Positions 1-64,000 of a DNA stretch of 64,000 bases are shown here, piece by piece. This DNA comes from an uncultured Verrucomicrobiae bacterium (GTDB lineage: Bacteria; Verrucomicrobiota; Verrucomicrobiia; Chthoniobacterales; Chthoniobacteraceae), in contig CAWIKF010000002.1 in the NCBI GenBank assembly GCA_963836755.1, positions 32,001 through 96,000 on the forward strand, given 5' to 3'. A program made the position numbers and the translations under genes. The notes beneath the pieces are model-generated. The model was not told where the DNA came from. It did no database searches and saw nothing but the letters and a program-made list of their open reading frames with translations. Every line of letters starts with the position of its first letter. The stretch's first letter is position 1.

Positions 1-97
1 GTTTGATGGCGCCGTAGCGCCGCTCCCAAGCGCGGATCACGTGGGGCGAGAGACCGGTCCGTTCGGCAGCGGCTTGAATGGAGAAGGACGAAACCAT
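1..97 (-). CDS. MerR-family regulator, CarH/LitR-like (5' part only; runs off the window)
   Basis: Minus-strand translation from ATG at 97 is MVSSFSIQAAAERTGLSPHVIRAWERRYGAIK. IRAWERRYG is the CarH/CarA/LitR HTH signature, and the gene is divergent from a carotenoid operon. The B12-binding domain would lie outside the window. Confidence 0.8.
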   Translation of the reverse strand, partial: MVSSFSIQAAAERTGLSPHVIRAWERRYGAIK

Positions 98-175
98 TGG
101 TGCGCAATAGTTCGACCGAAATGTGACATACACAAGAGAAAAGTTTTAGTCCCTCGAAAGATTGTCGAACTTTCA

Positions 176-206
176 CTTTGACAAACTGCGACACAAATTA
201 GACATT
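176..206 (+). promoter_or_regulatory. Putative crt promoter / CarH-type operator
   Basis: Perfect TTGACA at 178-183; GACA recurs at 180, 190 and 201 (10-11 bp spacing), resembling CarH direct-repeat operators that overlap the -35 box. Confidence 0.5.
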
Positions 207-240
207 GCCCGAAATCAAAGTTCCAAAACCACCCGCACCC

Positions 241-447
241 ATGTCTCTCATCCGCTCAAACATCGATCAAAAAGGCCGCATCATTCGCGGCGCCGGAGCA
301 CTTGCACTCGCCATCGGCGCGCTCGTCGCTCTGCCCCGTTCGCGCGCCATCGCGATCGGTCTTGGGGCGTCGGCAATCTTCGTCGCATTCGAGGCGGCGC
401 GCGGTTGGTGCGCGCTGCGCGCGTGCGGATTGAAGACAAAGTTTTGA
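241..447 (+). CDS. Small membrane protein, DUF2892/YgaP-like
   Basis: MSLIRSNIDQKGRIIRG start, two hydrophobic segments and a GWC...GxxT C-terminal motif typical of DUF2892; first gene of the crt operon. Confidence 0.65.
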   Translation: MSLIRSNIDQKGRIIRGAGALALAIGALVALPRSRAIAIGLGASAIFVAFEAARGWCALRACGLKTKF

Positions 448-460
448 TCGCCCGATCCTC

Positions 461-2002
461 ATGAATTACGACACCATCATCATCGGCGCCGGCCCCGGCG
501 GACTCGCTTCCGCGATGCTTCTCGCGGCGCAGGGGCTGAAAGTAAAATTGCTCGAGCGTCTCCCAAACATCGGCGGCCGCACGTCGTCAATCGAGGCTGA
601 CGGCTTCAAGTTTGATCTCGGCCCGACGTTTTTTCTCTACCCGCGCGTGCTCGAGGAAATCTTCGCCGCTGCCGGAACATCGTTGCGAGCCGAGGTCGAA
701 ATGGTGCGGCTCGATCCGCAATATCGCATCATTTTTGGCAGCGGCGGAAAGCTCGACGCGACGCCCGATGCCGCGCGGATGGAGGAGCAAATCGCAGTGA
801 TCGCGCCAAACGACGCGCCCGGGTTTCGCCGCTTCATGACGGAGAATCGCGAGAAGCTGCAACGGATGGAGCCGTGCCTCGAAACACCGTTTCTCGGCTG
901 GCAGGACCTGGTGCAAATGCGGCTGCTGAAAATGCTGCCGATGCTCCGTCCGCATCAGTCGATCGACAAATATCTCGGCCGCTTTTTCCGCGATCCCCGC
1001 ATCCGCCTCGCGTTTTCTTTTCAATCAAAATACCTCGGCATGTCGCCGTTTCGCTGCCCGAGCCTTTTTTCGATTCTGTCATTTCTCGAATACGAATACG
1101 GCGTCTTCCATCCGCTCGGAGGCTGCGCGGCGGTGACAGCAGCGATGGCGCGTGTGGCTCGTCGGCTCGGCGTCGAAATCGTCACGGACTCGCCTGTCGA
1201 AGAAGTGCTGTTTGAAGGCCGCCGCGCCGTCGGAGTTCGCACTGCAGCGGGCGTGGAAAAAGCGCGCGCGATTGTGTTGAACGCAGACTTTGCGCGTGCG
1301 ATGAAGCGCCTCGTTCCCGACCGCCTGCGCCGCCGCTGGACCGATCGCAAAATCGCGCGGAAGAAATTCTCGTGCTCGACTTTCATGATGTATCTTGGCG
1401 TCGACGGCACGTTCGACCTGCCGCATCACAGCATCCACATTGCCGCCGATTACGCGCGCAATCTCGACGAGATCGAGAACCAGCACGTCCTCTCGGACGA
1501 TCCGAGTTTTTATGTGCAAAATGCGAGCGTCACCGACCCATCGCTCGCGCCGCGCGGCAGCAGCGCTCTCTACGTGCTCGCGCCCGTCACGCACCAGCAC
1601 GCGAATGTGGATTGGTCGCGCGAGCGTGAGCGCTTTCGCTCAAAAATGCTTCGGCAGATCGAGAAAGCCGGCTTCACCGATGTCGAGCGACGCATTCGCT
1701 TCGAGCGCATCGTCACACCCGCCGATTGGGATTCGAGATACGAGATTCATCAAGGCGCGACCTTCAATCTCGCGCACACGCTCGATCAAATGCTGCACCT
1801 GCGCCCTCACAATCGTTTTGAGGATGTCGATGGAATTTACCTCGTCGGCGGCGGCACGCATCCGGGCAGCGGTTTGCCGGTGATTTTTGAAAGTGCACGC
1901 ATCAGCTCGCGGCTATTGCTGGCGGATTTTGGCGTCCTTCCCGTGAGAGAAACTGAAACCGCGCACGCGCTTGCGCCACTGCAAATGGAGCCCGCGCGAT
2001 GA
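461..2002 (+). CDS. crtN: Phytoene desaturase family protein (CrtN/CrtI-type C30 desaturase)
   Basis: GAGPGG FAD motif, FDLGPT, and C-terminal YLVGGGTHPGSGLP; context with CrtP and CrtQ homologs. Confidence 0.85.
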   Translation: MNYDTIIIGAGPGGLASAMLLAAQGLKVKLLERLPNIGGRTSSIEADGFKFDLGPTFFLYPRVLEEIFAAAGTSLRAEVEMVRLDPQYRIIFGSGGKLDATPDAARMEEQIAVIAPNDAPGFRRFMTENREKLQRMEPCLETPFLGWQDLVQMRLLKMLPMLRPHQSIDKYLGRFFRDPRIRLAFSFQSKYLGMSPFRCPSLFSILSFLEYEYGVFHPLGGCAAVTAAMARVARRLGVEIVTDSPVEEVLFEGRRAVGVRTAAGVEKARAIVLNADFARAMKRLVPDRLRRRWTDRKIARKKFSCSTFMMYLGVDGTFDLPHHSIHIAADYARNLDEIENQHVLSDDPSFYVQNASVTDPSLAPRGSSALYVLAPVTHQHANVDWSRERERFRSKMLRQIEKAGFTDVERRIRFERIVTPADWDSRYEIHQGATFNLAHTLDQMLHLRPHNRFEDVDGIYLVGGGTHPGSGLPVIFESARISSRLLLADFGVLPVRETETAHALAPLQMEPAR

Positions 2003-3307
2003 GCGAAATCGCAGAGCCACCTTTCCCGCCTCGCCAGGCGGAAACTTTGACGCGCACCGCATCGCGACACGTGCAGACCGGGGCGCGCGATGCGTCTCCA
2101 AGCCACGGCACATCGCTTCGGGAGCGACTGAGGATTGTTAGGAATTTGCGCCATCTGATCGCAGAGAATGCCGACGCGCTCGCTGACGCCGCCGCTTCGG
2201 TAAGCAAGCGTCCACGCGCGGAAAAACTCGTCGCGGAGATTTTGCCGCTTGCCGATGCCTGCCGCTGGCTCGAGCGAAACGCCGCGCGTGTGCTCGCGCC
2301 GCGTCGACTCGGAAAACGCGGACGCCCATTTTGGATGCGCGGCATTTCGCTCGAAATTCGACGGCAGCCATTCGGCGTCGTGCTCGTCATTGGTCCCGGA
2401 AATTATCCACTTTTTCTGCCGGCCGTTCATGCGCTGCACGCGCTCGTCGCCGGCAATTCCGTCCGCCTCAAACCCGCTCCCGGCACGCGTCACGTCGCCC
2501 TCGCTTTTGCGAGGCTCGCGACTGAAGCCGGCCTCGATCCCGCGCTGCTCGAAGTGCTCGACGACACTCACGCCGCCGCGCGCGACGCGATCGGCGAAGG
2601 CGCTGGACAAAGTTGTCTTCACCGGCTCGTCGGAAAATGGGCGCGCTGTTCTTGCGCAGCTCGCCGCCACGAATACGCCGGCGGTGATGGAACTTTCGGG
2701 CGAAGATGCGGTCATTGTTCTCGCCGACGCCGACCTCGATCTCGTCGTCCGCGCACTGCGCTTCGGCACTTCGATCAATGGCGGGAACACCTGCATCGCG
2801 CCGCGGCGAATCGTCGTCGTGCAACAGGTCGCCGGCGAACTGCTCGAGCGGCTCGCAGCCGCGCGCGTTCCGCGTTTGCTGACTGAACGCGTTGCTGACG
2901 AAGTTGCGGCTTTGCTCCGCGTCAACAGCCCCGACTTCGCACTCGGTGCGTCAATCTTTTCTCGGGACATCACGAATGCCCGCGTGCTCGCAGCGCGCAT
3001 CAAAACCGGCTTCGTCACGATCAATGATCTCATCGTTCCGACCGCGGATCCGCGGATGCCGTTTGGCGGAGTGCGCGCGAGCGGCTTCGGCACAACGCGC
3101 GGCGCGGAAGGGCTGCTCGAGATGACGCATCCTCACGTCGTCGCGTTGCACAGCGGAAATCGGCATCCCCATTTCGACGAACCCGCGCCGATCGACGCAA
3201 ACCTTTTCTCTGCCTACATCCGCGCGGCGCACGGGCGTCAAAGTCTTACCACGATGCGCCAGTTCGCCGGCGCACTTTTCGAGAAAATCAAATCCCTCAA
3301 ATCATGA
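1999..3307 (+). pseudogene. Aldehyde dehydrogenase (AldH/CrtNc-like), frameshifted at ~2603
   Basis: The 5' frame has PFGVVLVIGPGNYP and LKP; the 3' frame has KVVFTGS, MELSG, NGGNTC and PFGG. Deleting one C at ~2603 (GGC G[C]TG GAC AAA) restores ...GEGVDKVVFTGS. May be a sequencing error rather than a true lesion. Confidence 0.8.
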
Positions 3308-4885
3308 AACCAATCGGCATCATCGGCGGCGGACTCGCCGGGCTTTCAGCGGCTTGCGTGCTCGCTGCGCGCGGCCATCGCGTCGTCGTTTTCGAGCGCA
3401 ACGACTGGCTCGGCGGCAAGGCTGCGCAACTCACGGGCGACGGCTTCCGCTTCGACATGGGGCCGACGATCGTCACCATCCCATCGGTGCTGCGTCGCAT
3501 CTTCGCCGAGGCCGGCGAAAAGTTGGAAAATTACCTCGAGCTCGTGCGACTCGATCCGCAATGGCGCTGCTTTTTTGACGACGGCTCGCAGCTCGATTTG
3601 GCGCAAAATCCCGACGCGATGGCGCGGACGCTCGACGCATTTGCGCCCGGCACAAACTCGGGCCAACGCTACCGCGCTTTCATCGACTACAGCAAACGCC
3701 TCAACGGAATTTCGCAGCGCCATTTTTTCTACAAATCGATCGGCGGCATCGGCGACATGTTCCAGTGGAAAGCGTCGTTCGATCCGCAGATGCTCGGCGA
3801 CGTGCTCGCGATGCGCATGGGCCGTTCGGTCGCGAGCACCGTGCGGAAATTCACGCCCGATCCGCGCGTCGCGCAGATGGTCGATCACTTCACGCAATAC
3901 GTCGGCTCGTCGCCCTACGGCTCGCCCGCGGTGCTCTGCGGCATCGCGCACATGCAGACCGACGAGGGCATTTGGTATCCGCTCGGCGGGACGCGTGCGG
4001 TGCCGCTCGCGCTGGAAAAACTCGCGCGCAAACTTGGCGTCGAGTTTCGCGTCGGCGTAAAAATCGAGCAGATCCTCTCACAAGACGACGACGTCACCGG
4101 CGTCCGCACAGACGCAGGCGAGGAGATCGCGCTCAGCGCCGTCGTCTCGAATTGCGATTCCGTCCGCACGCATCGTGAGCTCATCAATGGCAAAATCGCC
4201 AAACGCTTCGAGCGCCGCCGCAACTACGAACCCGCCTGCTCCGGCGTCGTCCTTTATCTCGGCCTCAACAAACGCTACGAGCACCTCGCGCATCACGACT
4301 TTGTTTTCAGCCGCGACCCGCACGAGGAGTTCGATTTCATCTACAAAAAGGGCGAGCCCGCGCCCGATCCGACGTGCTACCTCGCCGCGACCACCTGCAC
4401 CGAACCCGGCGCCGCGCCGCCCGGCGGCGAAGCGCTCTACGTGCTCGTCCACGCGCCGTATCTGCGCCCGCATCACGATTGGAAAAAAATGCTGCCCGAG
4501 TATCGCCGCGTGATTCTGGAAAAGCTCAAGCGCACCGCCCAAATGCCCGATCATCGAATCGCGCATCGTCTTCGAGCGCACGCTCACGCCGCAGGACATT
4601 CACGACCGCTACCACGTGCTCGACGGCGCGATCTACGGCCTCGCCAGCCACGGCAAATTCCTCGGCGCGTTCAAACCCGGCAACCGAAGCCCCGACCTGC
4701 GCGGCCTCTACCTCGCCGGCGGCGCTGCGCATCCCGGTCCGGGAATGCCGATGGTGCTGATGTCCGGCTGGATCGCCGCCGATGCGCTCGATCGCGATGG
4801 TCTCGGCAGCGAAACCGCCGCGCCTGATGCCGTCAAAGTTGAAACGCAAAATCTTCATCGCGAAGAAGCGCACGCTGAAAAATGA
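3304..4885 (+). pseudogene. crtP: Diapolycopene/diaponeurosporene oxygenase (CrtP/CrtNb-like), frameshifted at ~4552
   Basis: GGGLAG FAD motif, FDMGPT and HFTQYVGSSP; the C-terminal GAIYG...YLAGGAAHPGPGMPMV lies in the next frame. Removing one base at ~4551-4552 gives QMPDIESRIVFERTLTP. Confidence 0.8.
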
Positions 4886-5688
4886 AAACCGCTGTGCCAG
4901 TTCGCCAGCGTTCAGCATTGCCGCGCATCTCCGCGCCGATGATGAAGGTTTTCGCGGCCTACTCGCGCAGCTACGTCGGCAGGAATTTTCATTCGATCCG
5001 CATTTTGAAAAACGCGCTGCCGCCGCGCGATTGTGCACGACCGCTGGTAATTTTCCTGAACCACGCAGCGTGGTGGGACCCGCTCGTTTGCCTGCTGCTT
5101 TCTCGCGAATTTTTTGCGGAGCGCACGTCCTTCGCGCCGATTGATTCCCGGATGCTCGAGCGCTACGGATTCTTTCGGCGGCTCGGTTTTTTCGGCATCG
5201 AACCGCACACCGCGGATGGCGCTCGCACTTTTCTCCGCGCCGCGGGCGCGATCCTCGCTTCGTCCGCGAATGCGCTTTGGCTCACGCCGCAGGGGCGGTT
5301 CATGGATGTGCGCGAGCGCCCGCTGCGTCTTGAGGAAGGGCTTGGCGCGATCGCCGCGCGCGAGCCGGATGCAGTGTTCGTGCCGCTCGCGATTGAGTAT
5401 GCATTTTGGACCGAGCCGCGACCGGAAATTCTGGTCGCATTTGGTGAGCCGATCACGCCGATCGACGTGCCAATGTCTGTGCAATGGACGCAAACTTTTT
5501 CCGATGCTCTCGAAGCTGCGCAGGACGAATTGGCTGCGCGTTCCTGCCGTCGTGACCCCGACGAATGGCTTGTCCTCAACCGCGGAAAATCCGGCGTGAG
5601 CGTGATCTACGACGCCGCGCGGTGGCTGCGTGCGCGGCTGCGTCGCAAAAAGTTTGACGCCGATCATTCGCCGGGCGCGCTGCGATGA
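4882..5688 (+). CDS. Lysophospholipid acyltransferase family protein (probable carotenoid acyltransferase)
   Basis: NHAAWWD (HxxxxD) and PQG motifs of the PlsC-like family; overlaps neighbouring crt genes. Confidence 0.8.
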   Translation: MKTAVPVRQRSALPRISAPMMKVFAAYSRSYVGRNFHSIRILKNALPPRDCARPLVIFLNHAAWWDPLVCLLLSREFFAERTSFAPIDSRMLERYGFFRRLGFFGIEPHTADGARTFLRAAGAILASSANALWLTPQGRFMDVRERPLRLEEGLGAIAAREPDAVFVPLAIEYAFWTEPRPEILVAFGEPITPIDVPMSVQWTQTFSDALEAAQDELAARSCRRDPDEWLVLNRGKSGVSVIYDAARWLRARLRRKKFDADHSPGALR

Positions 5689-6794
5689 TCACAGCACTGG
5701 CCATCGTCAGCTGCATCTTCGCGCTGATTCCCGCGGCGCTCTTCGTGCAAAATCTCGCACTTTACCTTCCACTGCCGGCCGCGGACGCCGTGCGCCGCCG
5801 CTGCTCCGTGCTCATCCCCGCGCGCAATGAAGAAGCAAACATCGCTGCCGCGCTGGAATCGATCCTCAGGAGCGAAGGCGTGAATTTTGAAATCGTGGTT
5901 CTCGACGACGGCTCGACCGATCGCACCGCCGAAATCGTGCGAAACTTTTGCTCGCACGATTCGCGAGTTCGACTCGGGAGCGCGAAGCCGCTGCCGCCTC
6001 GCTGGTGCGGAAAAAATTTTGCATGCCAACAGCTCGCGGCTTTCGCTTCGCACCCGCTGCTCGTTTTCATGGATGCCGATGTGCGCATCGCAAAACCGGA
6101 CGCACTCGCGAGGCTCGCGAGCCTCATGCAAAGCGGCCCCGCGCTCGCCAGCGGACTGCCGCGCGAGGAGACCATTGGCTTGACGGAAAAGCTCATCATC
6201 CCGCTCATTCATTTTGTGCTGCTCGGATTTCTGCCGCTGCAGCGGATGCGCGCCGGAAGCGATCCGCGCTTCGCCGCCGCGTGCGGACAAATCCTCGCCG
6301 TGCGCCGCGAAGCTTACGAGCAAATCGGCGGTCACGCATCGGTGGCCGATCGGATGCACGATGCCGTCGCGCTCGCACGCCACTTTCGCGCGCACGGTTT
6401 CAGAACGGATCTCTTTGACGCGACCGATACCTTTCGTTGCCGCATGTATCGGAGCGCTGCGGAAGTTTGGCATGGCTTTGCGAAAAATGCGCACGAGGGT
6501 CTTGCCGCGCCGCGCCTAATTATTCCCGCGACCGTGCTGCTGCTCGGCGGCCAGGTGCTGCCGATTTGCCTGCTAATGTTCGCGCCGTCGATGCCCGCGC
6601 TCATTGCGACAGCGGCCGCGTATCTTCCACGCATCATCAGCATCACGCGCTTTCGCCAATCCATCATGGGCGCGCTGCTGCATCCGCTCGGCATCTGGGT
6701 GCTCGTTGCGATTCAATGGTTCGGGTTCATCCGCTCGCTGCGCCAGCGGCCGGCCATGTGGAAAGGCCGCGCGTATTCTGCAGCAAGCGCGTAG
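5685..6794 (+). CDS. crtQ: GT2 glycosyltransferase, CrtQ-like carotenoid glycosyltransferase
   Basis: LIPARNEE, DDGSTD, W.GK..ACQQL, DAD and CRMY motifs, with C-terminal membrane helices. Confidence 0.75.
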   Translation: MITALAIVSCIFALIPAALFVQNLALYLPLPAADAVRRRCSVLIPARNEEANIAAALESILRSEGVNFEIVVLDDGSTDRTAEIVRNFCSHDSRVRLGSAKPLPPRWCGKNFACQQLAAFASHPLLVFMDADVRIAKPDALARLASLMQSGPALASGLPREETIGLTEKLIIPLIHFVLLGFLPLQRMRAGSDPRFAAACGQILAVRREAYEQIGGHASVADRMHDAVALARHFRAHGFRTDLFDATDTFRCRMYRSAAEVWHGFAKNAHEGLAAPRLIIPATVLLLGGQVLPICLLMFAPSMPALIATAAAYLPRIISITRFRQSIMGALLHPLGIWVLVAIQWFGFIRSLRQRPAMWKGRAYSAASA

Positions 6795-6804
6795 ACCAAT
6801 CGCC

Positions 6805-6832
6805 CGTAACCCTGTGTTCATCAGGGTTTACG
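6805..6832. terminator. Hairpin between convergent crtQ and tRNA-Tyr
   Basis: Imperfect inverted repeat CGTAACCCTG-N7-CAGGGTTTACG. Confidence 0.4.
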
Positions 6833-6834
6833 AG

Positions 6835-6919
6835 TGGTGGGCAGGGTTGGATTCGAACCAACGAAGGCAATGCCAGCGGATTTACAGTCCGCCCCGTTTG
6901 GCCACTCCGGAACCTACCC
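6835..6919 (-). tRNA. tRNA-Tyr(GTA)
   Basis: Minus strand GGGTAGGTTCCGGAGTGG...CTGTAAA...GGTTCGAATCC...CCCACCA; long variable arm; CCA encoded. Confidence 0.97.
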
Positions 6920-7018
6920 TATCGCTCGCGAAATTTCGGCGCGCTTCGCAGCCGCTTTCGGAAACAGGACTCGGATTTATAGCCGCGTTTGCCAGCGGCG
7001 CAAGCGATTCCTTTCGCG

Positions 7019-7594
7019 CTAATTCCGCGTCTCGAGCTTGATCGATTTGATCCTGATCGGGTTGATCGGATTATCGTTCGTGTCGGCCGGCGCACTGCTG
7101 ATTTTGTCGAGCACGTCCATGCCATCAATCACGTGACCGAAGACGGTGTATTGGCCGTCGAGATTTGGCATCGGCTTCAGGCAAACGTAAAACTGGCTGC
7201 CGCTGGATCGCCGCGCCGGATTAATCGTGTCGGGCAGGCGCGACATCGCGACGGCGCCGGCGATGTGCTTGCGATGAATCTCCGGCGGCAATGTGTAGCC
7301 GGGGCCGCCGGTGCCGACTTTGCCGCGGTTTTTTTTCAGGCTCAGCGGGTCGCCGGCCTGCACGAGCGAGTGTGCGAAGACTCGATGAAAGCTGATGTTC
7401 TTGTAAAAACCGTGTCGCGCGAGTTTCTTGAAATTCGCCACTGTTTCCGGCGCATCCTGGTCGTAAAACCCGATCACCACGTGCGAAAGTTTTTTCTCGC
7501 CGGGCATTTTGATGTTCAGCACCGCGACGTCTTCGGCGAACGCCGCGCTTGCCAGCGCCGCGATGGTGATGAGGCTGAGAAAAATTGCTTTCAT
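7019..7594 (-). CDS. Cyclophilin-type peptidyl-prolyl isomerase with signal peptide
   Basis: APETVANF, FHRV, QAGDP, GAVAMSR, GSQFY and LDGQYTVFG motifs. Confidence 0.95.
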   Translation of the reverse strand: MKAIFLSLITIAALASAAFAEDVAVLNIKMPGEKKLSHVVIGFYDQDAPETVANFKKLARHGFYKNISFHRVFAHSLVQAGDPLSLKKNRGKVGTGGPGYTLPPEIHRKHIAGAVAMSRLPDTINPARRSSGSQFYVCLKPMPNLDGQYTVFGHVIDGMDVLDKISSAPADTNDNPINPIRIKSIKLETRN

Positions 7595-8508
7595 AAAATC
7601 AAGGGCAGCTCGCGGACTTCAATTTCGCGCGCCGTCCCATCGCCGGCACGCGCATGGCAGCTGGCCGCATCGACGCCGCGCTTGAGATAGCCGAGCGCGG
7701 CAAATTTTTCCAAGCCAAAACTCCAGGTCGCGCTCGTCAATCTTCCAACGACCTTTGCGGAATCTTCCGAAAAAATCTCCATTCCTGCGGCAAGCGGAGC
7801 GGCAGAAACCAATCCGCGCAGCGTGCGATTCACATGGCCGACGCTCTGGATGCGCGAAATAACTTCCTGTCCGATGTAGCAACCTTTGTGAAAATCCACA
7901 GCGGTCCGGTCGAGTCCGGCCTCGGCTGGAATCGTCTCCTCATCAAGCTCCGCGCCCCATCGCGGCACGCCGGCCTCAATGCGAATCGTCTCGGACAAAA
8001 CATCGTCGAGCAGGACAAAGATGGCGGAAAGTCGCTGCAAAAGTTCCTCGCGCCGCATCACTGGAATGAGCAAATCTACGCCGGCCGCGCCAAAACGGTC
8101 TGCAGCCGTTTGTTCAATATCCGCAGCGAGCGACCTGGAAAGCTTTTCTGGTTCCGCGAGCACGTGCAGCAGGCACATTTCGCCGGTCACGTCCTCGATG
8201 ACGACGTCATCCGCGACAATGTAACGCTCGAGCCGCGGGGGAAGACTTTCGCGCAGCGTCGGCTCCGCATCGATCCAAAGAAAATCGGGCTCGGCGCCGA
8301 GAAAAATCTCCCCAGACATCTTGCCTTTCGCAGTCATCACGCAAGCGCGCATCATCTGCCCGGGCGCGAGTTTGCGCACATCGTTGCTCACCTGCCCGTT
8401 CATGAAACGGACGCGATCCGCGCCGCTCACGCGCCATTGCGCACGCGCGGAAAGATCGAAAATTGCGCCGCGTTTTTTCGCTTCGCGGTAAAGTTCTGCG
8501 CGCTCCAT
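7591..8508 (-). CDS. ygfZ: YgfZ/GcvT-family folate-binding protein
   Basis: KGCYIGQE signature; GADRVRFMNGQVSND. Confidence 0.9.
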   Translation of the reverse strand: MERAELYREAKKRGAIFDLSARAQWRVSGADRVRFMNGQVSNDVRKLAPGQMMRACVMTAKGKMSGEIFLGAEPDFLWIDAEPTLRESLPPRLERYIVADDVVIEDVTGEMCLLHVLAEPEKLSRSLAADIEQTAADRFGAAGVDLLIPVMRREELLQRLSAIFVLLDDVLSETIRIEAGVPRWGAELDEETIPAEAGLDRTAVDFHKGCYIGQEVISRIQSVGHVNRTLRGLVSAAPLAAGMEIFSEDSAKVVGRLTSATWSFGLEKFAALGYLKRGVDAASCHARAGDGTAREIEVRELPLIL

Positions 8509-8520
8509 TCGCCGCGCGAC

Positions 8521-9717
8521 TCAGTCCGGGTTTGTGCCAAGCCAGCGGCGAAAACGGTGCAGCCGATTTTTTTGCGCGGCCACTTCCGGCTGCTGCGGTT
8601 CGGCGATTTTTTCCTCTGGCGACGCTTCCTTTTTTTCCGGCGACGAGCCGTTTTTCGGTAGCTGAGATTGGTCTTTGTCCGCTGTTTTTGGCTCCGTGGA
8701 AATGACGGTCGCCGCAATTTCCAGCGTCTCGCCTGCCTCCTGCCGCGGTGGCGCGGCCATGTGGCTGAGCGTTTCTTTCGGCGGTTCGGTCTCGACCGGC
8801 TTCGATGCTTCCTCCGGCTGCTTCAGCTGGGCTGGCGGATTCTCTTTTCGCGGCGGCGCGAGATCTTTTTCGGATTCGTAAATCTTCGCGATTGCCGCGA
8901 AATCGAGATCGGCCCAGCCGCGATTCAGGCCTCCAAACATCACGCCGGCGGTCGCCGTGGTCGCTGGGATGTCGATCTCCAGCGCGTTCGCGATATGGAT
9001 GCCGATCTGCACGTCTTTAAACATGTGTTTCAGCGAAAAATGCGGTTCGAAGTCGCGATGGATGATCTTGTTCAGCTTCATGTCGATCAGCCCGGAGCGC
9101 GCGCCGTGATGCTCCATCGCGTCGGCGAAAACCTCGGCGGAAATTCCGGACTTTTTCACAATCGCAATCGCTTCGGACAGCGTCTGCACCGTCACTGCGG
9201 CGAGCATGTTCGTCGCGATTTTTACCGTGGCCGCGTCGCCGATTTTCCCGATTTTGACAATCTCTTTGCTGCTCGCCTTGAGCATCGGTTCGGCGCGGCG
9301 AAAGACTTCATCGTCGCCTCCGATGTAATAGACGAGCTGCCGATTTTCGGCGGCTGCCTTGCTGCCGGTGAACGGCGCGTCGAGAAATTTTGCGCCCGAT
9401 CCTTGGACAAGCCGCGCTGCTTCCAGAACCGCCTCCGGGCCGATGGTCGCGTTGCAAATAATCACGTGCTGCTCGGTCAAAAGTCCGCTCATCGCGTCGA
9501 GCACCTCGAAAAGCGCCTGCGCGTCGGAGACGAAGATTTGAATCACATCGCACAGCTCCGCCACGTCGGCCGGTGAGCTCAGGAAATTCGGAGCAGCGCG
9601 CGGCGTGCGGTTCCAGACGTAAACGTGAAATCCGCCGTGCCGCAGTGCATTCGCGACGCGTGAGCCGATGATGCCCAGCCCGATCAGTCCGACGTTTTTG
9701 CGAGATTTGCGCGGCAT
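8521..9717 (-). CDS. NAD(P)-dependent oxidoreductase (3-hydroxyisobutyrate dehydrogenase family) with low-complexity C-terminal tail
   Basis: GLIGLGIIG, WNRT, DAPFTGS, KIATN and HMFKD motifs; start taken at MPRKSRK (9717). Confidence 0.85.
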   Translation of the reverse strand: MPRKSRKNVGLIGLGIIGSRVANALRHGGFHVYVWNRTPRAAPNFLSSPADVAELCDVIQIFVSDAQALFEVLDAMSGLLTEQHVIICNATIGPEAVLEAARLVQGSGAKFLDAPFTGSKAAAENRQLVYYIGGDDEVFRRAEPMLKASSKEIVKIGKIGDAATVKIATNMLAAVTVQTLSEAIAIVKKSGISAEVFADAMEHHGARSGLIDMKLNKIIHRDFEPHFSLKHMFKDVQIGIHIANALEIDIPATTATAGVMFGGLNRGWADLDFAAIAKIYESEKDLAPPRKENPPAQLKQPEEASKPVETEPPKETLSHMAAPPRQEAGETLEIAATVISTEPKTADKDQSQLPKNGSSPEKKEASPEEKIAEPQQPEVAAQKNRLHRFRRWLGTNPD

Positions 9718-9829
9718 GCGTTCATTGAAGCGCGTTGACGTAACGGGAGCGACTTTTTTTGAAAGAAAAATCGGCCTGTGGCGGTCGCGAACGGCTCGCG
9801 GCAAAATTTCACCCGCACTTTGAAAACAT

Positions 9830-9859
9830 ACTGGCACGACCTTTTCGGATCGTGCCAGT
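9830..9859 (-). terminator. Probable intrinsic terminator
   Basis: ACTGGCACGA-N10-TCGTGCCAGT hairpin followed on the minus strand by ATGTTTT, downstream of the 9898-11601 gene. Confidence 0.55.
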
Positions 9860-9897
9860 CAATGCGTTAACCGCTGTTTTTAAAGTTCAGCTTGCGA

Positions 9898-11601
9898 CTA
9901 TTGCCCCGGCTGTTCGTCCTTTTTCTTTCCGTCGCCTGTCGGGTTCCGCGATTCATTCCTTCCCGAAACAGCTCCCTGTCTCGGCGCGATGGCCGGTTGA
10001 TTCTGCGGCTCGCGAATGTGCTCCACAGACTTTGACGGTGCCTCGACCGGCTCGATCCTGCGTTCGCGGCCATTATTTGGGATTGTCACCTGGCGCTGAG
10101 CGTTTCGCTCTGCGTGGCCCTGATAATTCGGCTGTTCCGGCGCCGTCAAAGTTTGCTGCACGTTTTCGTGCTTCGGCTGGATGTCGCGCGGAATTGCGGT
10201 TTGAGTCGGCGCCGCGTTGAAAGGCTGCGTTTCGGGAGCGGTCCTCAGTTTTTCTCTCGAATGCGGCTCAGTCGGGGTCGCCGGAATCGCCTGCTGGCTG
10301 CTCACATTTGCTGGGAATTTTTCGTGCTTCGGCTGGATGTCGCGTGGAATTACAGTTTGAGTCGGCGCTGCGTTGAAAGGCTGTGTTTCAGGAGCTGCCC
10401 TGACCTTTTCTTTTAAATGCGGCTGCGAGATCGTCTGCTGGCTGCTCACATCTGCTGGGACTTTTTCTTGCTGATGGTTGCCTTGACGGACGTTTGTGGT
10501 GTTCGCAGGCGCCATGCTTTCCGGAGACGCGACATTGGGCGAAGTCGTCGTGACACCGCGATCATTTCTTCCATGCTTGCCGCTTTGCGCATTCGTCGGA
10601 ACAGACGTCGCCGCCGCAGAACTCGCCTGGATTCTTTGATCTACTGCTTTCAAATCCTCCGGAGCCACGGCGCGTGCAGGTGTGTTTTCATGGCCGCTCG
10701 CCTGCTGCTTGATCTTGGTCTGAAGCTGCGTCTTCAACGCGGGATCTTTCACGCCCATCCACCCGTGATCGACGTGCGGGGCGCTGATGCTACGTGCAGG
10801 CTTGGGCAGCTTCGTATTCGGACTAGCTGGAGTAACTTCCGGCGCGAGCACGACGAGCTGATTCCCACTCTGGCGTGCGAGCGTCCGCGTTCCTGCCGAT
10901 TGCAGAGCAGCCGGATCCGTCTCGCGACGCAAATGCAGCACCTGCACCGGCCGCGCCGATCTCTGCTCCACGGTGCGGAACCGCGGGCCGCCGACATAGA
11001 TCGCGTTCGTGGTGTGGTTGATGGTGATGTTCGTGATGTTCACCGAGTTATCGATAATGGTGACATTGCGGCTTCGGGTGATGATTACGGGCCGAAGCGA
11101 GGGCGCGCCGAAGTTTCGATATTCGCAAAAACTATAGTAGGCCGGACCTATATCGTATTCAGCATCGACGCTGTCATTGAACCCGTAGTCTGGCCGGAAC
11201 CGTGCACGCGGCGGCAGCGGAGCCCAGCCGATATAATCATCGCTCGACCTCCACGAGACCCATGCCGGCGCCCACTCATAATCCGGAACCCAGCACCAAC
11301 CGATATCCTCGAGACGCATCCAGCGGCCATAGTGATAGGTAATGCCGCCAAAGTCCTCGTAGGAAACCCACGTCCAGCCTTCATCCGTGTAAGCCCAGTA
11401 ACCATCGGTATAGGGCGCCCAATCTTCATCCACGCCATTCGGATGCCAGCAATAGCCGTAGTCCGGGACATCGATCCACTCGCCGTAAGGCTGAAGGTTA
11501 TCGTAGAAAAAATCGAAGGAGACTCGCGCCTGGGCGCGCATAGCGCCGCAAAAAAACGCGCTCAAGACGACCAGGAGAACAAAGGGCTTAAAAGTTTTCA
11601 T
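9898..11601 (-). CDS. Secreted DUF6600-like protein with disordered, internally repeated C-terminus
   Basis: Signal peptide; FYDNLQPYGEW, WAPYTDGYW, HYGRW, WAPAWVSWR and IGWAPLPP motifs. Confidence 0.75.
   Translation of the reverse strand: MKTFKPFVLLVVLSAFFCGAMRAQARVSFDFFYDNLQPYGEWIDVPDYGYCWHPNGVDEDWAPYTDGYWAYTDEGWTWVSYEDFGGITYHYGRWMRLEDIGWCWVPDYEWAPAWVSWRSSDDYIGWAPLPPRARFRPDYGFNDSVDAEYDIGPAYYSFCEYRNFGAPSLRPVIITRSRNVTIIDNSVNITNITINHTTNAIYVGGPRFRTVEQRSARPVQVLHLRRETDPAALQSAGTRTLARQSGNQLVVLAPEVTPASPNTKLPKPARSISAPHVDHGWMGVKDPALKTQLQTKIKQQASGHENTPARAVAPEDLKAVDQRIQASSAAATSVPTNAQSGKHGRNDRGVTTTSPNVASPESMAPANTTNVRQGNHQQEKVPADVSSQQTISQPHLKEKVRAAPETQPFNAAPTQTVIPRDIQPKHEKFPANVSSQQAIPATPTEPHSREKLRTAPETQPFNAAPTQTAIPRDIQPKHENVQQTLTAPEQPNYQGHAERNAQRQVTIPNNGRERRIEPVEAPSKSVEHIREPQNQPAIAPRQGAVSGRNESRNPTGDGKKKDEQPGQ
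10163..10464 (-). repeat. Imperfect internal tandem duplication (~150 bp period)
   Basis: APETQPFNAAPTQT.IPRDIQPKHE occurs twice 156 bp apart; PA.VSSQQ occurs twice 144 bp apart. Confidence 0.85.
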
Positions 11602-11729
11602 AGTTTATCGGTAAAGCTTCAGACCGTTTTACACGAATTTCCATTCACTAAAACTGTCGCCATCTCAGATATCGTAGCGAGCGAATGAATCGGTTCGCTT
11701 TCGCTGCGGCGATTAATGCGCCGCCGGCA

Positions 11730-13826
11730 TCAAAGCGCAGGAGCCTGCTCCACAACACTTTTGCGCAATTCCTCAGCCCTTGCCATGGCGCGGCCAGATT
11801 CCGCAGTGCGATCCAGCCTTTGGAGGATCGACGCCAGAGCCACATACTGCAAAGGTTGATTCGGATCGCGCTGAACCGCCTCACTTTCATAGTGAAAGGC
11901 TTCTTCTGGATGATTGAGAGCCATGTGGATCATCGCCATCTTATGCAGAGGCTCGACGCCGTGAATGTCCAGCCGACTGGCATCTTGGAAGGTAGAAAGC
12001 GCCGCTTCATTTTGCCCCGCTGAAAGGTATAGGTTGCCCAGCATCATGTGCGCGTCGTAGTCCCACCAACCTTGATCCGTGTAGGACTTGACTATTTTTA
12101 AAGCCTCGTTCGTTCCACTTTTTTCTCGGACGATAGTCGTTTTGAAGCGAAGCAGATCCCACACGCCGGGATAGCGTTTGATTGCATCATCGAGGACACT
12201 CAAAGCTTCGTCGGAGTTTCCCGACTCATAGCGCAAGTGCGCGAAGTTTAGCGCAGCTTTCCACGTGTTGGGAAATGATTGGGCCAACTTATCGGCTTCG
12301 GCCTTGTCGTAACCCAGATATTGCTCAGCTTCGGCCTTCTTTCCTTCCCGTGCGAGAGTCAAGCCCAAGGCTATGCGCGCACTGGCATACTCGGGAAAGC
12401 GGGACAAGGTCTCGCGCAGGATTTTTTCGGAAGTAGAGTAGTCGCCGTTCTTCATCAATGCCGCAGCTAGATTCACATGAATCCGTGGTGTTCCACCGCC
12501 ATCGGCGATCGTCCTTGTCAGAAATGTTTCCAGGTGCGCCCAATCTTGCGCACGGCGGTTCGTGCGCGCGCCGAGTCCCACGGCCGCGCAACAAACTGCG
12601 ACTGCGCACCAAAGCTGCGCTCTTACCGGCAAAGCAACGACGCAGCCGGCCAGGAACAACAAAAAGCCAATGCTTGGCATATAGATCCAATGCTCAGCCG
12701 ACTGCGCATTCAACGGGAACAAATTTGAGATAGGCGCGAAGCCAATGAAAAACCAAACGGCGCCAAGGATGCGGATGCTTTGACCGGGAAGCTTCTTTGC
12801 ACAGAGCGTCGCAAAAGATGCGAGAGTCGCCGCACCGAGTAGCGATAAGTATTCGTAAGAAAAGTTCTCTGACCATGCGCTGCCACTGGAATAAGCACTT
12901 GGAAGATAGATGATGCGCTCCATGTGCAGCTTGTAGGGAAAGAACATCAGACCTGCATAGTCACCCAAAGCACGCAACATCAAGACCACCCGCAGCGATA
13001 ATGGTGCCGCATCTCCGCCCAAAGGCGCCGAACGATGTTCCGGCAAATGTCGCAGCCCCCAGTAGACGGCGACGACTAAAAGAACTGAACCAAGGGAGAG
13101 CAGTTTATTCTGCCAGGAGATTCGCTTTTCAAAGAGGCACGTATGAATCGCGAACAAGATGATCCAGACGATCGCGATTTCCTTCGAACAAAGTGCCGTC
13201 AGACAGAAAATAAGTCCCAAAGCCGCGCAGAAACTTTTACTCAATACCGACTTTCCGTTAAGAACTGAAAACCACATCAACCATGCAGCGAGCGCGAACA
13301 TACTCGCGAGGCTATCGGCACGTCCGGAGATGTAAGCGACCGCGGCATTATGAATGGGATGGATCACCCATACCATCGCCACAAGAAACGAGATGACCTT
13401 CACGCGCGCTTCCATCTGCGCTGGCTCTGCCGCGTCCCGATCGAGCAGAGGTCTAAGCAATCGCTTTAAAACGAGATAGAGAAGGAATCCGCTCGCGGCG
13501 TGAAAGCAGACATTCGAAACATGATAGCCGAAAGAGTTCTGGTTCCAGATCCAGTAGTCGAACATGTAACTGATGTTCTGGACTGGCCGGTAATAGAGCG
13601 AAAATGAATCGAGGAAAAGATACCTGCGGAAAATTTCAAAAATGAAGATCGGGCTTTTGAAAAACGGATTGTCTCCGACCAAATAGGCATCATCCCAGAT
13701 GAATTCGCCGCTCAAAGCCGGCGCGTAGGCCGCAAACGCCGCGACCAACAATGCCACGGCGCAAAAGAACTTTTGCGCGGTTAGTTTGGAAAACTGAAAG
13801 CAGAGAAAATTCATTGCAGCGCGCAT
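11730..13826 (-). CDS. TMTC-like GT-C membrane glycosyltransferase with C-terminal TPRs
   Basis: FIWDD, YYRP, YHVSNVCFH, HPIHNAAVAYISGRAD, SKE and AEHWIYMPSIG match the TMTC1-4 motif series; TPR helices follow. Confidence 0.8.
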   Translation of the reverse strand: MRAAMNFLCFQFSKLTAQKFFCAVALLVAAFAAYAPALSGEFIWDDAYLVGDNPFFKSPIFIFEIFRRYLFLDSFSLYYRPVQNISYMFDYWIWNQNSFGYHVSNVCFHAASGFLLYLVLKRLLRPLLDRDAAEPAQMEARVKVISFLVAMVWVIHPIHNAAVAYISGRADSLASMFALAAWLMWFSVLNGKSVLSKSFCAALGLIFCLTALCSKEIAIVWIILFAIHTCLFEKRISWQNKLLSLGSVLLVVAVYWGLRHLPEHRSAPLGGDAAPLSLRVVLMLRALGDYAGLMFFPYKLHMERIIYLPSAYSSGSAWSENFSYEYLSLLGAATLASFATLCAKKLPGQSIRILGAVWFFIGFAPISNLFPLNAQSAEHWIYMPSIGFLLFLAGCVVALPVRAQLWCAVAVCCAAVGLGARTNRRAQDWAHLETFLTRTIADGGGTPRIHVNLAAALMKNGDYSTSEKILRETLSRFPEYASARIALGLTLAREGKKAEAEQYLGYDKAEADKLAQSFPNTWKAALNFAHLRYESGNSDEALSVLDDAIKRYPGVWDLLRFKTTIVREKSGTNEALKIVKSYTDQGWWDYDAHMMLGNLYLSAGQNEAALSTFQDASRLDIHGVEPLHKMAMIHMALNHPEEAFHYESEAVQRDPNQPLQYVALASILQRLDRTAESGRAMARAEELRKSVVEQAPAL

Positions 13827-13864
13827 TGATTAAGCGAGTTCCATGCCTCGCCTCCGCGTTTCTC

Positions 13865-13923
13865 AAAAAAAACTCAAGCATCCAGTTGCCCGCCTCGGAT
13901 TCCCGAGTGGGCAACTGGATGCT
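13865..13923 (-). terminator. Strong intrinsic terminator downstream of the pilin gene
   Basis: AGCATCCAGTTGCCC...GGGCAACTGGATGCT stem (13877-13923), then TGAG and T8 on the minus strand. Confidence 0.8.
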
Positions 13924-13946
13924 GTTTAGGTGATTGACCGGACGGC

Positions 13947-14345
13947 TTAGTTGTAAGGCGACCAGAACGCGGCGGGCGCCACGTCGGACAAGTTGTTGAA
14001 GGTGCTCGTAGGCACTTTCGGCAAGCTGTCGACCGTGAAGGTGCCGAAGCTGTTGCCGAACATGTCGGTGCCCGTGGTATAGAGCGTCGTGCCGGCTTTG
14101 ATGTAGTTCTTGAGATCCGCAAACGTCGGGTTAGACCCGCTCAGCTTGTTGTTCTCAATCGCGTATTGATCGACGGCCGAATCAATGATTCGAAGATCTT
14201 CGAGCACGCGTGTTGCCTGTGAGCGCTTGCGTGCACGCAGGAAGTTTGGCACGGCGATTGCCGCCAGAAGGGCGATAATCGCGACCACGATCATGATTTC
14301 CACGAGGGTAAAGCCCCCGCGACGGTTGTTTAGTTTTTGTAACAT
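13947..14345 (-). CDS. Type IV pilin (class III signal peptide), probable major pilin
   Basis: Short basic leader MLQKLNNRRGG followed by FTLVEIMIVVAIIALLAAIAVPNF with E5; 121-aa mature protein with no cysteines. Confidence 0.9.
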   Translation of the reverse strand: MLQKLNNRRGGFTLVEIMIVVAIIALLAAIAVPNFLRARKRSQATRVLEDLRIIDSAVDQYAIENNKLSGSNPTFADLKNYIKAGTTLYTTGTDMFGNSFGTFTVDSLPKVPTSTFNNLSDVAPAAFWSPYN

Positions 14346-14415
14346 CGTAATGTATTAGTTCGTTTGTTTTAGTATATGATTTGAAGTCCACTAACTGTGG
14401 CCTCGGCAGCTATTA

Positions 14416-14431
14416 AGCAGAGATGATGCCA
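14416..14431 (-). promoter_or_regulatory. Sigma-54 (-24/-12) promoter for the pilin gene
   Basis: Minus strand TGGCATCATCTCTGCT is GG-N10-GC, about 70 bp upstream of the pilin ATG; pilA genes are commonly sigma-54 dependent. Confidence 0.6.
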
Positions 14432-14494
14432 CGGACGTTCCTTTCGTCGTTTGCCTTTGCCTCTCGTCCGCGACTTGCTCATTCTGTCTCCGCT

Positions 14495-16324
14495 TTGAAA
14501 AATTCTCAGCTGAAGCTCTCGCCCGCTTTCTGGCTTTTCGTCCTCACACTGGCCGTGCGCCTTTGTGTGCTCGTGCGGCTTTCTCATTCGCCTTACTTTC
14601 TGCCGGAGGCTGGCGACATGAAGTTCTACCACGATTGGGCCCTGCGCATCTTACACGGCAAATGGAATGACGCTCATGCGTTTTATGGGCTGCCTGGCTA
14701 CGCTTACTTTTTAACTGCCATCTACAAATGCGTGGGCGTCGATCCTTTTGCGGTTGGATCTTTGCAAGCTATTGCGGAAGCCTTTACTTCGGTTTTGATC
14801 TGGAAGATCGCCTCAAACGTATTCAGCAAAAGCGAGACTCACGACGGCAGCAGCGCGTCCTTGATAGGAATTATCGCCGCCATAGGCTGGGCCCTCTTTC
14901 AACCTGCACAAACCTTTTCGATCATCCTGATGCCGACTTCGTGGATGATCCTAGCGTTCTGGTATTGTGTCTGGCGAATCCTCGTAATCAAGAAAGCCTC
15001 TTTGTGGCGTTTTTGCCTGGAGCTAGGGCTCATCATTGGCCTTGTCGCCAATGTCATCGCCACGATCCTGTTTCTGATTCCGCTCGTCATCGCCGCCATG
15101 TTCACGACGTTCGGCACGGAAACATCGTTGGGGCGGCGCGCCGGCAATATCGTTTGTAGTTCCATTGTATTGATAGCAGCTGTCTTCATCGGGACAGCGC
15201 CGTGCTGGTATCATAACTACTTTGTCGCGCATGAACCCGTGCTGCTCTCGGCGCACAGCGGCATCAATTTCTATATCGGCAACAATCCGATCGCCAACGG
15301 CTACCCGAAGATTCCGCCCGGCATGCGCGCCGGGCAGGAAGGGATGTTGAAAGACTCCATCACCATGGCCGAGCTCGCGATGGGGCATCCTTTGAAGCGC
15401 GTGGAAGTTTCACACTATTGGTCTGCGAAGGCCAGCGACTACATCCATCAACATCTCCGCGATTGGCTGATCCTGATGCTGTTAAAGTTCAAGAATTTCT
15501 GGAACGCCTACCAATACGATGACCTCAGCCTCGTCACCCTCTTTGCAAAGTCGGACATTCTTGTTCCCGGCTTGCGGTTTGGTTTGGTGGCGGCGTTTGG
15601 TCTGGCCGGAATGCTCCTGGCGATCATGCAAGTGCCTCGATCGAGATGGGTGGCAGGCGCGATTCTGCTTCACATGGCAGCACTGTTGCCGGTGTTTGTC
15701 ACGGAGCGCTATCGGATGGCAGCTGTCCCGGGCCTATTGATCATGATGGGATACGCTCTGTGCCAACTTTGGCGCGCGTTGCTGGATGAAAGGTGGCGGA
15801 TGGCGTTCGTAAACCTTTCACTGAGCGCCGCGACTACTTCCTTTGTCTCCTGGCCGCAATCCGATCCGGGACTATGGGCGCTCGACTTCTACAACACCGG
15901 AATTAAGGAAACAGATGCAGGTCATCTAGCCCAGGCGAGGAAGGACATTGCGCTCGCATTGGAGTATGTGCCTGACAACTCAGAGATTAATTTCGCCATG
16001 GGAAACCTTTGTCTCAAAGAAGGTTCGCGGACAAAGGCGAAGCAATTCTACCGCCGTGCGATTGAGATTAATCCGCGTCACAGCAGCGCTTACAATAACC
16101 TCGGCGTCCTTGCGATGCAGGAAAACTTTTGGGACGCGGCCATCTCCTTCTTTCAAAGTTCTCTTCAGATAGAACCGGATGATGCAAAGACGAATTATCT
16201 TTTGGCCAAGTCCTTGTTGGGCAAAGGTGATCGCGCCGCCGCACGAGACGCGCTTAACAAAGCTCTCGCGCTTCAACCAAACCAGAAAGAATTTCTCGAG
16301 CTCCGGAGCACATTGGAACCTTAG
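14495..16324 (+). CDS. ArnT/PMT-like GT-C membrane glycosyltransferase with C-terminal TPRs
   Basis: DMKFYHDWA, PGYAYFL, GINFYIGNNP and ERYR motifs, many TM segments and TPR repeats. Start is uncertain (ORF opens at 14423). Confidence 0.75.
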   Translation: MKNSQLKLSPAFWLFVLTLAVRLCVLVRLSHSPYFLPEAGDMKFYHDWALRILHGKWNDAHAFYGLPGYAYFLTAIYKCVGVDPFAVGSLQAIAEAFTSVLIWKIASNVFSKSETHDGSSASLIGIIAAIGWALFQPAQTFSIILMPTSWMILAFWYCVWRILVIKKASLWRFCLELGLIIGLVANVIATILFLIPLVIAAMFTTFGTETSLGRRAGNIVCSSIVLIAAVFIGTAPCWYHNYFVAHEPVLLSAHSGINFYIGNNPIANGYPKIPPGMRAGQEGMLKDSITMAELAMGHPLKRVEVSHYWSAKASDYIHQHLRDWLILMLLKFKNFWNAYQYDDLSLVTLFAKSDILVPGLRFGLVAAFGLAGMLLAIMQVPRSRWVAGAILLHMAALLPVFVTERYRMAAVPGLLIMMGYALCQLWRALLDERWRMAFVNLSLSAATTSFVSWPQSDPGLWALDFYNTGIKETDAGHLAQARKDIALALEYVPDNSEINFAMGNLCLKEGSRTKAKQFYRRAIEINPRHSSAYNNLGVLAMQENFWDAAISFFQSSLQIEPDDAKTNYLLAKSLLGKGDRAAARDALNKALALQPNQKEFLELRSTLEP

Positions 16325-16339
16325 TTCCCGCTGACACAG

Positions 16340-17545
16340 ATGAATCCAACTGCGCTTTCGAAGACTACTCTCGTATTGCTGGCTCTGATCTGTGCGTTTG
16401 GGGTTTTCATGCGGCTCCAACCAGCTTCTGGTGAGCCAGTGCTCGGATTTGATGAGAACCTTTACCGCAATTACGTCAACATTCTCGACGCTAAAGGCCT
16501 CGGTTGCTATCCGGAAATGTCGAAGGGCTACATCGATGCGCAAAAGGAGCTTCCGAGCGCAATCCTTCCGCCGACGCGCTTTTTCTACATCTGCTGCGGA
16601 TACATCTGGCATCTTATTTTTGGCAGCGACCCGTTGGTAGCTCTCGAAAAAATTTCTTCGCTCTTCACAATCCTGTCACTGTTATTGACCGCGACTTTTG
16701 CGTCGAGGCTTGCGGGTAAAGAATTCGCGCTCGGCGTGACCGCGCTCATGGCTTGCGCTCCGACGCAGATTCACATGGCGCAACACGCATTGATCGATGG
16801 GGTCTTTGCGTTCTGGGCTTTGCTTTGCGCTTGGGCGCTTTGGGAAAACTTTCGCGCTCCAAAACATGTGGGATGGCTGGTTCTTCTCGGCATTGCCTTA
16901 TGCGGATTGGTGTTGACGAAGGAGAACGCCGCATTTGTTTTCGCAGCTCTCGTTGTCGTGGTCGTCGCGAATCACTGGCTGAAGTTTGGGACGACTACTT
17001 TGCCGCTAATCCTTATGCTTTTTGGCGGCCCAGCTCTTGCCATGGCGATCTTGTTTGTCCTTGCTGGCGGACCGGCGCAATTCATCGAGATTTACAAGCT
17101 GCTCGTCGAAAAGGCTTATGCTTTGCCTTATGCGATCAAATTTTGTGACGGGCCGTGGTATCGCTATCTCGTCGATTTGCTGTTGGTTAGTCCCATTGTT
17201 CTCGCGCTCGCCGTCGGCGAGGTCTTCCAGTTGACCAAGGAAAAAAAGGCGGGGCTCTATCTGTTTACTTTTCTCGCGGGGAGCTATCTCTTCATGGCAA
17301 ACGTGAAGTATGGGTTCAACCTTCGCTATGCGAATATGTGGGATATGCCGCTAAGGTTCCTCGCCTTCTCGCAGCTCTCGACACTTAGCAGTCGCTTTGG
17401 GCGTTACCGCGTGACGAGTCTCGTCGTCCTCACGCTTTTGCTTTGTGTTTTCGAGTTGAACCAGTTCCGCATCTTCTTTGTGAACTACCGGCTTTACGAA
17501 CTTGTCAGCGAAGGTTTGTTGCGCGCGGTGAAGATCATCAAATGA
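16340..17545 (+). CDS. GT39/ArnT-like membrane glycosyltransferase
   Basis: GFDE in the first loop, LPP, LVLTKE, PWYRY and LRY motifs; polytopic membrane protein. Confidence 0.75.
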   Translation: MNPTALSKTTLVLLALICAFGVFMRLQPASGEPVLGFDENLYRNYVNILDAKGLGCYPEMSKGYIDAQKELPSAILPPTRFFYICCGYIWHLIFGSDPLVALEKISSLFTILSLLLTATFASRLAGKEFALGVTALMACAPTQIHMAQHALIDGVFAFWALLCAWALWENFRAPKHVGWLVLLGIALCGLVLTKENAAFVFAALVVVVVANHWLKFGTTTLPLILMLFGGPALAMAILFVLAGGPAQFIEIYKLLVEKAYALPYAIKFCDGPWYRYLVDLLLVSPIVLALAVGEVFQLTKEKKAGLYLFTFLAGSYLFMANVKYGFNLRYANMWDMPLRFLAFSQLSTLSSRFGRYRVTSLVVLTLLLCVFELNQFRIFFVNYRLYELVSEGLLRAVKIIK

Positions 17546-17562
17546 GTCGCCGCGCACTTCGC

Positions 17563-19056
17563 TTACTTCCGTAGCGCGTTGCTAGCCTCGATCGTTTCTT
17601 CCAGTAAATGGCTTACCGTCGGCGTGGCCCTCGCGCGCATAAAGATTTGGTAGCTCCACATGCCGGCGCTGACGCGAAGCAGAAGTTGGTTTAGCTTTAG
17701 CAACAATGTGCCGGCAAAGTTATCGCCGAGCGCTTTTGGGTAAGGTGCGGGAATCCCTTTGATTTCGAGCACTTGGTAGCCCGTTTGTTCGAAAAGTTCG
17801 CGCAGCGAGTTAAAGGTGAAGAGTCGCGTGTGCGTGCGGTCGAGGATTCCTTTGCGGCCGTAGTTAAATTGTCCCAAAAGCAGCATCAGCCGCGTGACGA
17901 AGAACCCGATGTTTGCCGTGGTGAGCACAATCTCCGGCCGTTTTCTCACCGTCGCCTGTCGGATGTTCTCCATGAAATTCTCCGGGTCCTTCAAATGTTC
18001 GATGACATCGAGGAGAAAGATCTGGTCGAACTGCGACGCGTCCACGGGTAGGTGTTTTGTTTCCAAATCCCAGCGGTGAAACTCCACGTTTGGCACCTCC
18101 GATTCCGGCGGGACGTATTGATCGATCGCCACGACGTGCGCGGCGCGTTTCGCCATCTCCTTCGCGACGAAACCTTGACCGCAACCGATGTCGAGAACCT
18201 TGGCGCCGGACGTGACGGCTTCAATCGCATACGTATGCGATGACGCGAAACCCAACTTTAGGTCATAGGTGTGCTCGACCGCGGCAACATCAAACTTCCG
18301 GTCATACAAAAGATTCCGCTGATGGAACTTTGCGCGCAGCATCGTGCGCACGATGTCCCACGCGTATCGCATTCCGTTCACATAGCAGATCTCGTCGCCG
18401 TAATAGGTCGGGATCGGCAGCTCCACGATCCGCAGTCCTTTCATCACGAGCTGGATGATGATCTCCGTGTCGAAGTGGAAATCGTTCGAGTTCCGCTCAA
18501 AAGGGATCTGCCGCAGCGCAGCGGTCGAGTAAACGCGGTAGCCGGAGTGAAACTCGGTGAGCGACGTGCGCAGCATGCGGTTTTGAAATCGCGTGAGCGT
18601 CTGATTGCCCAACCACTTGTAGATCGGCATGCCGCCCTTGAGCGCGTCGCCTTTTTCCATCATCCGGGAACCGAAAACCGCGTCCGCTTCGCCGCTCAAT
18701 AGCGGGCCGAGCAAAAACGGGAGCTTCTCGGGCGCGTATTGGCCGTCGCCGTGCAAGAGCGCGACGAACTCAAAACCGTTGTCGATGGCGTAGCGATAGC
18801 CGAGCTTCTGGTTTCCGCCGTAACCCTGGTTCTCCGTGGTGCGGAGGACGGTGAGTTTGATGTCGCCGGCGCTCTTTTCATACTCGAGGCCGCGCTGAAA
18901 GGTCGCATCCTTTGACGAATCATCGATGACCAGCACTTCAGCGTTTCCCGCGCGCAACTTTGACGGGATTCGGCTGAGCACGCTCTCGATCGTCGTCTCC
19001 GCATTGTATGCGACCACGAAAATGAGGATGCGTCTGCCGGCGAGATCGACTTCCAT
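17563..19056 (-). CDS. GT2 (DPM1-like) glycosyltransferase fused to a class I SAM methyltransferase
   Basis: N-terminal AYN, DDSSKD, NQGYGGNQK, HGDGQY, FHSGYR and FDTEII; C-terminal VLDIGCGQG, DVIEHL and DRTH. Confidence 0.9.
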   Translation of the reverse strand: MEVDLAGRRILIFVVAYNAETTIESVLSRIPSKLRAGNAEVLVIDDSSKDATFQRGLEYEKSAGDIKLTVLRTTENQGYGGNQKLGYRYAIDNGFEFVALLHGDGQYAPEKLPFLLGPLLSGEADAVFGSRMMEKGDALKGGMPIYKWLGNQTLTRFQNRMLRTSLTEFHSGYRVYSTAALRQIPFERNSNDFHFDTEIIIQLVMKGLRIVELPIPTYYGDEICYVNGMRYAWDIVRTMLRAKFHQRNLLYDRKFDVAAVEHTYDLKLGFASSHTYAIEAVTSGAKVLDIGCGQGFVAKEMAKRAAHVVAIDQYVPPESEVPNVEFHRWDLETKHLPVDASQFDQIFLLDVIEHLKDPENFMENIRQATVRKRPEIVLTTANIGFFVTRLMLLLGQFNYGRKGILDRTHTRLFTFNSLRELFEQTGYQVLEIKGIPAPYPKALGDNFAGTLLLKLNQLLLRVSAGMWSYQIFMRARATPTVSHLLEETIEASNALRK

Positions 19057-19185
19057 CTCGGTGCAGACTTAGCAGTTTGCCGGCCTCGCGCCGACAAAAT
19101 TCACCCCAGCGACGCCGGGATCAATCCGCAAGGATCGGCTCCGGTGCGTCGGGGCGAGGGGGATTGCGTTTTTCTTTCATGACTC

Positions 19186-22100
19186 TCAACTGCAGCCCTG
19201 GCTCGTCCCGCATTCGGTGCAACATCCGCACGCCCCGGCGCGGATCACCTTGTTGCTCCCACAGTTTGAGCAGGTCACATCCATGAACATCGTGCCGAGC
19301 GCCACACTCACCCGCTCGGCGTGCGTATCGGCGTGGCCATTCGAGGAAACTTGCGGCGAGCCTTCGCTATTCGCCGTGTTTAAAAAGACGTCGATGATTT
19401 CCTTTTCCGCAGTTCTCGAGAGATCGGCCACGGGCCTGTTCAGCGCCTTTTTCTCCATCTCGGTGATACCTTTCATCGGCAAATCCGGCTGCGCGGCGTG
19501 CGGCGCGGTCGCTTCTTTGTAGCCCTTGATGAACTGGCAGGCGAGCCAGCGGAAGACGTAATCGGTGATGCTCGTCGCATTCCGGATGTCGGGGTTCCGC
19601 GTGAAGCCGCTCGGCTCGAAGCGCTGGTAGGCAAACTTTTTCACGAGGCTCTCCAGCGGCACGCCGTATTGCAGCGCCATTGAAGTCAAAGTCGCCACGG
19701 TATCCATGAGACCGCCAATGGTGCTGCCTTCCTTCGACATTTGGATGAAAAGCTCGCCCGGCTGGCCGTCCTCATACAAGCCGACCGTAATGTAGCCTTC
19801 GTGACCGGCGATTTCGAATTTATGCGTCAAAGACAGGCGCGTGTCCGGCATCCGATGGCGCAGCGGCTGGTTAACTTTGCCGCGCAAGGTTTCGAGCTCA
19901 GTGTTTAGCTGGATGATCCGCGCCTCGAGCTCCTCCTTGGAGGAAATTTCGGCCTCGATCTCGCCCGCGGCACCCATGTCCTTCGTCTTTTTGACGTTGA
20001 GAGGCGCGCTTCGCTTCGACCCGTCGCGGTAGATGGCGATGGCTTTGAGCCCGAGCTTCCAACCCTCGATGTAAGTGTTCACGATATCGTCCACCGAGGC
20101 GTGCTCGGGCAGGTTGACGGTCTTCGAGATTGCGCCGCTGAGGAACGGCTGCGCTGCCGCCATCATCCGGATGTGACCTCTGTAATGCAAACTGCGGCGT
20201 CCTTTGTGCGGTTTGAAGGCGCAATCAAACACGGGCAAATGTTCGGGCTTCAATCCGCTCTGTATCATCCGCGGACCTGAGGATTCGGCTTCAAATGTTA
20301 AATCTTGCGATCCCAACATTGAGTCTTTGGATCCAGACATTGGATCTTTGGATCCCAATTTTGAACCTGGAGATCCCGAGATCGAACCTCCGGATCGCGA
20401 TGCCGAGCCTAGCGATCCCGATGCCGAGCCTGTGGATCCCAATGCCGAGGTATCGGATCGCGATGTTGAGCCTGCCGATCCCGAGATTGAGGCTTGGGAT
20501 TCGTCGATGACATCTTCAATCGTGTCGTGCTCGTTAATATGAGAGATGATCCGCTCAATCTCTTCCTGGGTGTAACCAAGGTTCTCCAGCGCGGGCCGGA
20601 CGGTCTGGTTGACGATCTTTAACATGCCGCCGCCGGCCAGCAGCTTGTATTTTACGAGCGCAATGTCGGGCTCGATGCCGGTGGTGTCGCAATCCATCAG
20701 GAATCCGATCGTGCCGGTCGGGGCGAGGACGGTGACTTGCGCGTTCCGGTAGCCGTGCTCGCGGCCGAGCGCCGCCGTTTCGTCCCAAATGCGCTGCGCT
20801 TCCTCTTTTAAATAACCAAACTTTGCCGACGGATGAATGGTCTCGACGGCGGCGCGATGCCGCTCGATGACCTCGAGCATCGGCTCGACATTATCCGGCG
20901 CGAGGGGCGTCTCGACGCCGCTGGCGCGTGCGTCGCGGAAGCCGGGGAAGGCGCCCATGAATTGCGCCATGAACGCGCTTTGCCGGTAGGCTTCGCCGTG
21001 CATGATCGCGGTGATGGCGCCGGCGAGCGCGCGGCCCTCGTCGCTGTCGTAGCCGAGGCCGTAGCTCATGATGAGCGCGCCAAGGTTTGCGTAGCCGAGG
21101 CCGAGGGTGCGGAAGATGTGGGAATTTTCCGCGATTTCCTTGATCGGATAGCTGGCGTTATCGACGATGATTTCCTGTGCGGTGATGAAAAGTCGCACGG
21201 CCGCCTTGAAGCGTTCGATGTCGAAGCTGCCGTCGGCTTTTTTGAACTTCAGGAGGTTGAGCGACGCAAGATTGCACGCGGTGTTGTCGAGGAAAAGGTA
21301 TTCGCTGCACGGGTTGGTCGAATTTTGACGCGCAGTGCCTTTGCAGGTGTGCCATTTGTGAATGGTCGTGTCGAATTGCATGCCCGGGTCGCCGCAAATG
21401 TGCGTCCCCTCGGCAATCATGCGCAGCAACCCGCGCGCATCTTTTTTCTCGCACGGCTTGCCGTCCGTCACGCGGCGTGTCCACCATTCGCGGCCCTCGA
21501 TCGCGGCCTCCATGAACTCGTCGCTCGCGCGAACGCTGAGATTTTCGTTTTGATACATGATCGAGCCGTATGCGTCGCCGTTGTAGCTGCCGTCATAACC
21601 CTGCTCGATGAGTGCCCAGGCCTTCTTTTCCTCGTTGGTCTTCGCCCGGATGAATTCCTCGATGTCCGGATGCCAGTCTTTGAGGGTGTTCATCTTCGCT
21701 GCGCGCCGGGTTTTGCCGCCACTTTTGACGACGTTGGCCACTTGGTCGTAAACTTTGAGGAAGGAAAGCGGCCCGCTGGGCTTGCCCCCCCCGCTCAACT
21801 TTTCCCGCGTGCTGCGCAGCGACGAAAGATCGGTGCCCGTGCCGCTGCCATATTTAAACAGCATCGCCTCGCTCTTCGCGAGCCGCATGATGTCCTCCAT
21901 CGTGTCGCCCACGCTCTGGATGAAGCATGCGCTGCCCTGCGGATATTCGTATTGGGTCGGCGCCCGTTCCGCCTGGCCCGTGCCGTGGTTGTAGTAATAG
22001 TTCCCTTCGCCCGCGTCCTTGCCGATCCCATATTCGTGATGGAGCCCAACGTTAAACCATACGGGAGAATTGAATGCGCCATGCTGGTTTACGCATAGCC

Positions 22101-22515
22101 AGGTCAGCTCGTCGTAGAAACGTTCGGCATCTTCACTGCTCGCGAAGTATCCGTCCTTCACGCCGCAGTCGGTGATCGTCCGCGTCACGCGATGCACGAG
22201 TTGCCGGACAGAGTTTTCGCGTCCGCCCTTGTAGGGATCGGTGCCATTTGCGATGTCGCCGTAGAAATATTTCGAGACCGCGATCTTTGTCGCGAGCGCG
22301 CTCCAGCTTTTGGGCACCTCGATATTTTCTTGTTTGAAAATCGATTTTCCGCCGTCGTCGGTGATTTCGGCGGTGCGATTTTCCCATTCGATTTGTGCAA
22401 AAGGCGAGACGGTTTCGTTGCTGAAAACACGTTCGACCTTCAATCCCTGTCCTTGGCGGGACGGGGCATTGACCTTCAGGCGGTCGGCGCTAACGCCGGA
22501 TTTTAATTTGATCAT
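19186..22515 (-). CDS. nrdJ: Vitamin B12-dependent (class II) ribonucleotide reductase
   Basis: FNSPVWFN, SACFI, TNPCSE, CNLAS and APTGT motifs, TSCPD-type C-terminal region and terminal Cys cluster (C..CG...C..CGTSQGCS). Contains an in-frame repeat insertion. Confidence 0.95.
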   Translation of the reverse strand: MIKLKSGVSADRLKVNAPSRQGQGLKVERVFSNETVSPFAQIEWENRTAEITDDGGKSIFKQENIEVPKSWSALATKIAVSKYFYGDIANGTDPYKGGRENSVRQLVHRVTRTITDCGVKDGYFASSEDAERFYDELTWLCVNQHGAFNSPVWFNVGLHHEYGIGKDAGEGNYYYNHGTGQAERAPTQYEYPQGSACFIQSVGDTMEDIMRLAKSEAMLFKYGSGTGTDLSSLRSTREKLSGGGKPSGPLSFLKVYDQVANVVKSGGKTRRAAKMNTLKDWHPDIEEFIRAKTNEEKKAWALIEQGYDGSYNGDAYGSIMYQNENLSVRASDEFMEAAIEGREWWTRRVTDGKPCEKKDARGLLRMIAEGTHICGDPGMQFDTTIHKWHTCKGTARQNSTNPCSEYLFLDNTACNLASLNLLKFKKADGSFDIERFKAAVRLFITAQEIIVDNASYPIKEIAENSHIFRTLGLGYANLGALIMSYGLGYDSDEGRALAGAITAIMHGEAYRQSAFMAQFMGAFPGFRDARASGVETPLAPDNVEPMLEVIERHRAAVETIHPSAKFGYLKEEAQRIWDETAALGREHGYRNAQVTVLAPTGTIGFLMDCDTTGIEPDIALVKYKLLAGGGMLKIVNQTVRPALENLGYTQEEIERIISHINEHDTIEDVIDESQASISGSAGSTSRSDTSALGSTGSASGSLGSASRSGGSISGSPGSKLGSKDPMSGSKDSMLGSQDLTFEAESSGPRMIQSGLKPEHLPVFDCAFKPHKGRRSLHYRGHIRMMAAAQPFLSGAISKTVNLPEHASVDDIVNTYIEGWKLGLKAIAIYRDGSKRSAPLNVKKTKDMGAAGEIEAEISSKEELEARIIQLNTELETLRGKVNQPLRHRMPDTRLSLTHKFEIAGHEGYITVGLYEDGQPGELFIQMSKEGSTIGGLMDTVATLTSMALQYGVPLESLVKKFAYQRFEPSGFTRNPDIRNATSITDYVFRWLACQFIKGYKEATAPHAAQPDLPMKGITEMEKKALNRPVADLSRTAEKEIIDVFLNTANSEGSPQVSSNGHADTHAERVSVALGTMFMDVTCSNCGSNKVIRAGACGCCTECGTSQGCS
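20281..20503. repeat. 21-bp degenerate tandem array (~10 units) inserted in frame in nrdJ, bounded by 7-bp direct repeats GGATTCG
   Basis: GATC at 20309, 20330, 20351, 20372, 20393, 20414, 20435, 20456 and 20477; GGATTCG at 20281-20287 and 20497-20503, 216 bp apart. Confidence 0.9.
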
Positions 22516-22598
22516 GGCAATGTCTTTAAAGTTTGACTGGGCGGCTGCGAATAAGCTGCCAATAGCTTGTGGATTGCCGGTGAATTCCCAGCCAATAA

Positions 22599-22645
22599 CC
22601 ACACTATATCGGCAACGCGATGACCTTAACCACAATATGTGGTGG
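22599..22645. promoter_or_regulatory. Tandem NrdR boxes upstream of nrdJ
   Basis: CCACACTATATCGGCA (22599-22614) and CCACAATATGTGGTGG (22630-22645), 31 bp apart, match acaCwAtATaTwGtg. Confidence 0.8.
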
Positions 22646-22743
22646 GACAAGAAAAATCGAGCGGCGGATTAAAATACCTGTGGAACGAAGGAAAACAGTG
22701 CGTTCCAGCCCGACGAAAACCCCGCCGACGAGCGGAAAAGCCG

Positions 22744-23331
22744 CTAATTCGACGCGAGACGCGAGCGAAGAAATGCCGTTTCCTGCGCGAGAGCGCGATG
22801 GATGGAAAGATTAGAAACGTCGATTTGAACACCAACGTTCACCATGTTAAACAGCTGCACAACATCGCGCGAACGCATGCGAATGCAGCCATAGCTCGCG
22901 GGCCGGCCGATGAGGCGCTCCACCGGCGTGCCATGAATGTAAATGCTGCGCTCGTATGCGTGGCTGTTGCGCGCTTCCAAGCCGCGCAGCCAAAGGATCC
23001 GCGTGACAATCGGATCGCGGCCCGTCGCATTCGGGCGCAAAATTTCGCCGGTAAAATGCCGGCATTTGAAAACCGCGCCGAGCGGCGCGCCGTCGCCGAT
23101 TTTTGCGGCGACTTCCAATTTACCGATCGGCGTCGCGTAGCTGCCGAAGCGATCTCCCAAGCCGTAGCGCGAGGTCGAAACCGGATATTGCGCAATCAGC
23201 ATTCCATTTTCCATCACCGCGATCTTTTGGTCGGGCACGCTCACGATCACGGACCGATCGAGCTCGACGGCGCGCGCGGAAAACGTCGCGGAAAACGCCA
23301 GCAAAGCAGTGAGAATTTTGTGGAATCGCAT
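22744..23331 (-). CDS. L,D-transpeptidase (YkuD family)
   Basis: Signal peptide; IYIHGT...ASYGCIRM catalytic motif. Confidence 0.9.
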   Translation of the reverse strand: MRFHKILTALLAFSATFSARAVELDRSVIVSVPDQKIAVMENGMLIAQYPVSTSRYGLGDRFGSYATPIGKLEVAAKIGDGAPLGAVFKCRHFTGEILRPNATGRDPIVTRILWLRGLEARNSHAYERSIYIHGTPVERLIGRPASYGCIRMRSRDVVQLFNMVNVGVQIDVSNLSIHRALAQETAFLRSRLASN

Positions 23332-23376
23332 GACGTGCTTTTCCCAAGCACGACGCATGCCGGCGCTCTGCGCGAA

Positions 23377-24894
23377 TTATGCCGGAACGGCTTCTTCTTC
23401 CTCGGGCGCGCTTTCGGCCTCAACGAAACGCGGCATCCACTGCACCATCGACGAGAGCGCGACGTAGGCGAAGCCGCCTTGGAACATCAGCAAAAACGGC
23501 AGCGAGAGCCATTGGCCGGTGAAAATCGCGTCCAATAAAATTCCCGTGAAATAGATTGCAAAGGCGAGTTCGATGAGCGGCACCGCGGATTTGATCGAGG
23601 CGTATTTCGTGGAGCGCCACGTCTGAGATTTGTTTTCGATGCCGTATTTTGGCGTGCGCGTAAAACCGGTGGAATGATTGAAAAGCGCCTCCAAAACGGC
23701 CTTCGCGTTATTGATCGCCAGGCCGACTCCGAGCCCGAGCAACAGCGGCAGCAGCAAAATTTCCTTCCACCAAGTCTTCGGATAAAGTTCGCGTTGCGCG
23801 CAGATGTAAAACACCGCGACCGACAGCGACGCGGCGCAAAAAATAGGGATGTCGAGCAACACCGTGCGCCAGATGCCGTCGCCAAGACCGCCCGTGGACG
23901 GATGCAAAAGGACACAGAGAAACACGAGAAGCAGATAGGCAAAGTTTGACGTCAGATGCGCCGTCGCCTCGATTTTGATTGGCAGTGAAAGTTTGCTGCG
24001 CCAGACCGCGGGAAGAATTTTTTTGCAAGTTTGGATCGAGCCTTTCGTCCACCGATGCTGCTGCGATTTGAAGCCGTTGATTTCGACAGGCAATTCAGCG
24101 GGCGTGACAAGGTCGGCAAGGAAAACGAAGCGCCAGCCCTTGAGCTGCGCGCGATAGCTGAGATCAAGGTCTTCCGTCAATGTGTCGTGTTGCCAGCCGC
24201 CCGACGAGGCGATGCACGAGCGGCGCCAAAGTCCGGCCGTTCCGTTGAAATTAAAAAAGCGTCCGCTACGGCTGCGCGCCGTCTGTTCGAGGAGCAGATG
24301 TCCGTCGAGAAACATCGCCTGCACGCGCGTGAGCAATGAATACGTGCGATTGATGTGCCCCCAACGCGACTGGATCATCCCGATCTGCGGATCGGTGAAA
24401 AAGTGAACCGTCTTTTGTAGAAGATCGGGCGACGGGACGAAATCCGCATCGAGGATCAAGACGTATTCGCCTTTGCACGTCTCGAGCCCGGCTTCGAGCG
24501 CACCGGCCTTGAAACCGTTCCGATCGACGCGATGGACGTGCTCGATATCAAAGCCCCGTGCCTCCATCTCGCTGACCAATCCCGCGCTGATCTCGCGCGT
24601 TTCATCCGTGGAATCGTCGAGGACTTGGATTTGTAAAAGTTCTCGCGGATAATCGAGCGCCGCGACAGATTTTAGCAACCGCTCGACGACGTAGAGTTCG
24701 TTGAAAATCGGCAACTGCACGGTCACGCGAGGCAGTTTCGCGAAAGTCCCCGCCGGCCGGGGGACGTTATTTTTATGCTTCAGGAAAAGATAAACGATGC
24801 AATATCGGTGCAGTCCATAAACCGAAAGGCCCACGAGCACAACGAGATAGCAAATTGTCCAAATTATGTGAGCGGGGCTTCCTTCCGTAGTCAT
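23377..24894 (-). CDS. Processive GT2 glycosyltransferase (cellulose synthase-like)
   Basis: QLPIFNE, DDSTD, KAGAL, DAD, TED and QQHRW (QxxRW) motifs plus TM helices. Confidence 0.9.
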   Translation of the reverse strand: MTTEGSPAHIIWTICYLVVLVGLSVYGLHRYCIVYLFLKHKNNVPRPAGTFAKLPRVTVQLPIFNELYVVERLLKSVAALDYPRELLQIQVLDDSTDETREISAGLVSEMEARGFDIEHVHRVDRNGFKAGALEAGLETCKGEYVLILDADFVPSPDLLQKTVHFFTDPQIGMIQSRWGHINRTYSLLTRVQAMFLDGHLLLEQTARSRSGRFFNFNGTAGLWRRSCIASSGGWQHDTLTEDLDLSYRAQLKGWRFVFLADLVTPAELPVEINGFKSQQHRWTKGSIQTCKKILPAVWRSKLSLPIKIEATAHLTSNFAYLLLVFLCVLLHPSTGGLGDGIWRTVLLDIPIFCAASLSVAVFYICAQRELYPKTWWKEILLLPLLLGLGVGLAINNAKAVLEALFNHSTGFTRTPKYGIENKSQTWRSTKYASIKSAVPLIELAFAIYFTGILLDAIFTGQWLSLPFLLMFQGGFAYVALSSMVQWMPRFVEAESAPEEEEAVPA

Positions 24895-25084
24895 TTTAAA
24901 TCAATTACCGGCACCTTCGTGTCCGATTTGCGCGGCATAATGCCCCGTTTCCGGGTTCGGTCAAGTGCTATCTCGACCTTCGAACCGGCGGCGTTCATCC
25001 CCGCCGATACGCATCTGCGACCCAAACAAGCCGCAAATACAAACCCGCAAGCGCAGTTCGACACGCCCCCTGCGATTTAACGTT

Positions 25085-27526
25085 GTGCATCACCCTTTGC
25101 TGAAACGGCGCTTCAAACCGCTCGACATATCGATCGCCGTTTTCCTCGCCGGCTGCGTGCCATCGATTTTGATGGCGCTCGTCTCGTATTCCATTCTCTC
25201 GGGCACGCTCGATAACAAAATCGTTTTCGACCGCCACACGCTCGCCGAGTCGCTCGCGAGCTTGATCGATTCCGACATCCGGCGCACGGCGGACGTGGTT
25301 GAGTATTACCAAAATCTTCCGCTCACGCAGAATATGGTGCTGCGGCCTTATGGTGACGCAGCCGTGCAGGACTGGCTCGTCGACGCGTTCTACGCGCACC
25401 CGCAGATCGATGGGATGTTCGTCACCGATGCGGCGGGAAAATTGATCGCATCCATCCCGGCGACGCTCGATTCGCCCGGCCGGGATTTTTCCTCGAAAAG
25501 CTGGCTCGCGCAGGCTGCGAAAAAAGATGGCGCTTTTATTTCCGGCCTCGAGCGACGCGTGCCCGACGGCCGGCCGGCGACGATCATCGCCGCGGCCATC
25601 CGGAAGCGCAGCGGCGAGATCATCGGCTTCGTCGGCGCCAACGTTCTCGTGGAGCGGCTCGGCAAGCGACTCTCGGCGCTCGATTACGGCGAGCAATCGC
25701 GCCCGCAAGTCATCGATCAATCCGGTGTTCCATTTTTTGGCGCGGATTTTCGCGCCAATGACGGCTCTAGAAAAGCGGATGCCGATCTGCTGACCGCGCT
25801 CAGCAAATGCCCCGCCCACCATTTAATGCACGGCGACGATTTCATCACCTTCGCCAAGCTTGACACGATCGGATGGACCGCGACTCTCACGCAGCCGGCC
25901 GCCGTTGCCTACAAACCGGAGCACGATTTGATCGCGAAAGCGACGGTCATCGAGGCATGGTTCATCATCGGCTCCATCGCCGCGGCGTGGATCGTGAGCC
26001 GGCTCTACACGCAGCAATTTGAGGCGAACGAGCGCGTCGCGCGCGAGACGTTTTTCAACGAAAAAATCCTCGCGAACATGCCGGTCGGCATTGCCCTGAT
26101 CGATCCGACCTCGCAGAAAATTTTGCAAGCAAATCAAAGTTTCGTCGAAATGGCGCAAACGTTTGGCGGCGTCGGCGCCGCGCGTGAAATCACCGACCTC
26201 ACTTTTCCAGATATCAAACTGGGCGCGGAAACGATGCTGCCGAACGTCGTCGAAACCGGCGCGCCATTTCTCGCGCGCGAGCAAAGAGTGGCCGGCTCGG
26301 ATGGCCGCGAACATTTTCTGACGATCAACTTGCTGCGGCTCCAGGACGCCGAGCTGCACACGCACGGCATTTTGTTTTTGATCGAGGACAACACGACCGA
26401 CATCACCATTCGCAAGGAACTGATCGCCGCGAACACGGCGAAGGATCAATTCCTCGCGCTGCTTTCGCACGAGCTGCGCAACCCGCTCTCGCCCGTGATC
26501 ACGATGGTGCACGAGCTGGAAAAAATTTCCGAAGGCGACGAGCGCATCAGCAATTCGCTCGAAGTCATCCGCCGCAACGTAGAGCTCGAGGCGCGGCTCA
26601 TCGACGACCTGCTCGACATCACGCGCATCGCGCACGGCAAGCTCCAGCTCACGCCCGAAGTCGTCAACGCGCACCGCTCAGTCCATCGCGCGCTCGAGAT
26701 TTGCCAGCACGACATCGAGCTGAAAAAACTCGAGACCGAAGTGCGGCTCGAAGCGCGCGAGCATTTCGTCAAAGCCGATCCGGCGCGGTTTCAGCAGGCG
26801 CTTTGGAACCTCATCAAGAATGCCGTCAAATTTACCGAGCACGGCAAAATCACGATCACCTCGCGCAACACCGCGGACCGCCGTCTCGTCATCGAAGTGC
26901 GCGACACTGGCATCGGAATCGAGCCGGAAAGATTGCGAAAAATTTTCAACGCATTCGAGCAGGGCGAAAGCTCCATCACGCGGAGATTCGGCGGCCTCGG
27001 TCTCGGCCTGGCGATTTCGAAGGCGATGATCGAGGCGCACGGCGGCAAACTCACAGCTTCGAGCGCCGGTGCCGGACTCGGCTCCACTTTTTGCATCGAG
27101 GTCGGCACCGTCGACGGCGCGAGCACTCCCGACACGGTCAATAAAACGCCGACGCTCGCCGGCAACACTTTGCAGCACAAAATTTTACTGGTGGACGACC
27201 ACGAGGACACCTGCCTCGGCATGAAGCTGCTGCTCGAGCGGCGAGGCTATCGCGTGCAAATCGCACACACGATCGGCAAGGCGCTCGAGCTCGCCGAACG
27301 CGAAAAATTTGAGCTGCTCATCAGCGACCTCGGCCTGCCCGACGGCACCGGTTTCGATTTGATGGAGAAGCTGCGCGGGCAAGGTTTGCGCGGCATCGCG
27401 CTGAGCGGCTTCGGGATGGAAAGCGACATCGAGCGCTCGCGCGAAGCCGGTTTTTCCGAGCACATGATCAAGCCGATCAATCTCGAGCGGCTCGATTCGA
27501 TTTTGAAAAAAGTCTTCAGCGAATGA
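25085..27526 (+). CDS. Hybrid sensor histidine kinase (Cache, PAS, HisKA, HATPase, REC)
   Basis: SHELRNPL, NLIKNAVKF, DTGIG and GLGLGL motifs and a C-terminal receiver (VDDHED...SDLGLP...KP). Start is approximate. Confidence 0.92.
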   Translation: MHHPLLKRRFKPLDISIAVFLAGCVPSILMALVSYSILSGTLDNKIVFDRHTLAESLASLIDSDIRRTADVVEYYQNLPLTQNMVLRPYGDAAVQDWLVDAFYAHPQIDGMFVTDAAGKLIASIPATLDSPGRDFSSKSWLAQAAKKDGAFISGLERRVPDGRPATIIAAAIRKRSGEIIGFVGANVLVERLGKRLSALDYGEQSRPQVIDQSGVPFFGADFRANDGSRKADADLLTALSKCPAHHLMHGDDFITFAKLDTIGWTATLTQPAAVAYKPEHDLIAKATVIEAWFIIGSIAAAWIVSRLYTQQFEANERVARETFFNEKILANMPVGIALIDPTSQKILQANQSFVEMAQTFGGVGAAREITDLTFPDIKLGAETMLPNVVETGAPFLAREQRVAGSDGREHFLTINLLRLQDAELHTHGILFLIEDNTTDITIRKELIAANTAKDQFLALLSHELRNPLSPVITMVHELEKISEGDERISNSLEVIRRNVELEARLIDDLLDITRIAHGKLQLTPEVVNAHRSVHRALEICQHDIELKKLETEVRLEAREHFVKADPARFQQALWNLIKNAVKFTEHGKITITSRNTADRRLVIEVRDTGIGIEPERLRKIFNAFEQGESSITRRFGGLGLGLAISKAMIEAHGGKLTASSAGAGLGSTFCIEVGTVDGASTPDTVNKTPTLAGNTLQHKILLVDDHEDTCLGMKLLLERRGYRVQIAHTIGKALELAEREKFELLISDLGLPDGTGFDLMEKLRGQGLRGIALSGFGMESDIERSREAGFSEHMIKPINLERLDSILKKVFSE

Positions 27527-28539
27527 CCGCGCGCCTGAAGTGGGGCTTGCTCGGCACCGGCGCGATCGCGCGAAAGTTTGCGCAAGGTTTGCATCAAAGT
27601 CGCACTGGCGAACTCGCGGCAATCGGCAGCCGCACGCGCGAATCCGCGGAAAAGTTTGCTGCCGATTTTCCGGCTACGGCGCATGGAAGTTACGAAGCGC
27701 TGCTGGCCGATCCGCAGGTGGACATTGTTTACATTTCGACGCCGCATCCGCTGCACGCTCAATGGGCGATCGCGGCCGCGAGGGCCGGCAAACACATGCT
27801 TTGCGAGAAACCGCTGACGATGAATCACGCGGAAGCCGTGGCCGTGATTGATGCCGCGCGAGCGCATGATGTCTTCTTGATGGAGGCGTTTATGTATCGA
27901 TGTCATCCGCAAACCGCGCGGCTGGTGAAGCTGATTCGCGACGGCGCAATTGGCCGTCCGCGGCTTGTGCAGGCTCATTTCTCTTTTCGTGCGAACTTTA
28001 ATTCGCAGAGTCGCTTGTTTAACAAAACGTTGGGCGGCGGCGGCATTCTCGATGTCGGCTGCTACACCACTTCGATGGCGCGGTTGATCGCCGGTGCAAT
28101 GGACGGAGCGCCTTTTGCAGAGCCGATCGAGCTGAAAGGGGTCGGCGAGATCGGCCGCGAAAGTGGCGTTGATGAATTCGCGATCGCAACTCTGAAATTT
28201 CACAACGGCCTGCTCGCGCAGCTCGCCGCGGGGGTGCGCGTGAAACTGGAAAATGGCGTGCGCATTTTTGGCGACGACGGCGAAATTTTTGTCCCGTCGC
28301 CGTGGATGGCGAATGGGCCGGAGGCGGGTGAGACGAAAATCGTCGCGCGAAAAAATGGCGCAGATGCTGAGGAAATTTTGATCCGCACGGATGCCGGAAT
28401 TTACGCAGTCGAGGCCGATCATGTGGCCGCGCACCTCGATTCACGCGAGACGCTGGCGATGTCATGGGAGGATTCCTTAGGAAACATGCGGACGCTCGAT
28501 CGATGGCTCACTGAAGTCGGCGTCGTTTACAACGCTTGA
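27523..28539 (+). CDS. Gfo/Idh/MocA family oxidoreductase
   Basis: GTGAIA, CEKP, MEAFMYR and [11 protein letters not shown] motifs. Confidence 0.92.
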
Positions 28540-28615
28540 AAAGCTCGGCGCGGATTCAGGCACGCACTTCCGCAGTGCCGCACGAAGAAGTGCCGGAAAC
28601 TCAAAAAAACAAAAG

Positions 28616-30883
28616 ATGAACCCAATCAAAGTCTGGCTCGGCCACCCGTATCCTCTCGGCGCAACTTGGAAAAAGAACGGCGTGAACTTCGCGCTTTTTT
28701 CCGAAAATGCGACAGGCGTGGACCTTTGCCTTTTTGACGATGCCGATGCGCCGACGGAGCAAATTCGCATCCGGATGACGGAGCAATCCGATCAGGTCTG
28801 GCATGTTTTTTTACCCGATATCAAACCCGGCCAGCTTTACGGTTACCGCGTTTATGGGCCGTATGATCCGGAGAAAGGTCACCGCTTCAACGCGTCGAAG
28901 CTCGTAATCGATCCTTACGCAAAGGCGATTGCGGGTGGGATCAACTGGAGCGACGAAATGTTTGGCTACACGCTCGGCGACGAGAAGGAAGATTTCACGC
29001 GCGACTATCGCGATGACGCGTGGGGCATCCCGAAATCGGTCGTGGTCGATTCGGCGTTTGACTGGGAAGACGATGCGCCGCCCGGCACGCCGCTCTCGGA
29101 CTCGGTCATTTACGAAGTCCACGTGAAAGGTTTTTCGCAGTTGTGCCCGGAAGTTCCGGAGAAAATTCGCGGCACGTATGAAGCGCTCGGCAGCACTTTT
29201 GCGATCGACTATTTCAAAAAGCTGGGCATCACGGCGGTCGAGCTTTTGCCGGTGCATCAGTTCGTGAACGACAAGACGCTCATCGATAAAGGGCTCAGCA
29301 ATTACTGGGGCTACAACACGATCGGCTACTTCGCGCCGGACTGCCGATATAGCGCGAGCGGCCGCGACGGCGAGCAGGTGAAGGAATTCCAGCGGATGGT
29401 GAAAAATCTGCACGCAGCGGGCATCGAGGTCATCCTCGACGTCGTCTACAATCACACCGCGGAGGGCAATCACCTCGGGCCGACGCTTTGTTTCAAAGGC
29501 ATCGATAATTACAATTATTACCGGCTCGTGCCCGACAATCTGCGCTACTACATGGATTACACCGGCACCGGCAACACGTTAAACGTGATGCAGCCGCGTG
29601 TTTTACAATTGATCATGGACTCGCTGCGCTACTGGGTCACGGAAATGCACGTAGACGGCTTCCGCTTCGACCTCGCGGCGACACTCGCGCGCGAGCTGCA
29701 CAGCGTCAGCAAGCTGAGCGCATTTTTCGACATCATTCACCAGGACCCGATTTTGTCGCAGGTGAAACTCATCGCGGAGCCGTGGGACGTGGGTGAAGGC
29801 GGCTATCAGGTCGGGAATTTTCCGGTCCTTTGGGCCGAGTGGAATGGAAAATATCGCGATGCGGTGCGCGGCTATTGGAAAGGCGACGAAGGCCACATCG
29901 GCGACATGGGCTACCGGCTCACCGGCTCACCAGATTTGTATCAGTGGAATGGCAAACGCCCGCAGGCCAGCATCAATTTCATCGTCGCGCACGATGGCTA
30001 CACGCTCGCGGATTTAGTCAGCTACAACGACAAGCACAACGAAGCGAACGGCGAGGGAAACAACGACGGCGACAACAACAACAAATCATGGAATTGCGGC
30101 GATGAGGGCCCGACCAAAGATGAGGAAATCAATGCATTGCGCCGTCGCCAGCAGCGCAATTTTCTCTGCACGCTTTTCTTGTCGCAGGGCGTGCCGATGC
30201 TTTGCGGCGGCGACGAATGCGGCCGCACCCAGCTCGGCAACAACAATGCGTATTGTCAGGACAACGAAATTTCGTGGACACATTGGGACTGGGACGAGCA
30301 TGCGAAACGGCTCAACGATTTCACCGGGAAATTGATTCACCTGCGGCGCAATCACCCGATTTTTCGCCGGCCAAAGTTTTTCCAAGGCCGCAAAATCCGC
30401 GGCTCGGACGTGAAGGACATCATGTGGTTCAATCCCGGCGGAACGGAAATGACCGACGAGGAATGGAACACGAGCTACGTCCGGACGCTCGGCCTGATGC
30501 TCAGCGGCGACACGATCGACGTGCGCGATTTCCACGGCGAGCCAATCCGCGACGACACGTTTTTGATGCTGCTGAATGCGCACCACGAAACGTTAAAGTT
30601 TGTTTTGCCTGGGCAGGAGGATGTCCGGTGGGAGTTGATCCTCGACACGCGGATCGAGGAAGGTTTTCTTGAGACCTCGAAGATCTTTTCGGCAGGTGAT
30701 GAATTCGAAATCGACGCACGATCTTTTTGCCTGCTGCGCCTCAGCGTCGGCGATCAATCGCATGCCCGCAGCGATTCGTGGAAGCGCCGCCAGGAGAAGC
30801 TCGCGACTGCCGAAAGAACTTCGGCGGCCGAACAAAAGGCTGAGGCGAAAAAATCGCAAAAGAGCTCGCAAAGCAAGCAGTGA
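28616..30883 (+). CDS. glgX: Glycogen debranching enzyme GlgX
   Basis: GH13 motifs [30 protein letters not shown] and HDGYTL. Confidence 0.97.
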
Positions 30884-30920
30884 CGGGCATCTCCGGCCAG
30901 CCCCGCTTCAAACATCGCGC

Positions 30921-32771
30921 ATGAACTTTGATCTGCTTCCGCAAGGTGCCGACCTCGTCGAGCACGGCGTGCGTTATCGCGTTTGGGCGCCGCGAGATTC
31001 GAAAGTTGAGGTGGAAATTTCCCCGCGCAGCGGCGGTGAAAAACGGGTGCTGCCGTTGGCGATCGACGCGACCGGTTACTATCACGCGATCGACGATCGT
31101 GGCCGTGCGGGTGATTGTTACAAGTTCAAATTCGGCGATCAAAGTCTGCCCGACCCCGCGTCGCGGTGGCAGCCGGAGGGCGTGCACGGACCATCGCAAG
31201 TGATCGATCCGCGCGGCTACGGATGGCGTGATGCGGGCTGGCGGAAAGCTGCGTTCCGCGATCTCGTGATTTACGAATTACACGTCGGCACGTTTACGCC
31301 GGACGGCACTTTTTTGGCGGCGATTGAAAAGCTGCCGCACATCCGCGAGCTCGGCGCGACCGCGATCGAGCTGATGCCAATTGCGGACTTTGCCGGCGAG
31401 CGCAACTGGGGTTACGACGGCGTCTGTCTTTATGCGCCGAGCCGCGCGTATGGGCATCCGGACGACTTGCGAGCGCTTGTAGACGCCGCGCACGAGCAGG
31501 GGCTGACGGTGATCCTCGACGTTGTTTACAATCATCTCGGGCCCGATGGAAATTACCTCGGAAGCTATGCGCCGGGCTACATCGACGAGGCGCGCAAGAC
31601 ACCGTGGGGCGGCGCGCTCCGCTTTGACGATCCCGCATTTCGCCCGCTGCGCGCGCTGTTCGTCGCGAACGCGCCGTATTGGATGGAAGAATTTCACATC
31701 GATGGTTTCCGACTCGATGCGACGCACGCGATCATCGACGAATCGCCGCAGCACATTTTGCAGGAAATCACGTCCGCGATTCACGATCACGGCGGCTTCG
31801 CGATCGCTGAAGATTCTCGCAATGAAACGCGCGTGATTCTGCCGGTGACCGACAACGGACTCGGTTTCGATGGCGTCTGGGCCGACGATTTTCATCACAC
31901 GACGCGCGTCGCGCAGACGCATGAAAACGAATCGTATCTCGGCGATTTTGCGGGCACGCTGACGGAACTCGTCGAGACGCTGCGCCATGGCTGGTTTTAT
32001 CGCGGGCAAATTTCGCCGCGCCGTCACGAGCGCCGCGGCACGGAATGTCGGCATCTGCCGCCGCAGCGTTTCGTGCATTGCATTTCGAATCACGACCAAA
32101 CCGGCAACCACGCATTCGGCGAGCGGCTCAACCACTCGATCTCGCGCGACGCTTACCATGCGGCTTCCGCGCTGCTCTGCCTCACGCCTTATACGCCGAT
32201 GCTTTTCATGGGTCAGGAATGGGCTGCGTCGACGCCGTTTCAATTTTTCACCGATCACAAAGCCGATCTCGGAAAGCTGATCACCAAAGGCCGCCGCGAG
32301 GAGTTCAAAGATTTTTCGCATTTTAAAAACGAAGCTTCGCGCGCGAAAATTCCTGATCCGCAAAGCCCGCGCACTTTTGCCGATTCGAAATTGATCTGGG
32401 ATGAAATTCGCGATGAGAAAAAGTCGAAAACGCTCGAGCTTTACAAAGTCTGCCTCGATCTACGCCGCACCCATCCCGCGTTTCGCCCGCTCACGCGCGA
32501 GAGCTGGCTCGTCGAGGACCTCGACGCCGGCATCGGCGCGCTACGCATCAAATCCGAGCGCGGGGATTGGTTGATCCTTTTTGATTTCATCGCCGGCCAT
32601 CAAGCTTCGCTCTTGGAAGAATGGATGTGCCGTCCGCCGCAGGGCAGCGCGTGGACGCTCGTTTTTTCCACCAACGAACGCCGCTTCGGTGGCGACGGCT
32701 CATGCGCGATCGAGCCGGCGACGATGCAGGCGCGGTTTTCGAAGCCGGAGACCGTCGTCTTGAAATCGTAA
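30921..32771 (+). CDS. treZ: Malto-oligosyltrehalose trehalohydrolase
   Basis: PDPASRWQPEGVHG, YELHVGTF, RNWGYDGV, DGFRLDATH and NHDQ motifs. Confidence 0.93.
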   Translation: MNFDLLPQGADLVEHGVRYRVWAPRDSKVEVEISPRSGGEKRVLPLAIDATGYYHAIDDRGRAGDCYKFKFGDQSLPDPASRWQPEGVHGPSQVIDPRGYGWRDAGWRKAAFRDLVIYELHVGTFTPDGTFLAAIEKLPHIRELGATAIELMPIADFAGERNWGYDGVCLYAPSRAYGHPDDLRALVDAAHEQGLTVILDVVYNHLGPDGNYLGSYAPGYIDEARKTPWGGALRFDDPAFRPLRALFVANAPYWMEEFHIDGFRLDATHAIIDESPQHILQEITSAIHDHGGFAIAEDSRNETRVILPVTDNGLGFDGVWADDFHHTTRVAQTHENESYLGDFAGTLTELVETLRHGWFYRGQISPRRHERRGTECRHLPPQRFVHCISNHDQTGNHAFGERLNHSISRDAYHAASALLCLTPYTPMLFMGQEWAASTPFQFFTDHKADLGKLITKGRREEFKDFSHFKNEASRAKIPDPQSPRTFADSKLIWDEIRDEKKSKTLELYKVCLDLRRTHPAFRPLTRESWLVEDLDAGIGALRIKSERGDWLILFDFIAGHQASLLEEWMCRPPQGSAWTLVFSTNERRFGGDGSCAIEPATMQARFSKPETVVLKS

Positions 32772-32826
32772 CACGGCGGCGACGTTTGCTCGTTGCGCGC
32801 ACGGCGGAAAATTTGTTTGCTCCGTC

Positions 32827-34248
32827 ATGCGGAAAACGAAAATCATCTGCACGCTCGGACCCGCGACGGATTCGGCCGAAATTTTGCGGCAAATGGTCGA
32901 AGCCGGCGCAAATATTTTCCGGCTCAACATGAGCCACGCGCCGCACGAATGGGTGCGAACCTTGGTCCCACGCATCCGCGCGGTCGCGGTCGAGCTCGGC
33001 GAAATGGTCGCGATTCTCATGGACACGCAAGGGCCGGCCATTCGCACCGGCGATCTGCCTACGAAGCTCGATCTCAAGCCCGGCGACATTTTTGAGCTGA
33101 CCGTCCGCGGCGAACGGAGCGAGGAAAATTTTTCCGTGGACGTGAATTACGACGGGCTCATCGACGACATTTCCGTCGGCGACACCGTGCTCGTCGACAA
33201 TGGCGTAATTCATCTCCGCGTGCTCGCGAAGGCGCACAACAAAATCCGCTGCGAAGTGCTCACCGAGGGGACGCTCGGCTCGCGTCGTCACATCAATCTC
33301 CCGGGCGTGCGCGTGAATCTTCCGCCGCTCACGGAAAAAGATTTGCGCGATGTGGAACTGGGCGCGGAGCTCGGCGTGGACATGGTCGCGCTCAGTTTTT
33401 GCCGCGAGGCCAGCGACGTCGCGCTGCTCCGAAAAGTGTTGCGCGAAAACAGCAGCCAGGCGCGCATCGTCGCGAAACTCGAGGATCAGCTCGCGATCAA
33501 AAACATCAACGAAATCATCGCCGCCGCCGATGCGATCATGGTCGCCCGCGGCGATCTCGGCATCGAATGTCCGATGGAGGAGTTGCCGATCATTCAGCGA
33601 CGGATCGTTAAGCGTTGTTTAAAACTTGGCAAACCCGTCATCGTCGCCACACACATGCTCGAATCAATGATCGCGAATCCGGTTCCGACACGCGCCGAAG
33701 TGACCGACGTCGCCAACGCAGTGTTCGAGCAAGCCGACGCGATCATGCTTAGCGGTGAGACGACCGTTGGAAAATATCCGGTCGAATGCGTGAAAGTTCT
33801 CGACCGGGTAGCGCGCCGCATCGAGCGCAGCGGCGGCGCCGGCTTTGCCTCGGAGGCAGTGCTGGACGATGACCGCGAAAAAACTGTGCGCTCCGCGGTC
33901 GTGCTCGCGGATTCGCTGCAGGATTCAAAAATCATCATCTTCACGCGGCGCGGCATCATGGCCGGCTTCCTCTCGAATCTGCGCCCGCGGGCCGCGCCGA
34001 TTTTTGCCTTTGCGCCGACGATTGAAGTTTGCCGTCAGCTCGCGCTCAACTGGGGAACGCGTCCGCTGCGCCTTGCGTTCGATACAAATCCGAACCGCAC
34101 GATCGCTGCCGCGGAATCAATGTTGCTCGAGCGAAATCTGGTCGAGGAAGGCAACCGGCTCGTTATCATCAGCGACATTCTCGCCGGTGAATCGCGCTTC
34201 GCCTCCATCCAATTGCGCGTCGTCGGCGACGACCACGGCCACGCGTGA
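32827..34248 (+). CDS. pyk: Pyruvate kinase
   Basis: RKTKIICTLGP, RLNMSH, IMVARGDLG and DAIMLSGET motifs. Confidence 0.97.
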   Translation: MRKTKIICTLGPATDSAEILRQMVEAGANIFRLNMSHAPHEWVRTLVPRIRAVAVELGEMVAILMDTQGPAIRTGDLPTKLDLKPGDIFELTVRGERSEENFSVDVNYDGLIDDISVGDTVLVDNGVIHLRVLAKAHNKIRCEVLTEGTLGSRRHINLPGVRVNLPPLTEKDLRDVELGAELGVDMVALSFCREASDVALLRKVLRENSSQARIVAKLEDQLAIKNINEIIAAADAIMVARGDLGIECPMEELPIIQRRIVKRCLKLGKPVIVATHMLESMIANPVPTRAEVTDVANAVFEQADAIMLSGETTVGKYPVECVKVLDRVARRIERSGGAGFASEAVLDDDREKTVRSAVVLADSLQDSKIIIFTRRGIMAGFLSNLRPRAAPIFAFAPTIEVCRQLALNWGTRPLRLAFDTNPNRTIAAAESMLLERNLVEEGNRLVIISDILAGESRFASIQLRVVGDDHGHA

Positions 34249-34256
34249 TGCGCGCT

Positions 34257-35108
34257 TCAGCTCGCGCTGTGAACGAAGTTGAGCGGCTTTTCTTTTTTCT
34301 GCAAAGCGCGCCGCAACTTTAGCAGTGCGATGTTTTGCAGCTGCCGGATCCGCTCGCGCGTGACGCCAAACTTTTTCCCAACTTCCTCGAGCGTCTTCGG
34401 CTTTCCGCCGTTCAACCCAAAGCGCTGCATGATGATTTCAAGCTCGCGCTTTTCCAGCACGGCCAAAAGATCGCCCACTTCGTCGCGCAGATTTTGATCG
34501 CTCAACAACTCGAACGGCGTCTGCGCTTCTTCGTCGCCGACGATTTCGCCAAACTCCGTCGAATCATCCTCGCTGATCGGCGCGTCGAGCGACGCGGGCC
34601 GGATCGCGACCGTTTTCAACTGCGAAACTTTTGAAAGGGACAGCCCCACTTCTTCGGCCAGCTCCTCGTCCGTCGGCTCGCGCCCAAGCTCTTCGCTCAT
34701 CTGCAGCGAGACGCGGCGCATCTTGGAAATCTTGTCCACGAGATGCACGGGCAGGCGGATCGTTTTGCTTTGGTTCGCCAGCGCGCGCTTGATCGACTGC
34801 TTGATCCACCAAGCCGCGTAGGTGCTGAGTTTGCCGCCTTTCGCCGGGTCGAAACGTTCGACGGCTTTCATCAAGCCGATGTTGCCTTCCGAAATCAGAT
34901 CGAGCAGCGGCAACCCGAGATTGCTGTAATCGTGCGCGATTTTGACGACGAGCCGCAGGTTTGACCGGATCATCAGCGAGCGGGCTTCCTTGTCGCCCTT
35001 TTTGATTTTCGCGGCCAGACGGATCTCGTCTGCGACGGTCAAAAGCGGAATTTGACCGATCTCACGCAGGTAAATTTTGATCCCAGAATCTGTATCTTCG
35101 GCAGGCAT
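34257..35108 (-). CDS. Sigma-70 family RNA polymerase sigma factor (RpoD/RpoS-like, no region 1.1)
   Basis: YLREIG, NLRLVV, STYAAWWIKQ, TIRLPVH and TRERIRQ motifs. Confidence 0.93.
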   Translation of the reverse strand: MPAEDTDSGIKIYLREIGQIPLLTVADEIRLAAKIKKGDKEARSLMIRSNLRLVVKIAHDYSNLGLPLLDLISEGNIGLMKAVERFDPAKGGKLSTYAAWWIKQSIKRALANQSKTIRLPVHLVDKISKMRRVSLQMSEELGREPTDEELAEEVGLSLSKVSQLKTVAIRPASLDAPISEDDSTEFGEIVGDEEAQTPFELLSDQNLRDEVGDLLAVLEKRELEIIMQRFGLNGGKPKTLEEVGKKFGVTRERIRQLQNIALLKLRRALQKKEKPLNFVHSAS

Positions 35109-35291
35109 TTTTTAAAAATTGGTGCGCTTCATCACGAAGCTCGTCTTCATTAGTTAATTCGTAATCTGCAAGTCTCGTGCTCGTTTAGCACAAAACGTCG
35201 AAAATTAATTAACCACGTTAAGCATTGGAATTGGACACGACTCCGGCGGCACCGTTCAAATCTTTTTACTTTCCAAACAGCATTTGCGAAC

Positions 35292-36833
35292 GTGCTTCCC
35301 GTGCTGGCCAAAGTTTATTCCGCGGCCGTGCTCGGAGTCGATGCTTATGAAGTGGAAATCGAGGTTAACGCCGGCGCGGGCGGACCAAAAATCATCCTCG
35401 TCGGCCTTCCCGACACGGCGGTAAAAGAGAGCCAGGATCGCGTGACGACGGCGATCCAAAACAGCGGATATTTTTGGCCGCGCGGTCGCACGACGATCAA
35501 TCTCGCACCGGCCGATGTGAAAAAAGAGGGGCCGAGTTTCGATCTGCCGATCGCGCTCGGGATGATCGCCGCCGGCGAAGATTTGGATCTGAAAAATGCG
35601 GAGCAATTTTGCTTCGTCGGCGAACTCGCGCTCACCGGCGCAGTTCGCCCAGTCAAAGGCGTGCTTCCGATCGCGATCCACGCGCGCGCCAGCGGGAAAA
35701 AAGCGCTGTTCGTTCCGGAGGCGAATGCCGCCGAAGCCGCCGTGGTTGAAGGTTTGGCGGTTTACGGCGTGCGGAATTTGCGCGAGACGTTTGAGTTTCT
35801 TCGCGACAACGCACCGTTAACGCCCGTCAAAGAAGACGTCTCCGCATTTTTCGCCGCGCATCAAAGTTACGATGCTGATTTTTCTGATGTGAAAGGTCAG
35901 CAGAACGTAAAGCGCGCCATCGAAGTCGCCGCTGCCGGTGGGCACAATTTATTGATGATCGGTCCGCCCGGCTCCGGCAAATCGATGTTGTCGAAACGCA
36001 TTCCGACGATCATCCCGCCAATGACGCTCGATGAGGCGATCGAGACCACCAAAATTCACAGCATCTGCGGTTTGCTCAACGGCAAAAATTCCTTTGTCGC
36101 GACACGCCCGTTCCGTGCGCCGCACCACACGATCTCGGATGTCGGCCTACTGGGCGGTTCGGCGAATCCGACGCCTGGTGAAGTCAGCATCGCGCATAAC
36201 GGCGTCCTTTTTCTCGACGAGCTTCCGGAGTTCAAACGTTCCACGCTCGAGGTGATGCGCCAGCCGCTCGAGGATGGCAAAGTCACGATTTCACGCGCTG
36301 CCGGCTCGATGACTTTTCCGGCTGAGTTCATGCTCGTCGCCGCGATGAACCCGTGTCCGTGCGGATATTTCGGCGATTTAAAACGCGAATGCCGTTGCAG
36401 CGCGCCGCAGGTTCAGAAGTATCGGCAGCGTATTTCCGGGCCGCTGCTCGACCGCATCGACATCCATGTGGAAGTGCCGGCGGTGCAATACAAGGAATTG
36501 TCTGGAAAAACAAACGGTGAGTCTTCCGTAGACATCCGTAAACGCATTGAAGGTGCGCGCGGCGTTCAGCAAAAGCGCTTCGGCAAAATGAAAGCGAGCT
36601 GCAATGCGCGCATGACGACAAAGATGATCAAAACATTTTGCGCGCTCGATGACAGCTCTGCGGATTTGCTGAAGATGGCGATGACGGAGCTCAATTTCAG
36701 CGCCCGCGCTTATGACCGGATTTTAAAAGTGGCGCGCACGATTTCTGATCTGGAAAACGCCGAGAACATTCAGCCGGAACACATCAGCGAGGCAATCCAG
36801 TATCGCACCCTTGATCGGAACCTGTGGACATAG
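35292..36833 (+). CDS. comM: YifB/ComM Mg-chelatase-like AAA ATPase
   Basis: [38 protein letters not shown] and MNPCPCG motifs. Confidence 0.93.
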
Positions 36834-37527
36834 CGGCGCTTCGCTGTGCACGCCGTTCCTGTTTGTTTAAATCAGCCACAAGCAACACGATTTCGCCGCG
36901 CGGCGGATGTGCTTGAAAATGCGCTAAAAGTGCAGTGGCGAAGCCGCGGCGGAACTCCTCAAATTGCTTCGTCAATTCACGCGCGACGCAAAGCATTCGA
37001 GCGGGTGCGAGTTCTGAAAAAACTTCGAGCGTTTTCAACACGCGATGCGGCGATTCAAAGAAAATCGTGGTCTCAGCGCGGTCGATCGCACTCTGCACCT
37101 CGCGTGCGCGCCCTCCACTTTTCGCCGGCAAAAATCCGCCGTAAAAAAACTCCTCGCTGGAAAATCCGGAGCCGACGAGTGCAACTAAAATGGCGGAAGC
37201 GCCCGGGATGATCGTGTAGGCGATTTGATTTTCGATGCAGGCTCGGACGAGCCGCGCGCCCGGATCAGAAATTCCCGGCATGCCCGCATCGCTGATGACG
37301 GTGACATTTTCTCCGCGCTGCAATCGCTCGAGCAATTCGGCGGTGCGCTTTGCTTCGTTGTGCTCGTGGTAGCTCACGAGCGGCTTCGCGATCTGGTAAT
37401 GCTGCAAAAGCCGGAGCGAATGCCGCGTGTCTTCGCATGCGATCACGTCGGCGTTTTTCAAAACTTCCAGTGCCCGCATCGTGATGTCGCCAAGGTTGCC
37501 GATCGGCGTGGCGACAATGTGAAGCAT
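36784..37527 (-). CDS. rsmI: 16S rRNA (cytidine-1402-2'-O)-methyltransferase
   Basis: [33 protein letters not shown] and RELTK motifs. Confidence 0.96.
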
Positions 37528-37571
37528 GGAAAATTTGCTCGGCTAGGAGTCTTCGCCCGCTTCGAATTTGC

Positions 37572-38075
37572 TCACCAGCCTTCGCTGGTCTGACTGACGA
37601 TATTTACCGCGGCGTCCTGCAACGCGAGCGGAATCGCCTGGCGCTCATCCTGATTGACGTCGCCGCTGACGAAGAAAGTGGTGTGGCCATTGATGCTGCG
37701 GTCCAGCAATTCCTTGCCATCGGTGCGGCGCTTCACGGCAAAATGCACCTCAATCTGCAGCGCGAATTCCTTCGTCGCAATCACGTTGCCGCGCACGGAC
37801 CGCGCCGGGCTGCGCTTGATCGCCGTAATCGTTCCCTCAAGAACCGCATCGGCGCGATTCGGCGATTCGATTCGATAGGTTCCGTCCTGCTGGAATTGTT
37901 TGATCAGCGTGTCGGCCGCGAGCACTTCGATTCGCGGCTCGAGCGTGTCGTTTTTAAAATCGTCCACCCCGAGCGTCGTCACGCCTTCCATCATTTTTGG
38001 CTTGCTCGCGCCGATGTGATAACCGGCGCACCCGCCGAGCAATAATGCCAGCGCGGAAAAAAACGCGCGTCTCAT
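37572..38075 (-). CDS. lptE: LptE family lipoprotein
   Basis: Lipobox LGGC-AGY, ADAVLEG motif and terminal W; lies downstream of a bamD-like gene. Confidence 0.75.
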   Translation of the reverse strand: MRRAFFSALALLLGGCAGYHIGASKPKMMEGVTTLGVDDFKNDTLEPRIEVLAADTLIKQFQQDGTYRIESPNRADAVLEGTITAIKRSPARSVRGNVIATKEFALQIEVHFAVKRRTDGKELLDRSINGHTTFFVSGDVNQDERQAIPLALQDAAVNIVSQTSEGW

Positions 38076-39262
38076 TGTTGCGGCAGCGATGGCTCAACCG
38101 GCGGCACATCGACCGGCCGCACGGGAGCCACACTGTCCGGGGAGGACCGAAGTTTCGGTTTCGTCGGCGCGACTTCCTCCGGCTCAGCGACCGGCGGTCC
38201 GAGATAATCAGGACGCGAAGCGGTATCCACCTGTGCCTGAAGTTTGCGGTGAGCTTGCGCGCGTGCACCTGTTTCAGTTTTTTCCGGTCCAGCTTGTAAC
38301 GCATCCTCGCCGACGATCCCTTTCAAAGCCTCGATGCGCTTTTTCGCCACGTCAGCCTCCGCGGAATCCGGCTGCGCTTTGATGACCTCATTATAATAGA
38401 TGACGGCAGCTTTGTAGTTTTTCTGCTTGTCGTAAAAACGGGCGATCTCGATCGCGCCGCTCGTATCGCGGGTCTGCAGCGATTTCAGATTTGCCTGAGC
38501 CTGCGCGACTTTCTCGCTGTTTGGATAATGCGCGATGAAATCCTCAAAGGCCTCGCGCGCTTTATTCGCCGCCGCTTTATCGTAGGCCGTGCGCGCTTCT
38601 GTTAAATAAACGTAACCGATCTGATACTGTGCATCGGCCGCTGTCGGGTCGGTGTGATACTTCGCGAGCACGGCCTGGTAAGCGGCGATCGCTTCGGCGG
38701 GTTTGCCTTGTTTTTCGAGAGCCTGGCCGGCGTAATATTGCGCAAGGGCTGCGTATTTTGAATAAGGCGCATCTTTGACGATTGATTCAAAAATCTGCTG
38801 CGCCCGCGCCATCGAAGGAAAAGTTTTGACGCCGAAAAGACGCTTCCGCGCGCCCTCGAGAAACCGCTGGCCGATGTTAAATTCCGCCTCTACCGCATTA
38901 TCGAAGTCCTCACCCTTCGGATATTTCGTTATATATTTGTGATAAGCCTCATAGGCTTGATCGTAGTCGCCAGCCTTTTCCGCCATTTCGCCGACTTTGA
39001 TCTGCGCCGTTGGTGCGGCGCCAGAGGTCGGAAATTTTCGGATCAAGCCGCGGTAGGCGGTCAGCGCGTGCTTATAATCGCCGGCACTCTCGCGCGCTTG
39101 CGCTTTTTGCAATTGCTCGCTCGCCGATCTTTCGACCACATCTTCTTCGTTCGAACTTTCCGTGCTCCAGCCTTCGCCGGCGCGGTAGACGACCACCGCG
39201 CGAGCTCGCGGAGAGAACGAGATGCAGCCCGTCAGCAGAAGGATTGCGAGGATTTTTCGCAT
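38072..39262 (-). CDS. bamD: Outer membrane protein assembly factor BamD-like TPR protein
   Basis: Repeated YP.S-type TPRs and IARFYDKQKNYKAA.IYY..V motif. Confidence 0.8.
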   Translation of the reverse strand: MRKILAILLLTGCISFSPRARAVVVYRAGEGWSTESSNEEDVVERSASEQLQKAQARESAGDYKHALTAYRGLIRKFPTSGAAPTAQIKVGEMAEKAGDYDQAYEAYHKYITKYPKGEDFDNAVEAEFNIGQRFLEGARKRLFGVKTFPSMARAQQIFESIVKDAPYSKYAALAQYYAGQALEKQGKPAEAIAAYQAVLAKYHTDPTAADAQYQIGYVYLTEARTAYDKAAANKAREAFEDFIAHYPNSEKVAQAQANLKSLQTRDTSGAIEIARFYDKQKNYKAAVIYYNEVIKAQPDSAEADVAKKRIEALKGIVGEDALQAGPEKTETGARAQAHRKLQAQVDTASRPDYLGPPVAEPEEVAPTKPKLRSSPDSVAPVRPVDVPPVEPSLPQQ

Positions 39263-39302
39263 AGAGCCGAGCACGCTAATCAAGAGCGCGGCGCACGTCA
39301 AA

Positions 39303-39755
39303 TCAGAATGCCGCGCGGCTTCCGACGGCAGTGGCGGCGCGCACATGCCGAGGAATTAGCACCTCCAGCCGGACTGGCGCGGTGCCGGCATCGAGAATGC
39401 CGATGTCGCGCGCCCCGGTTTTACTCAAATCGATGATGCGGCCGCGCACATACGGGCCGCGGTCGGTGATGCGCGCAATGGTGCTGCGGCCGTTCCGCAA
39501 ATTGATGACGCGGACAAAAGTGCCGAGCGGCAACGTTTTGTGGGCGGCCGTCATTTCATACTGATGAAAGCGCTCGCCGCTCGCGGTCTGCTCGCCAATG
39601 CCGAACCAGCCGGCGGTGTAGAAGGATGCGACACCGAGCTCCGTGCCAGCCGGGTTGGGCTCGAACATTTCATCCGTGTAGCGAATCGACGGGCCCGTCG
39701 CGCACGAAGCAATCACGAGCATCGTGAGGATCGAGAAAGTGATGCGCTTGGTCAT
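39303..39755 (-). CDS. rlpA: Septal ring lytic transglycosylase RlpA family lipoprotein
   Basis: TASGE, MTAAHKTLP and DRGPY..GRIIDLS motifs; lipobox IASC. Confidence 0.9.
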   Translation of the reverse strand: MTKRITFSILTMLVIASCATGPSIRYTDEMFEPNPAGTELGVASFYTAGWFGIGEQTASGERFHQYEMTAAHKTLPLGTFVRVINLRNGRSTIARITDRGPYVRGRIIDLSKTGARDIGILDAGTAPVRLEVLIPRHVRAATAVGSRAAF

Positions 39756-39786
39756 GTGGGGAATTCCGATTACGCTGCTAAAGAAG

Positions 39787-40650
39787 TTGAACGGCAAAAT
39801 CAAGTTCGGAACGTGTGCGTGGACTTATGACGACTGGCGCGGCGTCTTTTATCCCATGGATCTTCCGAAAAACGAGTGGCTCACGTTTTACTCGCGCTAT
39901 TTCTCGGCCGTCGAAATCGATTCCACTTTTTATTCCGCACCAAGCGCGACGGCGGTCGGACATTGGCTCGACGCGACGCCCGACGATTTTTCTTTCACGT
40001 GCAAAATGCCTCGCGCGATCACGCACCTCCACAAACTCCGCAACTGCGGCGGACTGGTGACAAAGTTTCTGGAAAGTCTGGCGCCGCTGCGCACAAAACT
40101 CGGACCGATTTTAATCCAGCTGCCGCCGAGTTTTCGCCTAAGAAAAGATGAGCACGCGCTGAAAGATTTTCTTTTCGACCTGCCGCGAGATTTCTCTTTC
40201 GCGATCGAATTTCGTCACAGCGACTGGCACCTGCCGCGAATTGTGAAGTTATTGGAAGAAAAGAAAATCTGCTGGGCCTGGAGCGATACGAGTCCGCTCG
40301 CAGAACAAAATCGCGCGCCTTTTGAGTTTTTGCCGCAAACCGCCGATTGTCTATACATCCGTTTGCTCGGCGATTTGAAGAACAAGTATCGATCCAATGG
40401 CAGTCGTGCGCATCGGTATGGAAAACTGCAATGGCCACGCCAGTCCGCTTTGGAAAGCTGGGCCATCAAAGTTGAAAAGCACCTCGCGGACACCAACTGC
40501 GCGTATGTCTTTTCCGGGAATCATTATGAAGGATATTCGGCCCTTACGGCGCAGAGAATAGCCGAGCAATTTAAGCAGCAGATTGAGCTGCCTAATTCGG
40601 ATGATGGGATCAAGGGTTCAAAGGAGAACGAGCAACTCGATTTGTTGTAG
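39787..40650 (+). CDS. DUF72 (YecE) family protein
   Basis: GTCAW.Y..W...FYP, VEIDSTFY, ITH, QLPPSF, EFRH and NHYEG motifs. Start is approximate. Confidence 0.9.
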   Translation: MNGKIKFGTCAWTYDDWRGVFYPMDLPKNEWLTFYSRYFSAVEIDSTFYSAPSATAVGHWLDATPDDFSFTCKMPRAITHLHKLRNCGGLVTKFLESLAPLRTKLGPILIQLPPSFRLRKDEHALKDFLFDLPRDFSFAIEFRHSDWHLPRIVKLLEEKKICWAWSDTSPLAEQNRAPFEFLPQTADCLYIRLLGDLKNKYRSNGSRAHRYGKLQWPRQSALESWAIKVEKHLADTNCAYVFSGNHYEGYSALTAQRIAEQFKQQIELPNSDDGIKGSKENEQLDLL

Positions 40651-40680
40651 GAGCGAGTGGTTCATCCAAAGGCCTCAGGC

Positions 40681-40720
40681 AAAAAAAAGGCCCAGCTTAT
40701 CGTTTCCAACAAGCTGGGCC
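40681..40720 (-). terminator. rRNA operon intrinsic terminator
   Basis: GGCCCAGCTT...AAGCTGGGCC stem followed by T8 on the minus strand, just after 5S. Confidence 0.85.
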
Positions 40721-40725
40721 GTAAT

Positions 40726-40841
40726 ACTGGCAACGTCCTACTCTCGCACAACCTATAGATGCACTACCATCGGGGCTGCAGCGTTTCACTTCCGTGTTCG
40801 GAATGGGAACGGGTGGGGCCACCGCGCTAGGATCACCAGAG
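40726..40841 (-). rRNA. rrf: 5S rRNA
   Basis: CCCGTTCCCATTCCGAACACGGAAGTGAA...GATGGTAGTG...GAGAGTAGG conserved 5S segments; ends approximate. Confidence 0.95.
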
Positions 40842-41159
40842 ACCTGGCGAATCCGAGATTAGAATCCTGTGGGAGCTTGTCCTGAGGACTGTTCCGGGGG
40901 CAGAACTAGCCTCGAATTCACCAGATCACTAGCGACGTCTGTCGTTTGGCCGCTGCGTCGCTTCGCTTGAAATCCTTCGCTTTCGCAGGGGACTACATGC
41001 GGACGACGATGTTAATTTAAAAGAACCGATTTGATTCTCTGATATCTACATACAGGAAGTTTCACAACCGCTAAGACTGAGTTTTGTTTAAAAGTCATCT
41101 CTTTTCCTGTGCGTCCGCGGCAGCTTTGACACTGACGCGGCGAGCGATGAAAAAATAAA

Positions 41160-44015
<2,856 letters not shown>

Positions 44016-44238
44016 AATCTGATCCGACTTACGTCGGAAATTTATGATAACTGAAATCCTCACTGCAACCTTCCGGTCGCTGATATTTCAGACTCAGCGC
44101 TTAAAGTTGTTTTACTACCCTGTATGTAGATGTCAAAGAACCATCTTCGCTCTCAAGGCGAAGAGATACGCTCAACTCCTGAATTTTTACGTTCGTTAAA
44201 CGTCAAAACGGTAATTTACTGCTTCACGACGACCTTAA

Positions 44239-44312
44239 TGGGCCTGACTGGGCTCGAACCAGTGACCCTGCGCTTATCAAGCGCATGCTCTAACCAACTG
44301 AGCTACAGGCCC
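44239..44312 (-). tRNA. tRNA-Ile(GAT)
   Basis: GGGCCTGTAGCTCAGTTGGTTAGAGC...TTGATAA...GTTCGAG...GGCCCA; CCA not encoded. Confidence 0.96.
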
Positions 44313-44339
44313 GGTCGAGTGGTTTTGTTGCTGACCAAT

Positions 44340-44412
44340 TGGAGGCATGGGGATTCGAACCCCAGACCTATAGCTTGCAAAGCTACCGCTCTACCAACTG
44401 AGCTATGCCCCC
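44340..44412 (-). tRNA. tRNA-Ala(TGC)
   Basis: GGGGGCATAGCTCAGTTGGTAGAGC...TTTGCAA...GTTCGAATCC...CTCCA; CCA not encoded. Confidence 0.96.
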
Positions 44413-44589
44413 GGGGAATTCGAATGACCTTCTTAGCGACTGAGCCATTCGCCTTTGAAGCAAAAACTGAACTGTACGTTACCGTTTCAAATGCTTTGAG
44501 CTTTAGTTTCTTTCGTTACTAAAGGCTTTAAGGCGGCATGACATTTCTGTTTTAGCCGTCGACCTACCACGATCTGCAAAGATCGCGAT

Positions 44590-46158
<1,569 letters not shown>

Positions 46159-46556
46159 AAAGTTTGCCCGGTCGACTGCTAAAGCCGCCGGTAAAATCTG
46201 ACCGTTTCAATTTCCTGTCGCGAGAGTATCGCGAACAGGGTTTGTCCGATCTTTAAATATTTGAATCAAAGATTTGACGTATAACGCACAATTCAATTTT
46301 TGCTGTCAATTTCGCCCCGAATTTCTTCGGGGCATTACCGTTCTGAATCTCCCAAATGAAATTCCAGAATTAAGCTTTCAAATATCAACGGCTCTTTACG
46401 AGCTTTCGGGCGACAAAAAACTCAACCTCGTGTCCGACAATAATCTCGGCAGTTTCCGCCGAATCATGGCCGGGACAAGATTGAGTCAATCTGAAGTCCC
46501 AAAAGTTGAAAGAACCTCTCGCTTTAGTCGCGAGCCCCGTTGTGTGCGGGGAATCA

Positions 46557-46607
46557 AAAGTAGCGGGAAACCTGAGCGGGTCAATCGAAAACTTTAACTT
46601 TTTTTTC
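46557..46607 (-). promoter_or_regulatory. rrn promoter (proximal)
   Basis: TTGACC-16 bp-TACTTT with an upstream A/T-rich UP-like tract. Confidence 0.55.
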
Positions 46608-46660
46608 GATGCCGACTCCGGCGTTTTCGCCCCCCGCCAAATTAACTCGGCGGGGCGGGG

Positions 46661-46712
46661 AAATTAGCAGCCCGCCGCAACAGCGCAACAACCTTTTGAA
46701 ATTTTTTTAATC
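46661..46712 (-). promoter_or_regulatory. rrn promoter (distal)
   Basis: TTGCGC-16 bp-TAATTT with an upstream A/T tract and GC-rich discriminator. Confidence 0.5.
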
Positions 46713-46765
46713 TCAAAAAGGTTGAAGCGCCGGCAAGCGCTCGGCGTAAAGCCGAGCCCTTAAAT

Positions 46766-46945
46766 CTACTGGACGACTGTTGTCGTCGTCGAAGTCGCGG
46801 GCGCTGGTGCGACCCGATGATATTCTTCCGTCTGCGTGGTCGTGGTGCTGGTCGCGGGCGCGGGTTCGCGATCATGATCGGCGCAGCCAGTAAGCAGGTT
46901 TCCGGCAAGCAATGTGAGTGGGATCAAAGGAATGATTTTTTTCAT
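46766..46945 (-). CDS. Small lipoprotein with duplicated PAPATSTTTT motif
   Basis: MKKIIPLIPLTLLAGNLLTGC lipobox followed by a Thr-rich mature part. Confidence 0.65.
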   Translation of the reverse strand: MKKIIPLIPLTLLAGNLLTGCADHDREPAPATSTTTTQTEEYHRVAPAPATSTTTTVVQ

Positions 46946-47077
46946 ACTGTATAACAATCGTCTTCGTTCTCATTGGCGGACGCCTTCCCGTTTTATTCTC
47001 GGATTTTGCGACCGTTCCCCGGCACGCCACGCAAAAACATCGTTACATCGCGTGCCAATCGTGGAAAGAACGTTGCC

Positions 47078-47737
47078 GTGCATTTTTTCCATACGCACCG
47101 CGAAACTGCCGCGCTCCTCGCGTTGTTGGCGCTCGCCATTTTTTCCGGACAATCTCTCGCGGCAGACGCGTCCGACGTCGGCTGGACGCTCAGCAGTCAC
47201 GGCAACGGCGTCGCGATTTACAGCCGCGTCCACGCGGGCACTGGCGTCAAAGAATTCAAGGCCGTGGGGGACATTGAAGCTCCACCGCGCGCCGTGCAGG
47301 CCGTGCTCGACGACGTCGAGGCGTATCCGCATTTCATGCCGTTCGTGGTCGAGTGTCGCGTGATCTCGCGCGACGCGGATTCGATCGTGAGCTACCAGCG
47401 GATCTCACCGCCGCTCTGCGCGGATCGGGATTACACTTTGCGCGTCTGGCATGAAAATGAGCGTGCGCCCGGCGGCCGCACCTTCCGCAGCCATTGGGAA
47501 GCCGCAAACGCGCTCGGACCTGCGGAAAGGCCGAAAGTGGTGCGGGTGAAAATCAATGAAGGAAGCTGGCTCCTCGAGCCGGATGGCGAAAATAAAACGT
47601 GTGCGACATATCGCGTCTACACCGACACGGGCGGCGCGCTGCCCGCTTTCATCGCGAACAAAGCCAATCAAGTTGGCATCGAGAAAATCTTCGCCGCCAT
47701 GCGGCAGCAAGTTAAAGAAGCGAAATACAATCGGTAA
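47078..47737 (+). CDS. Secreted START/SRPBCC domain protein
   Basis: W.L...NGV.IY.R, EFKA.G, DRDY, GSW.LEP and D.GG.LP motifs. Start is approximate. Confidence 0.8.
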   Translation: MHFFHTHRETAALLALLALAIFSGQSLAADASDVGWTLSSHGNGVAIYSRVHAGTGVKEFKAVGDIEAPPRAVQAVLDDVEAYPHFMPFVVECRVISRDADSIVSYQRISPPLCADRDYTLRVWHENERAPGGRTFRSHWEAANALGPAERPKVVRVKINEGSWLLEPDGENKTCATYRVYTDTGGALPAFIANKANQVGIEKIFAAMRQQVKEAKYNR

Positions 47738-47776
47738 ACTTCCGAAAATGCGGAGAATTTTTGATTCCGCGGTCCC

Positions 47777-49360
47777 TCAATGTCCCGGTGTGACTTTGCC
47801 CTCGGTCTTGCGGAGCATGAATACAATCAAGATCACCGCGAGAGTCCCGAGCATCATCGTCCAGAAAACGTCGAGATACGACAGCATCGCTGCCTGCTGC
47901 TGGACGGCGTTGTAAATCGATCCTAGCGCCTGGTCGCTGCCAGCGACGGTGCCGGAGCCCTGATGGTGCAGGCGCGCGGCAAAATTTTTCAATGCCGCGA
48001 CATAGGTCATATTGTAAGGCGTGAGATGCTCGACGAGGCGCGATTGATGGAACTGCGAGCGCCGCGAAAGCCACGTCTGGCAGAGCGAAATGCCGAAGCT
48101 GCCGCCGATGTTGCGCGAGAGATTGATGAGCGCCGAAGCGTTGTTGCGCTTGCCCGGCGGCAGCCCGACGAACGCCACGGTGTTGATCGGCACAAATAAA
48201 AATCCGAGCCCCGCCGCCTGGAAAATTCGAGCCCACATCGCATCCTGAAATGAGATGCCGCTGTTGAATCCGGTCATGTGGTAAAGCGCCGCTGCCTCGA
48301 TGATCAATCCGAACGCGACGAGGTAGCGCGGCTGCGCTTTTCGCGAAAGCAAAATACCAACGATTGGCATCGACGCCATCGTCGCGAATCCGCCCGGCGT
48401 CATGGCCAGGCCGGCATCGGTCGCGGTGTAGCCGAGCACGGTTTGAAGGAATTGCGGCAGCAGTTGCGTCGTGCCGTAAAGGATGAACCCGACCGAAAAC
48501 ATGACGACATTCGCCGCGAAAAAGTTGCCGATTTTCAGCAACGGCAAATCGACGATTGGGTCTTCGCACCGAAGTTCCCGGATGATCAGCGTGATGAGCG
48601 CCGCGACTGAAATCACCGACATCCAGACGATCAAACTTGACGAAAACCAATCGTCGCGTTCGCCTTTGTCGAGCACGATCTGCACGCCGCCAAGGCCGAT
48701 GGCTACAAGCGCGAAGCCCAAATAATCGATGCTCAACTTTTTCTTTTTTCCCGTCCGGAGCGCTTCGGGCCCGATCTCCTCCGGCACGAACATTCCCGCG
48801 AGAAAAAGCGAAAGAAACCCGACGGGGACATTGATGAGAAAAATCCAGTGCCACGAGTAATTGTCCGTGATCCAGCCGCCAAGCGTCGGACCGATCGCCG
48901 GCGCGACGACCACGGCGACGCCATAAAGCGCAAAGACTTGTCCATGTTTTTCCGGCGGAAAACTGTCGGCCAAAATCGATTGCTCACTCGGCGCGAGACC
49001 GCCGCCGCCGAGCCCCTGCAGCACGCGGAAAAAAATCAGCGCGCTGAGATTCGTCGCGAGACCGCAGAGGAGCGAGCTGACCGTGAACAGGGCGACGCAG
49101 ATCATGTAAAAACGTTTGCGGCCGATGGTCGTGGCGAGCCAGCCGCTGATCGGAAGCACGATCGCGTTTGCCACCAGATAGCTCGTCAGCACCCACGTGC
49201 TTTCGTCGAGGCCGGCGGAAAGTCCGCCCGCGATGTGGCGCAGCGAGACATTCGCGATGGCGGTGTCGAGCACCTCCATGAAGGTCGCGATCGAAAGAAT
49301 GACCGCGACGCCCCACGGGTTTCCCGCGATTGCGCGACCGCGCGCGGCCAAGCCATTCAT
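47777..49360 (-). CDS. emrB: DHA2 family MFS efflux permease (EmrB/QacA)
   Basis: FMEVLDTAIANV, WVLTSYL, GPTLGG and WIFLINVP motifs. Confidence 0.93.
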   Translation of the reverse strand: MNGLAARGRAIAGNPWGVAVILSIATFMEVLDTAIANVSLRHIAGGLSAGLDESTWVLTSYLVANAIVLPISGWLATTIGRKRFYMICVALFTVSSLLCGLATNLSALIFFRVLQGLGGGGLAPSEQSILADSFPPEKHGQVFALYGVAVVVAPAIGPTLGGWITDNYSWHWIFLINVPVGFLSLFLAGMFVPEEIGPEALRTGKKKKLSIDYLGFALVAIGLGGVQIVLDKGERDDWFSSSLIVWMSVISVAALITLIIRELRCEDPIVDLPLLKIGNFFAANVVMFSVGFILYGTTQLLPQFLQTVLGYTATDAGLAMTPGGFATMASMPIVGILLSRKAQPRYLVAFGLIIEAAALYHMTGFNSGISFQDAMWARIFQAAGLGFLFVPINTVAFVGLPPGKRNNASALINLSRNIGGSFGISLCQTWLSRRSQFHQSRLVEHLTPYNMTYVAALKNFAARLHHQGSGTVAGSDQALGSIYNAVQQQAAMLSYLDVFWTMMLGTLAVILIVFMLRKTEGKVTPGH

Positions 49361-50478
49361 CGCACCGCGACGTCTGGCACGACTGACATGCCGGGCGCGA
49401 GATCGCGCAGCTCATCCAGCGTCGCGTTAAACAAAATTTTCACCGGCAGGCGCTGCACAACTTTCACGTAATTGCCCGTCGCATTTTCCGGCGGCAGCAG
49501 GCTGAACGCCGCGCCTGTCCCGCTTTGAATGCTGTCCACGTGCCCGCGATATTTGCGGTCGGGAAACGCGTCCACTTCGATCTCCACTTCCTGTCCCGCG
49601 CGCATGTGCGTGAGCTGCGTTTCCTTGAAATTTGCGGTCACGTAAACATCGTGCGGCGTGAGCGCGAGCAGCGCCTGGCCGGGCGCGACGTAGTCGCCAT
49701 TTTCCACCGTGCGATGCGTCACGCGGCCATCCACGGGCGCGATGATTTTTGTGTAGGATAAATTCAAATCCGCCGCGACCAATTGCGCGCGAGCCTGCTC
49801 CAGATCAGCCTCCGCGGCCTTCACATTCGCATCAGCCGCGCCGATTTGCGCCAGCGCTGCCTCCTCTTTTTTCCGCGCGGCATCGACATTTGCCAGACTC
49901 GTGCGCGCAGCGGCGCGGGCATTGTCGACATCCTGTGGCGAGACGACGCGACGTTCCGCAAGCTGTTGCACACGCGTTAACTCCGCGCTCGCATTTTCCG
50001 CAGTCGCCTGCGCCGACGAGACGTCCGCCCGCGCCTGGCCAAGCGTCGCCTGCGTGACGACCTGCTGCGCCACAGCCTGCGCGACTTTGCCATTGACCGA
50101 GCCGACATTCGCGGCCGCCTCCGCGCGCGCAGCTTCATAATCGCGCGGATCGAGCTGCACGAGCAAATCGCCCGCGCGCACTTCCTGGTTGTCGTCCACG
50201 GCCACCCGCCGGACGATCGCCGCGACCTTCGGACTGATCTTCGAAACGTGCGCGTCGATGAACGCGTCGTCCGTCGTCTCGTGTGAGCGCGCGTGCAGAA
50301 ATTTCACGATTCCAAAAATCGCCGCGATGATCAACACAACCACGCCGATGGTGATGAACAAAGGCTTCCGGTTCGGTTTCCTCGGCGCCTCGTGATGCAC
50401 CGGCACGTCGCCGCTCTGCATCAAATCGTGGACGATTTCCTCGTCGTGCGCGAAAGGTTCGCTGGTTTTTGAATTCAT
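49357..50478 (-). CDS. emrA: HlyD/EmrA family membrane fusion protein
   Basis: TDDAF, ANFKETQ and FSLLPPENATGNYVKVVQR motifs. Confidence 0.93.
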   Translation of the reverse strand: MNSKTSEPFAHDEEIVHDLMQSGDVPVHHEAPRKPNRKPLFITIGVVVLIIAAIFGIVKFLHARSHETTDDAFIDAHVSKISPKVAAIVRRVAVDDNQEVRAGDLLVQLDPRDYEAARAEAAANVGSVNGKVAQAVAQQVVTQATLGQARADVSSAQATAENASAELTRVQQLAERRVVSPQDVDNARAAARTSLANVDAARKKEEAALAQIGAADANVKAAEADLEQARAQLVAADLNLSYTKIIAPVDGRVTHRTVENGDYVAPGQALLALTPHDVYVTANFKETQLTHMRAGQEVEIEVDAFPDRKYRGHVDSIQSGTGAAFSLLPPENATGNYVKVVQRLPVKILFNATLDELRDLAPGMSVVPDVAVR

Positions 50479-50570
50479 CGTGGACGTGGCTTAATCGGAA
50501 TTGTTGCAGCAAAGGATTGCACGTCTCGCGCGGTCGGAAAGCGGATTGTTCGGCAAAACCGTCGCCGCCG

Positions 50571-51338
50571 CTACTTCACATACTGTTTAACAAACATGAC
50601 CACAGCGAGCGTCAGTCCGATCGCCGTGATGAGATGACGCACGAACGCCTCTGGAACTTTTTGCGCAAAAAATGCCCCGAGGTAGCCGCCGCTGATCGCG
50701 CCGAAAGTCATCGCGCCAGCCGCCTCCCAATGGATGAGGCCTTTCATCACGAAATAAATCGCGGCGATCAAATTGATGAGAAACGCGAGCACGGTCTTCA
50801 CCGCATTCATCTCGTGAATCTTGCTGATGCCGAGCATGCCGAGCGACGCGAGCATCAGGATGCCGATGCCCGCGCCGAAGTAGCCGCCATAAATCGCGAC
50901 CGCGAATTGAAAGAGGGCCGCGCCGACGAGCCAGCGGGCGCTGCCCGGATGCGTTTCGCATTTCACGAGCCGCGCAAAAAAGCCGCGCGCCATGAAAAGC
51001 AGCGTCGCGAACAAAATCAAAAACGGCACCAGCCACTCGAACGTTTTTGACGGCGTGAGCGTGAGCAAAACCCCGCCGATCAAGCCGCCAAGCAGGCTGG
51101 CGAGCGCAAAGCGTCGAATCCAGGGAGCGGCGGCGCGCATGTTTCGCCGGTAGCCGAGGACGCCCGCGAGCGAGCCCGGCAGCAGCGCCACGGTGCTCGT
51201 CGCATTCGCATCGATCGCGCCGAGACCGGCAAAAATCAGCGCCGGAAACGTCAGGATCGTTCCGCCGCCCGCAATGGAATTCATCACCCCCGCGATGAAA
51301 CCCGCGCAAACGAGCAAAAGTATTTTACCGGCTGGCAT
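50571..51338 (-). CDS. TauE/SafE (TSUP) family transporter
   Basis: NSIAGGG..LTFP and YGGYFGAGIGI motifs. Confidence 0.92.
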   Translation of the reverse strand: MPAGKILLLVCAGFIAGVMNSIAGGGTILTFPALIFAGLGAIDANATSTVALLPGSLAGVLGYRRNMRAAAPWIRRFALASLLGGLIGGVLLTLTPSKTFEWLVPFLILFATLLFMARGFFARLVKCETHPGSARWLVGAALFQFAVAIYGGYFGAGIGILMLASLGMLGISKIHEMNAVKTVLAFLINLIAAIYFVMKGLIHWEAAGAMTFGAISGGYLGAFFAQKVPEAFVRHLITAIGLTLAVVMFVKQYVK

Positions 51339-51391
51339 CACGGCGTGCACGGTGCATCATTGGCACGCGGCAAGTGGAATGCGCCGAACCC

Positions 51392-51940
51392 TCAGCTCCG
51401 CGCCGGGATCATCCCACTTTGACGCGCGAAGTTAAAAATGCCGCCGGCGTCGATGACGGGGCGGACTTCGCCGAGGGGTTTGAGCTCGTAGGTTTTGCCG
51501 CGCACGGTGAGCGTGTCGTGGTCAAAGTCGAGCGTGGCTTCGTCGCCGGTTTGCACGAGATCGCAGAGGCGTTCTTTCGCGTCGTAGGGATAAAGTTCGC
51601 CGGTGGCGACGCAATTTCTAAAAAAGATGCGGGCAAAACTTTCGGCGATCACGGCCTGGACGCCGGCGGCGCCGAGTGCGATCGGGGCGTGCTCGCGCGA
51701 GCTTCCGCAGCCAAAATTCCGCCCGGCGATGATGATCTGGTATTCGGTTTTCGCGCTGCCGGGTGTGACGAGGTCGATCGGATATTTTTCGTCCGGCAGG
51801 CCGATGAGGGCAAAGCTGCCGAGCTTTTCGTATTCCTCGGGAATCGTCGGGACGAGCGTCAAATACTGCGCGGGGATGATCTGGTCGGTGTCGATGTTAT
51901 CGTGGACGACGAAGACTTTGCTGGTGACGGTGTGAGGCAT
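51392..51940 (-). CDS. leuD: 3-isopropylmalate dehydratase small subunit
   Basis: DNIDTDQIIPA, NFGCGSSREHA and SFARIFFRN motifs. Confidence 0.9.
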   Translation of the reverse strand: MPHTVTSKVFVVHDNIDTDQIIPAQYLTLVPTIPEEYEKLGSFALIGLPDEKYPIDLVTPGSAKTEYQIIIAGRNFGCGSSREHAPIALGAAGVQAVIAESFARIFFRNCVATGELYPYDAKERLCDLVQTGDEATLDFDHDTLTVRGKTYELKPLGEVRPVIDAGGIFNFARQSGMIPARS

Positions 51941-51976
51941 GGCGGTGATGAGGCTAAGAGCGCGGGGCGTTTGGTT

Positions 51977-52405
51977 TCAATAGCGGAAGCCGGGCAGCGG
52001 CGTTTGTGGGTTTGCCTGCGGCAGTGCGGGGGATGGAAGCAGGAGTTGCTCTTCGCGCGTGGCGGGAGGTTCGTGACTTTTGCCGGTCTGGCGAAATTTC
52101 GGCGTGGGCGAAGGCTCCGGTTCCGGCGGCGCGACGGCGAGATCTTCGGTGGAGACGTAGCCGGTTTCTTTGTTGGCGGTGGTGACTTTGCTGTAGCCAA
52201 ACTCGTTGCTCACCATCGTGAGGCGGTCTCCTTTCGCGAGCAGGAGATCGGGGCCGTTCGGCTGGGCGGGGCCGATTTTGTAGAATGGCGTGTGCAGTGC
52301 GGTCACGATGTAGTCGATGCCATTGTGCGCGGCGTTTCCACCGGTCGCGCAACCGCTCGCGAGCAATGCGAGGCCGAGGAAAAGAATCGCGAACTTTGTT
52401 TTCAC
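51977..52405 (-). CDS. Lipoprotein with SH3-like domain
   Basis: Lipobox LASGC; L.KGD.L...GY.KV....TGYV...L SH3b pattern; Pro-rich tail. Confidence 0.65.
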   Translation of the reverse strand: MKTKFAILFLGLALLASGCATGGNAAHNGIDYIVTALHTPFYKIGPAQPNGPDLLLAKGDRLTMVSNEFGYSKVTTANKETGYVSTEDLAVAPPEPEPSPTPKFRQTGKSHEPPATREEQLLLPSPALPQANPQTPLPGFRY

Positions 52406-52427
52406 GCGCCCACAACCCTCGCGCCGC

Positions 52428-53816
52428 TCAGCTCAGGAATTCCCGCGGATCGGTGATCGAGCCCGTGAGCGCCGACGCGGCCACGGTGTAGGGGCTCGCG
52501 AGGAAAACCTGCGCTTCCTTGCTCCCCATGCGGCCGGGAAAATTGCGGTTCGTGGCGCTGATGCATTTCATCGGCGCATTCATGCGGCCAAATGTGTCAA
52601 CAGGGCCGCCGAGGCACGCAGCACACGACGCATTTTCCGTCATGCGCACGCCGGCGTTCTCGAGAATTTCCCAGACGCTGTGGCCGTCCCATTGCGTTTG
52701 CTTCAATTCCGCCACGACCTTCGTCGTCGCCGGCACGCCGAACGTGTCGATCTTCACCGATTTGCCGCGAACGATTTCGGCAAAGGCGAGAAAGTCGCTG
52801 GTTTTGCCGCCGGTGCACGAGCCGATGTAAGCGCGGTCGAGTTTGACGTCGCCAAGGTTTTTTGCCAGCGCTCGGTTTCCCGGATCGGGATGGACCGCGA
52901 CGGTCGGCTCGAGCTGCGAGAGGTCGAACGTTTTGTCGTAGATGAAACTTTGATCGCGGTCGATCTCCACCGGCTCGAACTCGTTCTTCGTCCCGTTTTC
53001 CGCGACACGCTCGCGGACGTAGTCGCCTGTTTTTTCGTCGTAAGGAAAGATGCCGTTCTTGCCGCCCGCCTCGATCGCCATGTTCGCGATCGTCATCCGA
53101 TCGTCCATCGTCATCGCGTTCACGCCCGGGCCTTCCCATTGCATCGCGCGATAGGTCGCGCCGTCGAAACCGATCTCGCCGATGACGTGCAGGATCACGT
53201 CCTTCGCCATCACGCCGGCCGGCAGCGCGCCTTCGCAGAAAAAGCGCATCGTTTCCGGCACCTTGAGTAAAAGTTTGCCGGTGCCGAGGATGAAGCCGGC
53301 GTCGGTATTGCCGATGCCGGTCGCGAATTGATTGAAGGCGCCGGCCATGCAGGTGTGCGAATCGGTGCCGAAAAGGATTTCGCCGGGGCGCGTGTGGCCT
53401 TTCCACGGCAATGTCGTGTGACAAACGCCTGTGTAACGGTTGCCATACTGTTGCTTGAGCTGGCCGCGCGTCGTATCGAAGTGCCAGTGGCCGGCCGGGT
53501 CGTCGATCACGTCGTAAAAATAGGGCAGCTCCTGCTCGTTGACGAAGTCGCGCAGGATGTCGACGTTGCGGTTGCTCATCGAGTCCGCGGTGAAAATGTA
53601 ATGGTCGGGAATGATGACGACTTTTTTTGCATCCCAGACTTTTGCGGCCGCGCCAAACTCCCGCTTGAAGACGCCGATCGTGCCGGGCCCGCAGACGTCG
53701 TGCGTCATGAGGATATCGACATTTACCCAAACGTTGTCGCCGGGGACGACGTGTGATTTGCCGCTGGCGCGCGCGAGAATCTTTTCCGTGAGAGTCATGG
53801 GACGGTGACTTTCCAT
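52428..53816 (-). CDS. leuC: 3-isopropylmalate dehydratase large subunit (aconitase family)
   Basis: MTLTEKIL, DSHT, IGSCTGG, CAACLG and NRNFPGRMG motifs. Confidence 0.9.
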   Translation of the reverse strand: MESHRPMTLTEKILARASGKSHVVPGDNVWVNVDILMTHDVCGPGTIGVFKREFGAAAKVWDAKKVVIIPDHYIFTADSMSNRNVDILRDFVNEQELPYFYDVIDDPAGHWHFDTTRGQLKQQYGNRYTGVCHTTLPWKGHTRPGEILFGTDSHTCMAGAFNQFATGIGNTDAGFILGTGKLLLKVPETMRFFCEGALPAGVMAKDVILHVIGEIGFDGATYRAMQWEGPGVNAMTMDDRMTIANMAIEAGGKNGIFPYDEKTGDYVRERVAENGTKNEFEPVEIDRDQSFIYDKTFDLSQLEPTVAVHPDPGNRALAKNLGDVKLDRAYIGSCTGGKTSDFLAFAEIVRGKSVKIDTFGVPATTKVVAELKQTQWDGHSVWEILENAGVRMTENASCAACLGGPVDTFGRMNAPMKCISATNRNFPGRMGSKEAQVFLASPYTVAASALTGSITDPREFLS

Positions 53817-53862
53817 CGCGCGCGGATGCTTATCAAATGGAAACTTCTCGCGCGGCGGCGGA

Positions 53863-55311
53863 TCACTCGGCAGTCGCGGGCGCGGATGGAGTCAAAGTTG
53901 CTGCGGGCGCCGGCGGATTTTCTTTTTTGTCTTTTTTCTTTCCGTCGGAGCTGTGTTTGCCGAAGAGACCTTGCAGCAGACTGCCGAATTCTTTTTGGAT
54001 TTTGCGCCCAAGGATGCGGTCGAGTAAATCGGTGCGCGGTCGGCCGACGGTGCCGTTGACGGTGAAATCGAGCGAGCGTGTTTCCTCCTCGCCGGGTTGA
54101 AAATTGCTCTCGATGAATGCGGGCAGCTGACGGCTGATTTTTTCGTTGATCGTCAGCCGCGAATCGAGATGCAGCCCGCCGTCAAAGTCCACAGTTCCTT
54201 TCGCGGCGAGCTGCAAATTCTGCGCACGCAGCTGCACGTCATCGACCTGAACCTGTTTGCCGCCGACGCGGAAATTCGCCTGCGCCTGCCGCAAATCCAT
54301 GCGCACAAGATCGCCGATTTGCAGCGCCTGCCCGAGCAGTTGGAAAAAGTTGTATTGCACTTCGCCGCCAGCGAGCGCGACCCGGCCGCTTCCGGTGACC
54401 GAGCCTTTGTCGCCGGCCGCGCCGTAAAGATCGAGCGAGCCGGAGAGCGCGCCTTTGACCTGATCCGCCATTCCGCCGGACTGGATGATGACTTTGTTCA
54501 CATCCACTTTGTCAAAATTCACATCGATCGTGAACGGCGTGTGCTTCTCCGATGTGTGGACGGTGAGATCGCCGCCGAGGTTTCCGCCGGCGATTTGCGC
54601 GGTGACTTTTTCCAGCGTCAAAGTTCCGGCGATGAAGCGAAACGGCGCGCGCAGATTCTGGAAAAAAAGTTCCTCGCGCACAGAACCGCTGCCGACCGTC
54701 GCCGTCCCTTCCGCCGAGCCGGGGCTGATCGCGGGTGAATCGACATCGACATCAGAAAACGCGACGACGCGGTGGCCCTTCGCGTCGTAAAAGTCGAACG
54801 AGCCGCCGCGGATGCGCAAATGTTTCACCTTCACCGAGAAGCGCGCCTCGTGCACGGGCGCCGCCGTCTCGATTGGCGCGAACTCCGGCTTCGGCTTCTC
54901 CGGTTCGCCCGGCTCCTTCGGCTCGCGCGGCTCGCTCGGCATCCGCCAAGTGCCCGCGCTATTTTGCACCCAGACGACCTTCGGCTGGTCGATCGTGATT
55001 TCATCGACGATGAGCTGCCGATGCAGCAGCGGGAAAATTTCAAAGAACGCCGCGAAGTCCGTCGCCTCGAGGAAATCGCCGCCGCCATCGGGTTGCGGCA
55101 CGGTGATGCCCGTGATTTTCAGGCCGCTCCACGGCGTCACGGTCGTCCGCGCCATTCGCACCTCGGTGCCGAGCGAGTCGCTGATGACCCGCGCGATGCG
55201 CGCCTGCGTGCCAGCGGACTGGACGTAAAGATTCATCGCGAGCGTCCCGATTGCGACGAGCGCGAGCACCGCGGCGAGGCCGATGAGAAAACCCTTGGCA
55301 AGTCTTGGCAC
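53863..55311 (-). CDS. AsmA family protein
   Basis: N-terminal TM anchor, repeated beta-groove strands and C-terminal V.GT...P motif. Confidence 0.7.
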   Translation of the reverse strand: MPRLAKGFLIGLAAVLALVAIGTLAMNLYVQSAGTQARIARVISDSLGTEVRMARTTVTPWSGLKITGITVPQPDGGGDFLEATDFAAFFEIFPLLHRQLIVDEITIDQPKVVWVQNSAGTWRMPSEPREPKEPGEPEKPKPEFAPIETAAPVHEARFSVKVKHLRIRGGSFDFYDAKGHRVVAFSDVDVDSPAISPGSAEGTATVGSGSVREELFFQNLRAPFRFIAGTLTLEKVTAQIAGGNLGGDLTVHTSEKHTPFTIDVNFDKVDVNKVIIQSGGMADQVKGALSGSLDLYGAAGDKGSVTGSGRVALAGGEVQYNFFQLLGQALQIGDLVRMDLRQAQANFRVGGKQVQVDDVQLRAQNLQLAAKGTVDFDGGLHLDSRLTINEKISRQLPAFIESNFQPGEEETRSLDFTVNGTVGRPRTDLLDRILGRKIQKEFGSLLQGLFGKHSSDGKKKDKKENPPAPAATLTPSAPATAE

Positions 55312-55355
55312 ATCGGGAAAGTATCCGCCGCCTGCGCGAAGAAAAGTCCAATTCG

Positions 55356-56222
55356 GTGCCACCCATTCTCATCATTTTCAATCCCGCGGCGCATAGCGAA
55401 AAGGCGCACGCGCTCCTCCGCAAAATCGAGCAGCTGCCCGGCGGCGCGCAAATCCGGCTGACCACCGCCCCCGGCGAAGCCCGCGCGATCGCCGAGAGCG
55501 CGGTGCGCAAAGGCGTCACCCGCATCGTCGCTGCCGGCGGCGATGGCACGATCAACGAAGTCGTCAACGGCATCGCACATTCCGACGTATCGCTGGGACT
55601 TTTACCGATCGGCACGATGAATGTTTTCGCCGCGGAGCTCGGCCTGCCGCTCAACAGTCTGCGCAAATGCTGGGACATCATCGAGCGCGGCGAGACGCGG
55701 CTGGTCGATCTGCCGCGCGCCAATCGCCACCAATTCGTCCAGCTCGGCGGCGTCGGCTTTGATGCGCAAATTGTCGCGGCGACGAGCTTTGACTCGAAAA
55801 AAACTTTCGGCCCGCTCAGCTACCTTCTTTCCGCGACGCAAATCGCCTCGCAGAAACCGCCGCGGCTCGTCATCGAATCGCCGGCGCACAACTGCAAAGG
55901 CTCGTTCGTCCTCATCGGCAACGGCCGCTACTACGGCGGGCCGTTCGTTATTTTCAAGGAAGCGCTCATCGACGACGGCATGCTCGACGTGCTCGTTTTT
56001 AAGAATCTCGGCTATCTCGATATCGTCCGCTACCTGCAGGCGATCATCTTCGGCACGCACACGCGGTTGAAGGACGTCGAATATTTCCAGACAAAGAAGG
56101 TCAGCATTCACAGCGAGGACGACGTGCCGGTGGAGGTGGATGGCGAAGTAATCGGCAAACTGCCGGTGACCTTCCGCATCGAGCCGCACGGGTTGAAAGT
56201 TTTCGCGCCGCGGCCGAAGTAA
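55356..56222 (+). CDS. Diacylglycerol/lipid kinase family protein (YegS/DagK-like)
   Basis: NP, GGDGTINEV, PIGTMN, GVGFDA, YYGG and DGE motifs. Confidence 0.93.
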   Translation: MPPILIIFNPAAHSEKAHALLRKIEQLPGGAQIRLTTAPGEARAIAESAVRKGVTRIVAAGGDGTINEVVNGIAHSDVSLGLLPIGTMNVFAAELGLPLNSLRKCWDIIERGETRLVDLPRANRHQFVQLGGVGFDAQIVAATSFDSKKTFGPLSYLLSATQIASQKPPRLVIESPAHNCKGSFVLIGNGRYYGGPFVIFKEALIDDGMLDVLVFKNLGYLDIVRYLQAIIFGTHTRLKDVEYFQTKKVSIHSEDDVPVEVDGEVIGKLPVTFRIEPHGLKVFAPRPK

Positions 56223-56852
56223 CTACGGCGGCGTCCGCAGCCGCACGCGCGGTTCGGCCAGAAAGCGCGCCTTGTCGCCGTGTAAAACAAAGAGCAGCTC
56301 TCCGTCGCGCCGCCGCGTCTCGATGAGCTCCGTCAATTGCAGCGCGAGCAAAACTTTGACGCGCGTCTTTTCGTCCGGAATCTCGAGCGGGATTTTGTAA
56401 ATGCTCAGTCGCTCCTCGCGTGCGATCGCTGCCAGCAGCCGCTGCGCCAGCGCGACCTCGTCGGCGTCCAGGCGTCGCAGCGCGCGAAAGTTTCCCCATG
56501 CCGCGAGCGTCATCCGCGGCACCGCCAGCACCACATCGAGCGCCGTCTCGAGAATCGTCTTTTTGTCGCGCACTCGTTCGTCGGGCCAAATCCGCCGCGC
56601 CAGCCAGCAAAGCGCACAAAGAAGCAGCGCGCCCGCGGCGAAAATCGGCCCAAACTGCCACGGCACCTGCGCATCGAATGGCCGCGCAAAAGTCATCGCC
56701 AGCAAAACGAGCCAGTAGAAGACAAAATAGACGAGCGCCCATGCAGCAGCTGCCGCGAGCAGAGTCATCAATGCCAGCCCGATCACGCGGCGATTGTGCC
56801 GCGCGAAATGCTGCTGCAGCGGCGACTCCGCGGCCTCAGAGGGACGGTCCAC
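56223..56852 (-). CDS. Hypothetical membrane protein
   Basis: Two TM segments and a charged C-terminal domain; GTG start overlaps the larE stop. Confidence 0.6.
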   Translation of the reverse strand: MDRPSEAAESPLQQHFARHNRRVIGLALMTLLAAAAAWALVYFVFYWLVLLAMTFARPFDAQVPWQFGPIFAAGALLLCALCWLARRIWPDERVRDKKTILETALDVVLAVPRMTLAAWGNFRALRRLDADEVALAQRLLAAIAREERLSIYKIPLEIPDEKTRVKVLLALQLTELIETRRRDGELLFVLHGDKARFLAEPRVRLRTPP

Positions 56853-57618
56853 GGTATCCTGCGGGATCGATCTCCACCTCGACGTAGCCCACCGCGCGCA
56901 GGCCCGCAACCAGCTCCGCATTCACCGGCGCCAGCCGCGGCATCTCTCCGGGCGCGATCTGCACCCGCGCCTCACTTTCGCTCAAATGCCGCACACGGAA
57001 AACCCGGAAGCCGAGACTTCGCACCAGCTCCTCCCCCTGCTCGATCATCGCCAGCGCCCGCGCCGTCACCGGCGTCCCGTGCGGAATCCGCGACGAAAGA
57101 CACGGCTGCGCCGGCGCATCCGCTGTCGGCAACCCCAGCTCCCGCGACAGCGCGCGAATCTCCGCCTTTGTCAGCCCCGCCTCCTTCAGCGGCGCGATCA
57201 CAGCAAACTCCTCTGCAGCGAGCCGACCGGGGCGCACCTGCGCTGCATCGTCCGCATTCTCGCCATAGGCGATTGCGGCGAAGCCGCGCGCCCGCGCCAG
57301 CTCGTCGAGCTTCGTAAAAAGTTCCGCTTTGCAAAAGTAACAGCGGTTTGGCGGGTTGCTCACATAGCTCTCGTCTTCCATCTCCGCCGTCGCAAGCACC
57401 TCCACTCGCGCCCCGAATCCCGCCGCCACCGCCAGCGCCTCGCGCAACGCCGCCCGCGGCAAACTCGGGCTATCCGCGATCACCCCGAGCGCCTGCTCCC
57501 CGAGCGCCGCATGCGCCACCGCCAGCAAATACGCACTGTCCACCCCGCCCGAATACGCCACCAGAAGCGGCGCATGCTCGCGCAACCGCGCCTTGAGCGT
57601 CTCGACTTTTGACTCCAT
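56836..57618 (-). CDS. larE: LarE-like ATP-dependent sulfur transferase
   Basis: SGGVDS PP-loop, NP.NRCYFCK, RPG and CLSSRIP.G motifs. Confidence 0.9.
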   Translation of the reverse strand: MESKVETLKARLREHAPLLVAYSGGVDSAYLLAVAHAALGEQALGVIADSPSLPRAALREALAVAAGFGARVEVLATAEMEDESYVSNPPNRCYFCKAELFTKLDELARARGFAAIAYGENADDAAQVRPGRLAAEEFAVIAPLKEAGLTKAEIRALSRELGLPTADAPAQPCLSSRIPHGTPVTARALAMIEQGEELVRSLGFRVFRVRHLSESEARVQIAPGEMPRLAPVNAELVAGLRAVGYVEVEIDPAGYRGPSL

Positions 57619-57791
57619 CGCCACTGAGCTTAACACAAATTCGCGCCGCTGCGTTCCCGATTGGAGGCAAAGGCCGGACAAGCATGAATCTTCTGCGCGG
57701 TAAGAGAGTAGTCCATGCGAGCAAGAATACCTGGCCTCATGCCATGATACAACGCGCGTCTGCAGCTCTGCGGCCGGCAAGTAGCCAGTGT

Positions 57792-58328
57792 TCATGTGGA
57801 CAGGTGCCAAGCATGTGTCTCGCTACTGTAGTCCCAGACATCGATCATCCCGCCTGGCTGTGGAAAAGTAAATGTATAGGTCTGACCGTCGGAGTGATAG
57901 CCGTAGCTGCCGCGAAGAAGGCGTGGAATTTGCGGTCGAGATGGTAGCTGGCTGAGATTGGCAGGATATGTTCCGTGCCGCTGCCGATACTGCTCCAGTA
58001 ATGCGGCGACGCAGTCGGGATACGCCTTCGCAGCAGCGACAGCTCGTTGCTGAATGAAGGTATTGATCGGCAACGTAAGAGCCAAACAAGCCGCGCTCAG
58101 AATGACCGCTGAAAGTAGAAGCAGTGGAAGGCGGAGCCCACGTCGAGACAAGATCGCGACCAAAAGAATGATAAGCGCAACACCCGCGCACGGTGCGGCA
58201 ATCCAACATAGGGCTACGCATACGACAATGAACAGGAGCATCGGATCTGCATAAGTAACAATAGTTCCATATCCGATGAGGCCGACTCCGAGGAAAATCC
58301 AACGCCGATTCATGGCAAGCGCGCTCAT
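57792..58328 (-). CDS. Hypothetical membrane protein (cassette-like)
   Basis: Three hydrophobic segments followed by LEQYRQRHGTYPANLSQL; atypical codon usage. Start is uncertain. Confidence 0.6.
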   Translation of the reverse strand: MSALAMNRRWIFLGVGLIGYGTIVTYADPMLLFIVVCVALCWIAAPCAGVALIILLVAILSRRGLRLPLLLLSAVILSAACLALTLPINTFIQQRAVAAAKAYPDCVAALLEQYRQRHGTYPANLSQLPSRPQIPRLLRGSYGYHSDGQTYTFTFPQPGGMIDVWDYSSETHAWHLST

Positions 58329-58373
58329 GCGCAACGACGAACGAGCTTTCAATATGCACCTCGTGATTCCATC

Positions 58374-58658
58374 TCACGGGAGCGCGGCGCACCGGGAACA
58401 AAGTTTGACGCCCTCTGCAACAGGTGCGCCGCAGCGAGCACATCGACTGGGAGGACGAAACGCAATCCAGACTAGAAGGCTGATCGGCCAGCTAATGAAA
58501 AAAACCAGTGCCGCGACTAGACAGCCATTCTTGCCACGTGCTTCTGCGTCGCGGTAGGTCCATCGCAAACTCCAGATAAGGAGTCCCAACACGAGACAAG
58601 CGACGAAAACCGCAAAAAGCGCCGGAGCATAATCTAGAATATGAGGGGATTCATCCAT
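58374..58658 (-). CDS. Small membrane protein with C-terminal zinc ribbon
   Basis: W.YRDA..RG...W.AFRP membrane motif followed by CARCG...CSRC. Confidence 0.65.
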   Translation of the reverse strand: MDESPHILDYAPALFAVFVACLVLGLLIWSLRWTYRDAEARGKNGCLVAALVFFISWPISLLVWIAFRPPSRCARCGAPVAEGVKLCSRCAALP

Positions 58659-58688
58659 TTGAAAACGTGTTTTAACGGGGTTCAAGTT

Positions 58689-58811
58689 CTAACAACCTAT
58701 AAACTCAGTGAGCCCGTTGAGGGCAAACATCGGCTGAATGAGGTCGGCCAAAGCGAAAGCAACTGCGCCGGCAATCCATCCACACACTGCACTGATAAAG
58801 CTCCGTTTCAT
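58689..58811 (-). pseudogene. Truncated cassette ORF (40 aa) running into an attC right half
   Basis: GAGG RBS and ATG directly after the attC-like site; MKRSFISAVCGWIAGAVAFALADL... ends within CTGAGTTT...GTTAGAA. Confidence 0.35.
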
Positions 58812-58827
58812 GAAGATCCTCTGAGTC

Positions 58828-58886
58828 GCCTATCAATACAAAACTCAGCTAACAGCGGAGCCTGTCAGCGCAGCGCATCGTTGCAC
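58828..58886 (-). mobile_element. Degenerate attC-like site
   Basis: GTGCAACGATGCGCTG-N7-AGGCTCCGC...TAGCTGA...GATAGGC directly after a stop codon; related to the site at 59363-59423. Confidence 0.5.
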
Positions 58887-58894
58887 TACGCATA

Positions 58895-59350
58895 TCAGTC
58901 TTGACCTGCGAATTGGAAGTCGCCCGTCTTGTCATCCAGCGTCCCGGCCTGGCTGGAGTTAAAAGCGATCGCGAGTTTGTGCTGCCGATATTGATCGCGT
59001 CCGATCCACTTGATGATCGGCTTCGTGCATCGATACGGCTGAAGGTGTGCATCCACGAATGGGTTTCGATGCCAAAGTATCTTGCCGTCTGGTGCAAAGG
59101 CGGTGATGTGGCGGCCATCGGACTCGACGTAAAAGTAGTTCCCTGTGATGTCATCGTGAAACACCATCGGCTTGATCGTGGCGTCATCGTTGTTGACGGT
59201 AACGCAGTGTGGCAATCCTTGAAGCTCCTTCGGAACAGGCCTATTCCTGCCGTCACCCTTTGGAAAGGTGTCGAGATAAGTGGTGCTTTGCGCGTGAATA
59301 GCTTCGGCAAACAAGATCAATGCGAGAAATGAAACAAGGTGGGATCTCAT
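58895..59350 (-). CDS. Hypothetical secreted protein (cassette-like)
   Basis: MRSHLVSFLALILFAEAIHA signal peptide; bounded by attC-like sites. Confidence 0.65.
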   Translation of the reverse strand: MRSHLVSFLALILFAEAIHAQSTTYLDTFPKGDGRNRPVPKELQGLPHCVTVNNDDATIKPMVFHDDITGNYFYVESDGRHITAFAPDGKILWHRNPFVDAHLQPYRCTKPIIKWIGRDQYRQHKLAIAFNSSQAGTLDDKTGDFQFAGQD

Positions 59351-59362
59351 AAATATCTGGTT

Positions 59363-59423
59363 CACCAACACGAGAACACGATGAGCTACAGGCGGAGCCT
59401 TTTGTTCCATCGCATTGTTAGGC
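59363..59423 (-). mobile_element. Degenerate attC-like site
   Basis: GCCTAAC (RYYYAAC, containing the GrpB stop)-AATGCGATG-N7-AGGCTCCGC...TAGCTCATCGTGTTCTCG. Confidence 0.55.
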
Positions 59424-60017
59424 GTTCCGGTTGTAGTCATTGAATGGTGTATGACATGATGGATACCTCGGCTGGAAGGTAGCTTGTGCTCTCGAGACTT
59501 CATTGATGAACGCTGTCTTGGCGCGGGTATACGCCTCGCGGTCGTGGCGATGCTGCGCGGCGAGTTCGTTTTTGAGAGCTTCGTAGCGTGAGGCGATGGC
59601 CGCATCAGATCGCAGCAAGTCGCGGAACTGCAAATGCAGAACCCACTGCGGACCGCCAAAGACAACCAGGTGGAGATGATGAGTCCTCCGGCCAAAGGCG
59701 TGCCGCATGAGCCAGCGTCGGTCTGGCAGAGTCGCGTTGAAACCGGCAGAAGTCTCGTAGCCGTGCGCGCACAAAGGCTCCAAGAGCGCATCGGCCTCGC
59801 TGAGGGTGCCGACTCCGGCAAGGATGTCGATAATCGGCTTGGCGGCGAGTGCTGGAACGGCGGTGCTGCCGATATGTTCGATTGCTGTGAAACGGCCCGG
59901 TAGAAGATCCAGGAGACGATTCCGCTCCGCTGCGAATCGTGCCGCCCATCGCGGATCGTGCGCCGAAATGTGGACTTCCTCGGAGATAGCCTCGGTTAAG
60001 GAGCTGGCGGGCACCAT
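59418..60017 (-). CDS. GrpB family protein
   Basis: EHIGSTAVP.LAAKPIIDI, HLH, FRD.LR, Y..LK and Y..AK motifs. Confidence 0.92.
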   Translation of the reverse strand: MVPASSLTEAISEEVHISAHDPRWAARFAAERNRLLDLLPGRFTAIEHIGSTAVPALAAKPIIDILAGVGTLSEADALLEPLCAHGYETSAGFNATLPDRRWLMRHAFGRRTHHLHLVVFGGPQWVLHLQFRDLLRSDAAIASRYEALKNELAAQHRHDREAYTRAKTAFINEVSRAQATFQPRYPSCHTPFNDYNRNA

Positions 60018-60035
60018 GACGTGTTAACGTGCGCG

Positions 60036-60075
60036 TTTTCCTCGTTACCAAGCTCCAGCTTGGGCACGAGGAAAA
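60036..60075. repeat. REP-like palindrome / hairpin
   Basis: TTTTCCTCGT-TA-CCAAGCT-CC-AGCTTGG-GC-ACGAGGAAAA, a near-perfect 40-bp inverted repeat 10 bp downstream of the 317-aa gene. Confidence 0.7.
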
Positions 60076-60085
60076 AGATCATCAC

Positions 60086-61039
60086 TCATACCACCGGCGC
60101 GGTGATCGTGATGGTGCGCACGCTGCCCGTCGTCGTCCCGTTTGCATTGGAAACGCGGGTGCGGATTTTCACCGTCTTCCCGACCGCGAACGGCCCGAGC
60201 GCATTCCCACTCGGATCCGCCGCCACCGAGTGCGTGAAATCAGTATCGATCCCCACCACCTGCCACTCGACCACGCTCTGGGCGCTGCCGTCGTAGCTCC
60301 CATTGTCATAGCTCAAAAGCAGGTGCAACCCGTCCGTGCCGCCCTGCAGGATCGTGCGAATGCCGAGCGTGCCCGGCCGGTTCGCATCCTCGGTGACGAT
60401 CTGCCCGAGCGCAGCCTCCAGCGCCGGGTTCGTCCGCGCCTCGCCTTCGAGTTTCGCGTAAGCACGCTTGTTCAGCCGGTCGAGCACCAATGCGTCCAGG
60501 CGCAAAGTCGTGCGCGCCGCCGTCACATCCGCCACGCGATCTTCGAGCGTCTGCTCCAGCGTCGGTTGCGCGGTCATCGCCGTGGTGAGATCGCTCACGC
60601 CTTTGCCGCCACTCGTGATGGCATTGCGCGGCGGCACTTGCGCCGCGAGATACGTGTTCGTTTTCGTCAAAGCTGCCACGACTTTTTTACCGCGCTCCAT
60701 CGCCGAGTCGGTGGTTCTCGGCGTGACGGCGTAGGCGGGTGAGAGGAGGTCGAGCAACGCCGATTCCGCATCGATGCTGTCCGAGAGATCGCCTTGCGCC
60801 GCCGCCGGCAGCGTGAGATCGAGCGCGCGGATGAGCAGGTAACCCTGGTTTTCCGCGTTATTCGCCGCGTCAAAATCGGCCAGCGCATTGTCGCGCGTCT
60901 GGGCGAGTCCATCGAGCGCGTCCGATTGCGTCACCATGTCCGCCGCTGTCGCCGTGCCGATTTTGAGGGTCGGGAGGTATTGATTGATCACCGCCACGGT
61001 CTGCGCCGTGCGTGTTTGGATTGCCTGATAGAATTCCAT
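60086..61039 (-). CDS. Hypothetical protein: two related helical repeats plus C-terminal FN3-like beta-sandwich; no signal peptide
   Basis: Host-like codon usage; internal similarity between G.....D..T......LAQT.D...ADFDAA and G.....D..T......LEQT.ED..ADVTAA; FN3-like end GKTVKIRTRVSNANG. Confidence 0.75.
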   Translation of the reverse strand: MEFYQAIQTRTAQTVAVINQYLPTLKIGTATAADMVTQSDALDGLAQTRDNALADFDAANNAENQGYLLIRALDLTLPAAAQGDLSDSIDAESALLDLLSPAYAVTPRTTDSAMERGKKVVAALTKTNTYLAAQVPPRNAITSGGKGVSDLTTAMTAQPTLEQTLEDRVADVTAARTTLRLDALVLDRLNKRAYAKLEGEARTNPALEAALGQIVTEDANRPGTLGIRTILQGGTDGLHLLLSYDNGSYDGSAQSVVEWQVVGIDTDFTHSVAADPSGNALGPFAVGKTVKIRTRVSNANGTTTGSVRTITITAPVV

Positions 61040-61177
61040 AATTGGTCTTTCTGTTGTTCTGCTGGGTTAAATCCCGCACGGAATGCGCGGGAAAGCTGTT
61101 TTGGCCCCGTCAATCGCCGTTCGCGCGCGCCAACCGCCTCCGCGCGCCGGAGAAACCGCTTTTACTGGCCAAAAAGT

Positions 61178-61408
61178 CATTTCCCGATGCCACGGGGACG
61201 TTTCCACACCCCGCGGAGACGTTTCCCGAGGGCAACCGGACGTTTCCCAACCGCAACCCGACGTTTCCGCACCCCAACCGGCCATTTCCCGATGCCAACC
61301 GGCCATTTCCCAAGCCCAACCGGTGATTTCCCGAGCCCGTGGGGACGTTTCCGAAGCCCAAAGGGACGTTTCCCGACCCCAAAGGGACGTTTCGCGTTCG
61401 GATGTTGG
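61178..61408. repeat. 21-bp degenerate tandem array (10 full units plus a decayed 11th)
   Basis: Units start at 61178, 61199, 61220, 61241, 61262, 61283, 61304, 61325, 61346, 61367 and 61388; consensus cRTTTCCnnAnnSCRnnngGn. Confidence 0.92.
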
Positions 61409-61423
61409 ATTTGGCGGTCATAT

Positions 61424-62164
61424 CTAGTCTTTGCTCTCAATTTCTTCGTCTTCGTCGGCGGTTCCGGCAAAGTCGGCGAGCCGCTCCTCGGCCAGTCGCT
61501 CAAGTCGCCGAGCTTGGGTGAGGAGTGTGGTTCTAAGCCATTTTGTAACTTTGCGTTCGCTAATGACACGAGCGAGGGCGGCGATAGTGCTGGCGCGGCG
61601 GGCAATGCGAACGTCTGGATGCTTGCGCTGCGGAAAGATGTCGGACGGAATAATGCGCCCGACATACGCGTCGGGCAGGTTGATGAGGTCGGTCTTTCGC
61701 GGTGCCTTTTCGTTAAGCACGGCCTTGAACGAAGACTCCTCAATGACTTTGACGTAGAGAGTGTATTCTGCACGGTCGAGTTCGGTCTTGATGTCTTCTT
61801 TGGAAAGATGGCCGAGATCGAGCGGCCAGACGCGGATTTCAGCAACTTCGAATGGGTCGAGGACATTCATCGCCACGGCATCGGTGCGTTGATTGGTAAG
61901 ATGCCGTCCAATACGCGCGCCGAGTCCCTCATAAGTCTGGCCAATGTATATGGGTTCGCCATCGTAATCATAAAAAGCATACACACCGCATTGTGCGGCA
62001 CCGATACGCTTGCCATTTGCGTCGGTGCTTCTCAGGAAAGCCTGGATTTCCCGGCGAATTGCCGCCACGTCACCGGGTTGTCCCTCGGGCAGCGGCTGGA
62101 CGTTAGCGGTTGGCACCGTAGCGGACGGCTTGGCTGCGGGTTTTTGCTTCTTTGGGTTGGGCAT
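61424..62164 (-). CDS. GIY-YIG nuclease, putative restriction endonuclease
   Basis: GVYAFYD...IYIGQT...RIGRH, later E and N (AEY...LNE); overlaps the end of a C5 MTase gene. Confidence 0.8.
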   Translation of the reverse strand: MPNPKKQKPAAKPSATVPTANVQPLPEGQPGDVAAIRREIQAFLRSTDANGKRIGAAQCGVYAFYDYDGEPIYIGQTYEGLGARIGRHLTNQRTDAVAMNVLDPFEVAEIRVWPLDLGHLSKEDIKTELDRAEYTLYVKVIEESSFKAVLNEKAPRKTDLINLPDAYVGRIIPSDIFPQRKHPDVRIARRASTIAALARVISERKVTKWLRTTLLTQARRLERLAEERLADFAGTADEDEEIESKD

Positions 62165-63281
62165 GGAGAGCGTCAGCGAGCGGAGTGAGATAGTTGTCGG
62201 CAATCCAACGGATGGCGGGAACGCAGACAGCATCGCCGAATCCGAAGAGAGCTTGATTGAGAGGCACGTTCACGAGGAAGTCGTCGGCACCCATGAGGCG
62301 GGCGCATTCGCGAGCGGTGAGAAGGCGCACGGCGAAACGATTCTTCCCAGCGACAAACAGAATCTGCCGCCCGCTGCCGCCGCGCGGAGTGCGGAGACAT
62401 CCGGCAATCCCATCGGTTCGCAATTCAGCCATTGAACCTGTCGCACGGACGCGCCGAAAAACTGTGGCGTAGGAGCGTCGCGGAGCGCGGATCATCACTT
62501 CTGCTTGGGCGCGATGCTTGGGACTCATCTGGTTGAGCAGGTAATCGCAACGCTCCTGACTCCACCAAGCGGCGGAATTTGGAGAAAGGTCTTCAATAAG
62601 GTCAGCCAGCCGGGTTTCGTGGTTTGGCAGCGATGGCAGCGGGCGGAGATTCCATTGAACATCCGGGTGCCAGAGGATGAAGTCCGCAAGCGCCGCCGGA
62701 CGCAATTCGCTTTGCAGGAGACTTGGAGTTTCTGCGATTCGTGCGGTGGAACCGTGTTGGCCCACAACGAAAAGTCGCTGGCGGCTCTGTGGGACGAAAC
62801 GCGATGCGTCAATGATGAAGGCGTCCACAACGTAGCCGAGGCCATTGAGGGCGAGCAGCGCCTCGTGGAAGTCCGTGCCATTATGCGAGGTGAGAAAGCC
62901 CGTGACGTTTTCCAGCAAAACCAGCGGTGGCCGGCGCGCTCCCATTTCCTTGAGGACGCGAATGAAACCCCAGAACGCCGAGGAATGTTCGCCAGCGAGA
63001 CCTTTGCGCGCACCGGCAAGCGAGAGGTCATTGCAAGGAAAGGAGGCAGTGGCGAGAGTCGTCGTTGGCACTGTCGTCACATCAAGTGCGTGAATGTCTC
63101 CCAGCACAAACTCCGGTGAAGGACCGAAGTGATGGCAATACATCTCCTTCTTTTTCTCATCGATGTCGTTGGCGAAAACCGTCCGCCATCCTGCCTGATC
63201 CAGCCCGAATCGCATGAGACCGATGCCTGCGAAATACTCCGCAACAGTTGCTCGATTTCCGCATTGGAGGATTTTTTCCAC
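62103..63281 (-). CDS. DNA (cytosine-5)-methyltransferase
   Basis: Motif I FAGIG, IV SFPCND, VI ENV, VIII QSRQR, IX RECARL and X GDAV. Confidence 0.95.
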   Translation of the reverse strand: MEKILQCGNRATVAEYFAGIGLMRFGLDQAGWRTVFANDIDEKKKEMYCHHFGPSPEFVLGDIHALDVTTVPTTTLATASFPCNDLSLAGARKGLAGEHSSAFWGFIRVLKEMGARRPPLVLLENVTGFLTSHNGTDFHEALLALNGLGYVVDAFIIDASRFVPQSRQRLFVVGQHGSTARIAETPSLLQSELRPAALADFILWHPDVQWNLRPLPSLPNHETRLADLIEDLSPNSAAWWSQERCDYLLNQMSPKHRAQAEVMIRAPRRSYATVFRRVRATGSMAELRTDGIAGCLRTPRGGSGRQILFVAGKNRFAVRLLTARECARLMGADDFLVNVPLNQALFGFGDAVCVPAIRWIADNYLTPLADALHAQPKEAKTRSQAVRYGANR

Positions 63282-63408
63282 GGGTTTTACGGTAGTTTAA
63301 TGTTCGCTGCAAAGGCAACCGCGATCTGGGACGCTAGCTCTCCCGCGTTTGTGAAAGCAATGTTTGAATGTCCGTCAAACTTCCTGTGCGAGGGCAGGGG
63401 AAGCCGGT

Positions 63409-64000
63409 TCAGAGCTGGAGGCGGGAGAAAAGTTCGTCGAGGGGGAGCTGGAGGCCGAGGTAGAATTCGCCGAAATCGGCGTAGTCGGCGCTGACGGGGT
63501 CGAAGCGCATCTCGTAGACGATGGCTTTGATGTCGAAGGGGTCGTGCGCGAAGAGGGTGACGCCCCATTCGTGGTCGTCGAGGCCGGTGGAGCCGGTGAT
63601 GAGCTGGAGGATTTTGCCGTGGTATTTGCGGCCGACGCGGGCGTGGCCGGACATGAGTTTTTTGCGCGCGGGGAAGTCGAGGCCATACCAGTTTTGCCCG
63701 GGTGCGCGGCGTTTGGACATGGGGTAGAAGCTGAAGACCGGCCATGCGGGGAGGTTCGGGTAAAGTTTGTCGCGGTTGTATTTGGCCATTCTCGCGGTGA
63801 AGGCGGTCAGTTTTTCCTGAAACTCGGGCGTGCCGGGGGTCAAATTTTCCTCGGTCTCGAGGGTGCGGGCGTATTCGGCGTCGCTGGTGGTGTATTCGCT
63901 GAGCTCGGTGAGGGAGAGGGAGGAGAAGACGGGTGTGAGGACATCGGCGCCGAGGGAGAGGGCGAGTTTTTTCTCGATGGTATTGGCGGTGTGGAGGTCG
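63409..64000 (-). CDS. hemQ: Coproheme decarboxylase / chlorite dismutase family (3' part; start outside window)
   Basis: Frame open to the window edge; TELSEY, FYPMSKRR, NWY, HARVGRKY, STGLDDHEWGVTL and MRFD motifs. Confidence 0.88.
   Translation of the reverse strand, partial: DLHTANTIEKKLALSLGADVLTPVFSSLSLTELSEYTTSDAEYARTLETEENLTPGTPEFQEKLTAFTARMAKYNRDKLYPNLPAWPVFSFYPMSKRRAPGQNWYGLDFPARKKLMSGHARVGRKYHGKILQLITGSTGLDDHEWGVTLFAHDPFDIKAIVYEMRFDPVSADYADFGEFYLGLQLPLDELFSRLQL

Follow-up and report, generated by a model that had tools for sequence, protein, structure and literature searches.

An in-frame array of 21-bp repeats in a verrucomicrobial nrdJ probably belongs to a genome-wide array and helical-gene module

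Inteins and self-splicing introns are foreign elements found in frame inside ribonucleotide reductase (RNR) genes. Rickettsia palindromic elements (RPE) are found between genes and also in frame in conserved protein genes, in 19 genes, with activity kept in the enzyme tested (PMC2229807, PMC3184786). The BrickBuilt MITE of Porphyromonas gingivalis is a dispersed 23-nt minisatellite that occupies ∼0.5% of the genome and has promoter activity in segments (PMC4596501). SPDIR microindels of Acinetobacter baylyi place ectopic DNA at microhomologies with variable ends and no transposase (10.1101/2023.11.22.568220), and illegitimate recombination has been put forward as a general source of small in-frame segments, in an account whose accessible part describes no array of the kind reported here (PMC2884548).

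The nrdJ gene of an uncultured Verrucomicrobiae bacterium of the family Chthoniobacteraceae lies in the window analysed here, the whole stretch of 64,000 nucleotides from contig CAWIKF010000002.1. A sequence-only reading had described in this gene an in-frame 216-bp block of about ten 21-bp units, and the phase of GATC, the spacing and the open frame bear this out. The features concerned are as follows.

19186..22650, minus strand: nrdJ, class II (B12) ribonucleotide reductase (NCBIfam PRK06556, 1301 bits against a cut-off of 859; TIGR02504 also over its cut-off)
20288..20503, minus strand: in-frame insertion of 216 bp (72 aa), Ser/Gly-rich, supported by relatives' loop lengths and third-codon-position GC (GC3), with borders uncertain by about one codon
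20287..20496, no strand assigned: ten head-to-tail degenerate 21-bp units, nine of them with the GATC core in phase; arrays of partner family C have the nearest unit profile
20281..20287, plus strand: GGATTCG, left copy of a 7-bp direct repeat that does not share the phase of the units (chance 3.8%)
20497..20503, plus strand: GGATTCG, right copy of the repeat, in phase with the GGATC core of the units; junction microhomology or chance

Within the array, GATC recurs at 20309+21n in nine units (20309–20477), a decayed tenth unit lies at 20287, and identity at a lag of 21 reaches 0.67, against a mean of 0.31 and a maximum of 0.41 in 2000 codon shuffles. The two copies of GGATTCG, which is the CGAATCC reported earlier for the coding strand, start at 20281 and 20497 and are thus 216 bp apart, and the nrdJ frame stays open.

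The likely start of nrdJ is the ATG at 22512, which gives a protein of 1108 aa. It is the only match to PF02867 (Pfam) in this 96% complete genome, and a Pfam search of the same genome gave no NRDD match and hence no class III RNR. Since neither another class I/II enzyme nor a class III enzyme was found, nrdJ is the sole RNR found in the genome and the enzyme with its insert is probably essential. The spacing from LGY to HLPVF in NrdJ is 113 aa here, compared with 38–40 aa in 19 of 21 readable genome relatives (52 and 63 aa in the remaining two) and 30–40 aa in 69 of 71 readable metagenome loci (the two exceptions have 51 and 52 aa); the metagenome set comprised 80 loci, seven without the site and two mis-anchored. 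None of the relatives with a readable loop, 21 from genomes and 71 from metagenomes, has the 72-aa insert, and in the 150 genomes of the family, 104 of which matched the nrdJ region, none of the matches listed covers the insert as a single open piece. The alignment of relatives thus shows a clean indel and no gradually expanding linker. The loop is permissive, because Rhodobacter NrdJ (PDB 7B9P), with ∼100 additional residues at the insert's position, and the relative G006, with an unrelated 7-bp-repeat insert, also carry extra sequence there. In G006 such 7-bp-repeat inserts (SAIRNPQ and SFVIRHSS types) are found in frame in nrdJ (L005), leuS and ispG (L050, L057), in the same loops. One metagenome relative (L097) has a short local duplication in the NrdJ loop.

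The array had been proposed to be foreign DNA that a variable loop tolerates, and this is upheld by the gap in relatives and by third-codon-position GC (0.44 for the insert, 0.77 for nrdJ outside it). The units bear no resemblance to the flanking nrdJ sequence. Excision had been expected to restore a plausible loop; the gap in relatives is indeed clean, but the loop left after removal of 72 aa is 41 aa long, one more than in any ordinary relative, and the exact borders are therefore uncertain by a codon. The insert is neither an intein nor an intron, as had been recognised: a Pfam scan of NrdJ found no intein family, the insert being a 72-aa low-complexity stretch, Rfam matches in the window were confined to rRNA and tRNA with no intron RNA, and, unlike those elements, the insert sits in a variable loop and not at a conserved motif. 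In a public run that may be the source sample (X1), one contig spans the junction at 20503 and differs at 2 of 230 bases; across four public DNA runs no contig joined the flanks at the array borders and no piece covered the whole insert, and no excised or length-variant allele was seen. The nrdJ insertion is real, and its mechanism is in part inferred. The 72 residues would be translated as a disordered loop, and the insert is probably retained in the NrdJ protein.

The 7-bp repeat had been likened to a target-site duplication, an interpretation that finds no support here: an in-frame 7-mer repeat of this kind arises at 3.8% of random sites, the right copy follows the phase of the units, excision of 72 aa gives a loop one residue longer than in ordinary relatives, and the ends of 38 arrays show no excess of direct repeats (longest 6.03, background 5.99). 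Nor was the lone CGAATCC predicted for the empty site found, GAATCC being present in 0 of 74 relatives' empty loops, none of them from a strain close enough to show the true empty site. Inverted repeats at the ends of the same 38 arrays are likewise at background (5.84 against 5.89). These tests used array edges, not true insertion borders, so that short duplications could be missed, and of the arrays in the set one was gene-linked and two carried pieces of genes. The nrdJ insert has no complementary ends. Its folding z-scores are −1.6 (DNA, plus strand) and −2.75 (RNA, coding strand), with several local hairpins, and it contains no REP hairpin and no attC end.

The array probably belongs to a genome-wide module of arrays and helical genes that was invisible to the earlier reader. 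Periodic loci in the genome number 64 at a lag of 21, 57 at 42 and 15 at 41, with 8 or fewer at lags untied to 21, and after nine of 78 periodic loci were dropped by eye as coding or low-complexity, ∼69 arrays remain, with a period of 21 or 41/42, lengths of 100–570 bp and many unlike units. They make up 0.57% of the genome, yet 20 of its 103 recently duplicated segments, a ∼35-fold over-representation (count against share of bases). Conservation at the DNA level had been proposed for the nrdJ array, and this holds for the arrays in general: 37 arrays together show no codon-position pattern (p 0.92), the six frames have about the same heptad identity and some arrays have a period of 41, which places the constraint on the DNA. 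The further suggestion of stronger conservation in the xRLxIGI frame fails, since heptad identity there is 0.49 against 0.48 in the NrdJ frame and 0.39–0.48 in the other four; that frame also holds a stop. No A/T phasing at 10–11 bp was seen within units. A period of two helical turns that lacks a codon pattern is consistent with a protein-binding array of the centromere or iteron type.

A motif, TTTACTCTG, lies beside 17 arrays of unlike unit. The 8-mer has 31 copies in the genome, and 12 of the 15 copies of the 9-mer TTTACTCTG(T/G) adjoin arrays; it is also beside arrays in 6 of 7 matches examined in G001 and 3–5 of 7 in the congener G002, and is kept in genus g23. In G001 and G002 it usually stands between array and gene, while in the present genome (G000) the side varies. 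By its placement it looks like a promoter element; a promoter scan of the window's own module found no sigma-70 consensus. The nrdJ insert is without the motif.

The second array of the window shows the gene-linked arrangement:

61147..61395, minus strand: second 21-bp array of the window, with a different unit, gene-linked; closest relative of the in-frame array in alaS
60086..61039, minus strand: gene of the 317-aa partner, immediately downstream of that array; a bundle of long helices with a C-terminal FN3-like domain is predicted, no Pfam or NCBIfam family

The model of the 317-aa protein has a pLDDT of 94.3, and its residues 218–317 match FN3 folds (Z 10.6, rmsd 2.9, 93 aligned). Approximately 22 arrays in the genome lie 30–390 bp upstream of genes for proteins of 200–350 aa, which fall into several unnamed families, some with FN3; this count is partly circular, as seeds were picked beside arrays. 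An unbiased test is given by family C, whose homologues were found by protein alone: among 17 relatives an array lies upstream at 20 of 25 loci with enough DNA and downstream at 0 of 25, against a background of 26 in 600 for arrays beside ordinary ORFs. A search for loci with a single protein returned one locus, with a Chthoniobacterales label and the array again upstream. Taxon labels of homologues in general indicated Verrucomicrobiota, probably Chthoniobacterales. The family-C protein is modelled with confidence as a long-helix bundle (pLDDT 93.6), for which fold searches gave generic helical bundles only (best Z 9.2); neither it nor the helical part of the 317-aa protein has a clear fold relative or a Pfam or NCBIfam family, and families B and C share a similar predicted helix layout with no profile match. 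DUF6261 (PF19775) had no match over cut-off in this genome and matched 0 of 88 family-C members and 0 of 10 other partners; a DUF6261 cluster came up only as a lead (0.86). No nuclease, recombinase or polymerase family or fold was found among the partners.

Two observations concern the surroundings of such modules. Directly upstream of the window's module, at 61424–63281, lie a GIY-YIG-like gene and a C5 DNA methylase, a probable restriction-modification pair. At G000:C2:1045863-1046542 (L152) a 21-bp array breaks the upstream rule, standing at the 3′ end of an unknown gene of 159 aa.

Arrays that are not gene-linked are accompanied by at most a fragment of a partner. In this genome they occur in frame in four conserved genes, nrdJ, alaS, ispG and leuS, some running with the host gene and others against it. 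Two of them, in alaS and ispG, can be traced to gene-linked arrays: the alaS array (G000:C1:61210-61488) is 76% identical over 207 bp to the window's array at 61147–61395, with a shared sharp start and a profile z of 8.5, and the ispG array is 85% identical over 110 bp to that at C2:2228712 (profile z 6.6). Some detached arrays are more uniform than their donors, the ispG copy having 92% unit identity. The leuS array is nearest to a truncated family-C module (profile z 5.1). The congener G002 has two in-frame arrays in the same alaS and leuS loops, unlike those of this genome and with no donor detectable by BLAST. Direct repeats are present at plausible borders of the nrdJ (7 bp) and alaS arrays, the latter imperfect (10/12, background 8.7%), and absent from the borders of the ispG and leuS arrays.

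Other traced copies extend to various points. Array a40 is a 496-bp, 96% copy of a32 that ends ∼80 nt into the gene, and a5 and a12 share 662 bp ending ∼23 nt into the gene; in the pairs a29/a43, a50/a37 and, in G002, L210/L214, the shared segment stops before the start codon. In a51 the middle of the gene, which is most of it, is deleted, and lone 3′ gene ends with a terminator also occur. Traced copies are colinear with gene-linked donors, flanking non-repeat DNA included, with ragged and no fixed ends, and contain DNA from both sides of the promoter-like motif. The idea that such arrays can move or be written into new sites is therefore right as to their reaching new sites; ‘written’ is not supported, given this colinearity, the flanking non-repeat DNA and the failure to find a reverse transcriptase (no RVT_1 match in the 96% complete genome; the control was positive in 3 of 14).

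The wider search for copies of the nrdJ unit gave a mixed outcome, with related arrays elsewhere in the genome and no close copy by BLAST or unit matrix, and so no source. By pattern no donor was found in 150 genomes of the family or in the genome collection, and BLAST against 400 genomes of the order gave only one 34-bp match, within a coding region. The unit profile is nearest to two orphans and to family-C arrays (best z 4.0–4.5 among 86), and the four best of the 23 gene-linked arrays are all of family C, which contributes 6 of the 23 (z 1.8–2.8 each); this is suggestive of derivation from family-C arrays.

Two further loci were noted in passing. At G000:C1:278907-279071 a 21-bp array shares an uninterrupted open frame with the start of an ABC ATPase gene, possibly a fifth in-frame case or else a 5′ extension. 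At G000:C1:273583-274680 a copy of a family-C array and leader, which contains a 7-bp palindromic element and a REP-like hairpin, is fused to the 3′ part of a family-B gene.

Set beside the described systems, these arrays resemble RPE in being short repeat elements placed in frame in conserved genes, here nrdJ, alaS, ispG and leuS. RPE, however, are stem-loops of 105–146 bp with terminal inverted repeats, whereas the present elements are head-to-tail arrays of 200–300 bp that lack them, with dozens of unlike units, and derive from the upstream region of a gene family. With BrickBuilt they share a dispersed minisatellite character, units of ∼20 bp and a similar share of the genome; BrickBuilt, in contrast, has one unit family, a leader, a tail and IS-like inverted ends and is always intergenic (PMC4596501), while here there are many unit families, a fixed period of 21 or 41/42, a partner gene, in-frame copies and no inverted ends. 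The terminal inverted repeats and fixed ends of MITEs and non-autonomous IS are both missing. REP/REPIN elements with RAYT have a 20–40-bp palindrome, a terminal tetranucleotide and a flanking RAYT gene, none of which the nrdJ insert has. SPDIR events span 3 to ∼100 bp and are very rare, with no donor bias described in the accessible account (10.1101/2023.11.22.568220), unlike the 200–660-bp copies seen here. In the literature accessible to us no description was found of 21-bp arrays as companions of these genes or as in-frame insertions, and the array-gene module appears to be undescribed in print.

Several other mobile sequences share the genome. Its alaS (G000:C1:58953-62516, L031) contains a RAYT domain, two 71-bp REP-like copies and the 21-bp array, all in frame, and its C-terminus stops early relative to relatives. 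The RAYT (REP-associated tyrosine transposase) domain covers residues 639–778 of AlaS (NF047646, E 3e-17, below cut-off); it is one of two Y1_Tnp domains in the genome, and a free RAYT at C2:2206312-2206767 is flanked by its own palindromes and not by arrays. In G016, alaS and leuS each contain an in-frame RAYT-like domain. An integron-like region lies at C2:763489-767261, with an integrase gene at C2:765095-765667; this region and C2:1468814-1480463, C2:1266891-1275195, C2:1340292-1344892 and C1:703433-704694 hold clusters of attC-like repeats, and the modules a37, a54, a18 and a51 are beside or within such clusters, some beginning at GCCTAAC. Two copies of a pilin-like gene with an N-terminal methylation motif lie at window 13947–14345 and G000:C2:2075704-2076102 (94%, 399 bp). 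The window also contains an rRNA operon with tRNA-Ile and tRNA-Ala (40725–46159) and a tRNA-Tyr (6835–6919).

We consider it fairly likely that the nrdJ insert is a detached array of 21-bp period, of the sort normally found upstream of a helical-bundle gene, which was pasted in by illegitimate recombination of the microhomology type and kept since the frame stayed open. A fragment of an array-gene module would come loose and be captured at a permissive loop via microhomology; selection would keep those insertions that leave the frame open, as 216 bp does, and with a unit of seven codons later gain or loss of units would preserve it as well. The donor may have been a family-C module that has since been lost or has diverged. 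As alaS, leuS and the sole RNR could not have harboured a whole module while it decayed, array-only pieces were presumably inserted directly. Illegitimate recombination is favoured because inverted ends, a duplication rule, fixed ends and a reverse transcriptase are all lacking, and the pasting may have needed no dedicated transposase. Random illegitimate recombination alone does not explain why arrays are favoured donors. The array could be a same-face platform of multiple sites, two helical turns apart, for a DNA-binding protein, most simply the product of the adjacent gene, and either protein binding or the repeats themselves might make it a frequent source of loose or single-stranded DNA.

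A more active role for the partner would turn the module into a selfish element, in which binding of the partner to the array would favour release of the array and its re-insertion, detached arrays being non-autonomous progeny. The tight one-sided pairing across genera (20/25 upstream, 0/25 downstream), the ∼35-fold excess among duplicated segments and the conserved edge motif beside 17 arrays of unlike unit all speak for this. Even so, we regard it as unlikely, as the partners lack any nuclease, recombinase or polymerase family or fold, self-comparison of the genome reveals no recent whole-module duplicate, the ends are ragged, and TTTACTCTG is placed like a promoter element, on a varying side, and is missing from the nrdJ copy. 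It is equally a speculative step, and an improbable one, to suppose an undescribed selfish class with no transposase, integrase or reverse transcriptase, in which the partner would dock on or wrap its own 21-bp-phased array, releasing DNA that is seeded genome-wide, while the 7-codon period would let the seeds enter essential enzymes and keep changing there as low-complexity domains.

Mobilization in trans, with arrays hitch-hiking on RAYT (the HUH transposase of REP elements) or on the integron integrase, is more doubtful still. One of the two Y1_Tnp domains is in frame within alaS, the same loops accept REP-like and 7-bp-repeat inserts, a REP-like element lies within the a5/a12 copy, a54 and a18 start at attC-like GCCTAAC ends and a37 follows the integrase gene; the nrdJ insert and most traced copies nevertheless have neither REP hairpin nor attC end, and no terminal sequence is common to them. 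That slippage grew the repeat locally from nrdJ's own loop as a Ser/Gly linker would fit the failure to find a close donor, the variability of the loop and the short duplication in L097, but is very improbable given that 92 readable relatives show no intermediates, that the units are unlike the flanks, that GC3 is 0.44 against 0.77, and that length, period and unit profile fit the genome-wide array family. Copying through RNA, or synthesis at the site by a reverse transcriptase primed on the 7-mer, might account for the direct repeat and for arrays more uniform than their donors (ispG, 92%), yet is highly improbable, with no RVT_1 match in the 96% complete genome and with copies that include both sides of a promoter-like motif, occur in both orientations and keep the unit order of the donor.

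Detachment and illegitimate pasting of arrays, our preferred reading, ties a puzzling in-frame repeat to a widespread, uncharacterised module of array and gene. There is direct evidence that arrays leave their genes by copying and can land even in genes that tolerate no interruption; since copies occur in such genes, the array must travel alone. This constrains how the modules spread, with donor array, partner protein and orphan copy all available in one genome. It also gives heptad ‘linkers’ in essential enzymes a source other than protein-level selection, in a lineage whose same loops gather arrays, 7-bp repeats, REP-like hairpins and whole RAYT domains.
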